This document shows, piece after piece, positions 1-64,000 of a stretch of 64,000 nt of DNA. Numbering within the stretch: position 1 is the stretch's first letter; each line of letters starts with the position of its first letter. Source of the DNA: Candidatus Krumholzibacteriota bacterium (GTDB taxonomy: Bacteria > Krumholzibacteriota > Krumholzibacteriia > JAJRXK01); the NCBI GenBank assembly GCA_963764625.1, contig CAVXTH010000001.1:64001-128000 (forward strand), given 5' to 3'. A program made the translations under genes and the position numbers. The notes below the pieces were generated by a model, which was not told the origin of the DNA, did not search any database, and was given only the letters and a program-made list of their open reading frames with translations.

Positions 1-1218
1 GCCGATCTTGCCGATGTCGTGCAGGGTCGCCCCCAACCGCACATCCTCCAGAGCCTCGCGGCTGAAGCTCATCGCCTGCGCGATGCTCAGCGCGTAACGG
101 CTGACGCGCGCGGTGTGGCCGCGGGTGTAGGTGTCCTTGGCTTCCATGGCCGACATCAGACTCTGAATCGTCGCCACGTAGCTCTCTTGCAGCTTCTTGA
201 AGAGCTCGGCCTTCTCCATCGCGATGCCGGTCGACGCGAGCAGGCTGGAGAGAAGCATTTGATCCGCCAGCTCGAAGGAGCGGCCTTTGAGCTTGGGGCC
301 CAAAAAGAGCAGACCCGCAAGGCGGTTTCCCGTGAGGATGGGCGCCACCAGGGCGAACCCCATCTCCTTCAGGTGCTGCAGGTCGCGTCCCAGCGTCACC
401 CCCTGGGGAATCTCATTGAAGTCGATGCTCTGCGCGTGTTTCTCGATGGACTTGAGAAAGGAAGTCTCGTGCTGGAGGTGGACGCTCTGAATTTCGATGC
501 GATCTACACCCTTGGCCGAATGCAGCTCGAGCACCTGGTCGTCCTTCTTGGTGGCGAAAATGGCGGCCGATTCGATCACGAGCTGTCCCATGACCGTGAG
601 CAGAAGAATGTTGATCTGGTCGTCGACGTCGATCGAGGAGTTGATCTGGTGGCTGACGTCGAAGAGGGCGCGCTGACTCAGAAGCTGCACCTTGAGTTGG
701 CGGTACGCCACATTCAGTTCGCGCTGTCCCTCATCGAGTTCGCTCGTGAGCTCGACGTTCTGGCGTGAGAGAGTACGGCTCAGAGCGAGACTGCTCAGCG
801 CATGCTCCACCCGCGCCACGATTACCTCGGGACTCATGGTGTGAACCAAATAGTCCTGCGCTCCGGCCTGGAACGCCTGACGCGTGGCGCTCTCGTCGCC
901 GCTCGCGCCACACACGAGCACCGGGACCCCTCCCGACTCGCCCTCGCGCAGACTCAGGCGCGAACACAATGAAAGACCGGAAAGATCGGGAAGATCTCGA
1001 TCCACCAGAACGAGATCGATGCGTTGCGCGTGGAAGTACTTGAGTCCCTGGCTTCCGTCGACCGCCACCAGGACTTCGTATCCGCTCTCGACGAGAACCC
1101 GGCTGATCAATCCCCGGTGCAGAGGATCCGAGTCGATCACGAGAATGCGCTGAGGGGGGGCCGAAATGCGAAGCGCCAAGTCTGAACCTTCTCCCCGAAT
1201 CGTGGTGAATCCGCTCAT
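1..1218 (-). CDS. Response regulator REC-GAF-HD-GYP c-di-GMP phosphodiesterase (runs off window start; start ATG 1218 or TTG 1179)
   Basis: Not in the ORF track; manual translation gives RILVIDSD...DLVLVDRDLPDLSG (REC) and EAKDTYTRGHTARV...ATLHDIGKIG (intact HD-GYP start). The REC domain has DYLVH where DYLxK is expected. Confidence 0.88.
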   Translation of the reverse strand, partial: MSGFTTIRGEGSDLALRISAPPQRILVIDSDPLHRGLISRVLVESGYEVLVAVDGSQGLKYFHAQRIDLVLVDRDLPDLSGLSLCSRLSLREGESGGVPVLVCGASGDESATRQAFQAGAQDYLVHTMSPEVIVARVEHALSSLALSRTLSRQNVELTSELDEGQRELNVAYRQLKVQLLSQRALFDVSHQINSSIDVDDQINILLLTVMGQLVIESAAIFATKKDDQVLELHSAKGVDRIEIQSVHLQHETSFLKSIEKHAQSIDFNEIPQGVTLGRDLQHLKEMGFALVAPILTGNRLAGLLFLGPKLKGRSFELADQMLLSSLLASTGIAMEKAELFKKLQESYVATIQSLMSAMEAKDTYTRGHTARVSRYALSIAQAMSFSREALEDVRLGATLHDIGKIG

Positions 1219-1236
1219 GGGACCATCTCGTTTCGG

Positions 1237-3390
1237 CTAACGTGCCCCGACCAGGATTTTCGTCACCGGCTCGACTTCCCCCTCTTGTTCGATGATCTCC
1301 AGGAAAGCCTGCAAGACTTCGGAGTCGTAGCGCAGTCCCCAGTTCTCACGAATGACCTCCAGCGCTTCACCTCGACTGAGCGCCGCGCGGTAGGGAAGAT
1401 CGCGTGTCATCGCGACGAAGGATTCGACCACCGAGACGATCCGCGCGCTCAAGGGAATCGCGGCCCCTCTCAGTCCATGGGGATAGCCTTCGCCATTGAA
1501 TCTCTCGTGGTGGTAGAGCACGACGTCCTTGATGGTCTGTGAGAACTCCATGGCCGAGAGAATGTTCACTCCGGTGAGCGGGTGCTGCTTGATCAGCTGC
1601 CACTCCTCGGGCGAGAGACTACGGGGTGACTTCAGTACGAGATCGCTGATCTCGATCATCCCGATGTCGCGCAAGACCGTTCCGTAGACCAGGTCCCGGA
1701 TTTGATCGCTGGGATAGTTGATCTTGTTCGCGACCTGCCCCGCGTAATGGGAGATCAATTCGGTGCTCGCACGCGCGCCCGGTCCACTGCGCTTCTCGAT
1801 GAGGTTCACGAAGGTCTGCGCCACGCCCAGGGTGCGGTCGTGCAGATCCCTGATGAGACGCGCGTTTTCCAGGGCGACGCCGGCCTGGTTCAACAGGATC
1901 TCGAGGAACTCGTTGTCGATCGCCTCGGCGCGGCCGCCGGAAAGACGCGGTCCCAGTGCGAGGATTCCGAACATCCGCGCTTTGCCGGTCAAGGGCGCGA
2001 TAAGCTCGAAGCCGTATTCGCGCAGGCACCCGAAGACCTTCTCCATGCCGGCGGACGCTCCGGGCAAGGACAGTGCGACCGGATGATTTAGTTCGCGCAT
2101 CAGCTGCGGGTTTTCCACCACGATCTCGGCGAGCTCAATCTCGTCGGGTCCCCGCTGTTTGCGCGGAATCAGCCTGTCGTCTTCCAGCTCGAACCAGGCC
2201 ACCGAGCCCACGCCCACCTGCGCGATGGTGGTGAGCAGGACCAGGTTCACCAGATGGTCTTCGTCCCGCGTGCTGTTGAATTCCTTGCCGATGGTAAACA
2301 GAGCTTTTTGCTGGTGGATCTTGCGGCTGAGATCGCGATCCTGGCCCTTCGGACCGGAACCCTTGGCCGCGTCCTGGCCTCTGAGTTCTTCTCCCCCCAC
2401 CGCCAGCGCGTGGGCGATCTTGCGGCCGAGCAGGTCGAGCGCCAGAACCTCGCTGGGCCCGTATTCGTTCCCCGCGTGTTCCTTGCGCAGGAAGAGCGCG
2501 CCTTCGAGTTTGTTCTCGACGATGATCGGCACCGCCATCTGACAGTTGAGTTCGGTCAGCAGTTGCATTTCGTCTGCGGTCGCTTCGTCGGCTCCGAGAT
2601 CGTCCATCGGCACCGGAGTGTTCGCCCTCAGCAGACGCGTCGCGATGGCCCCGTTCAGCAGCAACGAGTGCTCCTTGCAGCCAACCTCTTCCAACTGCTT
2701 TCCCCTGCGCGTCATGAGATGGCAGGAATCCGCGAGGTCGACGCCGTAGAGCAGCGCCGCCACCGCGCCCTTCATCCCGGCCAGGTCCTGCGCGGCTCCG
2801 AACGCCTGTTCGGCTTCGGCCAGACTCAGGTACCGCGCGGCGGGGACCGGGGTGTCCACCTCGACGATGCGTAGCTTGCTGCTGGGATCGGGCGGGGCCT
2901 CGGGAGGCGGAGCCGCTTCGCCGCCACCACCAGCGCCAACGTCGAGCTCGGCCCATTCCTGGATCAGGGAATCCCCCATGTCCTTTTGGCTGGCTTCGGC
3001 CTCTTCCAGCTTCGTTTGGGCCTCAAGCGCGCTGAGATCCTGTGCGAAGAAGTCCGACGCTCCATCCAACGAATCGAAGAATTTGGGGATGCCTTTCTCG
3101 CAGCGCGCGCTCAGGAAATTGCGCACCGTATCCGAACAGGCGATGAAGGCGGGAGGAAACCCGCCCTGATTGCGCTGGCCGATGAACTCTCCCAAGAGCT
3201 TGGCGACCCCACCGCCCAGGCTTTCCAACTCGGAGAACTCGAAGGCGACTTTGGCCTTCTTCTTCTCGTCACACTTCTGCAAGAGCTCCTGAACGCTGGC
3301 GCGTTCTTTCACGCCCAGATGTCCAGCGACCTTGATCACGAAGAGTTCGGGATCATTGAGCTTGATGTTGGAAAACTTTGCTCTCGGCAT
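1237..3390 (-). CDS. STAS-GAF-GAF-HD-GYP-like protein, degenerate active site
   Basis: Likely start MPRAKF at 3390. N-terminal STAS-like segment, two GAF-like segments, HHERFNGEGYPHGL; HD replaced by RD (VLRDIGM). Confidence 0.82.
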   Translation of the reverse strand: MPRAKFSNIKLNDPELFVIKVAGHLGVKERASVQELLQKCDEKKKAKVAFEFSELESLGGGVAKLLGEFIGQRNQGGFPPAFIACSDTVRNFLSARCEKGIPKFFDSLDGASDFFAQDLSALEAQTKLEEAEASQKDMGDSLIQEWAELDVGAGGGGEAAPPPEAPPDPSSKLRIVEVDTPVPAARYLSLAEAEQAFGAAQDLAGMKGAVAALLYGVDLADSCHLMTRRGKQLEEVGCKEHSLLLNGAIATRLLRANTPVPMDDLGADEATADEMQLLTELNCQMAVPIIVENKLEGALFLRKEHAGNEYGPSEVLALDLLGRKIAHALAVGGEELRGQDAAKGSGPKGQDRDLSRKIHQQKALFTIGKEFNSTRDEDHLVNLVLLTTIAQVGVGSVAWFELEDDRLIPRKQRGPDEIELAEIVVENPQLMRELNHPVALSLPGASAGMEKVFGCLREYGFELIAPLTGKARMFGILALGPRLSGGRAEAIDNEFLEILLNQAGVALENARLIRDLHDRTLGVAQTFVNLIEKRSGPGARASTELISHYAGQVANKINYPSDQIRDLVYGTVLRDIGMIEISDLVLKSPRSLSPEEWQLIKQHPLTGVNILSAMEFSQTIKDVVLYHHERFNGEGYPHGLRGAAIPLSARIVSVVESFVAMTRDLPYRAALSRGEALEVIRENWGLRYDSEVLQAFLEIIEQEGEVEPVTKILVGAR

Positions 3391-3482
3391 GGAGTTCCTG
3401 ACAAAAATTGCGGCGGTCCGCCCTGAGGCCGGCCGCCGCGACGAAACCCTTTTTCGAGATGGGTCAGCGACGCACTCGAGGC

Positions 3483-3707
3483 TCAGACGAGTTCCTTCGT
3501 CAGCCAACGATCGAGGACGCTCTTCAAGAAGCGCCACTCGCTCCCCACCTTCTTCGCGGGGATTTTACCCTCCTTCGCAAGCCGACAGACTGTCTTGACA
3601 TGCATTTTCAGATAGTCCGCGGCCTCCGTGGAGGTCATGACGGGAGAGCTGGTGTCCTCCCCACCGATGTAGATATTGGCGTATTCACCAAAATTCTTCT
3701 CGCTCAT
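3483..3707 (-). CDS. Small excisionase-like helix-turn-helix DNA-binding protein (HTH_17)
   Basis: MTSTEAADYLKMHVKTVCRLAKEGKIPAKKVGSEWRF motif; GGGGA RBS. Confidence 0.88.
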   Translation of the reverse strand: MSEKNFGEYANIYIGGEDTSSPVMTSTEAADYLKMHVKTVCRLAKEGKIPAKKVGSEWRFLKSVLDRWLTKELV

Positions 3708-3769
3708 TCCGTTCCCCTTGTTACCTCAATAGGTGTGGTCCCCAGGATGTATGGACTCGCTATCCGGAC

Positions 3770-3786
3770 AGCAACCCGTATGCCAA
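3770..3786 (-). promoter_or_regulatory. Candidate sigma-54 promoter
   Basis: Minus strand TTGGCATACGGGTTGCT (GG-N10-GC), about 63 nt upstream of the HTH gene ATG. Confidence 0.65.
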
Positions 3787-3939
3787 TGGATGGGCAAGAA
3801 TCAGGATCGTCCAATCGGACCTCTCACAGCGATCTGGGGTGCATGGAGGAAGCACGAGCCCCCTTTGGGCCGTTGCTGGAAACCACCCACCGCGGGAATG
3901 GATTGCAAGGTGCCAAAAGCACCGCGGAAAGTTCTCATC

Positions 3940-6153
3940 CTAAGAAGCCGGCGCGGCGAAGTCCCCGCCCTGAGGGCCCGGACTCTTCACGCCGAGAGCT
4001 TGCAGGAGCGAATGGAGCGCGGCCCAGTGATAGGGCTCGAGCCAGCAGGCATCGGCTCCGGTGCGCTCGACGAGCTCCTCGGCATGCTGACGCTCCACCG
4101 AAGTGCTCAGAATCACCGGAGTGGAGGCAAAGGCGCGGCGGAGATCGGCGAAGCCGGCCGAATCCTCCCGGCCCAGCCTGAGGTCGCTCACCACGAAGGC
4201 AATCCTCTGGTTTTCGAGAGCTGAGAGCCCGCTGGAGATCTCACACGTCGCGGTGACGTGGTAGCCCCGCAGCTCCAAGATGCGCGCCAGTTCGCGGCGT
4301 CGGAATTCGGAGTGGTTCACCAGGAGCACTTTGCGGGTGGGCGGCGCGGGTGCTTCGTGGCGCGACTTCACAGAAGCTGACTCCTGGAAGTCCGGATACA
4401 TGTCGAGCACCGGATCGTGGACGCTGCCTGGCTCGGCCACTTCTGGCATCGCCATGCGCAGACGAAGGAGGCGGCTGATGCTCAGAAGGGGAAGGTGTTG
4501 GCCCTCGAGTTCCACGACCTTGGTGGACACTTCGTCCCAGCCGTCGAGAGTTTCGGGGTTGGAATCGAGCGTCATGCTCTCCGAGAGTCCATAACAGTAG
4601 ATACCCAGGCGTTTCTCGACCGAACCCACGATGACGATGCCCGAAGCCTCTTCCGCCATGGGCTTCACATCGGATGCGTACTGGGCGAGATCGACCAGGG
4701 GCACGGGATGACCGTTGCGAACGAAGTGTTCCCCGTCGGTGTCGCGATGGAAGAGCAGACCATCGGTGCTCAGATATTCGTCGATCAATAGCCCCGGCAG
4801 CGCCGCCTGAAGCGTACCCAGATCCATCAGTTTGACCACGGGGTGCTGGGGGTCCTGGGGCAAGGAGAGCACGAATCGAGTCCCCGGTTGGTCGGCGGGT
4901 TCGACGAGGATGATGCCATGCAGTTCCTGGATGAGTCCGCGACTGCGCCGCAGTCCACGATAGAGACTCAGGGGGTCGACGTGGTTCAGGGCGGGGGTGG
5001 CCTCGAGCTGAGGCCCGTTGTCGCGCAGAGAAATCCGCAGGCGGTCGCCGGCCTCGCTCAGGTGCAACTCGAGCCGGCCCCGCGGCGGAGCGTCTTCCTC
5101 GCGCAACATCTGATCCAGAATGTCGCAGGAATCCTCCAGCAGGTGATCGATCACGCGATTCAACTTGCGCTCCACTTCCGGCCGCAGCGTGTAGTTCAAA
5201 GAACCGCTGACCCGGTAGTCGAGACGACCCTCCAGAGCGTCACGACGTTCTTCCAGGATGACGGCCAGACCCTGCACGAAGGGATCTTCCGATTCGTCCA
5301 GCGTGGACTCCAGCAACGGCTCGGTAGGGGCCGGGGGGATGGGCACATCCGGTTCTGAAGGAGGTGCCGTCTCTAGCGTGCCGGCTCTTTCTCCTGAAGA
5401 AGTCGTCTGGAGAAGCTCGCTCAGCGTTTCGTGAAGCCGGATGAGGTGCTTGCGTGCGTCTTGGCGCGAACCGAGAGACTCCGCCAGCCGGGCATCGAGT
5501 CCCATCAGCCGATCCGTCAGCTCGCGCGAGGTATCGAGAATCCGATCCTGAGGATCCTCCTCCACCGGCCCTTCGCCTTCCTCGGTCGAGAGCTCGGGGA
5601 TGAACACGGCGCCCGAGGGGGCCGCATCTTCCAAAGCCGCGGGCGCGGCCGACGGCGGTGCCTTTTCGTGGGGGATCTCGCCCAACTCCAGGATCCTCTC
5701 GTCAGATTCCACGATCTCGTCGAGATCGAGGATCTTCGGGGTCTGCGCACGCTCCTGGTTGTGACGGATCAAACCGCGCAGCTCGGCGATCTGCTCCTGG
5801 AACGCCGAGAGGTCGGCTTCCTCTTCGTGGGTCTCGAGATGGCGCATGAGTTCTTCCTCGAACTCGATGACCGCCTCGAGGATGAGCTCCTGGGTGGGAG
5901 AGGCCGGTTTCTCGCTGCGCTGAATCGCCTGCAGCCAACGCAGGAATTCTTCCAGAAAGAAGGGGAGAGATTCCAGGCCCAAGGCACGCGCGCCGCCGGC
6001 GAGCAGGCGCGTCGCCATGACCGCGCGCTTGATGGCGACGAGGTCGGATCGATTGGACTCGGCCCCGGTGAGCAGACGAAGCCGGCCGATCTGCTCGGAG
6101 ATCTGCTCCGAGAAGAGATGGATCTGTATCGGCTGCGATGAGTTCTCACTCAT
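3940..6153 (-). CDS. Degenerate CheA-like hybrid (Hpt-like, HATPase-like, CheW, REC)
   Basis: Hpt-like helix RAVMATRLLAGGARALG; ISLRDNG and ELHGIILVEP..GTRFVLSLP (HATPase-like); CheW-like VPLVDL/LPLLSI; C-terminal KVLLVNH..VVSDLRL. Confidence 0.72.
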   Translation of the reverse strand: MSENSSQPIQIHLFSEQISEQIGRLRLLTGAESNRSDLVAIKRAVMATRLLAGGARALGLESLPFFLEEFLRWLQAIQRSEKPASPTQELILEAVIEFEEELMRHLETHEEEADLSAFQEQIAELRGLIRHNQERAQTPKILDLDEIVESDERILELGEIPHEKAPPSAAPAALEDAAPSGAVFIPELSTEEGEGPVEEDPQDRILDTSRELTDRLMGLDARLAESLGSRQDARKHLIRLHETLSELLQTTSSGERAGTLETAPPSEPDVPIPPAPTEPLLESTLDESEDPFVQGLAVILEERRDALEGRLDYRVSGSLNYTLRPEVERKLNRVIDHLLEDSCDILDQMLREEDAPPRGRLELHLSEAGDRLRISLRDNGPQLEATPALNHVDPLSLYRGLRRSRGLIQELHGIILVEPADQPGTRFVLSLPQDPQHPVVKLMDLGTLQAALPGLLIDEYLSTDGLLFHRDTDGEHFVRNGHPVPLVDLAQYASDVKPMAEEASGIVIVGSVEKRLGIYCYGLSESMTLDSNPETLDGWDEVSTKVVELEGQHLPLLSISRLLRLRMAMPEVAEPGSVHDPVLDMYPDFQESASVKSRHEAPAPPTRKVLLVNHSEFRRRELARILELRGYHVTATCEISSGLSALENQRIAFVVSDLRLGREDSAGFADLRRAFASTPVILSTSVERQHAEELVERTGADACWLEPYHWAALHSLLQALGVKSPGPQGGDFAAPAS

Positions 6154-6188
6154 GAGTGCCCCGTCCCCCCTCGTCGAGCGTCGTGCGC

Positions 6189-6998
6189 TTAGAGTTCGAC
6201 GGCCCCGAACTCAGTCAGATCATAGATGCGCTCTCCTCGAGCCGCCGCCGCGCCTCCGGCGGGCAACTCTACGGCTCCGAAGGAACTGAGATCATACACC
6301 GGCTCTTCGTCGCGTGCCTGCGGGGCGGATGTCGGTTGTAACGCCGCCTGCGGCATCGCTTGTGGGACCGGTTGCGGGGCGGGGCGAACCGCCGCCTGCG
6401 GGGCTGCCACCGGTCTCGCCCGACCCGTGGCTTGGGGGTGAAAAAGCTCTTCGTGAATCGCGGCCAGTTGATCCTCAGCCGAAGCGGGGTCGAGAAGCTC
6501 GGGATCGGAGCTCATGGCGGTCATGGCCGCCGACTGCGGGTCCAGGTCCCCTTCGAGCGTGGGCGCCATTTCGGGGGCGACGGGCTGCGCCAGGGCCTCC
6601 GCGCGCGCGGTCTCCACCAGCTTGCGGTCCTCGCGCCAGCGTTCCAGGATCGCGACCAGGGTGGGCTCGTCCTGGAAATCGGAGAGATCGACCTTGTTGG
6701 GATCGTCGATCTTGGCCGCTTTCTTCATGAGATTGCGGCGGTGTCTGCCCTCATTTGCAACGAGATTGGCCGGTTGTGCGGCACTCACCACGGCCAAATA
6801 CCCCAGAAGTCCCAGAAATGCGACGCTCCCACAGACGGCGTAAAAATTACGTAAAGCCTTGGGATCGCTGAAATCCAGGCGACCGCCGAAAAAGCTGAAG
6901 TACGCGTAAATGAGCCCGAAACCACAGGCAGCCACGAGGAGAAAGACGAAGAGCCCCAGCTTCCAGGGCGAGGTGACAACAATTCTCTGCGCCGACAC
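6189..6998 (-). CDS. Two-TM membrane protein with low-complexity linker and duplicated C-terminal YDLxxFGAVEL motif
   Basis: AAGGAG RBS before GTG; two hydrophobic helices; VYDLSSFGAVEL and IYDLTEFGAVEL. Confidence 0.75.
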   Translation of the reverse strand: MSAQRIVVTSPWKLGLFVFLLVAACGFGLIYAYFSFFGGRLDFSDPKALRNFYAVCGSVAFLGLLGYLAVVSAAQPANLVANEGRHRRNLMKKAAKIDDPNKVDLSDFQDEPTLVAILERWREDRKLVETARAEALAQPVAPEMAPTLEGDLDPQSAAMTAMSSDPELLDPASAEDQLAAIHEELFHPQATGRARPVAAPQAAVRPAPQPVPQAMPQAALQPTSAPQARDEEPVYDLSSFGAVELPAGGAAAARGERIYDLTEFGAVEL

Positions 6999-7249
6999 GG
7001 CTGATCTCCTTCAAAGGGTAGTTCTCAGAACATGCGGATCGTCCGACGCCGCATCAAAGGCAAGATGGATGCCACCGGCAGCTCTTGGAGACGAGGGAAA
7101 GAAAGAGACAGGATGCCTGCAGAGGAGCCCCGCAGCGAACATTTTCGGTCGTATCCGTCCGCAGAGCCCCTTCCGGGCCTTCGCACGCCGCCCCGCTGGA
7201 GCTTGGCTGGGATCTCGCTTGGTCCGGATCGAGCCGCCGCGGGGCTCAG

Positions 7250-7268
7250 CTGGCACGCCTCCTGCCAG
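7250..7268. promoter_or_regulatory. Palindromic sigma-54-like site between divergent genes
   Basis: CTGGCACGCCTCCTGCCAG reads GG-N10-GC on both strands; the plus-strand copy has TGGCACG. Confidence 0.4.
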
Positions 7269-7319
7269 AATTCCGTCAAACGGCGCGAACTTTCCCGGCC
7301 GTAGTGAGGAACTACCCTC

Positions 7320-8114
7320 GTGGAGCGACGCTATTTCCTACTCGAATCGACGCAGTCCGCCAGGCCGCCCCTGGGGGGCGACACCGAGGACTACCTCCTA
7401 CGGTGCCTGCTGGGAGCCCGCCGCGAGGCGGATTTTCCCAGCAACGAGAGCGGATTCGACGAGGATGTAAACGTCTATCTGGTTGGTCTGCTCGGCCGCT
7501 TCTTCTCCTCCCTCTACCACGAGGAAGCGCGGCTCTACGTGCATTCGTTCGATCTCGACCTGCGACGGCGGGTGGAGGAGAGCTCCGATCCACGGCAGGT
7601 CTACCGGCTCTATAAGGTCAACGCCGACCACCTGCTGCTGGCCATCGGTCTCTTTCAGAGCGTCGAGGGCTTGAATCAGGAAGCGCGGCCCTATCTCGAC
7701 CGGCACCCGCGGGAACTGGAAAGCCGCGGCGGCCTCTACTACCAGATCGCCAGCTCGCGCCTTCGTCACCTGAAGCGCACGGGGAGCGGCACCGAGACCG
7801 CGCTGAGCAAATTGGGCGACGGGTTCTCTCGCTACGCCGAGGTGCTCCGCTACCTCCGCTCGAGCTACTTCCAACTCACGCGACGTCTGGGAGAGGGAAC
7901 GCTCTACCATCTCGGCCGGGCCACGGACCCGCAGAAGCCCGCGGCCGAGTCCACCGAGAACCTCTACGATGTGTTCCTGGATCGCTACAGCGAATGGCGC
8001 GAAACCCCGGACCCATCTCACCGGGAAGCTTTGGCGGCGGCGGCGGGGCGTCTGCGTGCGGCGGACCCGAGCTTCCACTTCCATGTGCCGGACGAAGAGG
8101 AATCGGTGAACTGA
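7320..8114 (+). CDS. Hypothetical helical protein
   Basis: GAGGA RBS, protein-like composition (DVNVYLVGLL, DHLLLAIGLF, GGLYYQIAS); function not recognised. Confidence 0.78.
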   Translation: MERRYFLLESTQSARPPLGGDTEDYLLRCLLGARREADFPSNESGFDEDVNVYLVGLLGRFFSSLYHEEARLYVHSFDLDLRRRVEESSDPRQVYRLYKVNADHLLLAIGLFQSVEGLNQEARPYLDRHPRELESRGGLYYQIASSRLRHLKRTGSGTETALSKLGDGFSRYAEVLRYLRSSYFQLTRRLGEGTLYHLGRATDPQKPAAESTENLYDVFLDRYSEWRETPDPSHREALAAAAGRLRAADPSFHFHVPDEEESVN

Positions 8115-8124
8115 ACGCGCCGCT

Positions 8125-8973
8125 TCACCCGCGCAAGAAGTTCAGCACTTCCTCGTGCAGTTGTTCTTTGGGCGCCTGGTCCATGAACACGTGCCCGCCG
8201 CTCTCGAATTCGCGCAGTACGGTGCCCTTGCCGCTGGAGCGTTTGCGCAGGAACGCGAGACTGCGCTCGTCGACACGCGGATCGTCGCGGCAAATCGCGG
8301 CGTAGAGCGGTGTCTTTTGCCACCAGTCGCTCTTGCGCCCCTGCTCGATTCCCTCCAGGACTTCCACTTTCCACCCGAGGCGACCGCGCACCCAACGGTT
8401 GCGGTGCAGTCCCACGGCCAGAGCCAGCCGCGCGCGCCAACCCAGGTGAATGTGAATCGCGGGGGCCAAAAGCACCAGAGAGCGTGGGCGCGGCCGGACG
8501 TTCATCTGCATGGCGATCGCCGCTCCGAAGCTGAAGCCGACCACGTGGAGCTGGCGGCACCACACCGCGAGCATGCGGTAGCGTAGCTCGGCCTCCACCA
8601 GCCAGGCGCGCCAGGAGTGCGAGGAGAGTTCTTCGTCGCTCGCGGGATGCGCCGGCATGCGCGCTCCCAGAACGGAGAAGCCGTCCCGGTGCAGGACCTC
8701 GGCCAAACTGCGCAATTGTCGCGGACTGCCGGTGCTGCCGTGCAAGAGCAGAACGCCGGAACGGGAGCGCTCGTTCACTTTGAGGTAGGCTCGGTCCTCG
8801 TTCGCGATGCCGAGCGCCTCTTCGGTGATCGCGGTCTGCTGCGCGTAGGCCCGCAAGAGCGCGAGACGACTGCGCGGGTCACCCTGTCCCTCTTTGATGT
8901 GGCTTTCCAGTTCCCAGATGTTCTTGCCCAGGATCTGTTCGGTTTCGTCGCTCACGCCGATCATCCTCGTCAT
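8125..8973 (-). CDS. Alpha/beta hydrolase (carboxylesterase-like)
   Basis: LLLHGSTGS, GFSFG nucleophile elbow, C-terminal GGH. Confidence 0.85.
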   Translation of the reverse strand: MTRMIGVSDETEQILGKNIWELESHIKEGQGDPRSRLALLRAYAQQTAITEEALGIANEDRAYLKVNERSRSGVLLLHGSTGSPRQLRSLAEVLHRDGFSVLGARMPAHPASDEELSSHSWRAWLVEAELRYRMLAVWCRQLHVVGFSFGAAIAMQMNVRPRPRSLVLLAPAIHIHLGWRARLALAVGLHRNRWVRGRLGWKVEVLEGIEQGRKSDWWQKTPLYAAICRDDPRVDERSLAFLRKRSSGKGTVLREFESGGHVFMDQAPKEQLHEEVLNFLRG

Positions 8974-9066
8974 CGCTTCTGTGAGATCGCCCGCAGGAAG
9001 GGCTTCAAAGACGGGCTAATGTAGCACAAGCGTGCGGGAAGTGCCCGATTTCCTCTCCTTCGGAAT

Positions 9067-10269
9067 CTAGCGCGGTCCGCCGGCTGCCAGACGGATGAGA
9101 TCCTGCGCCATCAGACTCTTTACCTCGGGGTCGCTTTCGCGTTGCAACGCGGCTTTCAGCTCGAAGGCGCCGGCCTGTCCCTCGAGCTGGGCGAGACACC
9201 AGCTGGCCGCCTCGCGCAGCACCGGCGAGGGATCGCGCAGGAGTTGGCGCGCCGGATCAATGCAATCGCTTCGCCTGAGGTTCGCGGCCACGATGAGCGC
9301 GTTGCGCAAGAGGCCCTCGCGGCGCGGGCGCCACAGGGGCGTGCTCTTGAAGCGGCGCCGGAATTCCTCCTCGTTCAAGAAGAGAAGCTCGGGGAGGGTA
9401 ATCCCGGTCACCGCCGCGCTCGGGTCGGTGAAGTCCTCCTCCGCTTGCTCTCTCTTTTGGCTCAGGGCGTGGTGCGCGATGGGACACGAGGTCTGGCAAA
9501 GATCGCAACCAAAGAGCCAGGCCCCCATCTTGTGCCGCAGCTCCCGCGGGATGGGGCCGCGGTGTTCGATCGTCAGGTACGAGATGCAGCGGCGGCTGTC
9601 CAGGACGCCCGGAGCCACGAAGGCGTCGGTGGGACAGGCCGGTTGGCAGGCGCGGCAGCTTCCGCACGAACCAAGCGAAGCGTCCTGGCTTACGAGCCCC
9701 GGCTTCAGTTCGAGGTCGGTGACCAGGACCCCTAAAAAGGCCCAGCTACCGTACTGCCCATTCAAGAGCAGTCCGTTCTTCCCGAGCCATCCCAGGCCCG
9801 CCGCCACCGCGAGTTGCCGTTCGAGCACCGGACCGGTGTCGACGTAGGCGTGCCGCTTCAAGGGCCGCGGGGCAAGAGCGGACTGGAGCCGGTTGCCCAA
9901 TTCCTGAAGGCGTTGCAGCAAAATGCGATGATAGTCCTGGCCACGCGCGTAGCTGGAAACGAAAGGGGCGAGGCCGTATTCGTCGTGCAGAGGAAGTGTG
10001 CGGGGAGGGTACGCCCGTGCCACCACGAGCACCGATTTCGCCCAGGGAAAGCGCCGCCGCAGATCGACGCGGACCTTGGACGAAGTCTCGAGCCACTTCA
10101 TCTGGGCGTGGTAGCCTGCCTCGAGCCACTTCCGCAAGCGCTCTTCCTCGCCGGCAAGGACGCACGGCGCCACCCCCAGCGCGGAGAAATCGCTGTCGCG
10201 GGCCAGCTGGTGCAGCAGGAGGCGCGTCGCCGCCTCATCGGGCGCAAAGCCGTCTCCCGTTGCGCTCAT
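9067..10269 (-). CDS. queG: Epoxyqueuosine reductase
   Basis: YARGQDYH, VDTGPVLER, CGSCRACQPACPT, CISYLTIE, FGCDLCQTSCP; start MSATG overlaps the upstream stop. Confidence 0.95.
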   Translation of the reverse strand: MSATGDGFAPDEAATRLLLHQLARDSDFSALGVAPCVLAGEEERLRKWLEAGYHAQMKWLETSSKVRVDLRRRFPWAKSVLVVARAYPPRTLPLHDEYGLAPFVSSYARGQDYHRILLQRLQELGNRLQSALAPRPLKRHAYVDTGPVLERQLAVAAGLGWLGKNGLLLNGQYGSWAFLGVLVTDLELKPGLVSQDASLGSCGSCRACQPACPTDAFVAPGVLDSRRCISYLTIEHRGPIPRELRHKMGAWLFGCDLCQTSCPIAHHALSQKREQAEEDFTDPSAAVTGITLPELLFLNEEEFRRRFKSTPLWRPRREGLLRNALIVAANLRRSDCIDPARQLLRDPSPVLREAASWCLAQLEGQAGAFELKAALQRESDPEVKSLMAQDLIRLAAGGPR

Positions 10270-10862
10270 CGCGCGCCGACTGGCCCCGCGATTCCGTGCT
10301 CGAGAATCCCCACCATGGTGCGGGCCAGTTCTTCGGGGGAACCGTCGCGCTTCGGCGAATACCAGGTATAAATCCAGTTGATCATTCCGAAGACCGAGAG
10401 CGTCGCGCGGCGGCGTTCCTCTTCGGACCACGATCCGTCGCTCAAGCGATCGATAACTTTCGAAACCGTCTGATAATACTCACGCTTCATGTCGTCGATA
10501 TGCTGCCGGTAGGCGCCGTCCAGAGAATTCGCCTCGTGACTCAGGACGCGCATCTCGGTGACGTTCTGGGTGAAGAACTCCAGGTGGTTGCGCACGATCT
10601 CCTCGAGTTGACGGCGCGGATCACTCACGCCTTGCAGACGCCCCTGCAGCCGATCCAGGACTTCGCGGAAGCAGAAACTCTGGATGGAGAAAAGGATTTC
10701 TTCCTTGCCCGAGAAATAGTGATACATCCCCGCGAGCGACATGCCGGTGACCTTGGCAATGTCGCGCATGGAAGCGTGATGATATCCCTTCTCACTGAAC
10801 ACCTTGGCGGCACCGCTCAATACCACGCGCGATTTTTCGTCGTGTTTCTTGGCTTGATCCAT
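10266..10862 (-). CDS. TetR family regulator (KstR2-like)
   Basis: FSEKGYHHASMRDIAK..LAGMYHYFSGKEEIL; GMINWIYTWY. Confidence 0.92.
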   Translation of the reverse strand: MDQAKKHDEKSRVVLSGAAKVFSEKGYHHASMRDIAKVTGMSLAGMYHYFSGKEEILFSIQSFCFREVLDRLQGRLQGVSDPRRQLEEIVRNHLEFFTQNVTEMRVLSHEANSLDGAYRQHIDDMKREYYQTVSKVIDRLSDGSWSEEERRRATLSVFGMINWIYTWYSPKRDGSPEELARTMVGILEHGIAGPVGAR

Positions 10863-10947
10863 GGCAGTCCATCCTCATGAAGACGCAGATTCGATCCGAC
10901 TCTCTCCCCCCGGCTCGGTGGCCGGCGCGGGCGCGCCCGCGCACGGG

Positions 10948-12408
10948 CTAGGCCGAGGGGTAGTTGGGCGCGCCCTTGGTGACCTGCACGTCATGGGGAT
11001 GACTCTCCCGCAGGCCAGCCGGGCTCACCCGTACGAATGTCGTATCTGATTTTAAGGTCTCCAAATCTTTTGCCCCGCAATACCCCATTCCGGCCCGCAG
11101 CCCGCCCACCAGCTGGTGGACCGTGTCGCGAAGGGCGCCCTTGAAGGCCACCCTGCCCTCGATCCCCTCGGGCACCAGCTTGGCCGGCTCGGTCTCGTCC
11201 TGGAAGTATCGGTCCCTGGAACCCTGCTGCATCGCTCCCACCGAGCCCATGCCGCGGTAGAGCTTGTAGCTGCGCCCTTCGTAGAGAACCAACTCGCCGG
11301 GGCTCTCCTGGGTGCCGGCCAAGAGGCTGCCGATCATCACGCTGTCGGCCCCGGCCGCCAGGGCCTTCACGATGTCGCCGCTGTACTTGATTCCCCCGTC
11401 CGCGATGAGGGGAATTCCGGCCGGGCCGCACACCTTGGCCACCTCCCAGATGGCGCTGATCTGGGGCACCCCGATGCCGGCCACCACGCGGGTGGTGCAG
11501 ATGCTGCCGGGCCCCATGCCCACTTTCACCGCGTCACAGCCGGTGTCCAGCAACGCGCGCGCCGCCTCTCCGGTCGCGATGTTGCCCACCACCAGGGGCA
11601 GATCGGGGTAGTGCTGCTTGATGAAGCGCGCCGCCTGGAGAATGTTGCGGCTGTGGCCATGCGCGGAATCGAGCGCGACCACGTCCACCGCGCGCTCGAC
11701 CAGCCGTTCCAGACGCTCCTCGAGGTGCGGATCGGCCCCCACCGCGGCACCGCAGCGCAGCCTCCCGGCCTCATCTTTGGAGCTGTTGGGGTAATCCAGC
11801 TTCTTCTGGATGTCCTTGATCGTGATGAGTCCGCACAGCATGCCCTTCCCGTCGACCACCGGCAGCTTCTCGATGCGCCCGGTATGGAGGATCCGAGCCG
11901 CTTCTTCGAGAGTGGTGCCCACCGGCGCGGTGATCAGATTCTCCCGGGTCATCACCGCCTCGATCGGTTGGTGGGGATCCTCCAGGAAGCGCAGGTCGCG
12001 GTTGGTCAGAATCCCCACCAGCTTGCCCTCGCGGGTGATGGGCACCCCGGAGATGCGAAACTTCCGCATGACTTCCAGGGCCTGGGTGACCTGGTCTTGG
12101 GGACTCAGGGTGATGGGCCGGGTGATCATCCCGCTCTCGCTGCGCTTCACCAGATCGACCTGACTGGCCTGCTCCTGCGGGTCCATGTTCTTGTGGATGA
12201 AGCCCAAGCCCCCCTGGCGGGCCATGGCGATGGCCAATTCCGCCTCGGTGACCGTGTCCATCGCGGCCGAGACCAGCGGGATTTCGAGGGTGATCTGCCG
12301 GGTAAGTCGGGTTTGCACTTTTGTTTCACGTGGCAGGACCTCGCTGTAGCGAGGAACCAGCAGCACGTCATCGAAGGTGAGCCCTTCTCCCTGAATTCTC
12401 TCGCTCAT
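10948..12408 (-). CDS. guaB: IMP dehydrogenase
   Basis: [20 protein letters not shown] pair, [15 protein letters not shown]. Confidence 0.98.
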
Positions 12409-12938
12409 GGTGTCGCCGCCTCCACCGCGGCCGAGAAAGTGGCGTGCACCGTGAGCCGTTGGCCCTCCGGCAGATCCGTGCCGGTTTCGTCCGTCTCGCG
12501 GGCGGGAAGAAAGAGGGTGCCTTCGACGCGCTCCGCGCTGGCCTTCTCGAAGACCAGGAGTCCGTCGCGGTCTCCGGCGCGAAAATCCTGCCGGGACTCG
12601 CCGGAACGCAGAGTCAGGTGACCGTGCCAGCAGCTCTTCTGCGAGTTGTTCACGGTATAACTCGCCTTGCGGACCGTGAGATCACCCGCGGTGCCGCTCA
12701 GGCTGAGGCTGCTCCCCCCTTCCACCTGAAATTCGAGGCTCAGGCGGGCATCGCTCGAAGAGGGCGGCACCGTCAACTGGGCGACCTCACCCTGGGCAGC
12801 GGAGATCAGGTCTCCGGTGATCGACCATTCCACCGAGTTCAAGGGCGGCGTGGGCGTCGAGACCGAGTCCTCCTCGTTCTTGCCGCAGGCCGCCAGGATC
12901 AAGACCAAGACGCCAACCAGAATTGCACGGGCGCGCAT
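12405..12938 (-). CDS. Hypothetical lipoprotein
   Basis: [26 protein letters not shown] lipobox; corresponds to the 3' part of ORF 12405..14816. Confidence 0.78.
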
Positions 12939-12967
12939 GACAGATCCTTTCAACGGCCGCGCGCGGC

Positions 12968-14911
12968 TCAGGCGCGCGGATTCCCCAGGGACTTCTTCAG
13001 GAGCATCCACATCATCACCGCGAGTCCGGCCAATGAGAGCAGGTCGAGCCACCAGCCCCCCGAGATCCAGCTCTGCGGCATCCAGGGCATCGGGACGTGG
13101 GAGACGATGAGGATGGCGATGAGAATGCTCGCGATCGCCTCGCCGGCTACCAGGCCGCTGCCGAAGAGCAGGCCGCGGTGAATCGCCTTCTGTCGCATTT
13201 CTTCGTCGTCTCCGCGGCGCAGGGTGCGCGCCTCGACGTACTTGTAGACCCCGCCGCCGATGATGATGGGGAAGGTGACGGTCCAGGGGAGGTACATCCC
13301 CACCGCCAGCGGCATGGCGTAGAGGCGGAATTTGGTGTGGCGCGGCTCGAGGAAGATCGTGTCGATGAGAATCGCGGCCACTCCCACCAGCGCTCCGTAG
13401 GCCACCAGATTCCAGGGAATCTGCTGGCCACTGCCGAAGATTCCCCCCACCAGCTTCTCGAACATGACTCCCTGCGGCGCCTTGAGCGCCTCGACTCCGG
13501 CCCGCGCCGGCTCGCCGATGCCGTAGGCCTTCTGCAAAAGTGTCATGGTGGGCGCGATGATGAACGCGGGGACGATGGTTCCCAGAATCTCCCCGGTCTG
13601 CAGCGCGCGCGGCGTGGCGCCCACGATCTGGCCGATCTTCAGGTCCTGACAGATGTCGCCGCTGGTACTCGCGGCGCAGCAGACCACCCCGGCCACGCCC
13701 AGGGTGGCCAGCATCCCCGCCTTCCCGGTGTAGCCCAACACCAAAAGAAGTGCCGCCGTGAGCAGCACGGTACAGATGGTCATTCCCGAGACGGGGCTGT
13801 TGCTCGAGCCCACTAACCCCACGATGTAGGCCGCGACCGCCACGAAGAAGAAGGCCAGGACGAAGAGCAGTACTCCCGCGATCACCGCGGTGCTCAGACT
13901 CCGGGTCATCATCCAGTAGACTACGAAACTGAGCACGATGCTCAGAAGCAGAAGACCGAAGAGCGTCCGGCCGGTGATGCCGCGTTCGGTTCGCGGCAAC
14001 TTGGAGGTGTCCTCCAGCCCCATGACTCCTCGCAGCGCGGTGCGCAGCGCGTTGTTCATGCTCGGCGCGATCTTGACGATGGAGTAGATGCCGGCCACCA
14101 CCATGGCGCCGATTCCGAAGTAGCGGATCTGCGCGTCCCACACGTCCATCAGAACGGTGGTCGTGCCGCCGCTGAAGTCGAGACCGTTGGCCAAGAAGGG
14201 CAGGGCGCCCACGAAGGCCACCGCACCGCCCAGGAACACCAGAAGGGAAACTTCCCATCCCACGATGAAACCCACCGCCGCCAGCATGGGCGAAATGTCG
14301 GTGCCCACGTAGAAACCGGTTTTCGCCACTCTGAAGCCGACCTCGACGGTGCCCTTGAAGAGGCCGACCACCGAGACCAGGGCCTTGAACAGCATTCCCC
14401 AGCCCAGAGCGGCGAAGATGCCCCGCATTTCCTCGCCACCCCTGTCCCCCGCCTTGAGCACCTCGGCGCAGGCCACTCCCTCGGGAAAGACGAGTTCGGG
14501 CTGCTCGATGATCATGGGGCGGCGCAGCGGGATCATCATCACCACGCCCATCACTCCGCCAGAAATCGCGATGAGAGTGGTCTCCCAGTAGTTGAAATGA
14601 GTCCAGAGACCCAAGAGCACGATCGCGGGCACGGTGAAGATGATTCCCGCGGCCAGGCTCTCTCCGGAGGAGGCGATGGTGTGCACGACGTTGTTCTCGA
14701 GGATGGTGCCTCGTCGCAGAAGTCCGCGCAGGACTCCCATCGAGATGACCGAGGCGGGGATGGCCGCGCTGACCGTCATTCCGGCGTACAGGCCCACGTA
14801 GATGTTTGCGGCGCACATGATGACACTGAGAAGAAGACCCAGCCCCAGAGCGACGGCGGTCAGCTCCGGCAGGCTCTTCTCGGCCGGGATATAGGGACGG
14901 ATCTCACTCAA
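12968..14911 (-). CDS. OPT family oligopeptide/metal-chelate transporter
   Basis: ILENNVVHTIASSGESLAAG, FPEGVACAEVL, SNSPVSGMTI, DLKIGQIVGATP; many TM helices. Confidence 0.95.
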   Translation of the reverse strand: MSEIRPYIPAEKSLPELTAVALGLGLLLSVIMCAANIYVGLYAGMTVSAAIPASVISMGVLRGLLRRGTILENNVVHTIASSGESLAAGIIFTVPAIVLLGLWTHFNYWETTLIAISGGVMGVVMMIPLRRPMIIEQPELVFPEGVACAEVLKAGDRGGEEMRGIFAALGWGMLFKALVSVVGLFKGTVEVGFRVAKTGFYVGTDISPMLAAVGFIVGWEVSLLVFLGGAVAFVGALPFLANGLDFSGGTTTVLMDVWDAQIRYFGIGAMVVAGIYSIVKIAPSMNNALRTALRGVMGLEDTSKLPRTERGITGRTLFGLLLLSIVLSFVVYWMMTRSLSTAVIAGVLLFVLAFFFVAVAAYIVGLVGSSNSPVSGMTICTVLLTAALLLVLGYTGKAGMLATLGVAGVVCCAASTSGDICQDLKIGQIVGATPRALQTGEILGTIVPAFIIAPTMTLLQKAYGIGEPARAGVEALKAPQGVMFEKLVGGIFGSGQQIPWNLVAYGALVGVAAILIDTIFLEPRHTKFRLYAMPLAVGMYLPWTVTFPIIIGGGVYKYVEARTLRRGDDEEMRQKAIHRGLLFGSGLVAGEAIASILIAILIVSHVPMPWMPQSWISGGWWLDLLSLAGLAVMMWMLLKKSLGNPRA

Positions 14912-14954
14912 GATGAAACTCCGGATCAGAGGGAAAGCTGTGGATTTTGGCGAC

Positions 14955-15022
14955 CATGGGGATCATGAGGGTCATGGGGTAGTCATGAGGGTTATGGGGG
15001 TCATGAGGGTCATGGGGATCAC
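14955..15022. repeat. Imperfect 9-bp tandem repeat (CATGGGGAT/CATGAGGGT), about 7 units
   Basis: catggggat catgagggt catggggtagt catgagggt tatgggggt catgagggt catggggat seen directly. Confidence 0.85.
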
Positions 15023-15104
15023 GCCGAGTGTGCTGCTTCCGCCGCGGAAGTGCCATGACAAAATCAAGACGGGCGGAACGCGCGCGCGCGGGACCTTGCC
15101 GAGG

Positions 15105-15410
15105 CTACACCATCGGTTCGTGGTGCATGAACCAGCGCGCCACCATCACCGCGACCACGCCGACGATCCACAGCACGATCGCCAGAATTCCCAAGAGTCG
15201 CGCCCAGCGGATCTGATCCTCGCCCCGATAGCGGCCGGGAGCGGCGGCGAGGGCGCGCTGCGCGCGCGCGGCCAGAATGAAGCCCAGAATCGTCCCCAGC
15301 ACCGGCAGAGCGGAAAATCCCAGACCAGCGCACACGAGGGCCGCGATCGCGAGCCGGTGGATGGGAGGGGGGGCGGCCGGGATCTTGGATGCGGGTTCGG
15401 GGTCCGGCAT
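15105..15410 (-). CDS. DUF4190-like small membrane protein
   Basis: LAIAALVCAGLG..G.ILG..A and ARLLGILAIVL pattern; start MPDPEP. Confidence 0.72.
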   Translation of the reverse strand: MPDPEPASKIPAAPPPIHRLAIAALVCAGLGFSALPVLGTILGFILAARAQRALAAAPGRYRGEDQIRWARLLGILAIVLWIVGVVAVMVARWFMHHEPMV

Positions 15411-16072
15411 CAGTCTCGCCTCTTCAATTCGTCCAGCGCCGCCCGCCCGGGTCTCAATGAAAATCGATCGCGGGTGCGACAGTAGTCGTAGCCGCCCATG
15501 CGGCCCACGAAATCCAGTCGCTTCGGGTCGAGAGTGAAGTTCTCGTCCATCAGCCCCTCTTCGAGATGGATGCACACCACCCTGCCGATCACGACGTTGC
15601 CTCCCGAGGGGGCGCCGGGGTGCATGCGAATCACCTGCTGCGTTTCACACTCGAAGGCCAGAGGCGACCGGGCGACGCGGGGTGGAGCCACCACCGTGCT
15701 CGCTTCCTCTTTCAATCCCGCGAGCTCGAACTCGCTCTCTCCGGGGGGAAGGGGCTCGGCGCTCGCCACGACTCGATGAATGTAGGCATCGAGCGCGACG
15801 TTCACCACGAATTCGCCCCTCCCGCCCTCGCTCTTGGGTTTGCAGTTGCGCAGAGTGTCTTTCTCTGCCCCCTCCGCGTCGTTGGCGGGACAAAAGAGCA
15901 GGCTCATCGGCTCTCCGCCGACCCCGCTGAAGAACGAGAACGGCGCCAGATTCGGCCGGCCCTCGAGCGAAAGGGTGGAGACGAGAGCGATGGGACGCGG
16001 CGCGATGCCCTGGATCAGCAGTTTGTAACGCTGGCGAAGCTCGAGATCTCGGGGAAGGAGGGATCGACTCAT
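15410..16072 (-). CDS. Flavin reductase family protein
   Basis: IAPRPIALVST..NLAPFSFF..KDTLRN..EFVVN..VGRMGG. Confidence 0.9.
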   Translation of the reverse strand: MSRSLLPRDLELRQRYKLLIQGIAPRPIALVSTLSLEGRPNLAPFSFFSGVGGEPMSLLFCPANDAEGAEKDTLRNCKPKSEGGRGEFVVNVALDAYIHRVVASAEPLPPGESEFELAGLKEEASTVVAPPRVARSPLAFECETQQVIRMHPGAPSGGNVVIGRVVCIHLEEGLMDENFTLDPKRLDFVGRMGGYDYCRTRDRFSLRPGRAALDELKRRD

Positions 16073-16168
16073 GATTTTTCTCCAAGCTTGAAAGCGAGGC
16101 CCGTAGTATCTGGACCCAACGACATTCCTGTCCACTCCCAAGCTAAGCGCACGGGGAAGAAGCGCACC

Positions 16169-16867
16169 GTGAACTCGAGCTGCGACCGCCTCATCATCTT
16201 CGACATCGACGGCACTCTGCTCTTGAGCGGACCGGTCGCGCGCGAACTCTTTCTGAGAGCCTTCGAGGAGGTCTTCGAGGTCACGGCGGATCCGCGCGAT
16301 CTCTCCTTCGCCGGACGCTGTGATCGGGGTGTAGTCTCCCTCCTCTTGCAGCGAGCCAACGCGAGCCAGAAACTGCCAGCCTCATTTTCCCGCTTCGCCC
16401 GACGCTACGCGTCCCTGATGCGCGAGGTGTATCCCACAGCGAAGGGGCCGCATCTCTTGCCAGGAGTGAAGGAGCTTCTCCTCGCGCTGCGCGAGGACCC
16501 CTCGGTCCTACTCCTGATCGGAAGCGGGAACCTGCCGGAGACCGCGAGAGTGAAGCTCGCGCGATTCGGTTTGGACTCTTTCTTTGAGCACGGCGTCTAC
16601 GGAGATCACCACGAGGAACGGACCGCACTCTTCGCCGCTGCCCTCACGCTCGCGCGCGAAACGCTGGGTTGGAGCGGCGCCAGGGAGCGAGCGTGGGTCG
16701 TGGGAGACACCGTCAGCGACGTCGAGGCGGCCCGCGAAGTGGGAATCAAGAGTCTTGCGGTCGCGACCGGTCCCACCGCCGCCGAAGACCTGCGGCGCGC
16801 GCGGCCCGACGCTCTCTTCGCCGATCTCTCTTCCCTAGAAGATGTCATCGGCGCGCTCGTCGCCTGA
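16169..16867 (+). CDS. HAD family hydrolase (phosphoglycolate phosphatase-like)
   Basis: FDIDGTLL motif I, VVGDTVSD motif IV, AVATG. Confidence 0.9.
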   Translation: MNSSCDRLIIFDIDGTLLLSGPVARELFLRAFEEVFEVTADPRDLSFAGRCDRGVVSLLLQRANASQKLPASFSRFARRYASLMREVYPTAKGPHLLPGVKELLLALREDPSVLLLIGSGNLPETARVKLARFGLDSFFEHGVYGDHHEERTALFAAALTLARETLGWSGARERAWVVGDTVSDVEAAREVGIKSLAVATGPTAAEDLRRARPDALFADLSSLEDVIGALVA

Positions 16868-18214
16868 TTCCTTCTCGACCTTGCGAACGGGACGGCTCCC
16901 GCCCGCCGGGGGGGAGGGGCGCGCCGGTTCGCGCGGGACCTCGTGAACGTGCACGTCGCGCTGCGGGAAGGGAATCACGATGCCGGCTTCCTCGAGCTTG
17001 TACCAGATGGCAAAGAGGAGCTGGCTGCGCACCTTGGGCTCGAGCATCTCGTCGTTCAGCCACACTCTCAGTTCGAAATCGAGCGAGGACTCTCCGAACT
17101 CGCGAAACAGGACCCGAGGTTTCGGCCGCCGCAGGAGAACCTCGTTCTCTTGGGCCACTTCCAGGAGTACTTGCTCGACTTGTCGCGGATCGGACCGGTA
17201 GCTCACGCCCACCGGAATGTCGATGCGCACCTCGGAATCGCTCAGGCTGTAATTGGTCACCGGATTGGCGACCAGCGTCTTGTTGGGCACCACGATCTCG
17301 TGACCGCTGCGGTTGCGCACCACCGAGCTGCGCAGTCCGATGCGCAAGACCTTGGCCACCCCCCCTTCCATCGAGACGATGTCCCCGCGCTTGATCGTGC
17401 GCTCGAAGAGCAGGATCAGACCGCTGGCGAAATTCTGCACCAGATCCTGCAATCCGAATCCGATTCCCACCCCGAGAGCGCCCAGACCGATCTGCAGAGT
17501 GCCCAGATCGAAACCGATGGTATCGAGAGCCACCATCACGCCGACCACTACCAGCACGTAGCGCAACACTGTGCCCAGCGCCTCGCTCAGCGGACGGTCC
17601 ATCCCCATTCTCGGGAGCACCCGACTGCCCAGAAGTTCTCCCAACAGGCCCGCCCCACCCACGAAGATCAGCATGAAGAAAATGCCCAAAAGAATCGAGA
17701 GCAGTGAGACGTCGTGGCTGGCGAGGTGGAACAGAGGCCGGTTGAGCCAGGTCACGAAGCCGCCCAAGACGCCGATCTGCTGCAACACGGTCAAAAAGAA
17801 AAGCGCCGGCAGAACCACGAAGCGAATCCGGGCGTTGCGCCGTTCATCCGAGACGAGGATGCGCGACAGAGCGCTGATGGCTCGAAAGAGCAGAAAGAAC
17901 CCGAGCACCGGCAACACCCGGTTCTCACTCAGTTCCACCGCCGGCACGTAGGTACGAATGAACCAGTCCATCAAGGCGAGGATCGATATGGCGAGAAGCG
18001 GCCAGATCGCGACGTGGACCAACGTCATCAGCACGAGTTTCACGCTACGGCGGGTCGCTAGCTCGCTCTCGATGCGGCGGCGCAGGGGACGACCGAACAG
18101 GCGCGCGAGAGGATAGGTGAGGAGCGTGAGCAAGAGAAGGATGCCCAATTCGCGCACCCAGTTCGCCTGGGAGAGATCGGCTATGGCCTGCACGTTCAAG
18201 AACGAGTTCTCCAT
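16835..18214 (-). CDS. MscS family mechanosensitive channel
   Basis: GALGVGIGFGLQDLVQNFASGLILLFE, VPN, FGESSLDFEL, IPFPQRD. Confidence 0.93.
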   Translation of the reverse strand: MENSFLNVQAIADLSQANWVRELGILLLLTLLTYPLARLFGRPLRRRIESELATRRSVKLVLMTLVHVAIWPLLAISILALMDWFIRTYVPAVELSENRVLPVLGFFLLFRAISALSRILVSDERRNARIRFVVLPALFFLTVLQQIGVLGGFVTWLNRPLFHLASHDVSLLSILLGIFFMLIFVGGAGLLGELLGSRVLPRMGMDRPLSEALGTVLRYVLVVVGVMVALDTIGFDLGTLQIGLGALGVGIGFGLQDLVQNFASGLILLFERTIKRGDIVSMEGGVAKVLRIGLRSSVVRNRSGHEIVVPNKTLVANPVTNYSLSDSEVRIDIPVGVSYRSDPRQVEQVLLEVAQENEVLLRRPKPRVLFREFGESSLDFELRVWLNDEMLEPKVRSQLLFAIWYKLEEAGIVIPFPQRDVHVHEVPREPARPSPPAGGSRPVRKVEKESGDERADDIF

Positions 18215-18222
18215 GAGATTCG

Positions 18223-19036
18223 TCAGCGTCCGAAGCGAGATTTGAGAACGCCGAAACTCGGCGTCTCGACCGCCACCCCGATCGCATCGGCCTGCACTCG
18301 CACCACGACATCGAAGAGGATGATGTTATTCGGGGACGAGGGGCAAGCCAACGCGTCGGTGGTCCCGTAGAGGAAGAGACCGCCGCCGGCTACCATCGAG
18401 CAGAACGCTGCAGAAGTCCGTGCCGTTGAAGCACGAGGGCGTACTATCCCCCGCGGGATAGATGGCCTTACCCACCGCGGCGTTGGGATCGGACAGCAAC
18501 ACCATGAGCGAGTTGTTGGTGTGGATGTTCAAGGAGCTGAGGTCGACGTCGTAGGTGTCCCCGGTGATTCCGGGATTGGTCGGGATGGTGACGTCCGCTC
18601 CCGCGACGAATTCCAGTTGGTCGGCGCCGGCCGCCTGCCAGAAATCGACCGCAATCGTGCCCGGGTAGTCGGCGCCACCGTCGAACACGGCAAAGGTGAC
18701 ACTCTGGATGTCGAGCGAATCGGCGTTCGCCTGAGGCGCGTAGATAGTGCCTGCAGCGTCGAGAGGGTTCAGGATCAGGGTGTTCTCGGCGCTGGGGACT
18801 CCGTCATTTCCGCAGTTCAGCGCTCTGAGGTCGGCGGGAAGCGCGGGCGCGGCCATGGGTGGTAACACCGGTTCCTTCGAGAGGCGCGCGCGCGCCTCGG
18901 GGTGCATCTGCGTCAGCGCGGGAATGCGGGCGGCCGGGGTGGTGCGCAGCCTCACTCCGCTGGGTTCGTGGGCGAGAGCTGGTGCCGTCAAGAAAACGAG
19001 CGAGATGAAGAGTAGCACGATCGGGGACTTGCGCAT
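18223..19036 (-). CDS. Secreted hypothetical protein, frameshifted near 18390
   Basis: Signal peptide MRKSPIVLL..ALA; the shifted frame continues GGGLFLYG..VAVETPSFGVLKSRFGR* to a stop at 18223. Confidence 0.65.
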
Positions 19037-19226
19037 GATTCGACTCCAGTTGACGGCGCCTGTAGTCCCGGGGCGCGCGAAGTGCCCCGGAACTTGAGTG
19101 TAGTGACTTTAGGCTTCTCAGGGCAAGCGCGCATGCTCGCCCCGAGATTGATGTGAACGGGGCATCGTGCTAGCCTCTGAACTCCAGCTTGGCGCCCCTC
19201 CTTCGATGGACGGACCTGACCGACTC

Positions 19227-19982
19227 ATGAGCCGCATTCGAAAGTACTTCCCGATGATCTGTGGGCTGGCGATCCTTCTGCCCGCATCGTCGGCTCAGGC
19301 CAAGGTGGGATGGGAGCATTTCGTGGGACCGTCGGTGGTCCTCGGCAGCCGGCTCTTGAGCTCCGAACTCAAAGCCATCGTCGAATACGAGTACGGTTAT
19401 CTCGACATGAGTGACCTGGCCAACTTCTCCAGCTACCGCATCACGGGCACGGGCGTTCTGGACTCGTGGCGCCGCTACCGCTACACCCTGAGCAGCGAGA
19501 GCACGAACGGCTTCCGCCTCGGGGTGCGCGTGCGCGATCAACTCGATCTGTGTTGGGCACGCACTGCTGCCGACAGCCGCTATCGGATCTGGGTGGACGG
19601 GGTAGAGCAGGTGTCCGATCCCGACGGCATCCCCAGGGTGAACTTGCCCAAGGTGCACATGCGGAAGGACATCCTCAGCGCCGCCTGGCGAGTGCGCTCA
19701 CTCGAGTGGCAGGGGATCACTCCCAATTTGCGCGGCGGCATGGGATGGATTCTCCTGAGCCAGGACGGAGACTTCCAGGCGACGTACCGGCCCCCGGTCG
19801 ACAACAGCGACAGCCGCATGACGATCGAACTCGGAGGCGGGCTAGACTGGAATTGGCGAAAGTTCGAGATCGGCGCGGACCTGAAGCTCTGCACCTTCCG
19901 GTGGCAACCCCAGGACAATCAGGTGCCGCCCTCTCAGATTTGGTCGTGGATGGGGAGTCTCCACGCCGGCATTCTATTCTGA
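19227..19982 (+). CDS. Outer-membrane beta-barrel protein
   Basis: Signal peptide ending AQA, alternating beta pattern, GGMGW and LGGGLDW segments, terminal Phe. Confidence 0.7.
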   Translation: MSRIRKYFPMICGLAILLPASSAQAKVGWEHFVGPSVVLGSRLLSSELKAIVEYEYGYLDMSDLANFSSYRITGTGVLDSWRRYRYTLSSESTNGFRLGVRVRDQLDLCWARTAADSRYRIWVDGVEQVSDPDGIPRVNLPKVHMRKDILSAAWRVRSLEWQGITPNLRGGMGWILLSQDGDFQATYRPPVDNSDSRMTIELGGGLDWNWRKFEIGADLKLCTFRWQPQDNQVPPSQIWSWMGSLHAGILF

Positions 19983-20010
19983 GTTTTCCAAGCCAGCGCG
20001 GCCACGCCTC

Positions 20011-20211
20011 TCAATAGTCGTCGTCTTCGTAATCGTCATCGAGAATCTCGTCGCCCAGGTCCTCGTCCTCCAGATCCTCGTCATCCAGGAGATCCTCATC
20101 GTCGAGCTCATCGTCCTCGAGGTCATCTGCGAATGCCTCATTGTCGAAGTCATCGTCGAAATCATCCGCGATCGCAAGATGGCGCCGGACCGATTCCATT
20201 TTCGGACTCAT
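20011..20211 (-). CDS. Small, extremely acidic protein
   Basis: GGAG RBS then MSPKMESV..; 34 of the last 51 residues are D/E. Confidence 0.62.
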   Translation of the reverse strand: MSPKMESVRRHLAIADDFDDDFDNEAFADDLEDDELDDEDLLDDEDLEDEDLGDEILDDDYEDDDY

Positions 20212-20315
20212 CGTACTACTCCGTAGTTCTGAACGTTGACGATCTGAGTTGGGATCCAACCAGAGACACACCCGCTAGATAGTCTCTCCGCCCGACCCGC
20301 CGCAAGGGAAAAATC

Positions 20316-20870
20316 TCACCCCTTGAGGACCCCCACGAAGGGGAGGTGCCGGTACTTCTCCTGCCAGTCCAGCCCGTAGCCGATGACGAATTCGCTGGGG
20401 ATGTCGAAGCCGACCCAGTCGACCGGAACCGGCACTACCCGGGCCTTCACCTTGTTGAGGAGGGCCACGACCTTGAGCGAATTGGGGCGCCGGGCCTTGA
20501 GGATCTCCAGGAGGTAGGAAAGGGTGTGTCCGGTGTCGACGATGTCCTCCACCAGGACCACGTCCCGACCCGTGATGTCCTCCTTGAGGTCCTTCACGAT
20601 CCGCACCACACCGCTGGACTGCGCCTGGCCGTGATAGGAGCTCACGCTCAGGAAGTCGATCTCGTGCAGCACCGACAGGCGTCGTTGCAGATCGGCGTGG
20701 AAGATCACCCCGCCCTTGAGAATGCTCACCAGGATGGGAATGCGCCCTTCGTACTCCGCCGAGATTTCCCGGCCCAACTCCGTGACTCGCCGTTGAATGC
20801 TCTCGCTCGAGATGAGAACACGGTCGATCAAGGGGTCACGGTCCACGTATTCCTGATCGTCGAACGTCAC
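20316..20870 (-). CDS. hpt: Hypoxanthine phosphoribosyltransferase
   Basis: ILKGG, VLVEDIVDTGHTL PRPP motif, FVIGYGLD. Confidence 0.96.
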   Translation of the reverse strand: MTFDDQEYVDRDPLIDRVLISSESIQRRVTELGREISAEYEGRIPILVSILKGGVIFHADLQRRLSVLHEIDFLSVSSYHGQAQSSGVVRIVKDLKEDITGRDVVLVEDIVDTGHTLSYLLEILKARRPNSLKVVALLNKVKARVVPVPVDWVGFDIPSEFVIGYGLDWQEKYRHLPFVGVLKG

Positions 20871-21553
20871 TCGCTTGCTCCTTGGTAACCCGCTTCGGTC
20901 CGTCCCCGTTGGATGAGGATGTCCTGGACCTTCGCGCAGATCATGTCGATCGCCACCGTATTGTGGCCCCCTTCGGGAATGATGAGCTGAGCGTAGCGCT
21001 TGCTCGGCTCCACGAATTGCAGGTGCATGGGCTTCACCGTTTCGCGGTATTGCCGGATCACCGAGTCCATGTTGCGCCCGCGTTCAGAAATGTCGCGCTC
21101 GAGGCGCCGAATGAAGCGCTCGTCGTCCTCCACGTCCACGTACAGTCGGATGTCCATTTGGCCGCGCAACTCCGGGCTTTCCAGCACGAGAATTCCTTCC
21201 ACGAAAAGGATGTCCGCCGAACTGACGGGGTTCACCTGATCGCTGCGGCGCTGGGTGGTGAAATCGTAGACAGGCACATCCACTTTCTTGCCCGCGCGAA
21301 GCGAGGCCAGATGCTGCACCAGAAGAGAGGTCTCGAAGGCGCCCGGGTGATCGTAATTGATACGATGGCGTTCCGCCGCGCTCAGATCGGGCCGATCGAG
21401 ATAGTAGGAATCGTGGTGGATGATCTCGACCGTCTTGCGGGGAAAACGCTCCCTCACCTTGAGAGCGACGGTGGTCTTCCCGCTGCCGCTCCCCCCACCG
21501 ATTCCGATGATGACGGGAGGAAACTGAATATCCGAGGTAGTCATGGCGGTCAC
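20867..21553 (-). CDS. udk: Uridine kinase
   Basis: GGSGSGKTT, NYDHP, VEGIL, RRLERDISERGR, FVEPSKRYA. Confidence 0.96.
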   Translation of the reverse strand: MTAMTTSDIQFPPVIIGIGGGSGSGKTTVALKVRERFPRKTVEIIHHDSYYLDRPDLSAAERHRINYDHPGAFETSLLVQHLASLRAGKKVDVPVYDFTTQRRSDQVNPVSSADILFVEGILVLESPELRGQMDIRLYVDVEDDERFIRRLERDISERGRNMDSVIRQYRETVKPMHLQFVEPSKRYAQLIIPEGGHNTVAIDMICAKVQDILIQRGRTEAGYQGASE

Positions 21554-21741
21554 TCTTCGTGGTCGCTGCGCGCGGAGGAGTTCTGACGCGGCGGGCTTGC
21601 CCTCGGCGGTTCTCCGCGGCTCTGGACACGCGATAGCCTAGCGACGCAACCTGAGCACGTCAACGGGAGGCCGCGGCCCCGGCGCCATGATCGGTCAGGC
21701 CTGGCTTGACACCTCCATTTTCCTTGGGGATGATCTGCCCC

Positions 21742-22971
21742 ATGACACACCTCGTGGGGCTTCTGGGCCTCGTCGTACTCATGGGAATCGCCTGGCTCAT
21801 CTCGAACAACCGCCGGGCGATCAACTGGCGGTTGGTGGGTTCCGGACTGCTGCTGCAGGTCGTCTTCGCCGGCATCGTCCTCTTACTCCCCCCCGGCCGG
21901 GCCTTTTTCGATTTGATCCGTCAGGTGGTGACGCGCTTTCTGGCCTTCACCTACGTCGGCAGCGAATTCGTCTTCGGCGACCTGGCCCGTCCCTCGGGAA
22001 GCGTGGGGATGGTCTTCGCCTTCTACGTGCTGCCCTCCATCGTCTTTTTCAGCGCCACCATGTCGGTGCTCTACCACCTGGGCATCATGCAGCGGGTCGT
22101 CTCGCTCATGGCCCGCTTCATGACCCGCGTCATGGGGGTGAGTGGAAGCGAGAGCCTCTCGGTCGCGGCCAACGTCTTCATCGGCCAGACCGAGGCCCCG
22201 CTGGTGGTCCGGCCCTACATCGCGCAGATGACCCAGGCGGAGTTGATGGTCCTCATGACCGGCGGCTTCGCCACCATCGCCGGCAGCGTGCTCGCCGGGT
22301 ACATCTCCTTTGGAATCGACGCGGGGCACCTTCTGGCCGCCAGCGTCATGAGCGCGCCCGCCGCCCTGGTGATGGCGCGTATCATCATCCCGGAGACCGA
22401 GGAAAGTCTGACCCGCGGCAAAGTCCAACTCAGCCTGCCCAAGACCAGCTCCAACCTGGTCGAGGCGGCGGCCGAGGGCTGTTCGCAGGGGATGAAGCTG
22501 GCCATCAACGTGGCCGCCATGCTCATCGGTTTCATCGCCCTCATCGCGGTCTTCGACGCGATCCTGGGCAAGGTGGCGCTGGTTAGCGGCCTGAGCTGGT
22601 GGCCCTCCAGCCTCCACGAACTCTTCGGCTACCTGCTGTGGCCCATCGCGTGGGTGATGGGGGTGCCGGCCCATGACTGCTTCAAGTTCGCCGGCCTTCT
22701 GGGCACCAAGATCTCGATCAACGAGTTCGTGGCCTACGCAGATCTGGCCAAGTTCGAGCACGCGCAGGCCCTGAGTCCCCGGGCCTCGATCATCGCCACC
22801 TACGCCCTCTGCGGCTTCGCCAACTTCGGGAGCATCGGGATTCAGCTCGGGGGCATCGGCCCCCTGGCTCCCGAGCGCCGGGGCGACCTGGCGCGCCTGG
22901 GCCTGCGCGCCATGATCGGCGGGGCCTTGGCCTCCTGGATGACGGCCACCATCGCCGGGCTCATGATCTAG
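21742..22971 (+). CDS. nupC: Concentrative nucleoside transporter (NupC/CNT)
   Basis: FIGQTEAPL, GFATIAGSV, SVMSAPAA, NEFVAY, LCGFANFGSIGI. Confidence 0.94.
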   Translation: MTHLVGLLGLVVLMGIAWLISNNRRAINWRLVGSGLLLQVVFAGIVLLLPPGRAFFDLIRQVVTRFLAFTYVGSEFVFGDLARPSGSVGMVFAFYVLPSIVFFSATMSVLYHLGIMQRVVSLMARFMTRVMGVSGSESLSVAANVFIGQTEAPLVVRPYIAQMTQAELMVLMTGGFATIAGSVLAGYISFGIDAGHLLAASVMSAPAALVMARIIIPETEESLTRGKVQLSLPKTSSNLVEAAAEGCSQGMKLAINVAAMLIGFIALIAVFDAILGKVALVSGLSWWPSSLHELFGYLLWPIAWVMGVPAHDCFKFAGLLGTKISINEFVAYADLAKFEHAQALSPRASIIATYALCGFANFGSIGIQLGGIGPLAPERRGDLARLGLRAMIGGALASWMTATIAGLMI

Positions 22972-23355
22972 CGCGTCCGCTTCCGCGGAGGTGGAGGCGG
23001 TTTCCGGCCTTCGCCTCCGCATCTTGACTTTTGCATCTTCGAAGCATTGCGCTCAAAGTTTTGAGCTGGCGGGGATTAGAACCCGGCCCAAGCATCAGGT
23101 ACGGCCTGAAGGTTCTCTGTACGATTTAGATGATTTGCGCTTTTTTTGTGTTTTTTGGAGGCGCGGCCGGGGCGGGCTTCCGAGGACACACCCGGCTCAT
23201 TTCGCTGACGATTGGACAGCTTCGACCCGCCGCTATATATAGGTAGCTCCGTGGCCCGGGTAGAAGTAGGACCGCAACTTCTGCTCGTGATCTGGTTCGG
23301 CCCGGCAAGATACAGGCGTTTGTGCCCTCGAGAGGAATGGTGGGGTTTTCAGTTC

Positions 23356-26010
23356 ATGGCGAAGAAGACCACCCGCAGCAAGATGCCCAAGACGGACGGC
23401 AAGCAGCTCGTGATCGTGGAGAGTCCGTCCAAGGCACGCACCATCAACAAATATCTGGGGAAGGACTTCGTGGTGGTCGCCAGCGTCGGACACGTGCGCG
23501 ACCTGCCCAGCAAAAACCCCAAAGGGGACAAGTCTCCGGTCCCGGGCATCGACCTCACGAACCACTTCGAGCCGCACTACGAAGTCCTCAAGGGCAAGGC
23601 AAAGCTGGTGAGCGAGCTGAAGCGGGCCGCGAAGAATGCGCGGGAGGTGTGGTTCGCGACTGACCTCGACCGCGAGGGAGAGGCGATCGCCTGGCATCTG
23701 GCCGAACTGGTGGGGATCTCCCCGCAAGAGGCCAAGCGCGTGATCTTCAGCGCCATCACCCGCGAGGAAATCGACCACGCGTTCAAGGATCCGCGGGCGA
23801 TCGACATGGATCGGGTCAACGCCCAACAGGCCCGGCGCATTCTCGACCGCATCGTGGGCTATCAGGTGTCCCCCCTTCTGTGGAAGAAAGTGGCGCGCGG
23901 GCTTTCGGCCGGACGCGTGCAGAGCGTCGCGGTGCGGCTGGTGGTGGAACGCGAGCGGGAGATTCGCGCCTTCGTGCCCAACGAAACATGGCAGGTCCTG
24001 GCCAACTTCCACGCCAACGCCGCGCTGAAAGAGAAGCTGGCCAGCGAATGGTCGTCTCTGCTTGCCACGCGTGATGAAAAAGGGAAACCGCCCACCCTCA
24101 AACTGCTCAACGCCTGGCTCTCAGAACAGCAGGCGGTGCGTGCCGAACTGGTGCGCGTGGCCGGCGAGAAATTCGAGCTGGAACTTCAGGGTATGAAGGA
24201 CGGCGTGTCCCAGGACGCGGCCTTCTCCGATGCCTCAGCCCTGGACAACACGCCCGCGCTCTGCGAGGTGGCGCGCCTCGCGGGGCTGAGCTCGATCAAG
24301 ACCGAAATCACACAAGACCCGAAGGGGAAGGGCCCCGCGCGCTATCTGCGCGCGGTCACCGGCGAAATCGATCCCGCGGCCGAGTACCGGGTAAGCGCGA
24401 TCGAATCCAAGCGCACCAGCACGCGCCCTTCGGCTCCCTTCATCACCTCCACCCTGCAGCAAGCCGCCTCGTCGCGCCTGGGTTTCGCCGCCCGGCGCAC
24501 CATGCAGGCGGCGCAGCAGCTCTACGAGGGTATCGACATTCCAGGGGAGGGTCCCACCGGACTGATCACCTACATGCGAACCGACAGCACTCGCCTGAGC
24601 GGGGACGCCCTGCAGATGGCGCGCGAATACATCGCCAAGGAATTCGGTGAGGAGTATCTGCCGGAAAAACCCAACTTCTTCTCGTCCTCGAATCGCCAGG
24701 CCCAGGATGCGCACGAGGCGATCCGCCCCACTTCGCTCGCGCTGTCTCCGCAGCGGGTCAAGAGCGGCCTGAGGCCCGATCAGTTCAAAGTGTATTCCCT
24801 CATCTGGAATCGCTTCGTGGCCTGCCAGATGAAACCGGCCCAGTGGGACTCGACCAGCGTGTTCATCGAAGGGGGAATCGATGCCGCAAAGCCGGTCACC
24901 TTCAAGACGCAGGGACGCATCCTGGCCTTCGACGGTTTCTACAGAGTGACGGGCGTTCCTCTGGCCAGCGACGAGCAATCGCTTCCCGCCCTGAGCGAGG
25001 GCGATGCTCTGTCGCCCTTCGCCATCGAGCCCAAGCAGCGCTTTTCCGCCCCGCCCGCACGCTATACCGAGGCGAGCCTCATCAAGAAACTGGAGGCCGA
25101 GGGCATTGGCCGGCCGTCCACCTACGCCTCGATCATCCAGGTCATCCAGCAACGCAAATACGTCGAACAGATGGAGCGGCGTTTCTACGCCACCGACCTC
25201 GGAGAGATCGTCACCGACAAACTCCGCGAGGCGTTTCCGGGCATCTTCCAGGTGGACTACACCAAGAAGATGGAGGCGGAGCTCGACAAGATCGAGGAAG
25301 ACCACCACGACTGGATCGGCATGCTCGAGAGGTTCTACGAACCCTTCTCCCAGAAGCTCGAGAAAGCTCTGGAAGAGCTGGGTCACGCCAAGGCGGAAAC
25401 CCAACCCGCTCCCGATGAGTATCGCTGTGGTTCCTGTGGTGCACCGACCGTCTACCGCTTCGGCAAGAACGGGCGCTTCCTCTCGTGTTCCACCTATCCC
25501 AAGTGCCGCTGGGCCAGTCCGATCGATCGCGAGGGACAACCCCGTCCGGTGGAAGAGACGAACGTGGCCTGCCCCAAGTGCGGGGAGCCCATGATCAAAC
25601 GCGTGGGCCGTTTCGGGCCCTTCCTGGGGTGCCGCCGCTACAACGATGAGGAAAACCCCTGCGACGGCATTCTCAACCTGGACAAGAAAACCCAAAAGGT
25701 CGTCGCCCCTTCCCAGCCTCCCCTTCCAACCGACCTGGTCTGTCCCAAGTGTGGCAAGCCCCTCAATCTGCGTCTCGGTGCGCGGGGGCCGTGGCTGGGC
25801 TGCTCGGGCTTTCCCAAGTGCCGGGGCCGCATGGCCTGGACCAAGCTCGAGCCAAAAGTGAAGGAAAAGTGGCAGCGCGCGCTCGACGAGCACGTCGCCG
25901 AGCACCCCATCCCGATCATCACCTCCGTCGACGGTGATGCCCTCACCGATGCGCGGGGCAAGCCTTTGCCCGACTCGCCGATTCCAGGTGAGGAACTACT
26001 GAACGTATGA
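23356..26010 (+). CDS. topA: DNA topoisomerase I
   Basis: VIVESPSKA, ATDLDREGEAI, SAGRVQS, ITYMRTDS, GIGRPSTYA, C-terminal zinc ribbons. Confidence 0.97.
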   Translation: MAKKTTRSKMPKTDGKQLVIVESPSKARTINKYLGKDFVVVASVGHVRDLPSKNPKGDKSPVPGIDLTNHFEPHYEVLKGKAKLVSELKRAAKNAREVWFATDLDREGEAIAWHLAELVGISPQEAKRVIFSAITREEIDHAFKDPRAIDMDRVNAQQARRILDRIVGYQVSPLLWKKVARGLSAGRVQSVAVRLVVEREREIRAFVPNETWQVLANFHANAALKEKLASEWSSLLATRDEKGKPPTLKLLNAWLSEQQAVRAELVRVAGEKFELELQGMKDGVSQDAAFSDASALDNTPALCEVARLAGLSSIKTEITQDPKGKGPARYLRAVTGEIDPAAEYRVSAIESKRTSTRPSAPFITSTLQQAASSRLGFAARRTMQAAQQLYEGIDIPGEGPTGLITYMRTDSTRLSGDALQMAREYIAKEFGEEYLPEKPNFFSSSNRQAQDAHEAIRPTSLALSPQRVKSGLRPDQFKVYSLIWNRFVACQMKPAQWDSTSVFIEGGIDAAKPVTFKTQGRILAFDGFYRVTGVPLASDEQSLPALSEGDALSPFAIEPKQRFSAPPARYTEASLIKKLEAEGIGRPSTYASIIQVIQQRKYVEQMERRFYATDLGEIVTDKLREAFPGIFQVDYTKKMEAELDKIEEDHHDWIGMLERFYEPFSQKLEKALEELGHAKAETQPAPDEYRCGSCGAPTVYRFGKNGRFLSCSTYPKCRWASPIDREGQPRPVEETNVACPKCGEPMIKRVGRFGPFLGCRRYNDEENPCDGILNLDKKTQKVVAPSQPPLPTDLVCPKCGKPLNLRLGARGPWLGCSGFPKCRGRMAWTKLEPKVKEKWQRALDEHVAEHPIPIITSVDGDALTDARGKPLPDSPIPGEELLNV

Positions 26011-26014
26011 AGAC

Positions 26015-26058
26015 AAAAAGAAAAGGCCGGCCCCTGAGATGGCCGGCCTCTCTTTTTG
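26015..26058. terminator. Bidirectional intrinsic terminator
   Basis: AGGCCGGCC-N8-GGCCGGCCT hairpin flanked by A-rich and T-rich tracts between convergent topA and rhodanese genes. Confidence 0.82.
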
Positions 26059-26095
26059 TCTCAGCGCCAGCTGCGCTAAGGGGCGCCGCCGTCGG

Positions 26096-27172
26096 CTACT
26101 TCGTCGGAATTGCCGTTCCCACGCAGGGATAATCGGTCTGCGCCGGGTTGAACGGATGCGTGTTGACGCTGGCGTTGTCGTAGCACAGAGATTGCACGCC
26201 GAAGACCATGCTGTAGGCCTGATAGCCCAGCATGTTCAGGCACACCGTCACCTGCGCAGAGGTCTGTCCGGTCCAGCAGTAGGTCAGGATCTTCTGATCT
26301 ACCGGCAGAGTGTTCAGAGTGTTGTCGGTCTGCAGACTGCTCTTGGGTGCGTACTGCACCGCAGTGGGCATGTGACCGGCGTCATACTCCGTCGTGGGGA
26401 AGTAGTTCACCACGTACCAGGTGCCATCGTCGGCTGCGATCGAGTCGTAGACATTGCTGATCCCGCGCGAATTCCAGCCGGTGCCGAATTCGTTGTAGGC
26501 GCCCTTCACGTAGGCATCCGCGCGCGCTTTCAGAATGTCCAGGCCCGTGCCCAATCCGGTGCCGAGCTCCGGATAGCTGCCGGCGGAATTGCAAGCACAG
26601 GGGTCCGGGGTCATCCAGGCGCCATAGTCGCTGGAGAGTTTGGTCGTGTAGTCCGTGCCGCTGTAGCTGGTGTCCGAAGTCCAGCCGCTCATTCCGAAGG
26701 CAAGGTTCACGGCGTCAAAGCCCATGTCGATTCCCAGGAGGTTCATGATGGCGGTCGCGGTGCTCGCGGTCTGCCCGGTGTAGCACACGTTGCAAATGGG
26801 CTTGTCGGTGGGGAAGTCCCCGGCATTCACGTGATCGATGATCTCCGACAGCGACCAGTTTACCGCGCCTGCGATGTGTGCGTTGTCGTACACTGCGGAA
26901 GAGCGCCAGTCGACGACGAAGTAGTCGTCGGCGGGATCCGTGTTGCCAAAGTTTGCGTTATAGAGTGCCTGAGCCGAGATGTTGATCCCCAGACCGCGGT
27001 TGGGGGTGACATAGGTGCTCAGATAGGCATCGGTATACGGCGAAACCAGCGAGAAGCCGTCCGCCGCGGGAGGTGGTGTCGTTCCGCCATCGTCACTACT
27101 GCAACCGATGAAGGCGAAAACGAGGATCATCGTACTGGCAAGAAGCAGTTTGCTCCAAGTACTGCGATTCAT
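26096..27172 (-). CDS. Tandem rhodanese-domain lipoprotein (sulfurtransferase-like)
   Basis: Lipobox FIGC; VVDWRS..HIAGAVN..VCYTGQTA and GHMPTA..YCWTGQTS: two rhodanese domains, each with an active-loop Cys. Confidence 0.9.
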   Translation of the reverse strand: MNRSTWSKLLLASTMILVFAFIGCSSDDGGTTPPPAADGFSLVSPYTDAYLSTYVTPNRGLGINISAQALYNANFGNTDPADDYFVVDWRSSAVYDNAHIAGAVNWSLSEIIDHVNAGDFPTDKPICNVCYTGQTASTATAIMNLLGIDMGFDAVNLAFGMSGWTSDTSYSGTDYTTKLSSDYGAWMTPDPCACNSAGSYPELGTGLGTGLDILKARADAYVKGAYNEFGTGWNSRGISNVYDSIAADDGTWYVVNYFPTTEYDAGHMPTAVQYAPKSSLQTDNTLNTLPVDQKILTYCWTGQTSAQVTVCLNMLGYQAYSMVFGVQSLCYDNASVNTHPFNPAQTDYPCVGTAIPTK

Positions 27173-27263
27173 GGTCTTTCCTTTCCTGTTCTGCAATGAC
27201 CGGGCTTTTCAGGAAGGGAAGCTCCCCGAAGAACCCGGCCACTCACTGTGGTGATCCTCTCGA

Positions 27264-28613
27264 TCACCAGGATGAATTCGGTGCCCCGCCGGGCACCACG
27301 AGAGTCTGATTCGCTTGCTGCTCGGCCGTGGGCAGAGCAGACAGATCCGAGGCGCGGAGAAAGAAATCCACCGGCCCGTTGAATGAGTTGTGGCATGCGT
27401 CGAGGCAGGGCTTCCCCTCATCCACGGTCGTGCGATCCGTCCAACGCCTAATGTTGTGCGGCGTGGCCAATTTCCACGTCGGCTCGCTACTGAAATTGGG
27501 CAAGGTGCTCATGCCCCACGCCGCGTAGGTGTCTTCCACCACTGGTACGTGACGCAAGACCACGTATTTCTCCGACCGGATGTCCGACCTGGGGTTGTAG
27601 CCGATCTTGAAGGTCTCGTACGAAGAGCCGGTGATTCCCTGTCCCGCGTGACAACCGTTGCAGCTCTTGTAGTTCTGGCTGTGACAGACCTGACAGGCGA
27701 ACTGCGACATGTGGGTCGTGTGATAGACGTTGTCCCACTGGTTGTCGATGCCCGGGCCGTGACAGTCGGTGCATTGAGCCAAACCCGGCGCCTCGTAGCG
27801 AGACTGCGGAGCGCTTCCATCGCCGTGCATGTCGGCGCCGTCATGGCAATCCGTGCAGCTCATGGCCAGAGGAACGCGGTGGTAGTCGGCCCCGGCGTAG
27901 TCATTGTTGCCGTAGTACTCGTCGCCCACCCGCGAACCGTGACATGCGGTGCAGTTCTTCACCATGTCGGGAGTGCGGTTTACCCGGTGCGCTTTCACCA
28001 ATCCGCCACCCACCGGTTTCGGCGAGGAGATATGGCAGTCGCCGCAGCTCACGTGACAGCCTCCACATGCCGATTGGAAACCCGCCATGTAGTTTGGACT
28101 GTCGCTGATTTTCGCGCCCGAGCGCTTCTCGAACAGCGCGTAGTAGCCAGCTTGGGTGTAGTGAATGGCGTCCTCGTATGATCCGTGCGTGCCCGCGTGA
28201 CAGTCCAGACACTTGTTGTTGGGACCATCACTGGGGTCAGCGATCAAGCCCACGTGCGCGTCATCCTTAGTGTTCGTGCCGCTCTGTCCCCCGTGGCACT
28301 CGATGCAGCTGATCGTGCCGTGCACGCTGGCCAAGAATGCGGCTCCGTCGGTACCGTCGATCAAAACCTTTTTCCATCCCTCCACCGGAGGGATCGATCC
28401 GCCTCAACCCTCCCCCGTATCTGCGGGAAGCGTATCCGGCAGGGCAGTGGCGATCAGCATGCCTTGGTTGGTGTGGCAGCCCTCGCAGGTGGCGACCTGC
28501 AGCAGGGGGCCACTCCCGCCGTCGTTGCCGGAATCGCTGTTGCCACAGCCCCAGAGGCCACCCAAGGACAGTGATCCGGCGGCAAGCCAGAACAGGAATT
28601 TGCGTGAAATCAT
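27264..28613 (-). CDS. Selenocysteine-containing multihaem c-type cytochrome lipoprotein (449 aa, Sec70; 10 CxxCH + 1 CxxxCH)
   Basis: ORFs 28404..28613 and 27264..28385 share a frame and are joined through TGA at 28404-28406 (GEG*GGSIPP). The first part supplies RBS, lipobox LWGC and CEGCH; a SECIS-like hairpin follows the TGA. Confidence 0.85.
28376..28406 (-). promoter_or_regulatory. UGA codon plus bacterial SECIS-like stem-loop
   Basis: UGA GGCGGAUCG AUCCCUCC GGU GGAGGGAU: 8-bp perfect stem; the G-first loop begins 17 nt after UGA. Confidence 0.78.
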
Positions 28614-28629
28614 GTCAGTGGCTCCCTTC

Positions 28630-29298
28630 TCAGTTCTCCGCTTCCGGCGTCGACTGGATTGCGGAGTCATTTGTGTGGTTTGCGGTTTCCTCGGGGACCT
28701 CGGCCAGAAGCCCCCGCGCGAAAATGGGTACGTTGTTGCAGATGATGTCGAGGGTCTCGTAGGTGACGTCTTCGAGCTTGTTCCAGAACTCGGCATTCAC
28801 CGCGCATCCGATTACGAGTCCGACGTAACAGCGCGCGGTGATACCCGGATCGACCTTGCGCAGCTCTCCGCTCTCGATCCGCAGTTGGAATTCCTTGGCC
28901 AGGAAGTTTACGTAGGGCATGCGGAACTCGCGCAACAGCTTCGCGGCCGCGTCGTCGTCGGTGGCCGAGGTCATCAGAAGGAGTCGGAGAAGCTGAGGAT
29001 CCTGCTGCGCGGTGGAGAGCAGGTGAAGCGACACGGCGCGCAGGAGGTCTTCGACCGAGCCCAGGGAGCTCAGAGTTTCCAGGTAGGAGCTGATCGCCAG
29101 TCCACGCGAGCGCGATTCCACTGCTTTTTCGAAAAGATCGAGTTTGCTGGGGAAGTGCCGATAGATGGCCGCCGCGGTGATGCCCACCTCCTCGGCCAAC
29201 TGGCGCATGGAGGTGCCGGCGTAGCCTTGCCGGGAAAAGTGCTGAAGGGCGACCTCGAGGATCTGGTCCCGGCGCGAAAGTTTGGACAGCGCAGGCAT
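28630..29298 (-). CDS. TetR family regulator
   Basis: RRDQILEVALQHFSRQGYAGTSMRQLAEEVGITAAAIYRHFPSK. Confidence 0.92.
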   Translation of the reverse strand: MPALSKLSRRDQILEVALQHFSRQGYAGTSMRQLAEEVGITAAAIYRHFPSKLDLFEKAVESRSRGLAISSYLETLSSLGSVEDLLRAVSLHLLSTAQQDPQLLRLLLMTSATDDDAAAKLLREFRMPYVNFLAKEFQLRIESGELRKVDPGITARCYVGLVIGCAVNAEFWNKLEDVTYETLDIICNNVPIFARGLLAEVPEETANHTNDSAIQSTPEAEN

Positions 29299-29384
29299 CG
29301 CGGGGCCCTCGCAAGCAGAAGAGGAAACGGTCTGTTTCTTTCGTACTGACGGTGAATCCCCTGACTTTCGCCTGCAAGGAGAAA

Positions 29385-29495
29385 GTAAACAGTTCTTCAC
29401 TTTGTTTCGGTGGGAAATCTGTAAACGCGTTAAGTGCCTATGGCAGGCTTTATTTAGCCAATATAACCATCATGTGAAGTAAACGATCGCTTAAC
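29385..29495. promoter_or_regulatory. AT-rich promoter region with three GTAAAC-initiated boxes (candidate TetR operators)
   Basis: GTAAAC at 29385, 29421, 29479; the third forms the near-palindrome TAAACGATCGCTTA. Confidence 0.45.
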
Positions 29496-29723
29496 ACAAT
29501 TCAAACATTCGTTCCGGCTGCGCGAGGGCGCTTTCGGGGCCATGGGCGCTCATCTTCCCTGGATTCTGGGCCTCCCCCGGTGGAGAATCAGGGACGGTAT
29601 GGGCCGCGGTCTCGTTGCGTCCGCCACGGGCCCGGCTGAGCGTTCGGGTGAGCTTCGTCCGGGCCCGGCGAGCCACATCGGCCCGGTCGCCGGTTCTTCT
29701 CCTGAGCAAGGGGTGTGGTACGG

Positions 29724-30572
29724 ATGGAAAGCGGGTTGAAGGAAAAGGTCGTCTGCATCACCGGAGCCTCCGGCGGCATCGGGCGGGCGCTCGCGGAGGG
29801 CTTTGCGCGCGAAGGCGCTCACCTGGTCCTGGGCGCCCACTCCCAACTCGAGGCACTGCAGCATTGGGTGACGAAGCAGAGCTGGAAGGAGCGGGCGCTC
29901 GCGCTGAAGGTCGACGTCCGCCGGCCCCGTGAACTGCAAGAGATGTGCGCCCAGGCAACCGCGCGTTTCGGCCGGGTAGATGTCTGTGTGGCCAACGCGG
30001 GAATCTGGCCCGAGGAAAGCCTGCCACTGTACCAGATGAGTGAAGAGCGCATCCTCCACACTATCGATGTCGATCTTTTGGGCGCCACCTGGACCGCCCG
30101 CGCCTTCCTGGCCGCACTCGCGCAGTGCGGGCCGCGCAAGGACGGTCACGGGGCGAACCTTGTATTCATCGGCTCCACTGCGGGACGCTTCGGGGAAGCC
30201 GGTCACTGCGACTACTCGCTGAGCAAGGCGGGAATGTACGGATTGCTGCGCAGTTTGAAGAACGAGATTGTTCAGCTCGATCCCTTCGGTCGGGTGAATC
30301 TGGTGGAACCGGGATGGACCGCGACGCCCATGGCCGAGGAATCCCTCCAGGATGATGCCGCGATCTCCCATATCGCCCGCACCATGCCCTTGCGCCAGGT
30401 TGCGCGCGCGGGCGACATTGCCCGGGCGGTGATGTTCTTCAGCTCTCCGCTTTTGGCCCGCCATGTCACTGGAGAAGTCCTCACCGTTGCGGGCGGCATG
30501 GAGGGTCGGACCCTCTGGGGTGAAGAACAGATCGACGCCGAGGCGGTGCGCCGGCGCCTCGATCCGGATTGA
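29724..30572 (+). CDS. Short-chain dehydrogenase/reductase
   Basis: ITGASGGIG, ANAG, S..YSLSK, VEPG. Confidence 0.93.
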   Translation: MESGLKEKVVCITGASGGIGRALAEGFAREGAHLVLGAHSQLEALQHWVTKQSWKERALALKVDVRRPRELQEMCAQATARFGRVDVCVANAGIWPEESLPLYQMSEERILHTIDVDLLGATWTARAFLAALAQCGPRKDGHGANLVFIGSTAGRFGEAGHCDYSLSKAGMYGLLRSLKNEIVQLDPFGRVNLVEPGWTATPMAEESLQDDAAISHIARTMPLRQVARAGDIARAVMFFSSPLLARHVTGEVLTVAGGMEGRTLWGEEQIDAEAVRRRLDPD

Positions 30573-30627
30573 GCGGCGACGCTGTCGCACCCTCGTGGCC
30601 TTCCCAAAACTCGAGAGGAACGCTTCC

Positions 30628-31998
30628 TTGAGGAATCTGCGACTCGTACTGAGCCTCGGTGTGCTCTGTCTAGGGACCGTCTCGGTGATCCCCGCCGCCA
30701 ACGCGGTTTCGGGAGCCTCCGCTGCCTCCGCGGCCAGCGAGGCCAAAGCGGGCGCGGGCAAGAGAACCGCCCCGACCAAACTGCCAGGGGTCTGGGAGCT
30801 GGCCAAACAAAATGAGGGCGAGCCCTATTGGGCTCCGCTTTTTCGCCTGCGCGACGCCGAAGCGCAGTACCGGGACACCCCGCAGTGGAGCGAGTACGCG
30901 CAGATGCGCGCCTCTCTCGAGTGCAAGGTCGGCGACCATGCGGCGGCGCTCGCGGCCTGGGATTCGGCCTTTGTACCGCGCGACTCCATGGGCACTCTGC
31001 CCGCGGGCATGAGAGCCCGCAACGCGGTCGACTACTTGGGTGCGATGGCGGACACGGCCCGGGTGATGATGATCAACGAGCGCCATCACGCGGCGTCCGA
31101 CCGTCTCTTGACCCTTGCGCTGCTTCCGATCCTTCGCGCCAAGGGCTACCGCTACTTCGCGGCCGAGGCCTTCGATCCGCGCGACAGCCAACTCAACGAG
31201 CGGATGTATCCGGTGGCGGCGACTGGAACCTATTTGCGCGATCCGGTGTTCGCCCTGCTCGTGCGCGAGGCGCTTCGCCTGGGCTACACACTGGTGCCCT
31301 ATGAGAGCATGCGCGGCGAGGAAGCGGGAGACGATTCGATGACCACGCAACAGCGTCGCGACTTCACGCAGGCGCGCAACCTCGCGCGAGCGACGGTCGA
31401 GCAGGATCCCAAGGCGAAAGTCCTGGTGCACGCAGGGTATTCACATGTGCTCGAGCGCGCGAGCGAGCGCTTCACGCCCATGGCCCTGTATTTCCGCCAG
31501 CTCACAGGAATCGATCCAGTCACGGTCGATCAGACGCGCTTGAGCGAACGGAGCGAGCCCCGCTACGAAGATCCCGCGTATCGCGCCTGCGTGAAAGCGG
31601 GGTTCCTGAAGGATGGGCCGGTGATCCTCTTCGACGCGAAGGGGAAGCCCTACGCGCCCGCCGACTTCGCGGTCGACTACCAGGTCTTCACCCCGCGCAC
31701 ACACTATGTGGACGGACGACCCACGTGGATGGCGTGCGGAGGGCTGCGGCGCGCGGTTTCGGTGGATGTTCCCGAGGCGCAGGAGCAGTGGTGCATGCTC
31801 GAGGCGCGGGTTCCGGATGAGCCGCTAGATGCGATTCCCCTGGACCGCTGCGAGGTGGAGGGAACGGACAAGGCAACGCTGTTCGTGCCAGTTGGCCAGA
31901 AGTTCGTGCTCCGTGTACTGGACCAGGACAAAGAGGAGCTTCGCGAAACCCTGGAGACGAACCCGCGTCCTGAGAAAGCGCGCGGAGGAGACGAATAG
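30628..31998 (+). CDS. Secreted hypothetical protein, possible EreA/ChaN/TIKI-like fold
   Basis: GAGAGG RBS with TTG start, signal-like N-terminus; INERHH, YFAAE, RDFTQARNL, VHAGYSH motifs. Confidence 0.65.
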   Translation: MRNLRLVLSLGVLCLGTVSVIPAANAVSGASAASAASEAKAGAGKRTAPTKLPGVWELAKQNEGEPYWAPLFRLRDAEAQYRDTPQWSEYAQMRASLECKVGDHAAALAAWDSAFVPRDSMGTLPAGMRARNAVDYLGAMADTARVMMINERHHAASDRLLTLALLPILRAKGYRYFAAEAFDPRDSQLNERMYPVAATGTYLRDPVFALLVREALRLGYTLVPYESMRGEEAGDDSMTTQQRRDFTQARNLARATVEQDPKAKVLVHAGYSHVLERASERFTPMALYFRQLTGIDPVTVDQTRLSERSEPRYEDPAYRACVKAGFLKDGPVILFDAKGKPYAPADFAVDYQVFTPRTHYVDGRPTWMACGGLRRAVSVDVPEAQEQWCMLEARVPDEPLDAIPLDRCEVEGTDKATLFVPVGQKFVLRVLDQDKEELRETLETNPRPEKARGGDE

Positions 31999-32085
31999 GC
32001 CGCAGGATGCGCGTGGGACAAGAGCTCGAGGTGAAAAGCTCAGTGAGCGGGATCGAGCCCTCGAGTCGGCACTCGCACCGGCCGC

Positions 32086-32970
32086 CTACTTCCCTGAAGC
32101 GAATTCGCCGGCAAAGAGATCGTTGGCGAAGGCGAGCAACAGACGGGCGAAGTCTTCCCGGCGCGCCGCGCCCACCGCGATGACCTCCTCGTGCGACACC
32201 TCTTCCACCCCGTGCTCGCGGGCCACGTTCGTGATGCAGGAGACTCCCACCACCTTGACCCCCAGACGATGTGCGAGGGCCGCTTCCGGACCGGTCGACA
32301 TGCCAATGGCCGAAGTCCCGATCGATCGATAGAAGCCGATCTCCTTGGGCGTCTCGTAGCTCGGACCCCACAACGAAACATAGGCCCCCGTTGCCACGGC
32401 GATTCCATTGGCGGCCCCGACGTCGACCATACGTAGAGCCAACTCACGATCGAAGGGGCCATTGTGGGTCGCGGCGCGCAGATGGGCTTCGACTCGATCA
32501 CTCACCGGCGGCAACACCAGTCCGCGCAGCGCATCGCCGTGAAAATCGAGCAGCCCGGTGAGTGCAACCAGGTCGCCGGCGCGCGCGTCGGGACTGGCGC
32601 CTCCGGCCGCGTTGGTCAGAACCAACACTTCCACCCCCAACGCGAGCAGAGTCGCGATGGGAAAGAGCACATCCTCCATCGCGTGGCCTTCGTAGGCGTG
32701 GAGACGTCCCTGTAGCACCAGAAGCCCGTTCTTCGTACCGGGAATGGAGCACCCGAGGAGTTGCCCCTCGTGGGCCGCGACGCTTGGCGCGTAAAAGCCG
32801 GGAATGGAGGCAAATTTGCGTTGATGCAAAATCTCGAGCTGCTGGGCGAAGTTCCCCAGACCGCTTCCCAACACCACACCCAGCCGGCCGCGAAAGCCTT
32901 CCTCACGTAGGGTCTTCGCGCCGGCCTCGACCTGCTGCGCGTAATCCTCTCGCAGTCGCCACGCCCCCAT
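32086..32970 (-). CDS. punA: Purine nucleoside phosphorylase (trimeric type)
   Basis: VLGSGLG, QGRLHAYEG, TNAAGG, GPSYETPKE, GMST.PE, SCITN. Confidence 0.93.
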   Translation of the reverse strand: MGAWRLREDYAQQVEAGAKTLREEGFRGRLGVVLGSGLGNFAQQLEILHQRKFASIPGFYAPSVAAHEGQLLGCSIPGTKNGLLVLQGRLHAYEGHAMEDVLFPIATLLALGVEVLVLTNAAGGASPDARAGDLVALTGLLDFHGDALRGLVLPPVSDRVEAHLRAATHNGPFDRELALRMVDVGAANGIAVATGAYVSLWGPSYETPKEIGFYRSIGTSAIGMSTGPEAALAHRLGVKVVGVSCITNVAREHGVEEVSHEEVIAVGAARREDFARLLLAFANDLFAGEFASGK

Positions 32971-34079
32971 CAGGCAACTTCCAATCCGTGCCGGCGGCGC
33001 GCCTCGCCGATCTGCTCGATGGCCATGCGCATCAGCTCCACCCGCGTCTGTTGCGACAGGAACGCGCTCTTGAATCCCGCCAGCAGAATGTTCTCCATTT
33101 CGAGCAGGCTCAGGTCGAAAACGTCGACGGCCCGGCGTAACTCGCCCGTGAGATCCGTGTCCAAAAGCAGGCGGTTGTTCGTGCACAGGGTCACGCGCAC
33201 CCCGTAGCGAAGGAAACGCCGCAGAGGGTGCCGGTCGATACTCTTCACCGCGCCGGTGCGCACACTGCTGCTCAAACCGACCTCGAGCGGGATGCGATGG
33301 TTCGCCACGTAGCGTAGAAGGTTCATGTCCTCCAGCAAGCGCGTACCGTGTCCGATGCGATGCGCCCCCAGATAGTGCAGGGCCTGATGAATGCTGGGCG
33401 GGCCGAATTCCTCCCCCGCGTGAACCGTGCAGTTGATGTTGTTGTTCAGAATGAGATAGAACGCCTCAAGGTGATCCTTGGCCGGGTTGTCCATCTCGAT
33501 TCCGGCCAGATCGAATCCAACCACGCCACGCCGCTTGTAGTGCACCGCCAGTTCGGCCAGGCGGTGGGTCTCCTTCGGAGAGTGATGGCGCAGTCCGGTG
33601 ATCACCAGCTCGGCCGAGATCCCGGTCTCCTCACGCCCCTCCATGAGTCCCGCCAGCACGGCATCAGTTGCACCCTCGGGATCGAGCGCGCGTTCGCAGT
33701 GCAGCACCGGGCTGAATCGCATCTCCAGATGCTTGACGTTCTCCGCCGCGCAATCGGCTACCAGCTCGCGGGTAACGCGCCGCAGCGAAACTTCGTCCTG
33801 CAGAACCCGGTGCACCACGTCGAACAGAGGAATGTAGGTGGACAGCGAAGGCTCTTCGCCGGCGCCTCCGAGCAAGCTCCGCAAACTGTCTTCACTGCCT
33901 CCCGGCAACTCGAGGCCCTGTTCGGCGTAGAGCTCGACCAGGGTCGCAAAGCGCACGCTGCCATCGAGATGGACGTGGAGATCCGCCTTCGGCAGATCAC
34001 GGAGGAGTTCGGTCGAGATTTCCTCTCCGCGCAAGAGGTCCCCGCGCAGATAGCCATCCTGTCGAACCGAACCGGCCAT
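32970..34079 (-). CDS. add: Adenosine deaminase
   Basis: PKADLHVHLDGS, GFDLAG, TVHAGE, RIGHG; start MAGSV overlaps the upstream stop. Confidence 0.93.
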   Translation of the reverse strand: MAGSVRQDGYLRGDLLRGEEISTELLRDLPKADLHVHLDGSVRFATLVELYAEQGLELPGGSEDSLRSLLGGAGEEPSLSTYIPLFDVVHRVLQDEVSLRRVTRELVADCAAENVKHLEMRFSPVLHCERALDPEGATDAVLAGLMEGREETGISAELVITGLRHHSPKETHRLAELAVHYKRRGVVGFDLAGIEMDNPAKDHLEAFYLILNNNINCTVHAGEEFGPPSIHQALHYLGAHRIGHGTRLLEDMNLLRYVANHRIPLEVGLSSSVRTGAVKSIDRHPLRRFLRYGVRVTLCTNNRLLLDTDLTGELRRAVDVFDLSLLEMENILLAGFKSAFLSQQTRVELMRMAIEQIGEARRRHGLEVA

Positions 34080-34741
34080 CAGGCCCTGCCTTTCAGTTCC
34101 TTGGGCTGCGAGAGAGAGCGAATGACCTCCACCAGCTCGTCCTGGGCCTTGCGGTCGTTCTTGAGATCGAGCTCCTCGGTGTTCACCACGTGCAGAGGAC
34201 AGAGCAGGGGAATTCGTTCGGCCCACAGCTCGTAGCTCTCGTGCAGTTCGCGGATGTACTCCTCCTCGATCTGCTTCTCGCAATCGCGACCGCGGGCGCG
34301 AATGCGCTGCATGATGGTCTCGGGTTGAGCGCGCAAATAGAGGATGAGATCGGGGGGGCGCAGGTAGCTCACCATGGCGGCGAAGAGGTCTTTGTAATTG
34401 TGGTAATCGCGTTCGTCCATCATGCCGCGGCGGTACAGAATGCGCGCAAAGATCTCGGTATCTTCGTAGATGGTGCGATCCTGCACTACGCTGCGTCCGC
34501 TTTGAAGGATCGTACGCTGCAGGGCGAAGCGCTTGGAGAGTAGAAACACCTGAAGGTGGAAGCTGTACCGCTTCATGTCGGCGTAGAAGTCATCGAGATA
34601 GGGATTGTCCGCGACCGGCTCGTAGTAGGTGTCCCACCCCAGGCGTTCGCCCAAGAGGTCGGTGACCAGGGTTTTTCCCACCCCAATGTTTCCGGCGATG
34701 GCGAGGAAGAACGGTTGTGTTTCTCGGTTGGGCGTTGTCAT
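34079..34741 (-). CDS. Deoxynucleoside kinase
   Basis: IAGNIGVGKT, YEPV..NPYL.DFY, QDRTIYED, RI..RGR.CE. Confidence 0.94.
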   Translation of the reverse strand: MTTPNRETQPFFLAIAGNIGVGKTLVTDLLGERLGWDTYYEPVADNPYLDDFYADMKRYSFHLQVFLLSKRFALQRTILQSGRSVVQDRTIYEDTEIFARILYRRGMMDERDYHNYKDLFAAMVSYLRPPDLILYLRAQPETIMQRIRARGRDCEKQIEEEYIRELHESYELWAERIPLLCPLHVVNTEELDLKNDRKAQDELVEVIRSLSQPKELKGRA

Positions 34742-34763
34742 GACGCCGCCTCCTCTCTCACTC

Positions 34764-35381
34764 TCACGCGCGGGGCGGCAGGCCGTCCAGGGCGTCGATC
34801 TTGGCCACGCGGCGCGCGTGGCGTCCTCCCGAATGATCAGTCCGCAGCCAGATCCGAAGAATGCGGCTGGCGTGGCCTGGATGAATCTGCGCGCTTCCGA
34901 GCACTAGCACGTTGGCGTCGTTGTGCTCGCGGCTGTTGCTCGCGGTGGCTTCGTTGTGCACGGTGGCGGCACGCACTCCCCGCATCTTGTTCAATGCCAT
35001 GGCGCTGCCAATGCCCGCCCCGTCGATCATCACGCCGAAGCGACACGCTCCGGCCTGGATCTGCTGGCCCACTTTGATCGCGAAGTCGGGGTAGTCGCAC
35101 GACTGCTCGGAGTGGGTACCGACGTCGACCGCCTCGTAGCCAAGCTCAGCCAGGATCTCTTTGAGCCGCCGCTTGAGGGCGAAGCCGCCGTGGTCGCTTC
35201 CGATGGCTACCCTTTTCGCCGCGCCCGGCTTGAGGGCGCATGGAGTCCCGGCCAAGGGCCGCGGATCGGGGGCCCGGCCGGGAGTCACCGGCGAGGTGAG
35301 CGCGCCCGCATCCGGGGGCGCGAAATCGTCGAGAATCTGCTCGACGAGGCGTCGCACCTGATCTCGCGAAATCGAAGCCAC
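34764..35381 (-). CDS. rpiB: Ribose-5-phosphate isomerase B with N-terminal amphipathic extension
   Basis: IGSDHGGFALK, DYPD, IDGAGIGSAMALNK, SREHNDANVL, GGRHARRV; GTG start after GGAGAGG. Confidence 0.92.
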   Translation of the reverse strand: MASISRDQVRRLVEQILDDFAPPDAGALTSPVTPGRAPDPRPLAGTPCALKPGAAKRVAIGSDHGGFALKRRLKEILAELGYEAVDVGTHSEQSCDYPDFAIKVGQQIQAGACRFGVMIDGAGIGSAMALNKMRGVRAATVHNEATASNSREHNDANVLVLGSAQIHPGHASRILRIWLRTDHSGGRHARRVAKIDALDGLPPRA

Positions 35382-35473
35382 TGCGGATCCTCTCCCAAGC
35401 GAAAACTGACGAGAATCGTAGTCTCTTGGCGCGCAAAGGGCAATCGCGCGGCGAGAATCCGCCGGCAATCGGG

Positions 35474-36613
35474 CTAGGATCCGCCCTTGAAATCGCTCCA
35501 GCGCTTGTCCTCGAACACGCGGATCTGCGCGCTGGCGGCGTCGACCACGTAGAGAATCGCGCCCGAAATTTCCACCTGGATGCCTCCCCGCGTGGTGATT
35601 CCGTGGACGATCGCGAACTTGCGTGGCGAGCCCAGCGGCACCGAGCCGCCGGCGCCGTTGCCAAAGAGGAGGTCGAAGCCGCCTAAGGGGCTGAAGCGTT
35701 GGCCGCGGCCGTTGCCCGAGTCCGCCACGTAGATGCGGCCTTCCCGATCGATTCCGACGCCATAGGGGGTGTTGAACTCGCCCGCTTCACTTCCCGGACC
35801 AGGCTCGAAGATGCCCCCACAGCCAGGAGCCTTCCCCAGGACGTGGGCCGAGATGTCGACGGTGGGACAGCTAGTGGGGTAGAAAGGAACGATCGCACCG
35901 GTGGCGGTCGAGTCCGGGCCGGTGGGAGTGGGATCGAAGCGAATGACCCAGTTGCGCGTGGTGTCGGCGTCGCACACGAGCAGCATGCCGGCCGAATCGA
36001 ACGCCAGACCCACCGGGCGCTGCACGAACTGGGGACTCTCCACGCTGCCCCGGGAATTTGCGACCTCGCCGCGCGGCTGCAGGAGGCCAAGATCGTGGTC
36101 GAGCCACCGGAAGCGCAACACCGCGCCGGAATCCGGATCGGCCAGATACAGCAAATCGTCCCGCGTCACGATGGCCGCAACGCTCTTGGCCAGTCCGCTG
36201 AGATCGTAGCTCCCCTGGGGCGACAGATCGGTCTGGGAGAAGAACGAGAGTCGCGGCGGCGTCGCGGCGTCACCGCTTTCGCCCACCACGACGGTCCGGG
36301 TCAGAGAATCGAGGCACACCGCGGTGGGATTGGCCAGTCCCGTGACCGGTCCCTTGTCGAGCACGCCCTTCAAATTGTACTTGGTGAGCGTGCCCGGCTG
36401 CCCCTCGGTGACGAAGATCTTTCCCGCCGCCTCGATGAGATCGGTGGGATCGGTCAGATCCCACTGGCTCTTTTCGAGATAGAGGCTGCTGCTGGGAATC
36501 CCTTTTGCTTCGGGAGCGGTGATCTTCACGCCGCAGCCAAACAGGGTGAAGAGCCCCGCGAGAGCGACGAGCCCCGTCAGGGCGGAGAATGGGAATTCAC
36601 GCCGCGCGCTCAT
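35474..36613 (-). CDS. NHL-repeat (beta-propeller) lipoprotein
   Basis: Lipobox LFGC; P.GLAFD, FNTPYGVGID..IYVADSGN.R repeats. Confidence 0.85.
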   Translation of the reverse strand: MSARREFPFSALTGLVALAGLFTLFGCGVKITAPEAKGIPSSSLYLEKSQWDLTDPTDLIEAAGKIFVTEGQPGTLTKYNLKGVLDKGPVTGLANPTAVCLDSLTRTVVVGESGDAATPPRLSFFSQTDLSPQGSYDLSGLAKSVAAIVTRDDLLYLADPDSGAVLRFRWLDHDLGLLQPRGEVANSRGSVESPQFVQRPVGLAFDSAGMLLVCDADTTRNWVIRFDPTPTGPDSTATGAIVPFYPTSCPTVDISAHVLGKAPGCGGIFEPGPGSEAGEFNTPYGVGIDREGRIYVADSGNGRGQRFSPLGGFDLLFGNGAGGSVPLGSPRKFAIVHGITTRGGIQVEISGAILYVVDAASAQIRVFEDKRWSDFKGGS

Positions 36614-37587
36614 CGTCCGAACTCCACCGTTACCGTGTGCAAGCCACCGAACGCTCCTCGATCGTCATAGGCGTAGCCAACCCGCAAGAGCAGCCCCTTC
36701 TTCTCCAGGTGCAGGCCGAAGCCAGCGGAAATTCCACCCTGATCGACGTTGCTTCGCCAACCTCCGCGAAGTGCGAGATGGTCGAGCAGCGCGGCTTCGC
36801 CGCCAAAGATGACCGATTCCTGCTCATCGCTGGGATGACGGAAATCGAAACACAGGGTGAGCCGGCGATGGTCGCCCGTGCCGAAGTCGTAGGCCGCACC
36901 GAAGACCGCGATGGTCGGGGCGGCGAAACTCTGCCAGTCGGTTCCCGCTTCGGGTGGCGGAGCGCCGGTGAGCTTCAGGTCGCCGCCGAAGTTCTGCACC
37001 GTGAAACCAACCCGCGCGGTGTGGAAGCCGATGTAATAGAGCGCGCCCAGATCGAGGAACACGCCCTCGTTCTTGAACTCGTCGAGGTTCTCCTGCAGGA
37101 ACTTGGCGGTAGCGGCGACGGTGAAGCGATCGGTCATCTGGCGGCCCAGAGAGACCGAGCCCACGAATTGATTGGCGGTAAAGGTGAAGCCCTGCCCGGT
37201 GGGGTGCAGCTCGCTGGTGCGAAGAATGTCTCCGCTGCGCAGCACTCCGCCCATCAGGCCAAGTCGCCACACGCCGATCTTCCGCACGTAGGCGATGTGG
37301 TCGACGTTCATGTCGGCCGCGTATGCGGTGTGCGACACCAGGAGCTGATTCGAACCCCCGACGGTGATCATGGCGGCGGGATTCCAGAACACGGACGATG
37401 CGCCGTCCGCCGCGGCGCTCATGCCACTCCCCATGGCGATGCCGCGCGCTCCGAAGGGGACGCGAAGAAACTGTCCGCCACTGGTTCCCGCTCGCTCTCC
37501 TCCGTACAGAGCGATGAGCTGTCCAGCCGTGGCCGGCGAAGCAACCAGCAGCAGGAGCCAGAGGATAAAGAGTGAGCGCCTTACCAT
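36610..37587 (-). CDS. PorV/PorQ-family outer-membrane barrel
   Basis: GTSGGQFLRVPFGARGIAMG..SSVFWNPA; LALRGG..GFGL..YAY. Confidence 0.88.
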   Translation of the reverse strand: MVRRSLFILWLLLLVASPATAGQLIALYGGERAGTSGGQFLRVPFGARGIAMGSGMSAAADGASSVFWNPAAMITVGGSNQLLVSHTAYAADMNVDHIAYVRKIGVWRLGLMGGVLRSGDILRTSELHPTGQGFTFTANQFVGSVSLGRQMTDRFTVAATAKFLQENLDEFKNEGVFLDLGALYYIGFHTARVGFTVQNFGGDLKLTGAPPPEAGTDWQSFAAPTIAVFGAAYDFGTGDHRRLTLCFDFRHPSDEQESVIFGGEAALLDHLALRGGWRSNVDQGGISAGFGLHLEKKGLLLRVGYAYDDRGAFGGLHTVTVEFGR

Positions 37588-40532
37588 TGGTAGCTCACCC
37601 CCAGAATCAGCCGGCGGGGATCGGTGCGATAGGAGGGATCGACGTAGTCCTCGACGTAGTCGGTGGTGGAGACGGTGCGCGGCGATCCGTTGAGGCGCTG
37701 ACTCGCGATGTCCCCGTCCCAATTGCCCCGAATGTATCCCTCACCCGTCCAGGGATTCACGCGCCGGTAGTTGTCGTGGTTCAGAATATTCTGCGCCTCG
37801 AGATAGATCGTCACCCGGCGCTTCTCATCCAGATGATAGAACTTGCTGAGCTTCACATCGAGCGAGCTGCGGTAAGGCCCTAACATTCCGTAGGTGTCCG
37901 GCGAATTCTGCACGCTTCCGTTCTCGGTGAGAACGCGTTCGGTATAGCGTTGACCCGCCCACGCGCGCATGAGCACGTTGGCGCTCCAGTTCCTGGGAAC
38001 CGCCCATCCCAAAAGCTCGGGCGAATGCTTGTCACCGACGTAGAAATCGAGGTTCAGGGTGGCGGACCAGGGACGATCCCACAAGAGCGGTACGTTGCGG
38101 ATGCCCTGCTCGGTCTGGAAGTCGGGATTGCCCTGCCCCAGCTCGGCGCTCAGGAAGGTGGCGTTCGCGTCGCTATTGCTTCCAGTGGTTCTCTGTAGTT
38201 CGAAGGTAAAGCTCCCGCTGAGATAACGCGTGGTGCGCTTCACGATCGACAATTCCATTCCGATGGAGCGGGCCGCATCCGCATTGAAGTAACGGATGGG
38301 GTTCACTACCACCGCCACCTTGTCGTTGGGATCGGGCGTATCCTGAGGATCGATCACGACCTGGTCGAGCGCCACGCTCTGCGCATATCCGTAAATGTCG
38401 TTGCTGTAGAAGGTGACACCGGCGCTCCAGAGATTTTCGAATTCGTGCTGAATTCCGGCTTCGTACTGCACCGTAACTTTGGGATCGAGATCGGGATTTC
38501 CCAAGAGTTGCAAGTCGGTGGCGAAGTTCGTCTGTAACTGGGCGTACACGTAGTTGTAGCGGGGCCATTGGTTGAAGTGGCCGTAATTGAAGAAGAACTT
38601 GTCGTGCGGGGAGACGGGGAAGCTCACCCCGACGCGTGGACTCAGGCGGGCCTTCCAGCGCACCCCAAAAGCGCTCATCGTCTTCGAGCGATAGTTATCG
38701 GCCATCTCGGGAAAGATGAAGACGTAGTCGCCGCTATTTTCCATGACCTGGTCTACTTCTTTCCCGGGAGCCCAGGCGTCGAGTCGTCCTCCCAGGTTGA
38801 GAATGAGACCTTTGTAGCTGAGACGATCCTGCACGTATCCCGCGAACACTTGCGGATGAACTCGAAAGATGTCCTGACTGCGCGCCAGAAATCCCGGCGG
38901 CGGACTCCCCAGTGACCCGTTCAGGTCGATGAGCTGCATCTCGCTGTGAGTGTACTCGAAACCGGTCTTGAAGCGGCTGTTGTCCCCCGCGAGCCACGCG
39001 TAATCGGCCTTGGCCACGTACGATTCCGAGTAGTGGTCGTGCCAGCGGTCGGCATCGCCCCCCACGTGCGCCCCCGCGATGTAGGAGGGACATCCGTCGC
39101 ACGGGGATTCGTGAAGATTGACCTCGGGTCCTTCGTAGGTGGAAAAGTCGTCGTTGCGGTTCTTGTTGGTGTGCTGTCGCGAGAACTGCCGCCCCAGGGT
39201 GACGTCGTAGAATGCGTTCTTCCCGTTGACGTGGTGCCAGTTGAGCTGGGTGAGGATGTTCTGAGTGGTGGTGACGTCGTAGTTGTAGAGAATGTTCTGG
39301 TACTTCTTGGGGAAGCCTTCGCCCGCGAGCAGATACCCGAGTCCCACCGTCGCCTGATTGCTGTAGGTGAGATTGATCTTGCTCAGAGGCGAGAAGGCCC
39401 AGGTCCATTTCGCCAGGCCACTCCACTTGTTGTCGGCTCGAGGCGACCAGAAGGCGCTCTTGAGAATGGGCGAAAGCACGCCCTTGGTCTGATTCTGGTC
39501 GGGATACTGTGACACCGAAGCAGGATCGGGATTGCGAAGTGACTCGGTGGGAAGATAGGTGTCGCTGATATCCCCGGTGAGACTGACGATGAAATACTGC
39601 TTTCCCGGCAGATTGAGCTTGTTCCAGGGCACTACCGGACCCGACAGCGTGAGCCGTGCCATGTCCTTGTCGTAGCGGTACGAGCTGGGCGCGACCGCGT
39701 CGCTGCGGTAGGTGGCTTTACCCTCGAACTCCTCACCGCCTTCCTTCGTCGAGACGTTCACCACGCCGCTGACCGCCTGACCGTACTCCGCCGAGAATCC
39801 ACCGGTGAGGACTTCGACTTCGTTGATGAGGTCGGTGTTCACGCCGAGTCCGTAGGAGCCGGCGCCCAAGGGGTCTTTCACCGCGACGCCATCCAGCCGG
39901 AATTGCGTGTCGTCTTCACGCCCACCGCGGATGTGGATCGCGTTGTCCTGCACCGTTACGCCGGCCTGCAGCGCCACCGCGTCGACCAGGTTATCCAGGG
40001 GGAGCGCATCGATGTCGCTGCCGCTGAGCCGCCGGGCGGTGCCGGTCTCGGTCACCACGAGGAGTTTGCGCTGCGCCAGCACATCGTAGGGGGCGAAGAC
40101 CTCGGCGTGCGGCTCCAACCAGAAATTGATCTCGACCTCATCGCCGGGCAGAAGACTGAGCGTCACCTCTCCCACCCCGTAGGTGATGTAGCTGGCGCGA
40201 ATGGTATAGGTTCCGGGCTCCAGCCCGCGCAGCCAGAACTGACCGTTGTTCAGGGAGAGGGTTCCCCTGCCGGTGTCCATCACGAAGATGTTCGTATAGC
40301 TCAGAGGTACGTTGCGATCTTTCGCGAATACGCGCCCCTTGATGACGATGGGGAGATTCGGGTTTCGCTTGGCCTCGTCTTCATAACGATGGAGGTACCG
40401 GTACCCGGTGACTTTCTCTCCGATGTCTCCGGTGACCTTTCCGATCTGCTCATCCTGCGAACGAGCGAGAGACGGGAGGAACACGAGGGCCAGGGCAAGG
40501 ACCGCGATTCGTCTCGGCGGGGAAAGCTTCAC
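37581..40532 (-). CDS. TonB-dependent receptor
   Basis: Carboxypeptidase-regulatory-like N-domain, HIRGGR plug, TGGFSAEYGQAVSGVVN, LSPRVG, GNPDLDP, C-terminal PRRLILGVSYQW. Confidence 0.93.
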   Translation of the reverse strand: MKLSPPRRIAVLALALVFLPSLARSQDEQIGKVTGDIGEKVTGYRYLHRYEDEAKRNPNLPIVIKGRVFAKDRNVPLSYTNIFVMDTGRGTLSLNNGQFWLRGLEPGTYTIRASYITYGVGEVTLSLLPGDEVEINFWLEPHAEVFAPYDVLAQRKLLVVTETGTARRLSGSDIDALPLDNLVDAVALQAGVTVQDNAIHIRGGREDDTQFRLDGVAVKDPLGAGSYGLGVNTDLINEVEVLTGGFSAEYGQAVSGVVNVSTKEGGEEFEGKATYRSDAVAPSSYRYDKDMARLTLSGPVVPWNKLNLPGKQYFIVSLTGDISDTYLPTESLRNPDPASVSQYPDQNQTKGVLSPILKSAFWSPRADNKWSGLAKWTWAFSPLSKINLTYSNQATVGLGYLLAGEGFPKKYQNILYNYDVTTTQNILTQLNWHHVNGKNAFYDVTLGRQFSRQHTNKNRNDDFSTYEGPEVNLHESPCDGCPSYIAGAHVGGDADRWHDHYSESYVAKADYAWLAGDNSRFKTGFEYTHSEMQLIDLNGSLGSPPPGFLARSQDIFRVHPQVFAGYVQDRLSYKGLILNLGGRLDAWAPGKEVDQVMENSGDYVFIFPEMADNYRSKTMSAFGVRWKARLSPRVGVSFPVSPHDKFFFNYGHFNQWPRYNYVYAQLQTNFATDLQLLGNPDLDPKVTVQYEAGIQHEFENLWSAGVTFYSNDIYGYAQSVALDQVVIDPQDTPDPNDKVAVVVNPIRYFNADAARSIGMELSIVKRTTRYLSGSFTFELQRTTGSNSDANATFLSAELGQGNPDFQTEQGIRNVPLLWDRPWSATLNLDFYVGDKHSPELLGWAVPRNWSANVLMRAWAGQRYTERVLTENGSVQNSPDTYGMLGPYRSSLDVKLSKFYHLDEKRRVTIYLEAQNILNHDNYRRVNPWTGEGYIRGNWDGDIASQRLNGSPRTVSTTDYVEDYVDPSYRTDPRRLILGVSYQW

Positions 40533-42079
40533 GGCTTCCCCCCGCTGGGCAGTGTCACCGGGTGGCCGAGCTCATCCTGGAGAATGATCCCGAGGGCTTC
40601 GATCGCATTTCCGAGCGCGTTGCAGTACTCCAGCTGGAAGCCCAGGGTGACCGCATTCGCGGTTCCCGTGTCCGGTCTTCGCACGGCCACGAGCGGACTG
40701 GAGGGTCGGCGGTCGTGAAGGTAATCGTAGTTCTCGAAGCGATAGAGTTCGGCCGTTCCCGCGGTCATCACGAAGCCGTAGATTCCGAAGAAGAAGCCGG
40801 TTCCGTCCAGATAGTTGCGGCCGATCGACGCCATGGCCGGCAGGCCCGCGCTTTGCGGTTCGACGTCGAGCGCGCCGCCCAGGCCGGATAGATCCTGCGA
40901 GGTGATGCGGAAGTTCGAGCGCGGATCCGGGTTCTTCTCGAGCCCCAACACCTGGGAACGGAAAGTGGTGGAGAGGTTGGAGCTCGCGCCGACCGCGGCC
41001 TGGGTCTCCAGGAAGAGGTGTCCCGATTGGGTTCCGGGCGTGTCGGGATCGAGATCCTTCGAGAGGTAGTCCTGCAGGATTCCCTGCACGCGCACCAGAT
41101 TCGGGCTCTCCGAGTTTCCCGTATACCACACGAGCCATTGGAACTGCTCGAGGGTGAGACGGATGTCGTCGTCGCGGTCGGGAGCGCCATCGGAGATGTC
41201 CCACACGCTGTGTTGTCCGGGAAGAAGTTGATCGAGAGCGTCCCGATAGAAGGTATCGCGGCTGGCCAAGGATACCGTGTTCGGGGCGTCGTCTATCAGG
41301 AGCACGTCCCCGATGGCCGGGTATACCTTCCAGGTATGGGAGAGCTCGGCCAAACCACCCGCCTCGTCTGCGATGCGCACGTAGAGCGTTTGATCGAAAT
41401 CCTGCGCAGGATCGCCCTGGGGTATGTCGCGCAGCACCAGCGAAAAGCGCGTCGGCGGTCGCGCCTCGCGCACCCATCCCTTGGTGGGATCGGCCAAAGG
41501 ATCGCCAATGCCGTACACCGAGTCGGGGTCGCTGCCCTCGAATCGATATTCGATCCATGGCAACAGAGTGGAGTCGCCGTCGAGATCGAAGCCAAAGAAT
41601 TCGAAGGAGGCCGCTCCGAAACTCGTCTTCACGGGAGTGAAATTGTCGGCGAATTCCAGAAGGGGAGGAAAGTTCACCAGGGGAATCGTGACCGAGACCG
41701 TATCACTCAGAGCGGCGCGGTCGTCCTGTGCCACCACGGACAGAGTGGGAAATGCGCGACCGCTTTCGTCGGTGGAGTAGGTCGCGGTGGTCTCTTCGCT
41801 GGTCGTGAACATCCAGTTGTTCGAGGACTGCCCCTGCACGGTGATGTTGACGTAGTACCCGGTGATGAATCCGTCGCTGTCGGTCCCCGACCAGTGGAAG
41901 GTCGCCTGGTTGTAGGTCGTGGGCTGCAGACTGTCCGGGTTGGCGGGAAGAATCCAGATCGAGGCCACGGGCGGGGCGTTCTTCCAGCTCGTCGGATCGA
42001 AGGGCTCGTTGGAACAGGCCGCGATCAGCGCGGCGAAGGCAAAGAGCCAGGGAAGCAGCTTTGGGAATGGTCTCGACAT
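40529..42079 (-). CDS. Hypothetical lipoprotein
   Basis: Lipobox IAAC; FHWSGTDSDG Ig-like part; VLLIDD..LVWYTG C-terminal domain. Confidence 0.82.
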   Translation of the reverse strand: MSRPFPKLLPWLFAFAALIAACSNEPFDPTSWKNAPPVASIWILPANPDSLQPTTYNQATFHWSGTDSDGFITGYYVNITVQGQSSNNWMFTTSEETTATYSTDESGRAFPTLSVVAQDDRAALSDTVSVTIPLVNFPPLLEFADNFTPVKTSFGAASFEFFGFDLDGDSTLLPWIEYRFEGSDPDSVYGIGDPLADPTKGWVREARPPTRFSLVLRDIPQGDPAQDFDQTLYVRIADEAGGLAELSHTWKVYPAIGDVLLIDDAPNTVSLASRDTFYRDALDQLLPGQHSVWDISDGAPDRDDDIRLTLEQFQWLVWYTGNSESPNLVRVQGILQDYLSKDLDPDTPGTQSGHLFLETQAAVGASSNLSTTFRSQVLGLEKNPDPRSNFRITSQDLSGLGGALDVEPQSAGLPAMASIGRNYLDGTGFFFGIYGFVMTAGTAELYRFENYDYLHDRRPSSPLVAVRRPDTGTANAVTLGFQLEYCNALGNAIEALGIILQDELGHPVTLPSGGKP

Positions 42080-42242
42080 CGCGATCCAAGTACGCCTTCC
42101 GAACCCGTACAGCTCGAAGATGCGCGGGGCTTCAGTCTACTCCGTAGCCGACGGTGGGAGTCGGCGGGGTGATGGAGTTTACACCCGTTTTTGCGCTGCT
42201 GGCTACAGGCGAAGCCCTCTTCCCCGTGCTAGATTGGCGGGC

Positions 42243-42917
42243 ATGGATTCCTCGTCCTCCTTCTCGGTTTCGGCCGGCGCACGCGCCACCCAACGCGTGC
42301 TCGGGGTGGTGCGCTTGCGCGCGCGGACCAGCGCCATCTGGCGCCGCACCGCCCTGGAAGATCTGCCGACTCTGCTCGAAGACCACTGTCAGTGCGAGCT
42401 CAAGGCGGCCGCCAACGCGCTGTCGCTCATCGGGCGAAATCCCGCAAAAAATGTACTGGTGGATCGTATGCAACGTCTGGCCAAGGAAGAGTTGCAACAC
42501 TATCAGCTCCTGCGCGAGTGCCTCGGCGCGCGCGCCATCGTCCCACGGAACCCCCAGCGCTCTCCCTACATGAGCGGCCTGCACGCGGCCCATCGCCAGG
42601 GGATCCCCGCTCTTTTGGGCTCGCTTCTGGTTTCGGCCCTGGTGGAGGCCCGCTCCTGCGAACGCTTCGCCGCTCTGGAGGAGGACCTGCGGGAGGCGCC
42701 CGGAATCACAGAAAGGGAAAATTTAGCGCAAATGTATGGAAATCTGGCCCGCTCCGAAAGCGGCCATGCCGCCACCTTCATCGAACTGGCAAAGCTTTAC
42801 TTCGAAGCGGAGTTGGTGGAGGAGGAACTGGAGCGCCGCCTACGCCACGAAGCGACGCTCTTGGCCGAAATTCCCCTGAACGCGCGCATGCACGGGGGCA
42901 ACGGGGAGTCGGCCTAG
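42243..42917 (+). CDS. miaE: tRNA ms2i6A hydroxylase MiaE family
   Basis: DHCQCELKAA, LAKEELQH, ALVEARSCERF, LARSESGH, RMHG; start uncertain. Confidence 0.88.
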   Translation: MDSSSSFSVSAGARATQRVLGVVRLRARTSAIWRRTALEDLPTLLEDHCQCELKAAANALSLIGRNPAKNVLVDRMQRLAKEELQHYQLLRECLGARAIVPRNPQRSPYMSGLHAAHRQGIPALLGSLLVSALVEARSCERFAALEEDLREAPGITERENLAQMYGNLARSESGHAATFIELAKLYFEAELVEEELERRLRHEATLLAEIPLNARMHGGNGESA

Positions 42918-42951
42918 AGGCTCGAAGAGCGCGCAGAAGGACGGCTTCGAA

Positions 42952-43308
42952 CTACTCACGCTCGCGCCACACCACCACCCCGGCCGAGTTCGCGGTCCGC
43001 AGGGCCGCGGGTTTGATCGCGCGGACACGGACCGACTGAACCCGGGTGTTCTCCAGGCAGATTCCCGCCACGTCCCAGGCCACCGCTTCCAGAGTGAGAC
43101 GTTTGGCGGAGATCACTCGTTTTTCGACGGAGCTGGCGAGCTTTTCGTAGTCGACGGTGGCTTTCAAATCGTCGTGGCGTCCCGCGTCCTCGAGATCCAC
43201 CGTGAGCTGGAGATCGAGCACGATCTCCTGGGGAAATTCGCGCTCGTGGTCCTTCACCCCGACGATGCCGCGGACCCGTAAACCCTCGATATGAATGAGA
43301 TCAGGCAT
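42952..43308 (-). CDS. folB: Dihydroneopterin aldolase
   Basis: GIVGVKDHER..Q, TVDYE, TLEAVA, IKPAA. Confidence 0.9.
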   Translation of the reverse strand: MPDLIHIEGLRVRGIVGVKDHEREFPQEIVLDLQLTVDLEDAGRHDDLKATVDYEKLASSVEKRVISAKRLTLEAVAWDVAGICLENTRVQSVRVRAIKPAALRTANSAGVVVWRERE

Positions 43309-43326
43309 TGGGCGCCCTTGCCCGTT

Positions 43327-44109
43327 CTAACCGCCGAAGAAGCTATAGCCCACCGAAATGACCCCATTCCACCCGCTGAAATCCCACCCGACGGTTCCCA
43401 GCGGCAGTTGCTGGGAATCGGAGGTGCCGTTGATCGTCGTCTCGGTGGTGGTGCCGGTGGGATTTCCCATGTCGAGGTAGCGATAGCCGCCGCGGAAGGT
43501 CACTTTCGTGCCGGCCACGAAATCGAAATGATAGCCGACGTAGCCCTGCGCGCTCACGCTCGAGCCGGTCCAAACCCCGTGGTAATGGGTGTCCGAATCG
43601 GGATTGAGTTCGCTGACGATGTCGACGACCTCGTTCATGTCACACCACCCGTACCCCAAACCGCCACCAAAGAAGATCCCTTTGTCCAGCGGGGGGTACC
43701 AGGTGAGGTTGAACGTGACGTCCTGCATTTTGGCGTGGGTGTTTTCGAGGAAGCCCGTGAACTGGCCACGGGTTCCGGCGTAGGTGTTGTTGCGCAGACC
43801 TTGCGATTGGCGGTTGTACTCCACCGAGACCGCGAGACGATCCATCATTTGATAGGCCAGTCCGCCCCCCAAGCTTCCGGTGAGTCCGAAGATCTTGTAG
43901 TTGGCCAGAACGTAGCTATCGCGCAGAAAGCTCTCGTTCTGCTCGAGGGACTGATTGACGGAATCCAAGCTCATGTTCAGGCCGCCGGCCAGACCATATA
44001 AGGTTAGGCTTCCCTTGGCTGGAAGGGACTGGGCGGGGGCATCGGGGACATACAGAATCAGGCCGGTCAGCACCAGCGTCAGCCCGATCCACACTCGATT
44101 CGCTCTCAC
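43327..44109 (-). CDS. Outer-membrane beta-barrel protein
   Basis: AAGGAG RBS then GTG; signal peptide; FFGGGLGY, RGGYRY, terminal VGYSF. Confidence 0.75.
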   Translation of the reverse strand: MRANRVWIGLTLVLTGLILYVPDAPAQSLPAKGSLTLYGLAGGLNMSLDSVNQSLEQNESFLRDSYVLANYKIFGLTGSLGGGLAYQMMDRLAVSVEYNRQSQGLRNNTYAGTRGQFTGFLENTHAKMQDVTFNLTWYPPLDKGIFFGGGLGYGWCDMNEVVDIVSELNPDSDTHYHGVWTGSSVSAQGYVGYHFDFVAGTKVTFRGGYRYLDMGNPTGTTTETTINGTSDSQQLPLGTVGWDFSGWNGVISVGYSFFGG

Positions 44110-44274
44110 GGCTTCTCCTTCAGCGCGACTGCCAGCATCGCGGCTCCCTCGTTTGAGGTCGAGCCGCAGATAGAGGATGGTAGCACCCCCATAGGGTGGA
44201 GTCCACCGGCCGCAAAAGCAAGGGGCCGCCCAGGCCCCAAGCTTCGCAAGGAGTATTTTCAGCACGCAGAGCCC

Positions 44275-44904
44275 CTATTCCTCCGCATGCCGGTGGGTGG
44301 GGCCGTGGTCTCGGCCCCGTCGCGCCTTGTAGATCAGCCAGCCGCCGAAGTAGACCAACAGCAGCGGCCACCATTCCTCCATCCAGCTCAAGGACCAATC
44401 GAAACGGGTGTGGAGGAAGAGAACCAGCCCCAGGAACACCAGGACCAGGCCCCAGGGTACGCTGCCCCGGCTGGGCAACTCCAGATCACGCGGCAGCTCC
44501 TGATGCAGCGGCCGTCCCAGCAGAAACTGATTGTAGAGGGCGGCGCGCCGATAGGCATCGATGATGCCGAAGAACCACCAAAAGCCGAGGAAGATGGCCA
44601 GGAACGGCTCCAGGCCGTGGAAACCCTCCGACGCCAGGAGCGCGATCACGCCGGCGAACACCAGAGCCTGCACGAAGCCGCGCTGATAGTAGCCGACGTA
44701 GACGTTTCCGAGCCCGGGGATCATGGCCGAGAGAAAGGCGGCCCAGCCGGGAGCCTTCCGTCCGAGCGACGGATCCATCGCGGGAGGAGGGCCGGCCGGT
44801 GGCCACTGGCCACCGGGGTTCGCCGAGCGCGGAGGCGCCTCGGGGTTGCCGGGGGAAGAAGCATCGGGGCCGTAGCCGCTCTGATACTCGTGACTGTCAC
44901 TCAT
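44275..44904 (-). CDS. Membrane protein (TM2-like plus LiaF/DUF5668-like region)
   Basis: AAGGAG RBS, MSDSHE; AAFLSAMIPGLGNVYVG; WGLVLV..WWPLLL. Confidence 0.75.
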   Translation of the reverse strand: MSDSHEYQSGYGPDASSPGNPEAPPRSANPGGQWPPAGPPPAMDPSLGRKAPGWAAFLSAMIPGLGNVYVGYYQRGFVQALVFAGVIALLASEGFHGLEPFLAIFLGFWWFFGIIDAYRRAALYNQFLLGRPLHQELPRDLELPSRGSVPWGLVLVFLGLVLFLHTRFDWSLSWMEEWWPLLLVYFGGWLIYKARRGRDHGPTHRHAEE

Positions 44905-45783
44905 GGTTTGCTCCTTGCCTTGGGAGTGCGGGATTAGCGTTCGATCCCGTGCCCGTTGAATCCTCTTGCAATCGAGGGTGGCGCAACCCGCGCCAGAAAA
45001 GATGGAAACCTTCGTTGATATTTTGGAGGGCCGGCGCGACCGCGGAGTTCTTGCGACCCAGGACGAGGAAGCCAGAGTCTCGACTCCGCCCATCAACTCG
45101 CGCGCGCCGTACCAGGCCTCGCTCCGCGCACCGAAACGGTGCAGGATTCCGTTCTTGCCCGTACGAAGGCGCCGTCCCGCAGGAACGATCGTCCGGTCAA
45201 ACGCTTCGCCCGCCAGAGGTTGGAGATCTTGCGGGAAGGGAACCCCGGCCATGACTGCCTCCTGACCTTCCCCCTTGAGCCAACTCAAGCTGTGCTCCGC
45301 GACCGAGTGGAAAGGTGATAGCGGAGTTCCCACGAGCAGGAATGCGATCAAAGTGGCCACGTACGCGGCTTCCAGGGGAAACAGCGGACGCTGGAGAGCC
45401 CGACGCCAGCGCGCCTGCGCAGCGGCAAGAGCGGTGAGCGGGAGATCGAGCACGAGGCGTACGCGCTCGCGCAGGCGCAGCCGAAATCCTTGCATTCCCT
45501 GCGGCGCTCGGCTGGTGCGCGCGAAGATGGCGGCGGTGCATTCTTCGCCCGGGTCTTCCTCGACCATCGCGGGAAAGACCTCGTTCAGCCAGGCCAGGGC
45601 CTGCGCCATGCCGCGGCACTCGTCGCAGTGCTCCAGGTGGAGTTCGACCAATTCGCGCTCGGCCGCGCGTAATCCTCCCGCGTCGAAGGCCAGGAGCCTC
45701 TGCTGACAGCGGGCGCAGCTCTTTCCGGAGGTGGCGGCGAGGATGGCATCCGTCAACCGCTCGTCATCTCGCGAGCGATTCAT
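44897..45783 (-). CDS. Zinc-binding anti-sigma factor (frameshift near 45070)
   Basis: GGAGGG RBS, HLEHCDEC (HxxxCxxC), one TM helix; the alternative frame gives a protein-like tail ending at 44897. Confidence 0.7.
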
Positions 45784-46356
45784 GGTGTCCCTCCTGCCGC
45801 TTCGGGTCCGGCGTCTCATGCGTTGGATCTGTCCCGCTAAGGCCAGCCGCGCGCGGCTGCTGCGCGACTTCACCGTCCCCACCGGGAGGTCGAGCATGCT
45901 CGCGATCTCCTCGAAACTGAGGCCTTGAATGTCTTTCAGAAGCAGAATTTCGCGGTTGATCTCGCCCAGCTCGGCCAGCGCACGATGCACCAAGCGCTTG
46001 CGGGTCTGCAGAAACGCGACTTCGTCCGCGGCCAAACCGGGCGCGGCGAGTTCGTGCATCTCCTCGATGGGGATGTCTTGGGCGGGCGGGCGGGCTTTCT
46101 GACGGCGGAGGAAATCCCGGCAGGCATTGCGGCTGATCTGGAACATCCAACTCTCGAAGCGGTTGGCGTCCTCGCAGCGATCCAGATGCCGATAGATCTT
46201 CACGAAGATCTCCTGCGTCAAATCCCTCGCGTCGTCCTGGCTGCCCACGAAGTGGTAAGCGAATCCGCAGACGCGCGTTTGATAGCGGCGGACGAGGGCC
46301 TCCCATGCCATCTCATCACCATCTTGGCAATGCCGTAGCAGCTCAGAAAGATCCAT
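45784..46356 (-). CDS. ECF sigma-70 factor (no stop before the anti-sigma in this sequence)
   Basis: DARDLTQEIF, FESWMFQISRN, GLSFEEIA..GTVKSR. Confidence 0.9.
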
Positions 46357-46640
46357 GAGGTCTGTGTCTCGCCCTCGTTTCGAGGAACTCCGTCCGTCCC
46401 GGGTCCTTTGCGCTCACCCCTTTTGCCGCCTCATCTTCCCCCAGTTCTGAGGGGAGAGGAAGAGTCCATCGACCCTGGGCGTGGGGAGAATCCCTCCGAT
46501 CCTGTCACATAGAGAGAGACGCACGCCGGGGTCTCAGGGTTCGGTCCCTTGGGGAACGCCAGGAAGCAGTTCCCTCCCAGCCCGAATTTGCTACTCTTTG
46601 GACCTGGGCCCGACTGTTTTCACACCCGAAAAGGTCCCCC

Positions 46641-49071
46641 GTGAACGAACGCGCGCGATATTCGAGCCTAGAGCCCGTGCCGGGACTCGCCTCGCCGGGC
46701 CCTGGCCTCTCCCGCCCCAGTTCGGGCATCAACGATCTGGTGTGGAGGCTGTGTCTGGTGACCGCCGGGGCGTCGCTCTTGGCCGCGATCTTCCACCAGG
46801 TTTTCGGCCACGGCTCCATTTTCGGCGTCTGGTTCCTCGCGATGCTCAGCGGCCTGGGTTGGCTCGCCGCGGTGCGCATGCTGCTCCTGGACACCCGCCT
46901 TCGCGTCGCCTGGATCATCTGGCTGGCCTTCGGCGTTCTCATGCTGGCGGTGACGAACTCGGCTGCCATGGCGCGCTTCACCGCCTTCACTTTCCTGCTG
47001 CTGCGCCGCTATCGACCCTTCCGTCAACTCAGTTCCGCACGGCGCGCGAAACTCTTCGGACTCGCGTTTCTGTGTTTGCCCCTGCTCATCGCAGGAGTGT
47101 CCACCCAAGAAATGATCGGCGAGTTCGCCAGCATGGGACGACATGTGATCCGCTACGCCGTCTTTTCGTTGGCCGTGTTCTGGATCATGACCATTCTGCA
47201 GCTTGCGTTCCGGGCGCGTCTGCATTTCTTGCGGCTCAAACCGAAACTGGCGATCGCGGTCCTCTTGATCGCCTTCGTGCCGCTGGTGCTGGTGGCCACT
47301 CTGGGAACCCTCGTGGGTTACGGCGCCCTCGGGGGCCGCTCCGCCGACCGGGGGGGAGCCATCCTGAACGACTGGTGTCGTCTGGTCGATGAGCATCCGG
47401 AGAATGGCTTCTTGGTCTTCGGTCCCGGGTTCACCGATCCGTCACTCACTACTTCGGCTCCCGCGGGTTCGTCTGCGGCCCAGATAGAAGCTCCGTATTG
47501 GACGCAGCAGCTCAGGGAAGCGCTGGCGAAACCGGCGACCGGCAGCTCCTGGGCCGCCACCGACACTACCGCATTTTTCGTACTCGGCAAGGAGATGTGG
47601 CTCCTGCGACTCCGCGGGCTCGACGAGAAGAAGACCCCGCAACTGCAGGGTTGGCCGGTCCGCGAGAAGCTGATGGACCATCTCTCTTCACTTCTCCATT
47701 CGAACGCGCGCCTGGCCCTGAAGGTTCAGAGCCCAGGCGCGTTTTTGGGAAAGGCCGATACCGCCGCGGGCGACGTGGTGGTCGACGGTCACTATCACGC
47801 GCAAGCGGACTCCTCGGCGGGCTTATTCGAGCGTCCCCTCTATTTCGGTGGCACCCAGCTCAGCGCCATCGAACTCAAGAACGACAAGCTCAGTCGCGAA
47901 TCCGTCCTGCTCACCTTCAGCGTGAGTCTGGCCGATCTGGGCCGTGATTTCGTCTCGGGGAACAACGAGATCAGCCAGGGAATGGTCTTGCTCCTGGCGG
48001 TCCTGGCCGCGCTTTTTCTGTTCGTGGAATTGGCTTCGCTCTTCTTCGGCCTGCGCATTTCCACCGGAATCACCTCGGCGGTCAAGGTATTGCACCGGGG
48101 TACCGAGGAGCTGGCCCGCGGCAATCTCGACACGCACATCAGCGTGCCGAACGAAGACGAGTTCGGCGACCTGGCGGCGTCCTTCAACGAAATGACTGCA
48201 CGCGGTGAAGCAGGGACAGCAGGAACTCCTCGAACGCGAGAGGCTTCAACGCGAGCTTCAGACCGCTCGCGAAATCCAAATGCGCCTTCTCCCCTTCGCG
48301 GTGCCTCAGCTCGAAGGGTTCCAGATCGCGGGAATCTCAGAGCCCAGTCGCCAGGTGGGAGGCGATTACTACGATTTCCTCCGCCTGCCCAATTCGAATC
48401 TGGGAGTTGCGGTGGGCGACGTATCGGGTAAGGGAATCCCGGCCGCTCTCTTGATGTCGAACTTGCAGGCGAGCCTGAAGGGGCAGGTGTTGCATGGTGG
48501 TCGGTGTCCAGGACCGTGTCCCTGGTGAATCACCTGCTGGTGTCTTCGACCGACACGAACATGTTCGCCACCTTCTTCTACGGGGAGCTCGACCCGCGTT
48601 CGGGCACCTTCACTTCCAGCAACGCCGGCCATGATCCGCCCATCTTGTGCCGGGCGGATGGCAGCATCGAGCGCATCTCCACCGGAGGCCTCATCCTGGG
48701 GATCGTGGACGAGACCGACTACGAGGAAGTGACGGTGCGCATGAACGAAGGGGACGTACTCGTCATCTACACCGACGGGATCACCGAGGCGCAGGGTCCG
48801 CTGCCGCTGTTGCCGCCGCCGAAGGCGGGAGAAGATGGAGGCGCGTGGGCGCAAGCAAGGCGGCGGTGGCACCACCGATGATTTCCAAGACGACCGCGTC
48901 AACCTCTTCGAGGAAGAGCGACTGATCGACGTGATCGTCGCCAATCGTCACCGCAGCGCCCAGGACATGGAGCGCGCGATTCTCGACGCGGTCAAACGGC
49001 ACACCGGGAACATACCGCAGTCGGATGACATCACCCTGGTCGTGATCAAGCGCGTTTCGAAGGCGGCCTAG
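46641..49071 (+). CDS. Membrane HAMP-SpoIIE (PP2C) phosphatase, split by three frameshifts (about 48200, 48500, 48840)
   Basis: HAMP DEFGDLAASFNEM; VGGDYYD, GDVSGKG, NAGH, YTDGITEA, SDDITLVV found in successive frames. Confidence 0.88.
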
Positions 49072-49105
49072 AGCGCCGCTAATAGTCCAAGATCTCGCGC
49101 GCAAC

Positions 49106-49711
49106 CTACAGCGCCGAGAGCAACTTCTTCTTCATGTCCTTCGACGCGGGATATTTCCCGAACCACACGCTCCACAGGGCCTGCGCGAAGACCGGGTTCT
49201 CGATGACTCCGAGTTCCTTGCCGTTGAGCGAGGTGTGCAATCCACTTGTGGATCATAGTCGAAGATGAGGAGGTCCTTGTCCTGAGGGTCGCGCGTCCAG
49301 TAGCTCTTGAAGGTCTTCATCGCGTCGGCGAAGGAGTCCATCTTGTCGCCGTAGTTCTTCTCGAGTCCTTCATCGAAAGAGTGGATGAGCTTGTCGCAGG
49401 AAAAGCTGCGACGCATGTCCATCTGCGATTCGCTTGGGGACCTTGGCCATGACGAGACCCGCCGCGGGGTCAGCGCCCAGATCGGCGCCCTTTTCCACGT
49501 ACGAGACGATCGTGTACACGTCGACCTTCATGAAGGTCTTCTCGCGCAGAGCGGTACCGGTGGCGACCAGCGTCACCGGTTCGCCGTCGAACTGGACCGT
49601 GATTTCGTCGGGATAGCTCTTTCCGCTCTTCTCTTCGGTGATGGCGAAAGCGAGCTGGGGAAGTGCCACGAGCGCAAACAAGACGGTTATGAGCAGGGAT
49701 CGGGTCTTCAT
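49106..49711 (-). CDS. Chalcone isomerase-like secreted protein, frameshifted
   Basis: Signal peptide; GTALREKTFMKVDVY; C-terminal FAQALWSVWFGKYP in another frame. Confidence 0.78.
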
Positions 49712-49893
49712 GGGAGAGTTGCCCCCTTCTCCGGCATGGGATAGGGAATTGGGCCGGCCCTTTGGCGGACGCGCACCGAGCATAGCCCGAGTAGGCCCTT
49801 AGGTCCATTTGGAACCCGCAGGGCGGGGTCAGGGTTCCAGCGTCCCACACGGTTGCAGACAGGCTCTCGATGCTTGGGCTAAGGTGAAGCGTC

Positions 49894-51222
49894 ATGAGTC
49901 TCTTCGACGTCGTCGCCATTCTGCTCCTTCTGACCGCGGTTATCGGCTATCTGAACAGCCGCTACCTGCAGCTGCCGCCGTCGGTGGGACTTCTGATCAT
50001 CAGCCTGGGCAGCTCGCTGGGGGTCATGCTGCTGCACTGGGCCTTTCCCGGCCTGGGACTCATCGCGGTGATCCGCGACTATTTCGACAACATCGATTTC
50101 AACGAAGCCCTGATGCACGGCATGTTAGGCTTCCTCCTCTTCGCGGGCGCGCTGCACGCCGATCTCGACTACTTCGCGCAACGGCGCTGGACCATTGCCC
50201 TCTTGGCGACGGTGGGACTTCTCATTTCCACCGCGTTGATCGGTCTGATGAGCCACTTCATTTTCGCGTGGCTGGGGTATGCCGTCCCCTGGCTGGTGTG
50301 TTTGCTCTTCGGCGCGCTCATTTCACCGACCGATCCCATTTCGGTCATGGGTACTCTGAAGACCCTGCACGCCCCACCGCGACTGGAAGCGAAGATCGCC
50401 GGCGAGTCGCTCTTCAACGATGGCGTGGCGGTGGTGGTGTTCACCGCACTTTTGGAGATGTTGCATTCCTCGATCGGAGGCTCAGCCGTTCCGCTGGGCG
50501 CCGCAGCGACGCACGGAGCAGTGGCTGACTCGCTCGGCGTAGCCGCCGCGCACCTTCATGCCAGCGGACCTCTGGGAGTGTTGGACATCGCCTGGCTTTT
50601 CGTGCGCGAGGCGGGCGGAGGAATCGTTCTCGGTTTTCTCTCGGGCTTCTTGGCCTACCGCATGATGCTGGCGATCGACGACTACAAGGTGGAGGTGTTG
50701 ATCACCATCGCTCTGGTGATGGCATCGTACGCACTCGCGATGCGCCTGCACATTTCCGGATCCGATTGCGGTGGTGGTCTCGGGCTCTTGATCGGCAACC
50801 GCGGGCGCAGCTATGCGATGAGCGATACGGTCGCCGACTATCTGGAGAAGTTCTGGGAGCTGATCGATGAGATCCTGAACGCGGTGCTCTTTCTGCTCAT
50901 CGGAGTGGAAGTCATCGTGATGAACTTCCAGGCGCGCGGGGCGCTGGCCGGGCTGATCTCCATCGGAGTGGTTTTGCTGGCGCGCTTCGTCTCGGTGGCT
51001 CTGCCGATTCGCCTCATGCGCCGCTGGGCCGACTTCTCTGACGGGGTGATCCGGATCCTCACCTGGGCGGGGCTGCGCGGGGGCATCTCGGTGGCTTTGG
51101 TCCTCTCGCTTCCGCCGATCCCCCAGAAGCAGCTGCTCCTCACCTGCACCTACGTAGTAGTGCTGTTTTCGATTCTGGTGCAGGGAACGACGGTTTCTAG
51201 GGTACTGAAGAGGTATTTGTGA
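49894..51222 (+). CDS. Na+/H+ antiporter, CPA1/NhaP family
   Basis: FLLFAGALH, FGALISPTDP, GESLFNDG, WAGLRGGIS. Confidence 0.94.
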   Translation: MSLFDVVAILLLLTAVIGYLNSRYLQLPPSVGLLIISLGSSLGVMLLHWAFPGLGLIAVIRDYFDNIDFNEALMHGMLGFLLFAGALHADLDYFAQRRWTIALLATVGLLISTALIGLMSHFIFAWLGYAVPWLVCLLFGALISPTDPISVMGTLKTLHAPPRLEAKIAGESLFNDGVAVVVFTALLEMLHSSIGGSAVPLGAAATHGAVADSLGVAAAHLHASGPLGVLDIAWLFVREAGGGIVLGFLSGFLAYRMMLAIDDYKVEVLITIALVMASYALAMRLHISGSDCGGGLGLLIGNRGRSYAMSDTVADYLEKFWELIDEILNAVLFLLIGVEVIVMNFQARGALAGLISIGVVLLARFVSVALPIRLMRRWADFSDGVIRILTWAGLRGGISVALVLSLPPIPQKQLLLTCTYVVVLFSILVQGTTVSRVLKRYL

Positions 51223-51268
51223 GTCCTGCCGTACCGATCCTAGTTCCATGGCGGGCGTAGATTGTCTT

Positions 51269-52461
51269 CTAGTGCCCCAAGAAGAGTGCCTTCAGACCTC
51301 CCACACTTTCCGCTTTTACTGGCACTGGAGTCTCCCGGATGGGCCAGAAGGTGACCTGCTTGAATCTGGAGTCGTCCTTCCCATCTGAGATCCACTCCTC
51401 GATTTGCAGGGAATCCGTCGTTCCCCAATAGCATTGCTGGACATCTGCAAAACCACCCTCGGTCGTCAAGTCGCCGAAGAACAACGAGTGGCCCCCACCA
51501 TTTTAGATGTCGCAATCGCGTAAAGTAATGGAAGCACCCGTTGCTACGTAGACCGTAGCATAGCTCCCTCCTCCAAGATGTAGGTGCGTACCCGTCAGAC
51601 TCGTGTTGGCGTCATCCAAGGAGATCGCGCCTGGCGAGGGTGCCACGTTCACATGGGCCATCGTGACCTTGCTGCCGCTATCGGCAACGATTCGCCAGGT
51701 TTGCAGACTACTCTCCCCGATCTGACAATTGGTGACAGTACCAGTCGATCCGTACTCAAACCCCAGTGCAACACCAACACCTTCGAACTGCAGGTTACTG
51801 TACTCAAATCCATCTGATCCTGTTAGCAACGTGGCTTGCCCTAGAGCGCGAAAAACACAGTTCGACAGCGTAACCCGCGGATTGTGGCCACCGACAAAAC
51901 TCGTGATCCCGTCCATCGAGCCATTGGGGTCCGTGCCTTCGAAAACGCAATTCTGGATCACAACGTCGGGACCATTGTCCAATGCAATCTGCTCATCTTT
52001 GGAGGCTCCAAAGTAAAATCAGTAAATGAGTACGAGAGATCTACCCAAGCCAAAATCGCCGTGTTCTCAAGCGTGACGCTCGACACACTAATTGATCCGA
52101 TATTGACTCCATCTTGCACAATGACACCCGTCGGGTACCCGCTGACGCTCGGAGTTAGGGTCACCGGCCCAATGAAAACACTATCTCTATCAGCGCCAAT
52201 GATCGTCAGTGGAGCGATCTTCGGAATCATGATATCTGCCGAGGTGCCGCCCAGCTGGAATGTGTGTACCTCAAGATCATCCTATCGCCCCGGCTTGATC
52301 TGGACCGTGTCTCCTGCGGCGCACACATCGAGGGCATCTTCGATCACGGAGTAGTCCCCGCTGCCATCTTTGGCTACCACCCAGGTGGTCGCATGGCCCT
52401 CTCCGTAGCTTGTGAAAGCCAGGGAAAGGGTCAGCAGGAAGATACAGCCAAGTTTCTGCAT
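51269..52461 (-). pseudogene. Disrupted secreted beta-helix (pectin-lyase-like) protein
   Basis: MQKLGC..VAKDGSGDYSVIEDA..GDTVQIKPG then in-frame TAG (52282), a frameshift near 51980 and in-frame TAA (51503); visibly lower GC. Confidence 0.75.
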
Positions 52462-52471
52462 TGGTTTTGCT

Positions 52472-52670
52472 CTACCGTACCAGCGTGACCTTCTGTAGGA
52501 ACTCTTGCCCCGCGGCCTTGAACTTCACGAAGTACACTCCACTAGCCACGTTCGCCCCACGGTTGTCCTGCCCCAGCCAGATTGCCTGATGGCGGCCCCG
52601 TAGTCGTGGGCCATCCTCCAAGGTGGCTACGAACCTCCCCCGTACATTGTACACCTCGAGATTCAAGGTC
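52472..52670 (-). pseudogene. Orphan FlgD-Ig C-terminal domain remnant
   Basis: LEVYNVRGRFVATL..WLGQDNRGANVASGVYF..KVTLVR with no plausible upstream body. Confidence 0.7.
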
Positions 52671-53110
52671 CAGGAATCGACGACATCATGCTTGCGATGC
52701 TCACCGCAACTGGAGCCACTGCAACTCTGTCCTCGCAGAGTCGAGCCGGTGGAAGCTGGCGGCGAGCATGCTCCGCACGGCTTTGGAGCTATCACGACTT
52801 TCAGGCTCCTCGAATTCATAGCCGGCTATATCAATGTTGTGAAAAAATATCGTATATACGTGCTCCGGTCCGCTCTGGCTGCCCCGCGGGCGCGACCTGA
52901 GCTCACGGGCAAAGTCGCTGCTCGGCTCCAATCGGCGCTGCTCAAGGGAAGCGAGTGGCGGGGGCGGAAACGAGGGGACCGAAAATTCCAGAATTCCGTG
53001 ATTGCTGCTGGCGCTCGATCCAAAATACCACTAGTATGTTTGTATTGCCCCCCCGATGAAACTTCGAGTCTCCGAGCCGTCTGCGCGGGCTCGTTCCGAG
53101 GAGGTCCCTC

Positions 53111-54640
53111 ATGTCCGGACTTTGGTCGAACCCCTGCCGCTCCCATCGCCGCCATCAAACAGCGCCAGAGTTCGGTACGCTCTGCTGCTGGTCGTCCGCC
53201 CGTCGCTGCCAAGTCAAGCGCGCTCCGCCGCCGCGCATTCGTCCATCGCCGTCCAGTCGGAAGCAGCTTCCACCCCAATGCGCTTGCTGCGCATGCATTT
53301 CGGCCGGACTGGGTGCCGCGCGGTGGATCAAGAACTCCGGGCCGCCGTGCGCAGCTGGCAATCCGCCGAGCACTGCGTCGTGCTCTGGTTCGCCGAGTTC
53401 AACCGGCGTCGACTCTATAAGGAACTCGGATACGGCAGCATCCATCTCTACGCGACCGAGGTTTTGGGATTCTCTCAGGCGCGTTCGTATCAATTTCTCC
53501 AGCTCGCAAAGCGCCTTCGCGACCTCCCCTCTCTCGAGAAGGCCGTGGATTCGGGCGAACTCGGCTGGACGAAAGCGCAGGTCGTCGCGTCCGTCGCAAC
53601 GCCCAGACCGAGGAGCGCTGGTTGAAGAAAGCGAGCGCCCTGAGCCGTCGCGAGTTGCAGGAAGAGATCGGCAGGGTCCGGCGGCGGACGAAGAGTGCAC
53701 TTCGCGCCAGCGACACTCAGATGCGGCTGGGATCCAAGAAGGAAGTGTCTCCCGCAGCGCGGATGGTTGTCGAGTGCCAGGCCAGAGCGTCAAGCGACTC
53801 GGCGAAGCCGGACTCGAGGGGCGACGAGGAAAGCAGTCGCGGGACACCGCTCGCACTTGCGAATCGCGAGGGAACTGGGGCCGATCACGGGTCTGAATCG
53901 GACTTCGGAAGCTCTGAGATCGTGGAGATGCCGCTCAGCGTCGGCCTGTCCTTTACGCCCGAGCAGTTTGCCCGCTATGAGGCGCTGGTAGCGAAGCTCC
54001 GGCAGCGCGGACATCGCGCGAAGAAGGCCGAGTTGATTCTCTCCGCTTGGAAAACTTGATTGAGCAACTCCGAACCGGCAACCACTGGCGACGATGGCGG
54101 TGGGAACCGTGCCCGCAGTGCTACGGTCGCGCAAAGTCCACTGGTTGCCCCAACTCCGAACTGACAACCACCCGCGGCGGCAGGGCGAAAACCGCCGGCA
54201 TCCGATCGCGGGCCCTGCATATCAGATTCACATTCAACACTGTCTGCGGTGCAAGGCCGCGACGGTCTCCACGAGCCAAGGCGACCGTCCCATCGACCGG
54301 GCCACCCTGCAGTCCGCGCTCTGTGATGCCAAACTACGTCGCGAGGAGCAGTCGGGTGGACAAGGCGAGTCTGGCGGGCGAGGTCCCTCCGGAAAGTCGC
54401 GCACCGTCTCCACCACCCCGCCGCGTTTCCGGCGCGAGGTGTTGGAGCGCGATCACTTTCGTTGTCGCATGCCGGGTTGTCGCAACCGGCAGTTCCTGCA
54501 GGTCCACCACATCGAGGCAAAAGAAGACGGCGGGAAACACCGCGCGAGCAACCTGGTCACTCTCTGTGGCGCGTGTCATCGGGCTCTGCACGCGCTGAGT
54601 GCGGCCCAGCGGCAAAAGGCATTGCGCCGGCCGCCCGAGC
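53111..54640 (+). CDS. DUF222-like HNH endonuclease, frameshifted; possible selfish element
   Basis: LYKELGYGSIHLYA..GELGWTKA; C-terminal RDHFRCRMPGC..VHH..GG..NLVTLCGACH; pieces in several frames; ends approximate. Confidence 0.78.
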
Positions 54641-57472
54641 TATTTCGAGTCGTCCGTGTCGTCTTCGCCGCTGGCACCGGCGTCGCCGGCGTCTGCCTTC
54701 GTCCCCCACAGGTGGTTCCAGTAGCTGTCGTCGCCTTTGAGCTTCTTGTCGAAGTAGGCCACGATGGTGCGGCTCCAGAGTTCGCGGCGGTCGTACCGCA
54801 AGATCCAGTGCTGCTCGCCGTTGATGCGGATGAAGTCGACGTCCTTGCCCAGAACCTTGAGCGCGGTGTAGAGCTGTTCGCTCTCGCCCGGTGGGACGTT
54901 GTTGTCGATGTCGCCGCACAGCAGCAAGATCGGGGTGTTGATCTTGTCCGCGCTGAACAGGCTTCCCTGCTTCACGTAGAACTCGGGGTCATTCCATGGG
55001 TACTTGCCGGCCGTGGCGACCGCGCTGTAGAACGCGCCCCAGTCGCCCTGCCCCCAGTACGATCCGATGAAGGAGATCCCGGCGTGGCTCACCGCGGCGG
55101 AAAACAAATCGTAATGGCTCACCAGATACATGGTCTCGAAGCCGCCGAAGCTCGCGCCGATACAGCCCACCTTCTTGGCGTCGACGAAGGGGTGGGCCGC
55201 CAGGAATTTCTCGGTGCCCTCGATGATGTCCTGGGCCGAACGCTTGCCCCAGTCGTTCACGTGACGCGCGCTGAACTCCTGACCGAAGCCGGTTGCCCCG
55301 CTGGGCTCGGGCACGTAGATCACGTACCCGTTGGCGGCCCAATAGTTCTTGGGATAGCGCCCCCCAAAGTCGCGCGTAATGGGCACAGTTCCCCCGTAGT
55401 AGTAGACGAGGCACGGCCACTTTTCGGCCCGTTTCGGGTCGAAGTCGGGCGGATAGTAGACTCGACCGATGATGGTGGTGCCATCGCTCGCGGTGAAGTT
55501 CCAGTCCTCCACCTTGCCCAGATCGATGCGGTCGAAGCGCGCGCCGTTGGGATCGGCCAGGAGTTTGGGGCTTGGCCTTCACCTCGGCCGCTTGCACGAA
55601 AATGCGCTCGTGCTCACTGCAGGATTCCGCGACATAAGCGAGGGTCGATCCGTCGCGACTCACCGTGAGGTGACTCGCCACCGCGCCCGCGCAGTTCAGC
55701 TTCACGATATCCTTGCTCTTGGCGTCGAGACGATAGAGGAGATCCCTGTCGGCCGTGGTCGCGATGAAGTACAGCGCGTTGTCCTTCTTCGACCATTCGA
55801 ACGAGCCCACTGCGGGATCGAACTCGCGCGTGAGCGCTTCGACTTTTCCGCTGGCGCGGTCCACCGAGTAGAGCTGGTAGTCGTAGTCGTTGGGGATGAC
55901 TCCCTCGGGCAGGTTCACCCCGATCGTTCCGAATGCATCGGGCCCGCCTTCCACTACGATGCCCCTGCCATCGGGCGCATAGCGCGCGGTGTAGGCCCAC
56001 TTGCTGTCGAATGCCTTCTTGCTCCTGAGAGTCTTCAAGTCGAGCTCGTAGAACTCCTGCACACTGAATGGGCGCTCGGTGGTTCCGAATACCTCGCGCG
56101 AGAAGAGCAGAGTCGAAGAATCCGGGCTGATGTCCTGCAGGCTCGTCGCCTCCGCCCCCGCGGTGAGGCGGTGACTCGCCCCTGCCGGATACGACGCGAG
56201 GTACAGATAGCTGCGGTCGCGGTAGGTGGCCCAGCGGTCGGCGAGATTCTCGTAGTGCTTGAATTCCTTGTGCTTGCGCTCCTCCTTGTGGCTCACGGTG
56301 TACACCACCGCGCTGGCGTCCGGAAGCCAGCGGTACGAACCAAAATGTTCCACGTCCTTCAGCACGCTCAGGGTGGGACTGCCGTCGAGATCGGCCACCC
56401 ACAACGTGGTCTTCTTGTCGTCCTTGGTGGTGAAACTGTACCGGTGCCCCGGCCCCGGTACCCAGGCGAAGCTCGAAGGCCCATCGTCGCCCTCGAAGGA
56501 GCGCACCAGAGTTCCGTCCTTGGTATCCCGAATCTCGTACCACTTCTTGCGATCGTCGCGGGGCACCGCGGGCGAGCTCAGCTGATAGGCCAACAGCTCA
56601 CCGTCGTTGGAGAGCTCGAGCCCGTTGATTCCTCGCGCATCGAGCAGCTCCGCCACCTCGAGTTGGTGTCGGGGGGAGAGATCCGTCGCGACTCTCACGC
56701 CAGCGTCCGGCGCGGCCATCTTCACTTTCGCCGACAGGGTCCACTCCTTGGCGCCCAGCGGGTCATGCACCGCGCGCACGACGATCCGATGCTTGCCCCG
56801 CAAGAGTTTCAGATCGACGGTGGCCGGTTCCTTGTCCGTCTTGTCCTTCACCTTCTCGCCATCGAGGTAGACCTGCAGCAGATGTTGGCTCTCGAGCACC
56901 AATTGCGCGGGACTGTAGCGATCGACGCTCAGATAGAACGCGGCCAGACACTGATAGGGAAGTTCGGCCGCGCCCCCGTCCTTGGACTGCGTGGCTGATT
57001 GCGCGCTGCTCTTCAGAAGGGGTGACAGATCCAGCGCGCCCCCGGAGGCCTTGGCCTGCTTCCACTCCACCGTTGCGCGCGGCCAATTCCATTTCGTGCC
57101 GGCGGAGGGGTAGGCCTCACTCACATCGATCGCATCCTGTCCGAGCAGGTCCTTCAACTCGATCTCGTGTCCCGCCTCGCGGGACAGCGCCGGCAGGGGC
57201 AGAGCCGAAGACGGAGTCACCAGCCACGACACCACCGGGATCTCGCGTCCCTGCGCCTCGTCGGCCGCACGGGCCGCACTCGCCGATGCCAGCCAGAACA
57301 GGGTGAGCAGGAAGCCGACCGTTCCGAGCGCGCGGGAGAGGCCGCGAGCCGAGCTGCGCCACGAGCTGGGGGACGACACGGAGTGGCCATGCCGGGCAGA
57401 GGAGGCGTGCCGGGCAGAGGAGGTGTGCCGGGTCGATCGGGCCGTGAGCCGGGTGAAAAAGCGCAAACGCAT
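54640..57472 (-). CDS. S9 family (prolyl oligopeptidase-like) peptidase, frameshift near 55560
   Basis: Beta-propeller N-region; YYYGG, GASFGG, DNNV, EQH triad in the downstream frame. Confidence 0.9.
57390..57432. repeat. 18-bp tandem repeat, about 2.4 copies
   Basis: tgccgggcagaggagg(c/t)g repeated, encoding RHxSSA in the peptidase N-terminus. Confidence 0.8.
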
Positions 57473-57509
57473 GTCGTTCCTTTCGAGAGCGACTCTTCGA
57501 GAGTCAGCT

Positions 57510-57935
57510 TCAGTCATCTTCGAGTCGTGGCTTGGGAACGCGCATTCCCTGCTTTTCGAGTTCAATCTGCCGCATCGCCACCATGCCCTGCAGGACGGTC
57601 TCGCGCTCGAGCGTCGACTCGATTTGGGGGTCGTAGACCTCCCACCCCGTCCAACCCTGCATCATGAACACGATGGCAAAGACCTGAGGTCCGCGCGCGC
57701 GCACCCAGGCTCGCGGGATCGAGACTTCGATGGAGTGCATAAAATCCGCTGGAGTCTCGGGCGACAGCCGAATCGTCATCACGCCGTGTTCGTCCTCTTC
57801 CCCGAAGTGGAAAAAGCGCTCAGCTTGCGACGAAATTCCCGGCACCGACAGCAACTTATCCTGCACGGAGGCACCCTCGAGCTGTGGGCTCTGTCCTTCG
57901 CGCGGCCGCAACAGAATGCGGTAATTCTCGCTCAT
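57510..57935 (-). CDS. Hypothetical protein
   Basis: MSENYRILL start overlaps the upstream stop (ATGA); WEVYDPQ motif. Confidence 0.7.
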   Translation of the reverse strand: MSENYRILLRPREGQSPQLEGASVQDKLLSVPGISSQAERFFHFGEEDEHGVMTIRLSPETPADFMHSIEVSIPRAWVRARGPQVFAIVFMMQGWTGWEVYDPQIESTLERETVLQGMVAMRQIELEKQGMRVPKPRLEDD

Positions 57936-59983
57936 TTCAAGATGACCAGTTTCCCGGTCTGCGTTTCTCCGGTATCGAGATTCTCGACCGCGAAGACATA
58001 GAGGCCGGGCGCCAGCGCGCGCGTGTTCTCGCTCAGCATGTCCCACTTTACTTGCCCGGTGGAATCGTCGTCGCGCTGCAGCTTGTCCACCAGGGTGCCG
58101 CTGACGTTGTAGATGGAGATGATCGCGCGGGGAGGGACGTTGGTGAAGAAAATGTTCCGGCCCAATTCCGCCGGCTCTCCGGTGGGACGGCGTGCGTCGA
58201 AGAGTGAGCTGCCGCGGTAGGGATTGGGATACACGCCCACCGGATTGGGATTGGAGCCTCCGCCCGGCGCGGAACCGGGAGTGATCAAAATGGAATTTTC
58301 GTTGAAGCCGCTCTCGAGTTCTTCCAGGCCCAGTCGCGGCCGGCGGTTCGCGTAGGAAGTGACGGCGTACCAGTAGGAGAAGCCGTCACGCACCCCGCGA
58401 TCGATGAATTCGCGTTTGCCGTCCGCCGTCATGTGCGGCAGACCGAGGTTGTAACCCCAGGTATCGGGAGTTCCATCCGGCCAGGTCACGCGATCGAACT
58501 CCGCGATCAACGAAGCCTGTTTGAACGGATCACCGGTGATCTCCTTGCCGTCGATGCGGTAGACGCGATAGCCCTGGAAGTCGTAATCGCCCGTGAACTC
58601 GCTGCGATGGTATTCCGGGGAAGCGGTGGTGGGATCGTAGGTGTCGCCCGGCTCGGTTCCGGGATTCCAGCGCAGTATGACTTCGTTATCTTTCGTGCTC
58701 ACTTCCAGAATGGGACTGGGAGGACCCGAGGGAAGCTGAAAGCCGGCGTCGAACGTGCTCTGCGCCACCTGACTGTTGTTCACCATCGAAGAACTGTCGG
58801 GTCCCGCCACCATCGCGATCGTGAAGTGCGCCTGGTCCCCCGGCAAGAGCACGTCCCACGGACCCACCGCGAGCATTGAAGTCCAGTTGCCGTCGGCATT
58901 GAAGTTGTTTCCCTGGCCGTCGTTTCCGCGATCGATCTTCCCGGAAGACATGAACTCGTACTTGCCTTTGTCCAGACGGCGGCGCGCGTCGTTGAAACGC
59001 CATTGCCGGTACGAGAGGGTGGGCCGTACTCCGTCGTAACCCAGAATCCGGCATCCGGCCCAGGACTCGGCCTTGCCGCCTTCCCCGTCGGCGTCGTGGC
59101 ACCACATGATGCGAGAGTCGGGGTCGTTGCCGTAGTCACCTGGCGCGATGAAACCGTTGCGGTCGTCGTAGAAATTCCAGCCGTTGGTTTCGTCGCCGGG
59201 AATGGTGACGGTGGTGTTGCCGACGCTGAGCTCGTTGTACCAGCCGATGTAGACCTGACTCAGTTCCTGGTCGCTCACGTTCTCCACCGTGAAATCGAGG
59301 ATGACGAAATCGTCGGCGTAGGGGGGCGCGTAGGCGAGCACCTTGGTGTCGACGCGCAAGCCCATCGCGATGTGGGGATCGTCGTTACTCGAGTCGCCCG
59401 GACCCAACTCGTCGTAGATGGAGAAATCGAATTCCTGATCGGCGAGAGCGGTGGTGGAGAAACTGGGACTCAGGGGATTGGTGGAGAGTTTGACGATGCT
59501 GTCTTCGGGACGCGGGCCGAATTCCTGCGTGGGTGAGGACTGACCCGAACTCGTGTCGTCCGCCCCGGCCGAGACCAAGGAATCCCCCTCGGCCGTGACC
59601 GCACCCACCCAGATTCCCCCCACGAACATGTGCTCCACGTTCGAGTTCAGGGGGTATTCGAAACTGGGAGAGGCGAGGGTGGGATTGAGCAGATTGCCGA
59701 AGTAGCCCACGTTGGTCACGTTCAGGCCCACCGCGCCGACGTTGGTGTAGACCGAGGTCGCGGTGCGTTTGAGCGCAACCGGATCGAATTTCCAATTTCC
59801 CGGCCCCGCCGTGGCCAACCGCACTGTCAGAATGTCCAACCCGAGCAGAGCGACCACCAAAAGCGGGACGGCGCACAGCACCTGGCGGAGGCGCCGCGGG
59901 CGATCAGACCCGCGTGCTCGCAACGATCGAGGGAAGAGCGGAAGCTCGGGGAAGCGAATCATCCATGTCCGGCGCGGCATCAT
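57932..59983 (-). CDS. Secreted protein with T9SS-like C-terminal sorting domain
   Basis: Signal-like hydrophobic stretch; FQGYRVYR FN3-like part; VYPNPY..IYNVSG.LV..W..LAPGLY..GKLVILK. Confidence 0.85.
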   Translation of the reverse strand: MMPRRTWMIRFPELPLFPRSLRARGSDRPRRLRQVLCAVPLLVVALLGLDILTVRLATAGPGNWKFDPVALKRTATSVYTNVGAVGLNVTNVGYFGNLLNPTLASPSFEYPLNSNVEHMFVGGIWVGAVTAEGDSLVSAGADDTSSGQSSPTQEFGPRPEDSIVKLSTNPLSPSFSTTALADQEFDFSIYDELGPGDSSNDDPHIAMGLRVDTKVLAYAPPYADDFVILDFTVENVSDQELSQVYIGWYNELSVGNTTVTIPGDETNGWNFYDDRNGFIAPGDYGNDPDSRIMWCHDADGEGGKAESWAGCRILGYDGVRPTLSYRQWRFNDARRRLDKGKYEFMSSGKIDRGNDGQGNNFNADGNWTSMLAVGPWDVLLPGDQAHFTIAMVAGPDSSSMVNNSQVAQSTFDAGFQLPSGPPSPILEVSTKDNEVILRWNPGTEPGDTYDPTTASPEYHRSEFTGDYDFQGYRVYRIDGKEITGDPFKQASLIAEFDRVTWPDGTPDTWGYNLGLPHMTADGKREFIDRGVRDGFSYWYAVTSYANRRPRLGLEELESGFNENSILITPGSAPGGGSNPNPVGVYPNPYRGSSLFDARRPTGEPAELGRNIFFTNVPPRAIISIYNVSGTLVDKLQRDDDSTGQVKWDMLSENTRALAPGLYVFAVENLDTGETQTGKLVILK

Positions 59984-60061
59984 TTTCCTGGGAAGCGGTT
60001 CGGGCTCGTTCTAGGCTTCACGAAAGCGTAGTCCCACCCCGCGATCGTGTCCAGGTTCCCT

Positions 60062-61351
60062 ATGCTCCGCCCCCTTCGACTCTTGCTCTGCGTTCTTCCG
60101 TTGCTCTCGCTCGCGGGTTGCACCAACCGCGAGAACGCCTCGAAGGACCCTCGAGATGCCGGGGCGATCGCCAGCCGATCCACGGGTGTCCCCGCTTCGT
60201 CGGCGAAGACATCCGCGGGTGATTCGGTGAGTCTTCACCTCCAGTTCGACTTCGAAGGGGGACGGGTTCTCCTCGCCGGCAGGGAGCCCCCAGAGACCTC
60301 ATCCTCCCCTGGCTCACTGTCTGCGCGTCTGGCAGGGGGCGAAGCCGCTGATCTCGAGGAGTTTCGCATTCTCTTGGCCCGGCAGGCCCTGCAGCGCACC
60401 GCGCTGGATGCAACGGAAGCAGACCGGCTGAACTATCTGGCCCACGATCTGGGCCGGCGCCTCCTGGGGCCTTTGGCCGCCGTCCTCGCCCGCGCGCCCC
60501 GCTGGACCGTGAGCCCTCTGGCCGCCGCGCCCCTGGAGGCGCTCGTTCTGCCCTGGGGTGCCGGCGAGACTTTAGTCGTGGAGCGAGTCGTCGTGAGCTA
60601 TGAGCTACCCGCCGCGGGGCAGAGAGCCACGCGGAAGGCGCAGCGGAGCGCCGCGGATCCGGCGAGTCCTGCGCATTCGAAGGAGCCCGAGTCCGGAGCG
60701 AGACAGGGACTCCTGGTGCTCATTCCCTACACGCCCGACCTCACCCCGGTGCAAGACGACCCGGATACTCTGCTCTGGACCCTGCGGCCTCGAATCCGCC
60801 GCGTGTTCACCGTGCCCCGCATCGAGACCACTCCCAAAGAGATCGAGGCGGCGTTGCACTCCGCGGACGCGGACTATTCGCTCATTCTCCTGCGGGCGCG
60901 CCCCGAGGAGGCCCAACCACTCCTTCCCACCCTCGTTCACACTTCTTCTTTTCTCTGGTGGGTGCGTCCGCCCCGCGAGTCGCAATCCCGCAACTATCGA
61001 GGTGAGGCCGCGACGCGCGCGCGCTGTCTAGACCAGGTGACACGCCTGGCGACTTCGAAGCGCGGCCTCGCGGTGGATCTGTGGCCGCGTGACGATGAGA
61101 CGATGAAGCATACCGCCGACGAGTGGATCGCGGCGTTGCAGGCCGGCGATGCTCCGGCGCTCGCCCTCACCGAGGCCAAGCGCGTCCTCGCTGCCGAGGA
61201 TCCCCTACGTCCCGGGCTTTGGGCAGGATGGATCGCGGTAGGAGAGGTGGACACCCCGCTGCGGCTGTCGCGGCCCGGATTTCTCCGGCGCATCCTCTCC
61301 TCAGCCATAATGGGGCCGCGCGCCAGCTCTCGCCGATCCAGTAATCGGTGA
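60062..61351 (+). CDS. Lipoprotein with degenerate CHAT-like domain
   Basis: Lipobox LAGC; LGRRLLGPL, PLEAL, DLWPRDDE..ALALTEAK..P.LWAGWIAVG; no HG or SAC catalytic motifs. Confidence 0.65.
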   Translation: MLRPLRLLLCVLPLLSLAGCTNRENASKDPRDAGAIASRSTGVPASSAKTSAGDSVSLHLQFDFEGGRVLLAGREPPETSSSPGSLSARLAGGEAADLEEFRILLARQALQRTALDATEADRLNYLAHDLGRRLLGPLAAVLARAPRWTVSPLAAAPLEALVLPWGAGETLVVERVVVSYELPAAGQRATRKAQRSAADPASPAHSKEPESGARQGLLVLIPYTPDLTPVQDDPDTLLWTLRPRIRRVFTVPRIETTPKEIEAALHSADADYSLILLRARPEEAQPLLPTLVHTSSFLWWVRPPRESQSRNYRGEAATRARCLDQVTRLATSKRGLAVDLWPRDDETMKHTADEWIAALQAGDAPALALTEAKRVLAAEDPLRPGLWAGWIAVGEVDTPLRLSRPGFLRRILSSAIMGPRASSRRSSNR

Positions 61352-63575
61352 CGACCGAGAGCGCACGGCTGGCTCGATCGATCTTGCGGTAGACCGGCAG
61401 TCCCGCGCGCTCGAGCAGCAGCACGCTGGGATCGTAGAGCCTTCCTGAGTCGATCACGACGACCATGGGTTTGTCGATCTCCTTGCTCACCCGAATGAGC
61501 TCGCTGGGCAGCGAATGCATCGAAAAGATGTTCTCGCTGTGCTGACCGCTGAGATCGGGGGCGAGAATGTCCAGGCCCGGCGTGGCGGGAATGGCGGAGA
61601 CGACCAAAGCGTCCACTTCTTCCGCGTGCGCCAGAATCTCCACCGCCTTGATGAACGGACGCGTTCCCGCCATCGGCGTGGCATCCACCGGATTGCCGAC
61701 GTGCGCGATCTCCGGCAGCACCGCGCGTAACTGCGCCCGGGTCTGCTCGGAGAGCTCGGTTAGATTGAGGCCGTAGAGATGGTCGCTGACCGCTCCCGCC
61801 TCGAAACCCGCGTTCGTAATGACGCCCAAGCGGCGCTCCTTCGCCCGCTTGGAACCGAGCATGGTGAGAATCTTGGTGTAGTCTTCGAATTGATTCAGAG
61901 TCTCGCACACGATCGCGCCAGCTTCCTGCAGCATGACGCGCGCGATTTCGTAGTCACCGGCGATACTCGCGGTATGACTGGCCGCCGCCTTGGCGCCTCC
62001 GGCCGTCTTACCTGCCTTGTATACCACCACCGCCTTGTTCTCCGCGGTGGCTCGCCGCACCAGCTTCAGAAAGCGCTCGCCCTCCGACGGTTGGAAGCCC
62101 TCGATGTAAAAGCAAAAGACCTGCGGATCGTTCTCGTAGTCCAGGTAGTACTGGAGAAAATCGCTGGCGGTGAGATCCATCTCGTTACCGTAGGAAATGG
62201 AGACACGCGGGAAGATGATTCCGTCCAGATTGGAAGTGAAGCTGACCAGATACGCACCCGACTGACTGACCGCCACCAGATTGGTGCCCGGCGCTTTGTG
62301 GAAGGGCAGCTTGTAGTGGGGTAAGAAGAAGGTGTTGTACTCGCGCTTGGAGACGATGCCGAGGCAGTTACCACCGACCATCACCGGTCCGCCGTCCGCG
62401 TGCTCGCGGGAAGCGGCCAGGCTCTGTTCGATGCGGTTCGCCAGTTCGCTCTGGCCCGTTTCAGCAAAACCTCCCGGAATGAGGATGATGCTGCGCGCCT
62501 TGGACGTGGCGATCAATTCCTCGATCGCGCTAGGGGCGCTGGACGCTGGAATCGACACCACCGCGAGGTCGACTGCTTCGGGCAGTGCCGAGGCGCTGGC
62601 GACACAGGGAACCCCGTCGATGCGATCGGCCTTGGGATGGATGGCCCAGAGCTTTCCGTAAGTGATGCCATCGCTGCGTTTCAGATTGTCCAGGATGATC
62701 CGCCCCGCGTTCATGTTCTTGGACGAGGCGCCGTAGACCACGGCACTGCGCGGATGGAGCAGATTGGCGATACGCGCAATTGGCCGGGGGATGCGTCCGC
62801 GGCCGGGGGTGGGCGCGATCGAAGCCAACGCATCCAGCGCCAGAAGGCGCCCGTCGCGCGCCACTACCGGATTCAATTCGAGTTCCTCGAGGCGGGGCGC
62901 TCCGATTTCGGTCTTCGCCTGGAAGACGCGAGCCAGATTTTCCAGAGCCTTGCCCAGAATCTCCGCGTTCAGCGGCGCGGCTTTGTGCAAACGGCTGGGC
63001 GCGAGCGCGATCGCCCCCAGCGCCGAAGCCGCCAAACATTCCATTTCCCGTTTCCGGTCGAAGGCGTCCGCACTCATGATCATGTGCGCGCGACCCTTTG
63101 CGAGATCGCCGTACCACTCGCTCAAGAGTCCGCCAAGTCCGAACATCAAGTAGGGCCCCATCGCGGGATCACGACGCGCGCTCAGAATGAACTCGCTGCC
63201 CGGCAGATCCGCCCCCACCTGAATGCGTTCCACCACCAGTATGCCCTTGATTTCCGCGCCCTTGGCCCGTCGCGCGACCTCTTTCTCCATCGCCTCAGCA
63301 GCGACAGCCACCGCGTCCTTCTCGCACGCCACCATGCGAATGCCCCCGACGTCGCTCTTGTGAAGGATCTGCGGGGAGACGATTTTCAGAACCACTTCCT
63401 CGGCTTTGAGCGCGTCGAGTTGCGCGCGCGTCGGATGCTTCCCCTTCTCAAGAAAGAAGTGCCGCGGCGTCTCGATGCCGAGCTCCTCCAGGAAAGCATA
63501 GGCTTCTGCTTCCAGGAGACGGTCGCGTCCCTGCTCGTGGACACTCTGCAGGATTTCGTGAAGGGAAGCGGACAT
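61167..63575 (-). CDS. ADP-forming acyl-CoA synthetase (acetate-CoA ligase), ATP-grasp domain first
   Basis: LKIVSPQILHKSDVGG, ELELNP, GGFAE, GGNCLG, SQSG, ASHTASIAG, NPVD; 3' end overlaps the convergent gene and is uncertain. Confidence 0.92.
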   Translation of the reverse strand: MSASLHEILQSVHEQGRDRLLEAEAYAFLEELGIETPRHFFLEKGKHPTRAQLDALKAEEVVLKIVSPQILHKSDVGGIRMVACEKDAVAVAAEAMEKEVARRAKGAEIKGILVVERIQVGADLPGSEFILSARRDPAMGPYLMFGLGGLLSEWYGDLAKGRAHMIMSADAFDRKREMECLAASALGAIALAPSRLHKAAPLNAEILGKALENLARVFQAKTEIGAPRLEELELNPVVARDGRLLALDALASIAPTPGRGRIPRPIARIANLLHPRSAVVYGASSKNMNAGRIILDNLKRSDGITYGKLWAIHPKADRIDGVPCVASASALPEAVDLAVVSIPASSAPSAIEELIATSKARSIILIPGGFAETGQSELANRIEQSLAASREHADGGPVMVGGNCLGIVSKREYNTFFLPHYKLPFHKAPGTNLVAVSQSGAYLVSFTSNLDGIIFPRVSISYGNEMDLTASDFLQYYLDYENDPQVFCFYIEGFQPSEGERFLKLVRRATAENKAVVVYKAGKTAGGAKAAASHTASIAGDYEIARVMLQEAGAIVCETLNQFEDYTKILTMLGSKRAKERRLGVITNAGFEAGAVSDHLYGLNLTELSEQTRAQLRAVLPEIAHVGNPVDATPMAGTRPFIKAVEILAHAEEVDALVVSAIPATPGLDILAPDLSGQHSENIFSMHSLPSELIRVSKEIDKPMVVVIDSGRLYDPSVLLLERAGLPVYRKIDRASRALSVVTDYWIGESWRAAPLWLRRGCAGEIRAATAAAGCPPLLPRSILPKARDVGDPRQRGRAWPR

Positions 63576-63687
63576 GAGGGAACTCCATCAAGGTGAGGAG
63601 GCGCGGGAGGCCACGGGGAGCCCCCAGGTAGAATCTCGGGCCGAAGAGTGCTCCTTCCAAGCCCTTTTTTGAGCCGCTGGCAAACCG

Positions 63688-63716
63688 AAGGCCCGGCGGG
63701 ATTCCACCGGGCCTTT
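63688..63716 (-). terminator. Probable intrinsic terminator
   Basis: AAGGCCCGG...CCGGGCCTT hairpin just downstream of the FlgD-domain gene. Confidence 0.55.
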
Positions 63717-63762
63717 GGCGTCGCGTGATGAGTGACTCCGCGCGGGAAACCCGCACCGCGAG

Positions 63763-64000
63763 TTACTTCAACAGAGTGACTTTTTGGACCACGCTCGATT
63801 CGCTCTCGAAACGCAGGCGGACGTAGTAGACACCACTACCCACCGTCGCTCCGGAACTGTCTCGACCGTTCCACGTGCGGGTCTGGTCTCCAGCATCGAG
63901 GACGCCGTTGGCGAGCGTCGTGACCCTCTCTCCCTTGACGTTGAAGATGGCGAGTTCAGCCAATCCCTTCCGGGGCAGTTTGAATTCGATCTTCGTCATC
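63763..64000 (-). CDS. 3' end of a secreted protein with FlgD-Ig C-terminal domain (partial)
   Basis: IFNVKGERVTTL..WNGRDSSG..GSGVYY..KVTLLK. Confidence 0.88.
   Translation of the reverse strand, partial: MTKIEFKLPRKGLAELAIFNVKGERVTTLANGVLDAGDQTRTWNGRDSSGATVGSGVYYVRLRFESESSVVQKVTLLK

What the first reader, a model, noticed from the sequence alone, without database searches (positions are those of the whole stretch)
27264..28613. Hidden selenoprotein: multihaem lipoprotein cytochrome c read through UGA with a SECIS-like hairpin
Seen: a 69-aa ORF (RBS, lipobox, one CEGCH) ends GEG-TGA and continues in the same frame as GGSIPPVEGWK into a 373-aa ORF with 9 CxxCH and one CLDACH. The downstream ORF has no signal peptide of its own, although c-type haem attachment needs export. 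Nine nt after the UGA lies AUCCCUCC-GGU-GGAGGGAU. Established: bacterial SECIS elements are hairpins just 3' of UGA with a G at the start of the apical loop, and Sec usually occupies redox-active positions. Inference: one 449-aa protein with Sec70 on a Gly-rich linker between haem 1 and the remaining haems. A gene caller would split it. A seleno-multihaem protein (ExtKL) is known from Geobacter; whether this architecture belongs to a described family needs checking.
Basis: partly seen in the sequence, partly recalled or inferred. Interest (0 to 1): 0.92.

Follow-up and report, generated by a model that had tools for sequence, protein, structure and literature searches.

The report
New eleven-haem selenocysteine cytochrome family
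The two open reading frames are one gene for an eleven-haem lipoprotein cytochrome c that reads an internal UGA as selenocysteine, the founding example here of a widespread, mis-annotated selenoprotein family that almost always sits beside a sulfur-transferring rhodanese.

Summary
On the minus strand, 28613..27264 encodes one 449-residue lipoprotein with 11 c-haem motifs and Sec70 in a near-invariant G-U-G-G motif. The TGA stands at the same codon in every one of 35 related loci read from the same phylum. Among the best 80 loci from other genomes, 60 have TGA, 18 have Cys codons and 2 have neither. Protein sequence is conserved on both sides of the TGA, and only the upstream part carries the export signal.

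An 8-bp hairpin with a GGU loop lies 17 nt after the UGA. It meets the published bacterial SECIS model, shows compensatory base changes, and is missing from 16 of 17 Cys forms. The genome has tRNA-Sec, selA, selB and a Sec-containing selD.

The family is not MccSep/ExtKL: profile E 0.22 against its solved chains, and a different haem number, Sec position and motif. It matches no NCBIfam selenoprotein-cytochrome model. A two-domain rhodanese lipoprotein is adjacent in 97 of 115 loci.

The proposed function is inferred, not shown: a Sec-dependent reductase of sulfane sulfur (polysulfide or thiosulfate), or of selenite, fed by the rhodanese. Whether Sec ligates a haem could not be tested.

The parts
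27264..28613 (-). Complete selenoprotein gene: 449-residue lipoprotein multihaem cytochrome c (11 haem motifs) plus its true stop codon TGA (27264-27266)
   Evidence: Read-through translation. Homologues cover residues 1-449 with exactly one internal TGA. AlphaFold2 model of the whole chain: pLDDT 86.7, pTM 0.82.
28622..28628 (-). Shine-Dalgarno-like AAGGGAG, 8 nt before the ATG at 28613
   Evidence: Read directly from the sequence; assigned by motif only.
28545..28613 (-). Lipoprotein signal peptide, residues 1-23, ending in lipobox Cys23
   Evidence: Sequence. The Cys at this column is kept in 96 of 98 full-length homologues. Assigned by motif; no signal-peptide predictor was available.
28473..28487 (-). 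Haem-binding motif 1 (C43-E-G-C-H47), upstream of the UGA
   Evidence: C43, C46 and H47 are invariant in 98 of 98 sequences.
28404..28406 (-). In-frame UGA read as selenocysteine (U70), within G69-U70-G71-G72
   Evidence: Column holds U in 82 and C in 16 of 98 sequences. TGA at this codon in 35 of 35 phylum loci. Among the best 80 loci from other genomes: 60 TGA, 18 Cys, 2 neither.
28376..28394 (-). SECIS upper stem-loop: 8-bp stem, apical loop GGU, loop starting 17 nt after the UGA
   Evidence: -13.9 kcal/mol. Meets the bSECIS model quoted. In homologues 93.1% of cells are paired, and 6 of 8 pairs show compensatory changes.
28359..28409 (-). Extended SECIS fold with a lower stem that includes the UGA (predicted in this sequence only)
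   Evidence: MFE fold of 28345-28410. The lower stem was not tested for conservation.
27267..28403 (-). Post-UGA body with nine CxxCH and one CxxxCH motif. Gene callers report most of it as a 373-aa ORF without a signal peptide, starting at GTG 28385.
   Evidence: P0002 = 373 aa, 83% of the query. Pfam Cytochrome_C7 30.2 bits against a cut-off of 24.8.
26096..27172 (-). Downstream partner gene: lipoprotein with two rhodanese domains, each with a CYTGQT/CWTGQT active-site loop
   Evidence: Pfam Rhodanese E 3.8e-17, 2 stretches. Adjacent to the cytochrome in 97 of 115 loci. Both catalytic Cys are invariant in 57 partner sequences.
28630..29304 (-). Upstream TetR-family regulator, same strand
   Evidence: Pfam TetR_N E 1.2e-16. 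Found beside the cytochrome in 36 of 115 loci, all from the window's own phylum-level group.
26021..26052 (.). Terminator-like G+C-rich hairpin with T runs on both strands, after the rhodanese gene and the convergent topA
   Evidence: Consensus scan: 2 sites found against 2.5 expected in shuffles, so weak on its own. No such site lies between the cytochrome and the rhodanese gene.

Best explanation
Identity (about 0.95). Window 28613..27264, minus strand, is one gene for an exported, lipid-anchored cytochrome c with 11 covalently bound haems. The UGA at codon 70 is decoded as selenocysteine by SelB and tRNA-Sec, guided by a SECIS hairpin placed inside the next 40 nt of coding sequence. Gene callers stop at the UGA. 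They therefore report a 69-residue stub and a 373-residue 'cytochrome' that has no export signal.

Function (inferred, about 0.45 for the specific form). The protein is the redox half of a two-protein module with the adjacent two-domain rhodanese lipoprotein.
1. The rhodanese takes up sulfane sulfur from polysulfide, S0 or thiosulfate as a Cys-persulfide, or takes up the selenium analogue.
2. It passes this to the selenolate of Sec70.
3. The resulting Se-S (or Se-Se) adduct is cleaved reductively by electrons arriving along the haem chain, releasing sulfide.

Sec70 is the only conserved non-haem chalcogen residue, and only ten conserved His are available as distal ligands for eleven haems. So Sec70 either ligates, or sits next to, the one haem that lacks a conserved distal His. 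The upstream TetR regulator controls the operon in this lineage (inferred).
For: SHOWN
1. Conserved TGA. TGA stands at the same codon in 35 of 35 loci read from the phylum. In the phylum-wide search, 64 of the 68 genomes whose match covers residue 70 have exactly one internal TGA. Two more have TGA at the site plus their TGA stop.
2. Sec/Cys alternation. Among the best 80 loci from other genomes: 60 TGA, 11 TGC, 7 TGT, 2 neither. In 98 full-length sequences the column is U in 82 and C in 16, flanked by G69 (97/98), G71 (98/98) and G72 (98/98). The tree needs two Sec/Cys changes.
3. Coding on both sides. C43xxCH47 is invariant and the lipobox Cys is kept in 96 of 98. The downstream ORF has no signal peptide of its own.
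4. SECIS. Loop GGU, 8-bp stem, 17 nt spacing and -13.9 kcal/mol meet all four constraints of the bSECIS model quoted from the review PMC13188914.
   - In 50 homologues 93.1% of cells are paired, against 40.6-51.0% with slid partners. Compensatory changes occur at 6 of 8 pairs, and 0 of 500 shuffles reach the observed value.
   - A second register, shifted by one codon, in 32 homologues: 94.5% paired, 14 CG-to-AU or CG-to-UA double changes.
   - At least 7 of 8 pairs form in 78 of 83 Sec forms but in only 1 of 17 Cys forms.
5. Machinery in the same genome. tRNA-Sec 73.3 bits and ARAGORN tRNA-SeC(tca); selB 355.5 bits; selA 454.1 bits; selD 358.1 bits with its own in-frame TGA.
6. TGA is not reassigned. 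It ends 33 of 56 long frames in the window.
7. Rhodanese link. Adjacent in 97 of 115 loci across many phyla, Cys forms included. Both catalytic Cys are invariant in 57 partners. One 946-aa protein (P0125) fuses PKD, two rhodanese domains and this cytochrome behind a single lipobox.

INFERRED by analogy
- MccSep/ExtKL is a Sec-dependent multihaem polysulfide/selenite reductase (PMC13510729; Introduction, Results and Discussion read). Its gene cluster also begins with a rhodanese-like protein, ExtH (PMC5877670, passages).
- Rhodanese-like proteins are described as sulfur suppliers to sulfur-reducing enzymes (PMC6378623, Discussion passage).
- The nearest solved structure by profile is 1sp3_A, E 4.9e-7. 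From recall, this is the octahaem tetrathionate reductase of Shewanella.
Against: - No direct evidence of selenium in the protein, and none of any enzymatic activity.
- The single-sequence fold statistic is modest: z -1.64 in context.
- A synonymous-recoding test of fold energy was weak. Only 5 of 30 loci fell at or below 0.05.
- In the second hairpin register only one pair shows double changes, and two of the five measures do not exceed shuffles.
- The two hairpin sets were sorted by which register pairs better. This inflates their per-cent-paired figures.
- Four homologues carry neither Sec nor Cys: W in G166 and Q in G118, and L066 and L093. G166 and G118 still have selA and selB. The residue is therefore dispensable in some lineages.
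- 18 of 115 loci show no rhodanese within the DNA held. Thirteen of these are one Chloroflexota clade.
- No electron donor is encoded nearby.
- The position of Sec70 relative to any haem could not be measured, because model coordinates are not exposed. Residues 61-78 have only pLDDT 66-79.
- The direction of catalysis (reduction or oxidation) is not constrained by anything I computed.
Confidence: 0.85

Rival explanations
1. It is a selenoprotein, but its chemistry is thiosulfate/tetrathionate interconversion (like TsdA or the octahaem tetrathionate reductase), or dedicated selenite/tellurite reduction or detoxification, rather than polysulfide or sulfane-sulfur reduction. The rhodanese would then serve as a thiosulfate-binding or selenium-carrier partner.
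For: - The best solved relative by profile is 1sp3_A, E 4.9e-7. From recall, this is the octahaem tetrathionate reductase.
- Rhodaneses are thiosulfate sulfurtransferases by family name.
- MccSep also reduces selenite (PMC13510729, Results).
- Invariant R164, R228, R272 and R354 would suit an anionic substrate.
Against: - The 1sp3 match is weak (32 bits, high bias) and is driven largely by CxxCH motifs.
- The protein does not reach the TIGR04315 model even at E up to 10.
- Nothing computed separates these substrates from polysulfide.
Confidence: 0.25
2. It is a selenoprotein whose haem chain serves extracellular or periplasmic electron transfer (metal or electrode reduction). Sec would act only as a haem ligand that tunes potential, and the rhodanese linkage would be incidental to catalysis.
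For: - It is a lipoprotein with 11 haems.
- Some homologues carry precomputed Pfam hits to the MtrC/MtrF domain family PF22113.
- One homologue (P0122) is fused to a cytochrome b561 domain.
- The ext cluster of Geobacter was first read as an electron conduit (PMC5877670).
Against: - Sec is costly and is normally found at catalytic redox sites.
- The rhodanese adjacency holds in 97 of 115 loci across many phyla, with both catalytic Cys invariant. That is hard to call incidental.
- No porin or beta-barrel partner lies nearby.
Confidence: 0.12
3. The UGA is a true stop. There would then be two genes, a 69-residue monohaem lipoprotein and a 373-residue cytochrome made by re-initiation at the GTG, or else a pseudogene or assembly error.
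For: - Standard gene callers split the gene this way here and in most database homologues. Of the best 120 listed, 117 cover at most 84% of the joined protein.
- I have no protein-level data.
Against: - The stop is always TGA, never TAA or TAG, at one aligned codon, and it alternates with TGC/TGT.
- Spacing and frame never vary.
- The GTG 'start' codes a position that is Leu in 71 and Val in only 12 of 98 homologues, so no start codon is conserved there.
- The downstream part has no export signal, although c-type haem attachment needs export.
- The hairpin covaries and disappears in Cys forms.
- An error or pseudogene cannot recur in over 90 genomes.
Confidence: 0.03

Closest known systems
MccSep / ExtKL (GSU2937-2936) of Geobacter sulfurreducens, NCBIfam NF040886; PDB chains 9wt8, 9wt9
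   Same: - A periplasmic multihaem cytochrome c with one Sec encoded by an in-frame UGA that splits the annotated gene in two.
- SECIS-like hairpin just downstream of the UGA.
- Sec- and Cys-type homologues both exist.
- Its gene cluster includes a rhodanese-like lipoprotein (ExtH).
- It is shown to be a Sec-dependent polysulfide and selenite reductase (PMC13510729; PMC5877670).
- This is what the protein here most likely works like.
   Different: - No detectable homology: the family profile against MccSep chains gives E 0.22, 13.8 bits, over one 33-residue haem motif. There is no NF040886 hit even at E up to 10.
- 11 haem motifs against 5.
- Sec at residue 70 near the N-terminus in G-U-G-G, against U325 in a C-terminal Ig-like domain in D-G-U-P.
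- No second conserved Cys to play the part of the haem-ligating C239.
- A lipoprotein here; a soluble tetramer there.
- Found mainly in Krumholzibacteriota-, Chloroflexota-, Calditrichota-, KSB1- and Eisenbacteria-labelled genomes, against Desulfobacterota and Nitrospirota for MccSep.
Octahaem tetrathionate reductase family (PDB 1sp3; NCBIfam TIGR04315, listed in the 2026 review as having a selenoprotein form)
   Same: - Best solved relative by profile search: E 4.9e-7 over about 210 positions.
- A multihaem enzyme acting on an S-S bond (function recalled, not from a call).
- The review table lists one Sec-containing form, annotated in GenBank (PMC13188914).
   Different: - No TIGR04315 hit for this protein even at E up to 10.
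- 11 haems against 8.
- The match is weak and motif-driven.
- Foldseek found no PDB structure resembling the model at E up to 0.001.
- Where Sec lies in the TIGR04315 selenoprotein I could not see.
His/Cys-ligated haem enzymes of sulfur metabolism (TsdA, SoxAX), as cited in the MccSep paper
   Same: A single chalcogen residue on or at a c-haem that does the covalent sulfur chemistry. This is the pattern expected if Sec70 ligates the haem that lacks a conserved distal His (PMC13510729, Introduction and Discussion).
   Different: - No sequence relation was found: neither family appears among the 52 PDB profile hits.
- Sec here instead of Cys.
- Ligation is not shown here.
Native selenocysteine-ligated cytochrome P450 (preprint PMC11703216)
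   Same: A natural haem protein in which UGA-encoded Sec is reported as the axial haem ligand (abstract and passages). It is a precedent for the boldest reading of Sec70.
   Different: A b-type haem thiolate monooxygenase fold, cytoplasmic and with a single haem. It is unrelated to c-type multihaem cytochromes.
Rhodanese-type sulfur carriers that feed sulfur or polysulfide reductases (Wolinella Sud and Aquifex rhodaneses)
   Same: A periplasmic rhodanese paired with a terminal sulfur reductase. The general idea is cited in PMC6378623 (Discussion passage). The Sud details are recalled, not read.
   Different: The known partners are molybdopterin enzymes (Psr/Sre), not a cytochrome c selenoprotein.

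Membership tests
Bacterial selenoprotein (UGA decoded as Sec) | In-frame UGA aligned with Cys codons in homologues | tested here: met
   Column holds U in 82 and C in 16 of 98 sequences. Among the best 80 loci: 60 TGA, 18 Cys codons, 2 neither.
Bacterial selenoprotein (UGA decoded as Sec) | Protein-level conservation on both sides of the UGA, with fixed frame and spacing | tested here: met
   C43xxCH47, L53 and G69 upstream; G71, G72, E78 and W80 downstream. 35 of 35 phylum loci read G-U-G-G in frame.
Bacterial selenoprotein (UGA decoded as Sec) | bSECIS hairpin: 3-9 nt loop with G in its first two positions, 4-16 bp stem, 16-37 nt from the UGA, MFE at most -7.5 kcal/mol | tested here: met
   Loop GGU, 8 bp, 17 nt, -13.9 kcal/mol, against the model quoted. 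Covariation. Absent in 16 of 17 Cys forms. bSECISearch itself was not available.
Bacterial selenoprotein (UGA decoded as Sec) | tRNA-Sec, SelA, SelB and SelD in the same genome | tested here: met
   all above the family cut-offs. selD itself carries an in-frame TGA.
Bacterial selenoprotein (UGA decoded as Sec) | Selenium present in the polypeptide | not testable with these tools
   Needs 75Se labelling, ICP-MS or peptide MS.
Multihaem cytochrome c | Several CxxCH motifs and an export signal | tested here: met
   Ten CxxCH and one CxxxCH, all invariant in 98 sequences. Pfam Cytochrome_C7 30.2 bits against a cut-off of 24.8. The signal peptide with lipobox was assigned by motif.
MccSep / ExtKL (NF040886) | Match to the family model or to the solved MccSep sequence | tested here: not met
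   No NF040886 hit at E up to 10. Profile against 9wt8/9wt9 gives E 0.22, 13.8 bits.
MccSep / ExtKL (NF040886) | [quoted passage not shown] | tested here: not met
   Eleven motifs, Sec70 in G-U-G-G, and no other conserved non-haem Cys apart from the lipobox Cys23. MccSep features are taken from PMC13510729.
Octahaem tetrathionate reductase family (TIGR04315) | Match to TIGR04315 above its cut-off; eight haems | tested here: not met
   No hit at E up to 10. Only a weak profile match to 1sp3_A, E 4.9e-7. Eleven haem motifs.
GSU2204-family CXXCH selenoprotein (NF041027) | Match to NF041027 | tested here: not met
   No hit at E up to 10.
Rhodanese-coupled sulfur reductase module (a functional class, not a sequence family) | Conserved adjacency or fusion with an active-site-competent rhodanese | tested here: met
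   97 of 115 loci. C130 and C299 invariant in 57 partners. Fusion protein P0125.
Rhodanese-coupled sulfur reductase module (a functional class, not a sequence family) | Physical contact and sulfur transfer between the two proteins; reductase activity | not testable with these tools
Activity needs bench assays.

The most novel reading that the evidence does not exclude
Sec70 is the distal axial ligand of one of the eleven c-type haems, giving a natural His/Sec-ligated haem c. It is also the catalytic nucleophile that accepts sulfane sulfur (or selenium) from the partner rhodanese.

On this reading the family is a second, independent invention of a selenium-plus-multihaem S-S-cleaving respiratory enzyme. 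It would be used by Chloroflexota, Calditrichota, KSB1, Krumholzibacteriota and other sediment lineages in which no sulfur reductase has been recognised.
Probability: 0.2. Interest if true: 0.85.

Novelty: new variant of a known kind. Interest (0 to 1): 0.7.

Why it matters
Selenocysteine-containing multihaem cytochromes were shown to be real enzymes only in 2026 (MccSep, a polysulfide reductase). The protein here is a second such family, unrelated in sequence.

- It is widespread. 1256 protein clusters matched.
- It is spread over many phylum labels.
- Public annotation cuts it in two. The catalytic residue, the first haem and the export signal are therefore all missing from the deposited proteins.

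Recognising it would have three effects. It corrects those annotations. It adds a family to the prokaryotic selenoproteome; the family is absent from the 2026 review's table and from NCBIfam 20.0. And it gives a concrete, testable candidate for sulfur, thiosulfate or selenium respiration in uncultured sediment and soil bacteria. The recurring pairing of a Sec-cytochrome with a rhodanese in two unrelated families suggests a general design for reductive chalcogen chemistry.

Tried and rejected
1. Synonymous recoding. I compared the fold energy of UGA plus 45 nt with 500 synonymous recodings per locus. Only 5 of 30 loci fell at or below 0.05. G+C-rich recodings fold about as well, so total energy does not discriminate. 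I used pair-wise covariation and the Sec-versus-Cys contrast instead.

2. Rfam. An E-value scan of 28250-28480 found nothing relevant: three chance hits with E above 2.

3. PDB. The single-sequence phmmer search gave only one hit, E 0.38. Foldseek of the AlphaFold2 model against the PDB found 0 matches at E up to 0.001. Multihaem folds are mostly coil, so this is weak evidence for a new fold.

4. Sec-to-haem distances. The tools do not expose model coordinates (one search shows no model file), so I could not measure them.

5. Loss of the Sec machinery. I tested whether the two phylum genomes without TGA or Cys at the site (G166 with W, G118 with Q) had lost it. They have not: selB and selA are above cut-off in both. 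Idea rejected.

6. Fusion P0124 (1058 aa, cytochrome plus four rhodanese stretches). It starts just after the Sec position and has an internal lipobox. It is probably a gene-call run-on, so I do not count it. P0125 looks genuine.

7. Reads.
   - No run holds half of the sampled words.
   - The two best DNA holders (X1, X2) match exactly where laid, but their listed contigs do not cover 28404-28406.
   - Only one 151-nt contig of an RNA library (X8; 28300-28445; 5 differences, none at the TGA) bridges the site.
   - This shows presence of the TGA in a close relative. It does not show transcription or read-through.

11. Supplements of PMC13510729 (data S1 and S2, the list of MccSep homologues) and of the review were closed. 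They could in principle list members of this family. The paper's stated criteria (five haem motifs, aligned Sec/Cys site) make that unlikely.

12. The claim 'not in print' rests on searches, and on the review table seen. Subscription-only papers are not covered.
Full report
**What is there**

The feature lies on the minus strand.
- An ATG at 28613, preceded by AAGGGAG, opens a frame that encodes a signal peptide ending in a lipobox (Cys23).
- A first haem motif follows (C43-E-G-C-H47), then the sequence …T-G-E-G.
- TGA stands at 28406-28404. The same frame continues G-G-S-I-P-P-V-E-G-W-K….
- Nine more CxxCH motifs and one CxxxCH motif follow, up to the true stop, also TGA, at 27266-27264.
- Read through, the product has 449 residues with U70.
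- A mechanical ORF list splits it into an upstream ORF ending at 28404 and a 373-residue ORF that starts at a GTG inside the hairpin.
- The hairpin AUCCCUCC-GGU-GGAGGGAU is at 28394-28376, 9 nt after the UGA.

**Is the UGA decoded as selenocysteine? Comparative evidence**

A six-frame search of 41 related genomes found the gene in 13. Each of the 13 best matches had exactly one internal TGA, at 41-86% protein identity.

Across the phylum, 71 of 208 genomes have a match.
- In 68 genomes the match covers residue 70.
- 64 of these have exactly one TGA.
- Two (G140, G135) have TGA at the site plus a TGA stop.
- Two have none.

I read the site itself in all 35 loci fetched. All show G-U-G-G in frame, behind a lipoprotein signal peptide and a CxxCH motif.

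The best 80 come from records labelled Krumholzibacteriota (nearest, 85% identity), Eisenbacteria, Gemmatimonadota, Calditrichota, KSB1, Chloroflexota, Phycisphaerae, Thermodesulfobacteriota, Bacteroidota, Ignavibacteria and others. At the aligned codon, 60 have TGA, 11 TGC, 7 TGT and 2 neither.

In an alignment of 98 full-length read-through sequences:
- the column is U in 82 and C in 16;
- G69 is kept in 97 of 98, and G71 and G72 in 98 of 98;
- C43, C46 and H47 are invariant;
- the lipobox Cys is kept in 96 of 98.

A maximum-likelihood tree places 15 Cys forms in one Bacteroidota/Ignavibacteriota clade. The sixteenth (L069) nests among Sec forms, so at least two Sec/Cys changes occurred.

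In the protein database, 117 of the best 120 relatives cover at most 84% of the joined protein, which means they are cut at the UGA. The three that cover more are two Cys forms and one form with neither residue.

**The SECIS element**

The 2026 review of prokaryotic selenoproteomes (PMC13188914, passages read) gives the bacterial SECIS model:
- an apical loop of 3-9 nt with a G in its first two positions;
- a stem of 4-16 bp;
- 16-37 nt between the UGA and the loop;
- an MFE of at most -7.5 kcal/mol.

The hairpin here has loop GGU, 8 bp, 17 nt and -13.9 kcal/mol (z -2.74). It meets all four constraints.

Homologues keep an 8-bp, 3-nt-loop hairpin in one of two registers, one codon apart.

| Register | Sequences | Cells paired | Slid-partner control | Compensatory changes | Shuffles reaching it |
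|---|---|---|---|---|---|
| First | 50 | 93.1% | 40.6-51.0% | 6 of 8 pairs, 39 cells | 0 of 500 |
| Second | 32 | 94.5% | 23.0-52.7% | 1 pair, 14 double changes | see below |

In the second register, a codon change from Ala to Glu on one arm is matched by a synonymous change in the Ala codon on the other arm. Two of the five measures in that set do not exceed shuffles.

I sorted the sequences into the two sets by which register pairs better. The per-cent-paired figures are therefore inflated; the double changes are not.

The contrast between Sec and Cys forms is an independent control. At least 7 of 8 pairs form in 78 of 83 distinct Sec forms, but in only 1 of 17 Cys forms. The exception is L069, the Cys form nested among Sec forms, which looks like a fossil SECIS. 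Mean fold z-scores are -1.53 for Sec forms and -0.32 for Cys forms.

A test against synonymous recodings was weak, and Rfam has no matching family.

**Machinery and genetic code**

The window's genome (96% complete, 9 contigs) has:
- tRNA-Sec: 73.3 bits, and ARAGORN tRNA-SeC with anticodon tca;
- selB: 355.5 bits;
- selA: 454.1 bits;
- selD: 358.1 bits, with its own in-frame TGA.

TGA ends 33 of 56 long frames in the window, so it is not reassigned genome-wide.

**What the protein looks like**

AlphaFold2, run with an 81-sequence alignment, gives pLDDT 86.7 and pTM 0.82. Residues 61-78 around Sec70 score 66-79. Foldseek finds no PDB structure at E up to 0.001.

All eleven haem motifs are invariant. 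Outside them, nine His are invariant (98, 120, 151, 209, 245, 263, 298, 301, 386). H355 is present in at least 90% of the 81 rows of A4 but falls below 85% of the 98 full-length rows. The Bacteroidota-type Cys forms that I read lack it. That gives about ten distal His for eleven haems.

Sec/Cys70 is the only conserved Cys-type residue outside the haem motifs, apart from the lipobox Cys23, which is the lipid-attachment site. Four Arg (164, 228, 272, 354), Y315, N340 and N387 are also invariant.

This fits a single catalytic haem whose sixth position is either open or taken by Sec70. I could not measure any distance, because the tools return no model coordinates.

**Context**

Downstream on the same strand, 91 nt after the stop, lies a lipoprotein with two rhodanese domains. 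No terminator-like site lies in between. One follows at 26021-26052, shared with the convergent topA. Upstream on the same strand is a TetR regulator. Other neighbours are housekeeping genes.

By tblastn, the rhodanese is next to the cytochrome in 97 of 115 loci. It is usually just downstream, and upstream in some Chloroflexota and Calditrichota loci. Cys forms have it too. Of the 18 loci without it, 13 are one Chloroflexota clade, and several others end at a contig edge.

TetR accompanies the pair in 36 of 115 loci, all from the window's own group. In 57 partner rhodaneses both active-site Cys are invariant.

A search for longer proteins found:
- one apparently genuine fusion, PKD plus two rhodanese domains plus this cytochrome (P0125);
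- one fusion to a cytochrome b561 domain (P0122);
- one probable gene-call artefact (P0124).

**Comparison with what is known**

The closest known thing in kind is MccSep/ExtKL of Geobacter (PMC13510729; Introduction, Results and Discussion read).
- It has five haems and a His/Cys-ligated active-site haem.
- U325 in a C-terminal Ig-like domain is essential for polysulfide and selenite reduction.
- It has 637 homologues, mainly in Desulfobacterota and Nitrospirota.
- Its cluster starts with the rhodanese-like ExtH (PMC5877670).

The family here is not a member.
- Its profile matches the solved MccSep chains only at E 0.22 over one haem motif.
- NCBIfam shows no hit to NF040886, NF041027 or TIGR04315, even at E up to 10.
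- Haem number, Sec position and motif all differ.

The review's table of selenoprotein families lists only those three cytochrome-related families.

The best solved relative by profile is 1sp3_A (E 4.9e-7, 32 bits). From recall, this is the Shewanella octahaem tetrathionate reductase. The match is weak and motif-rich.

Literature searches for a Sec-containing multihaem cytochrome with rhodanese, SECIS or Krumholzibacteriota terms returned only the papers above. A native Sec-ligated P450 has been reported in a preprint, so Sec as a natural haem ligand has a precedent, though not in a c-type cytochrome.

**Mechanism proposed**

Shown:
- one gene with Sec at codon 70;
- an exported lipoprotein with 11 haems;
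- an obligate-looking partnership with a catalytically competent rhodanese.

Inferred:
1. The rhodanese loads sulfane sulfur (or selenium) as a persulfide.
2. It hands this to the Sec70 selenolate.
3. The haem chain reduces the Se-S adduct to release sulfide.

This would be the same logic as MccSep, reached by an unrelated protein. Thiosulfate/tetrathionate chemistry, selenite reduction and pure electron transfer remain open rivals, and nothing computed fixes the direction of catalysis.

**Points against, and loose ends**

- Four homologues have neither Sec nor Cys (W, Q and two others), with the flanking Gly residues decayed. Two of them still have selA and selB.
- The Chloroflexota clade lacks an adjacent rhodanese.
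- No electron donor is linked.
- Read-level confirmation of the TGA rests on one short contig of a close relative in an RNA library.

**Verdict**

This is a real, hidden selenoprotein and a new family of multihaem Sec-cytochromes, widespread and systematically mis-annotated. Identity is close to certain on comparative grounds. The function is a well-motivated hypothesis.

Noticed in passing
G000:C1:137574-138506 (about 9.6 kb beyond the window's end): The genome's selD (358 bits) carries one in-frame TGA. The selenophosphate synthetase is therefore itself a selenoprotein, which shows that Sec decoding is in use in this organism.
   Followed up: partly
Loci L027-L056, L064, L065, L068, L075, L085, L089, L091, L107 and L130, compared with window 28376-28394: The SECIS hairpin exists in two registers exactly one codon apart, and the register has switched several times on the protein tree. 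In the shifted register, an Ala-to-Glu codon change on one arm is compensated by a synonymous change on the other arm.
   Followed up: partly
L069:1962-3248: This Cys form (TGT) nests among Sec forms and still has a perfect 8-of-8 hairpin. It looks like a fossil SECIS left by a recent Sec-to-Cys replacement.
   Followed up: partly
L137 (G166) and L138 (G118); L066 and L093: Four homologues have neither Sec nor Cys at the site (W, Q, and two rearranged motifs), and the flanking glycines are also changed. G166 and G118 still have selA and selB. What these variants do is unexplained.
   Followed up: partly
L087, L104, L105, L108, L109, L114-L118, L124, L134, L135: The Chloroflexota (Anaerolineales-type) members show no rhodanese hit within the DNA held. 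In the three translations I read (L087, L104, L105), a C-terminal extension carries two further CxxCH motifs. This may be a different partner arrangement.
   Followed up: no
Proteins P0005, P0013, P0032 and others: One source names 13 of the best 120 truncated cytochrome pieces 'thiosulfate/3-mercaptopyruvate sulfurtransferase'. P0005 and the window's own protein show no rhodanese domain. The name was probably carried over from run-on or fused gene calls with the neighbouring rhodanese.
   Followed up: partly
Protein P0122 (959 aa): One relative is fused to a prokaryotic cytochrome b561 membrane domain (PF01292). This hints that electrons may enter from the quinone pool in some lineages.
   Followed up: no
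window 26021-26052: A G+C-rich hairpin with T runs on both strands lies between the convergent rhodanese gene and topA. It is a possible bidirectional terminator, but the scan found no more such sites than in shuffles.
   Followed up: no
window 27673-28288 (table 5): Contigs of two salt-marsh runs (one DNA, one RNA library) align to two short conserved haem-motif stretches with 623 other letters in between. They most likely come from a different multihaem gene of another organism, not from a deletion form of this gene.
   Followed up: no
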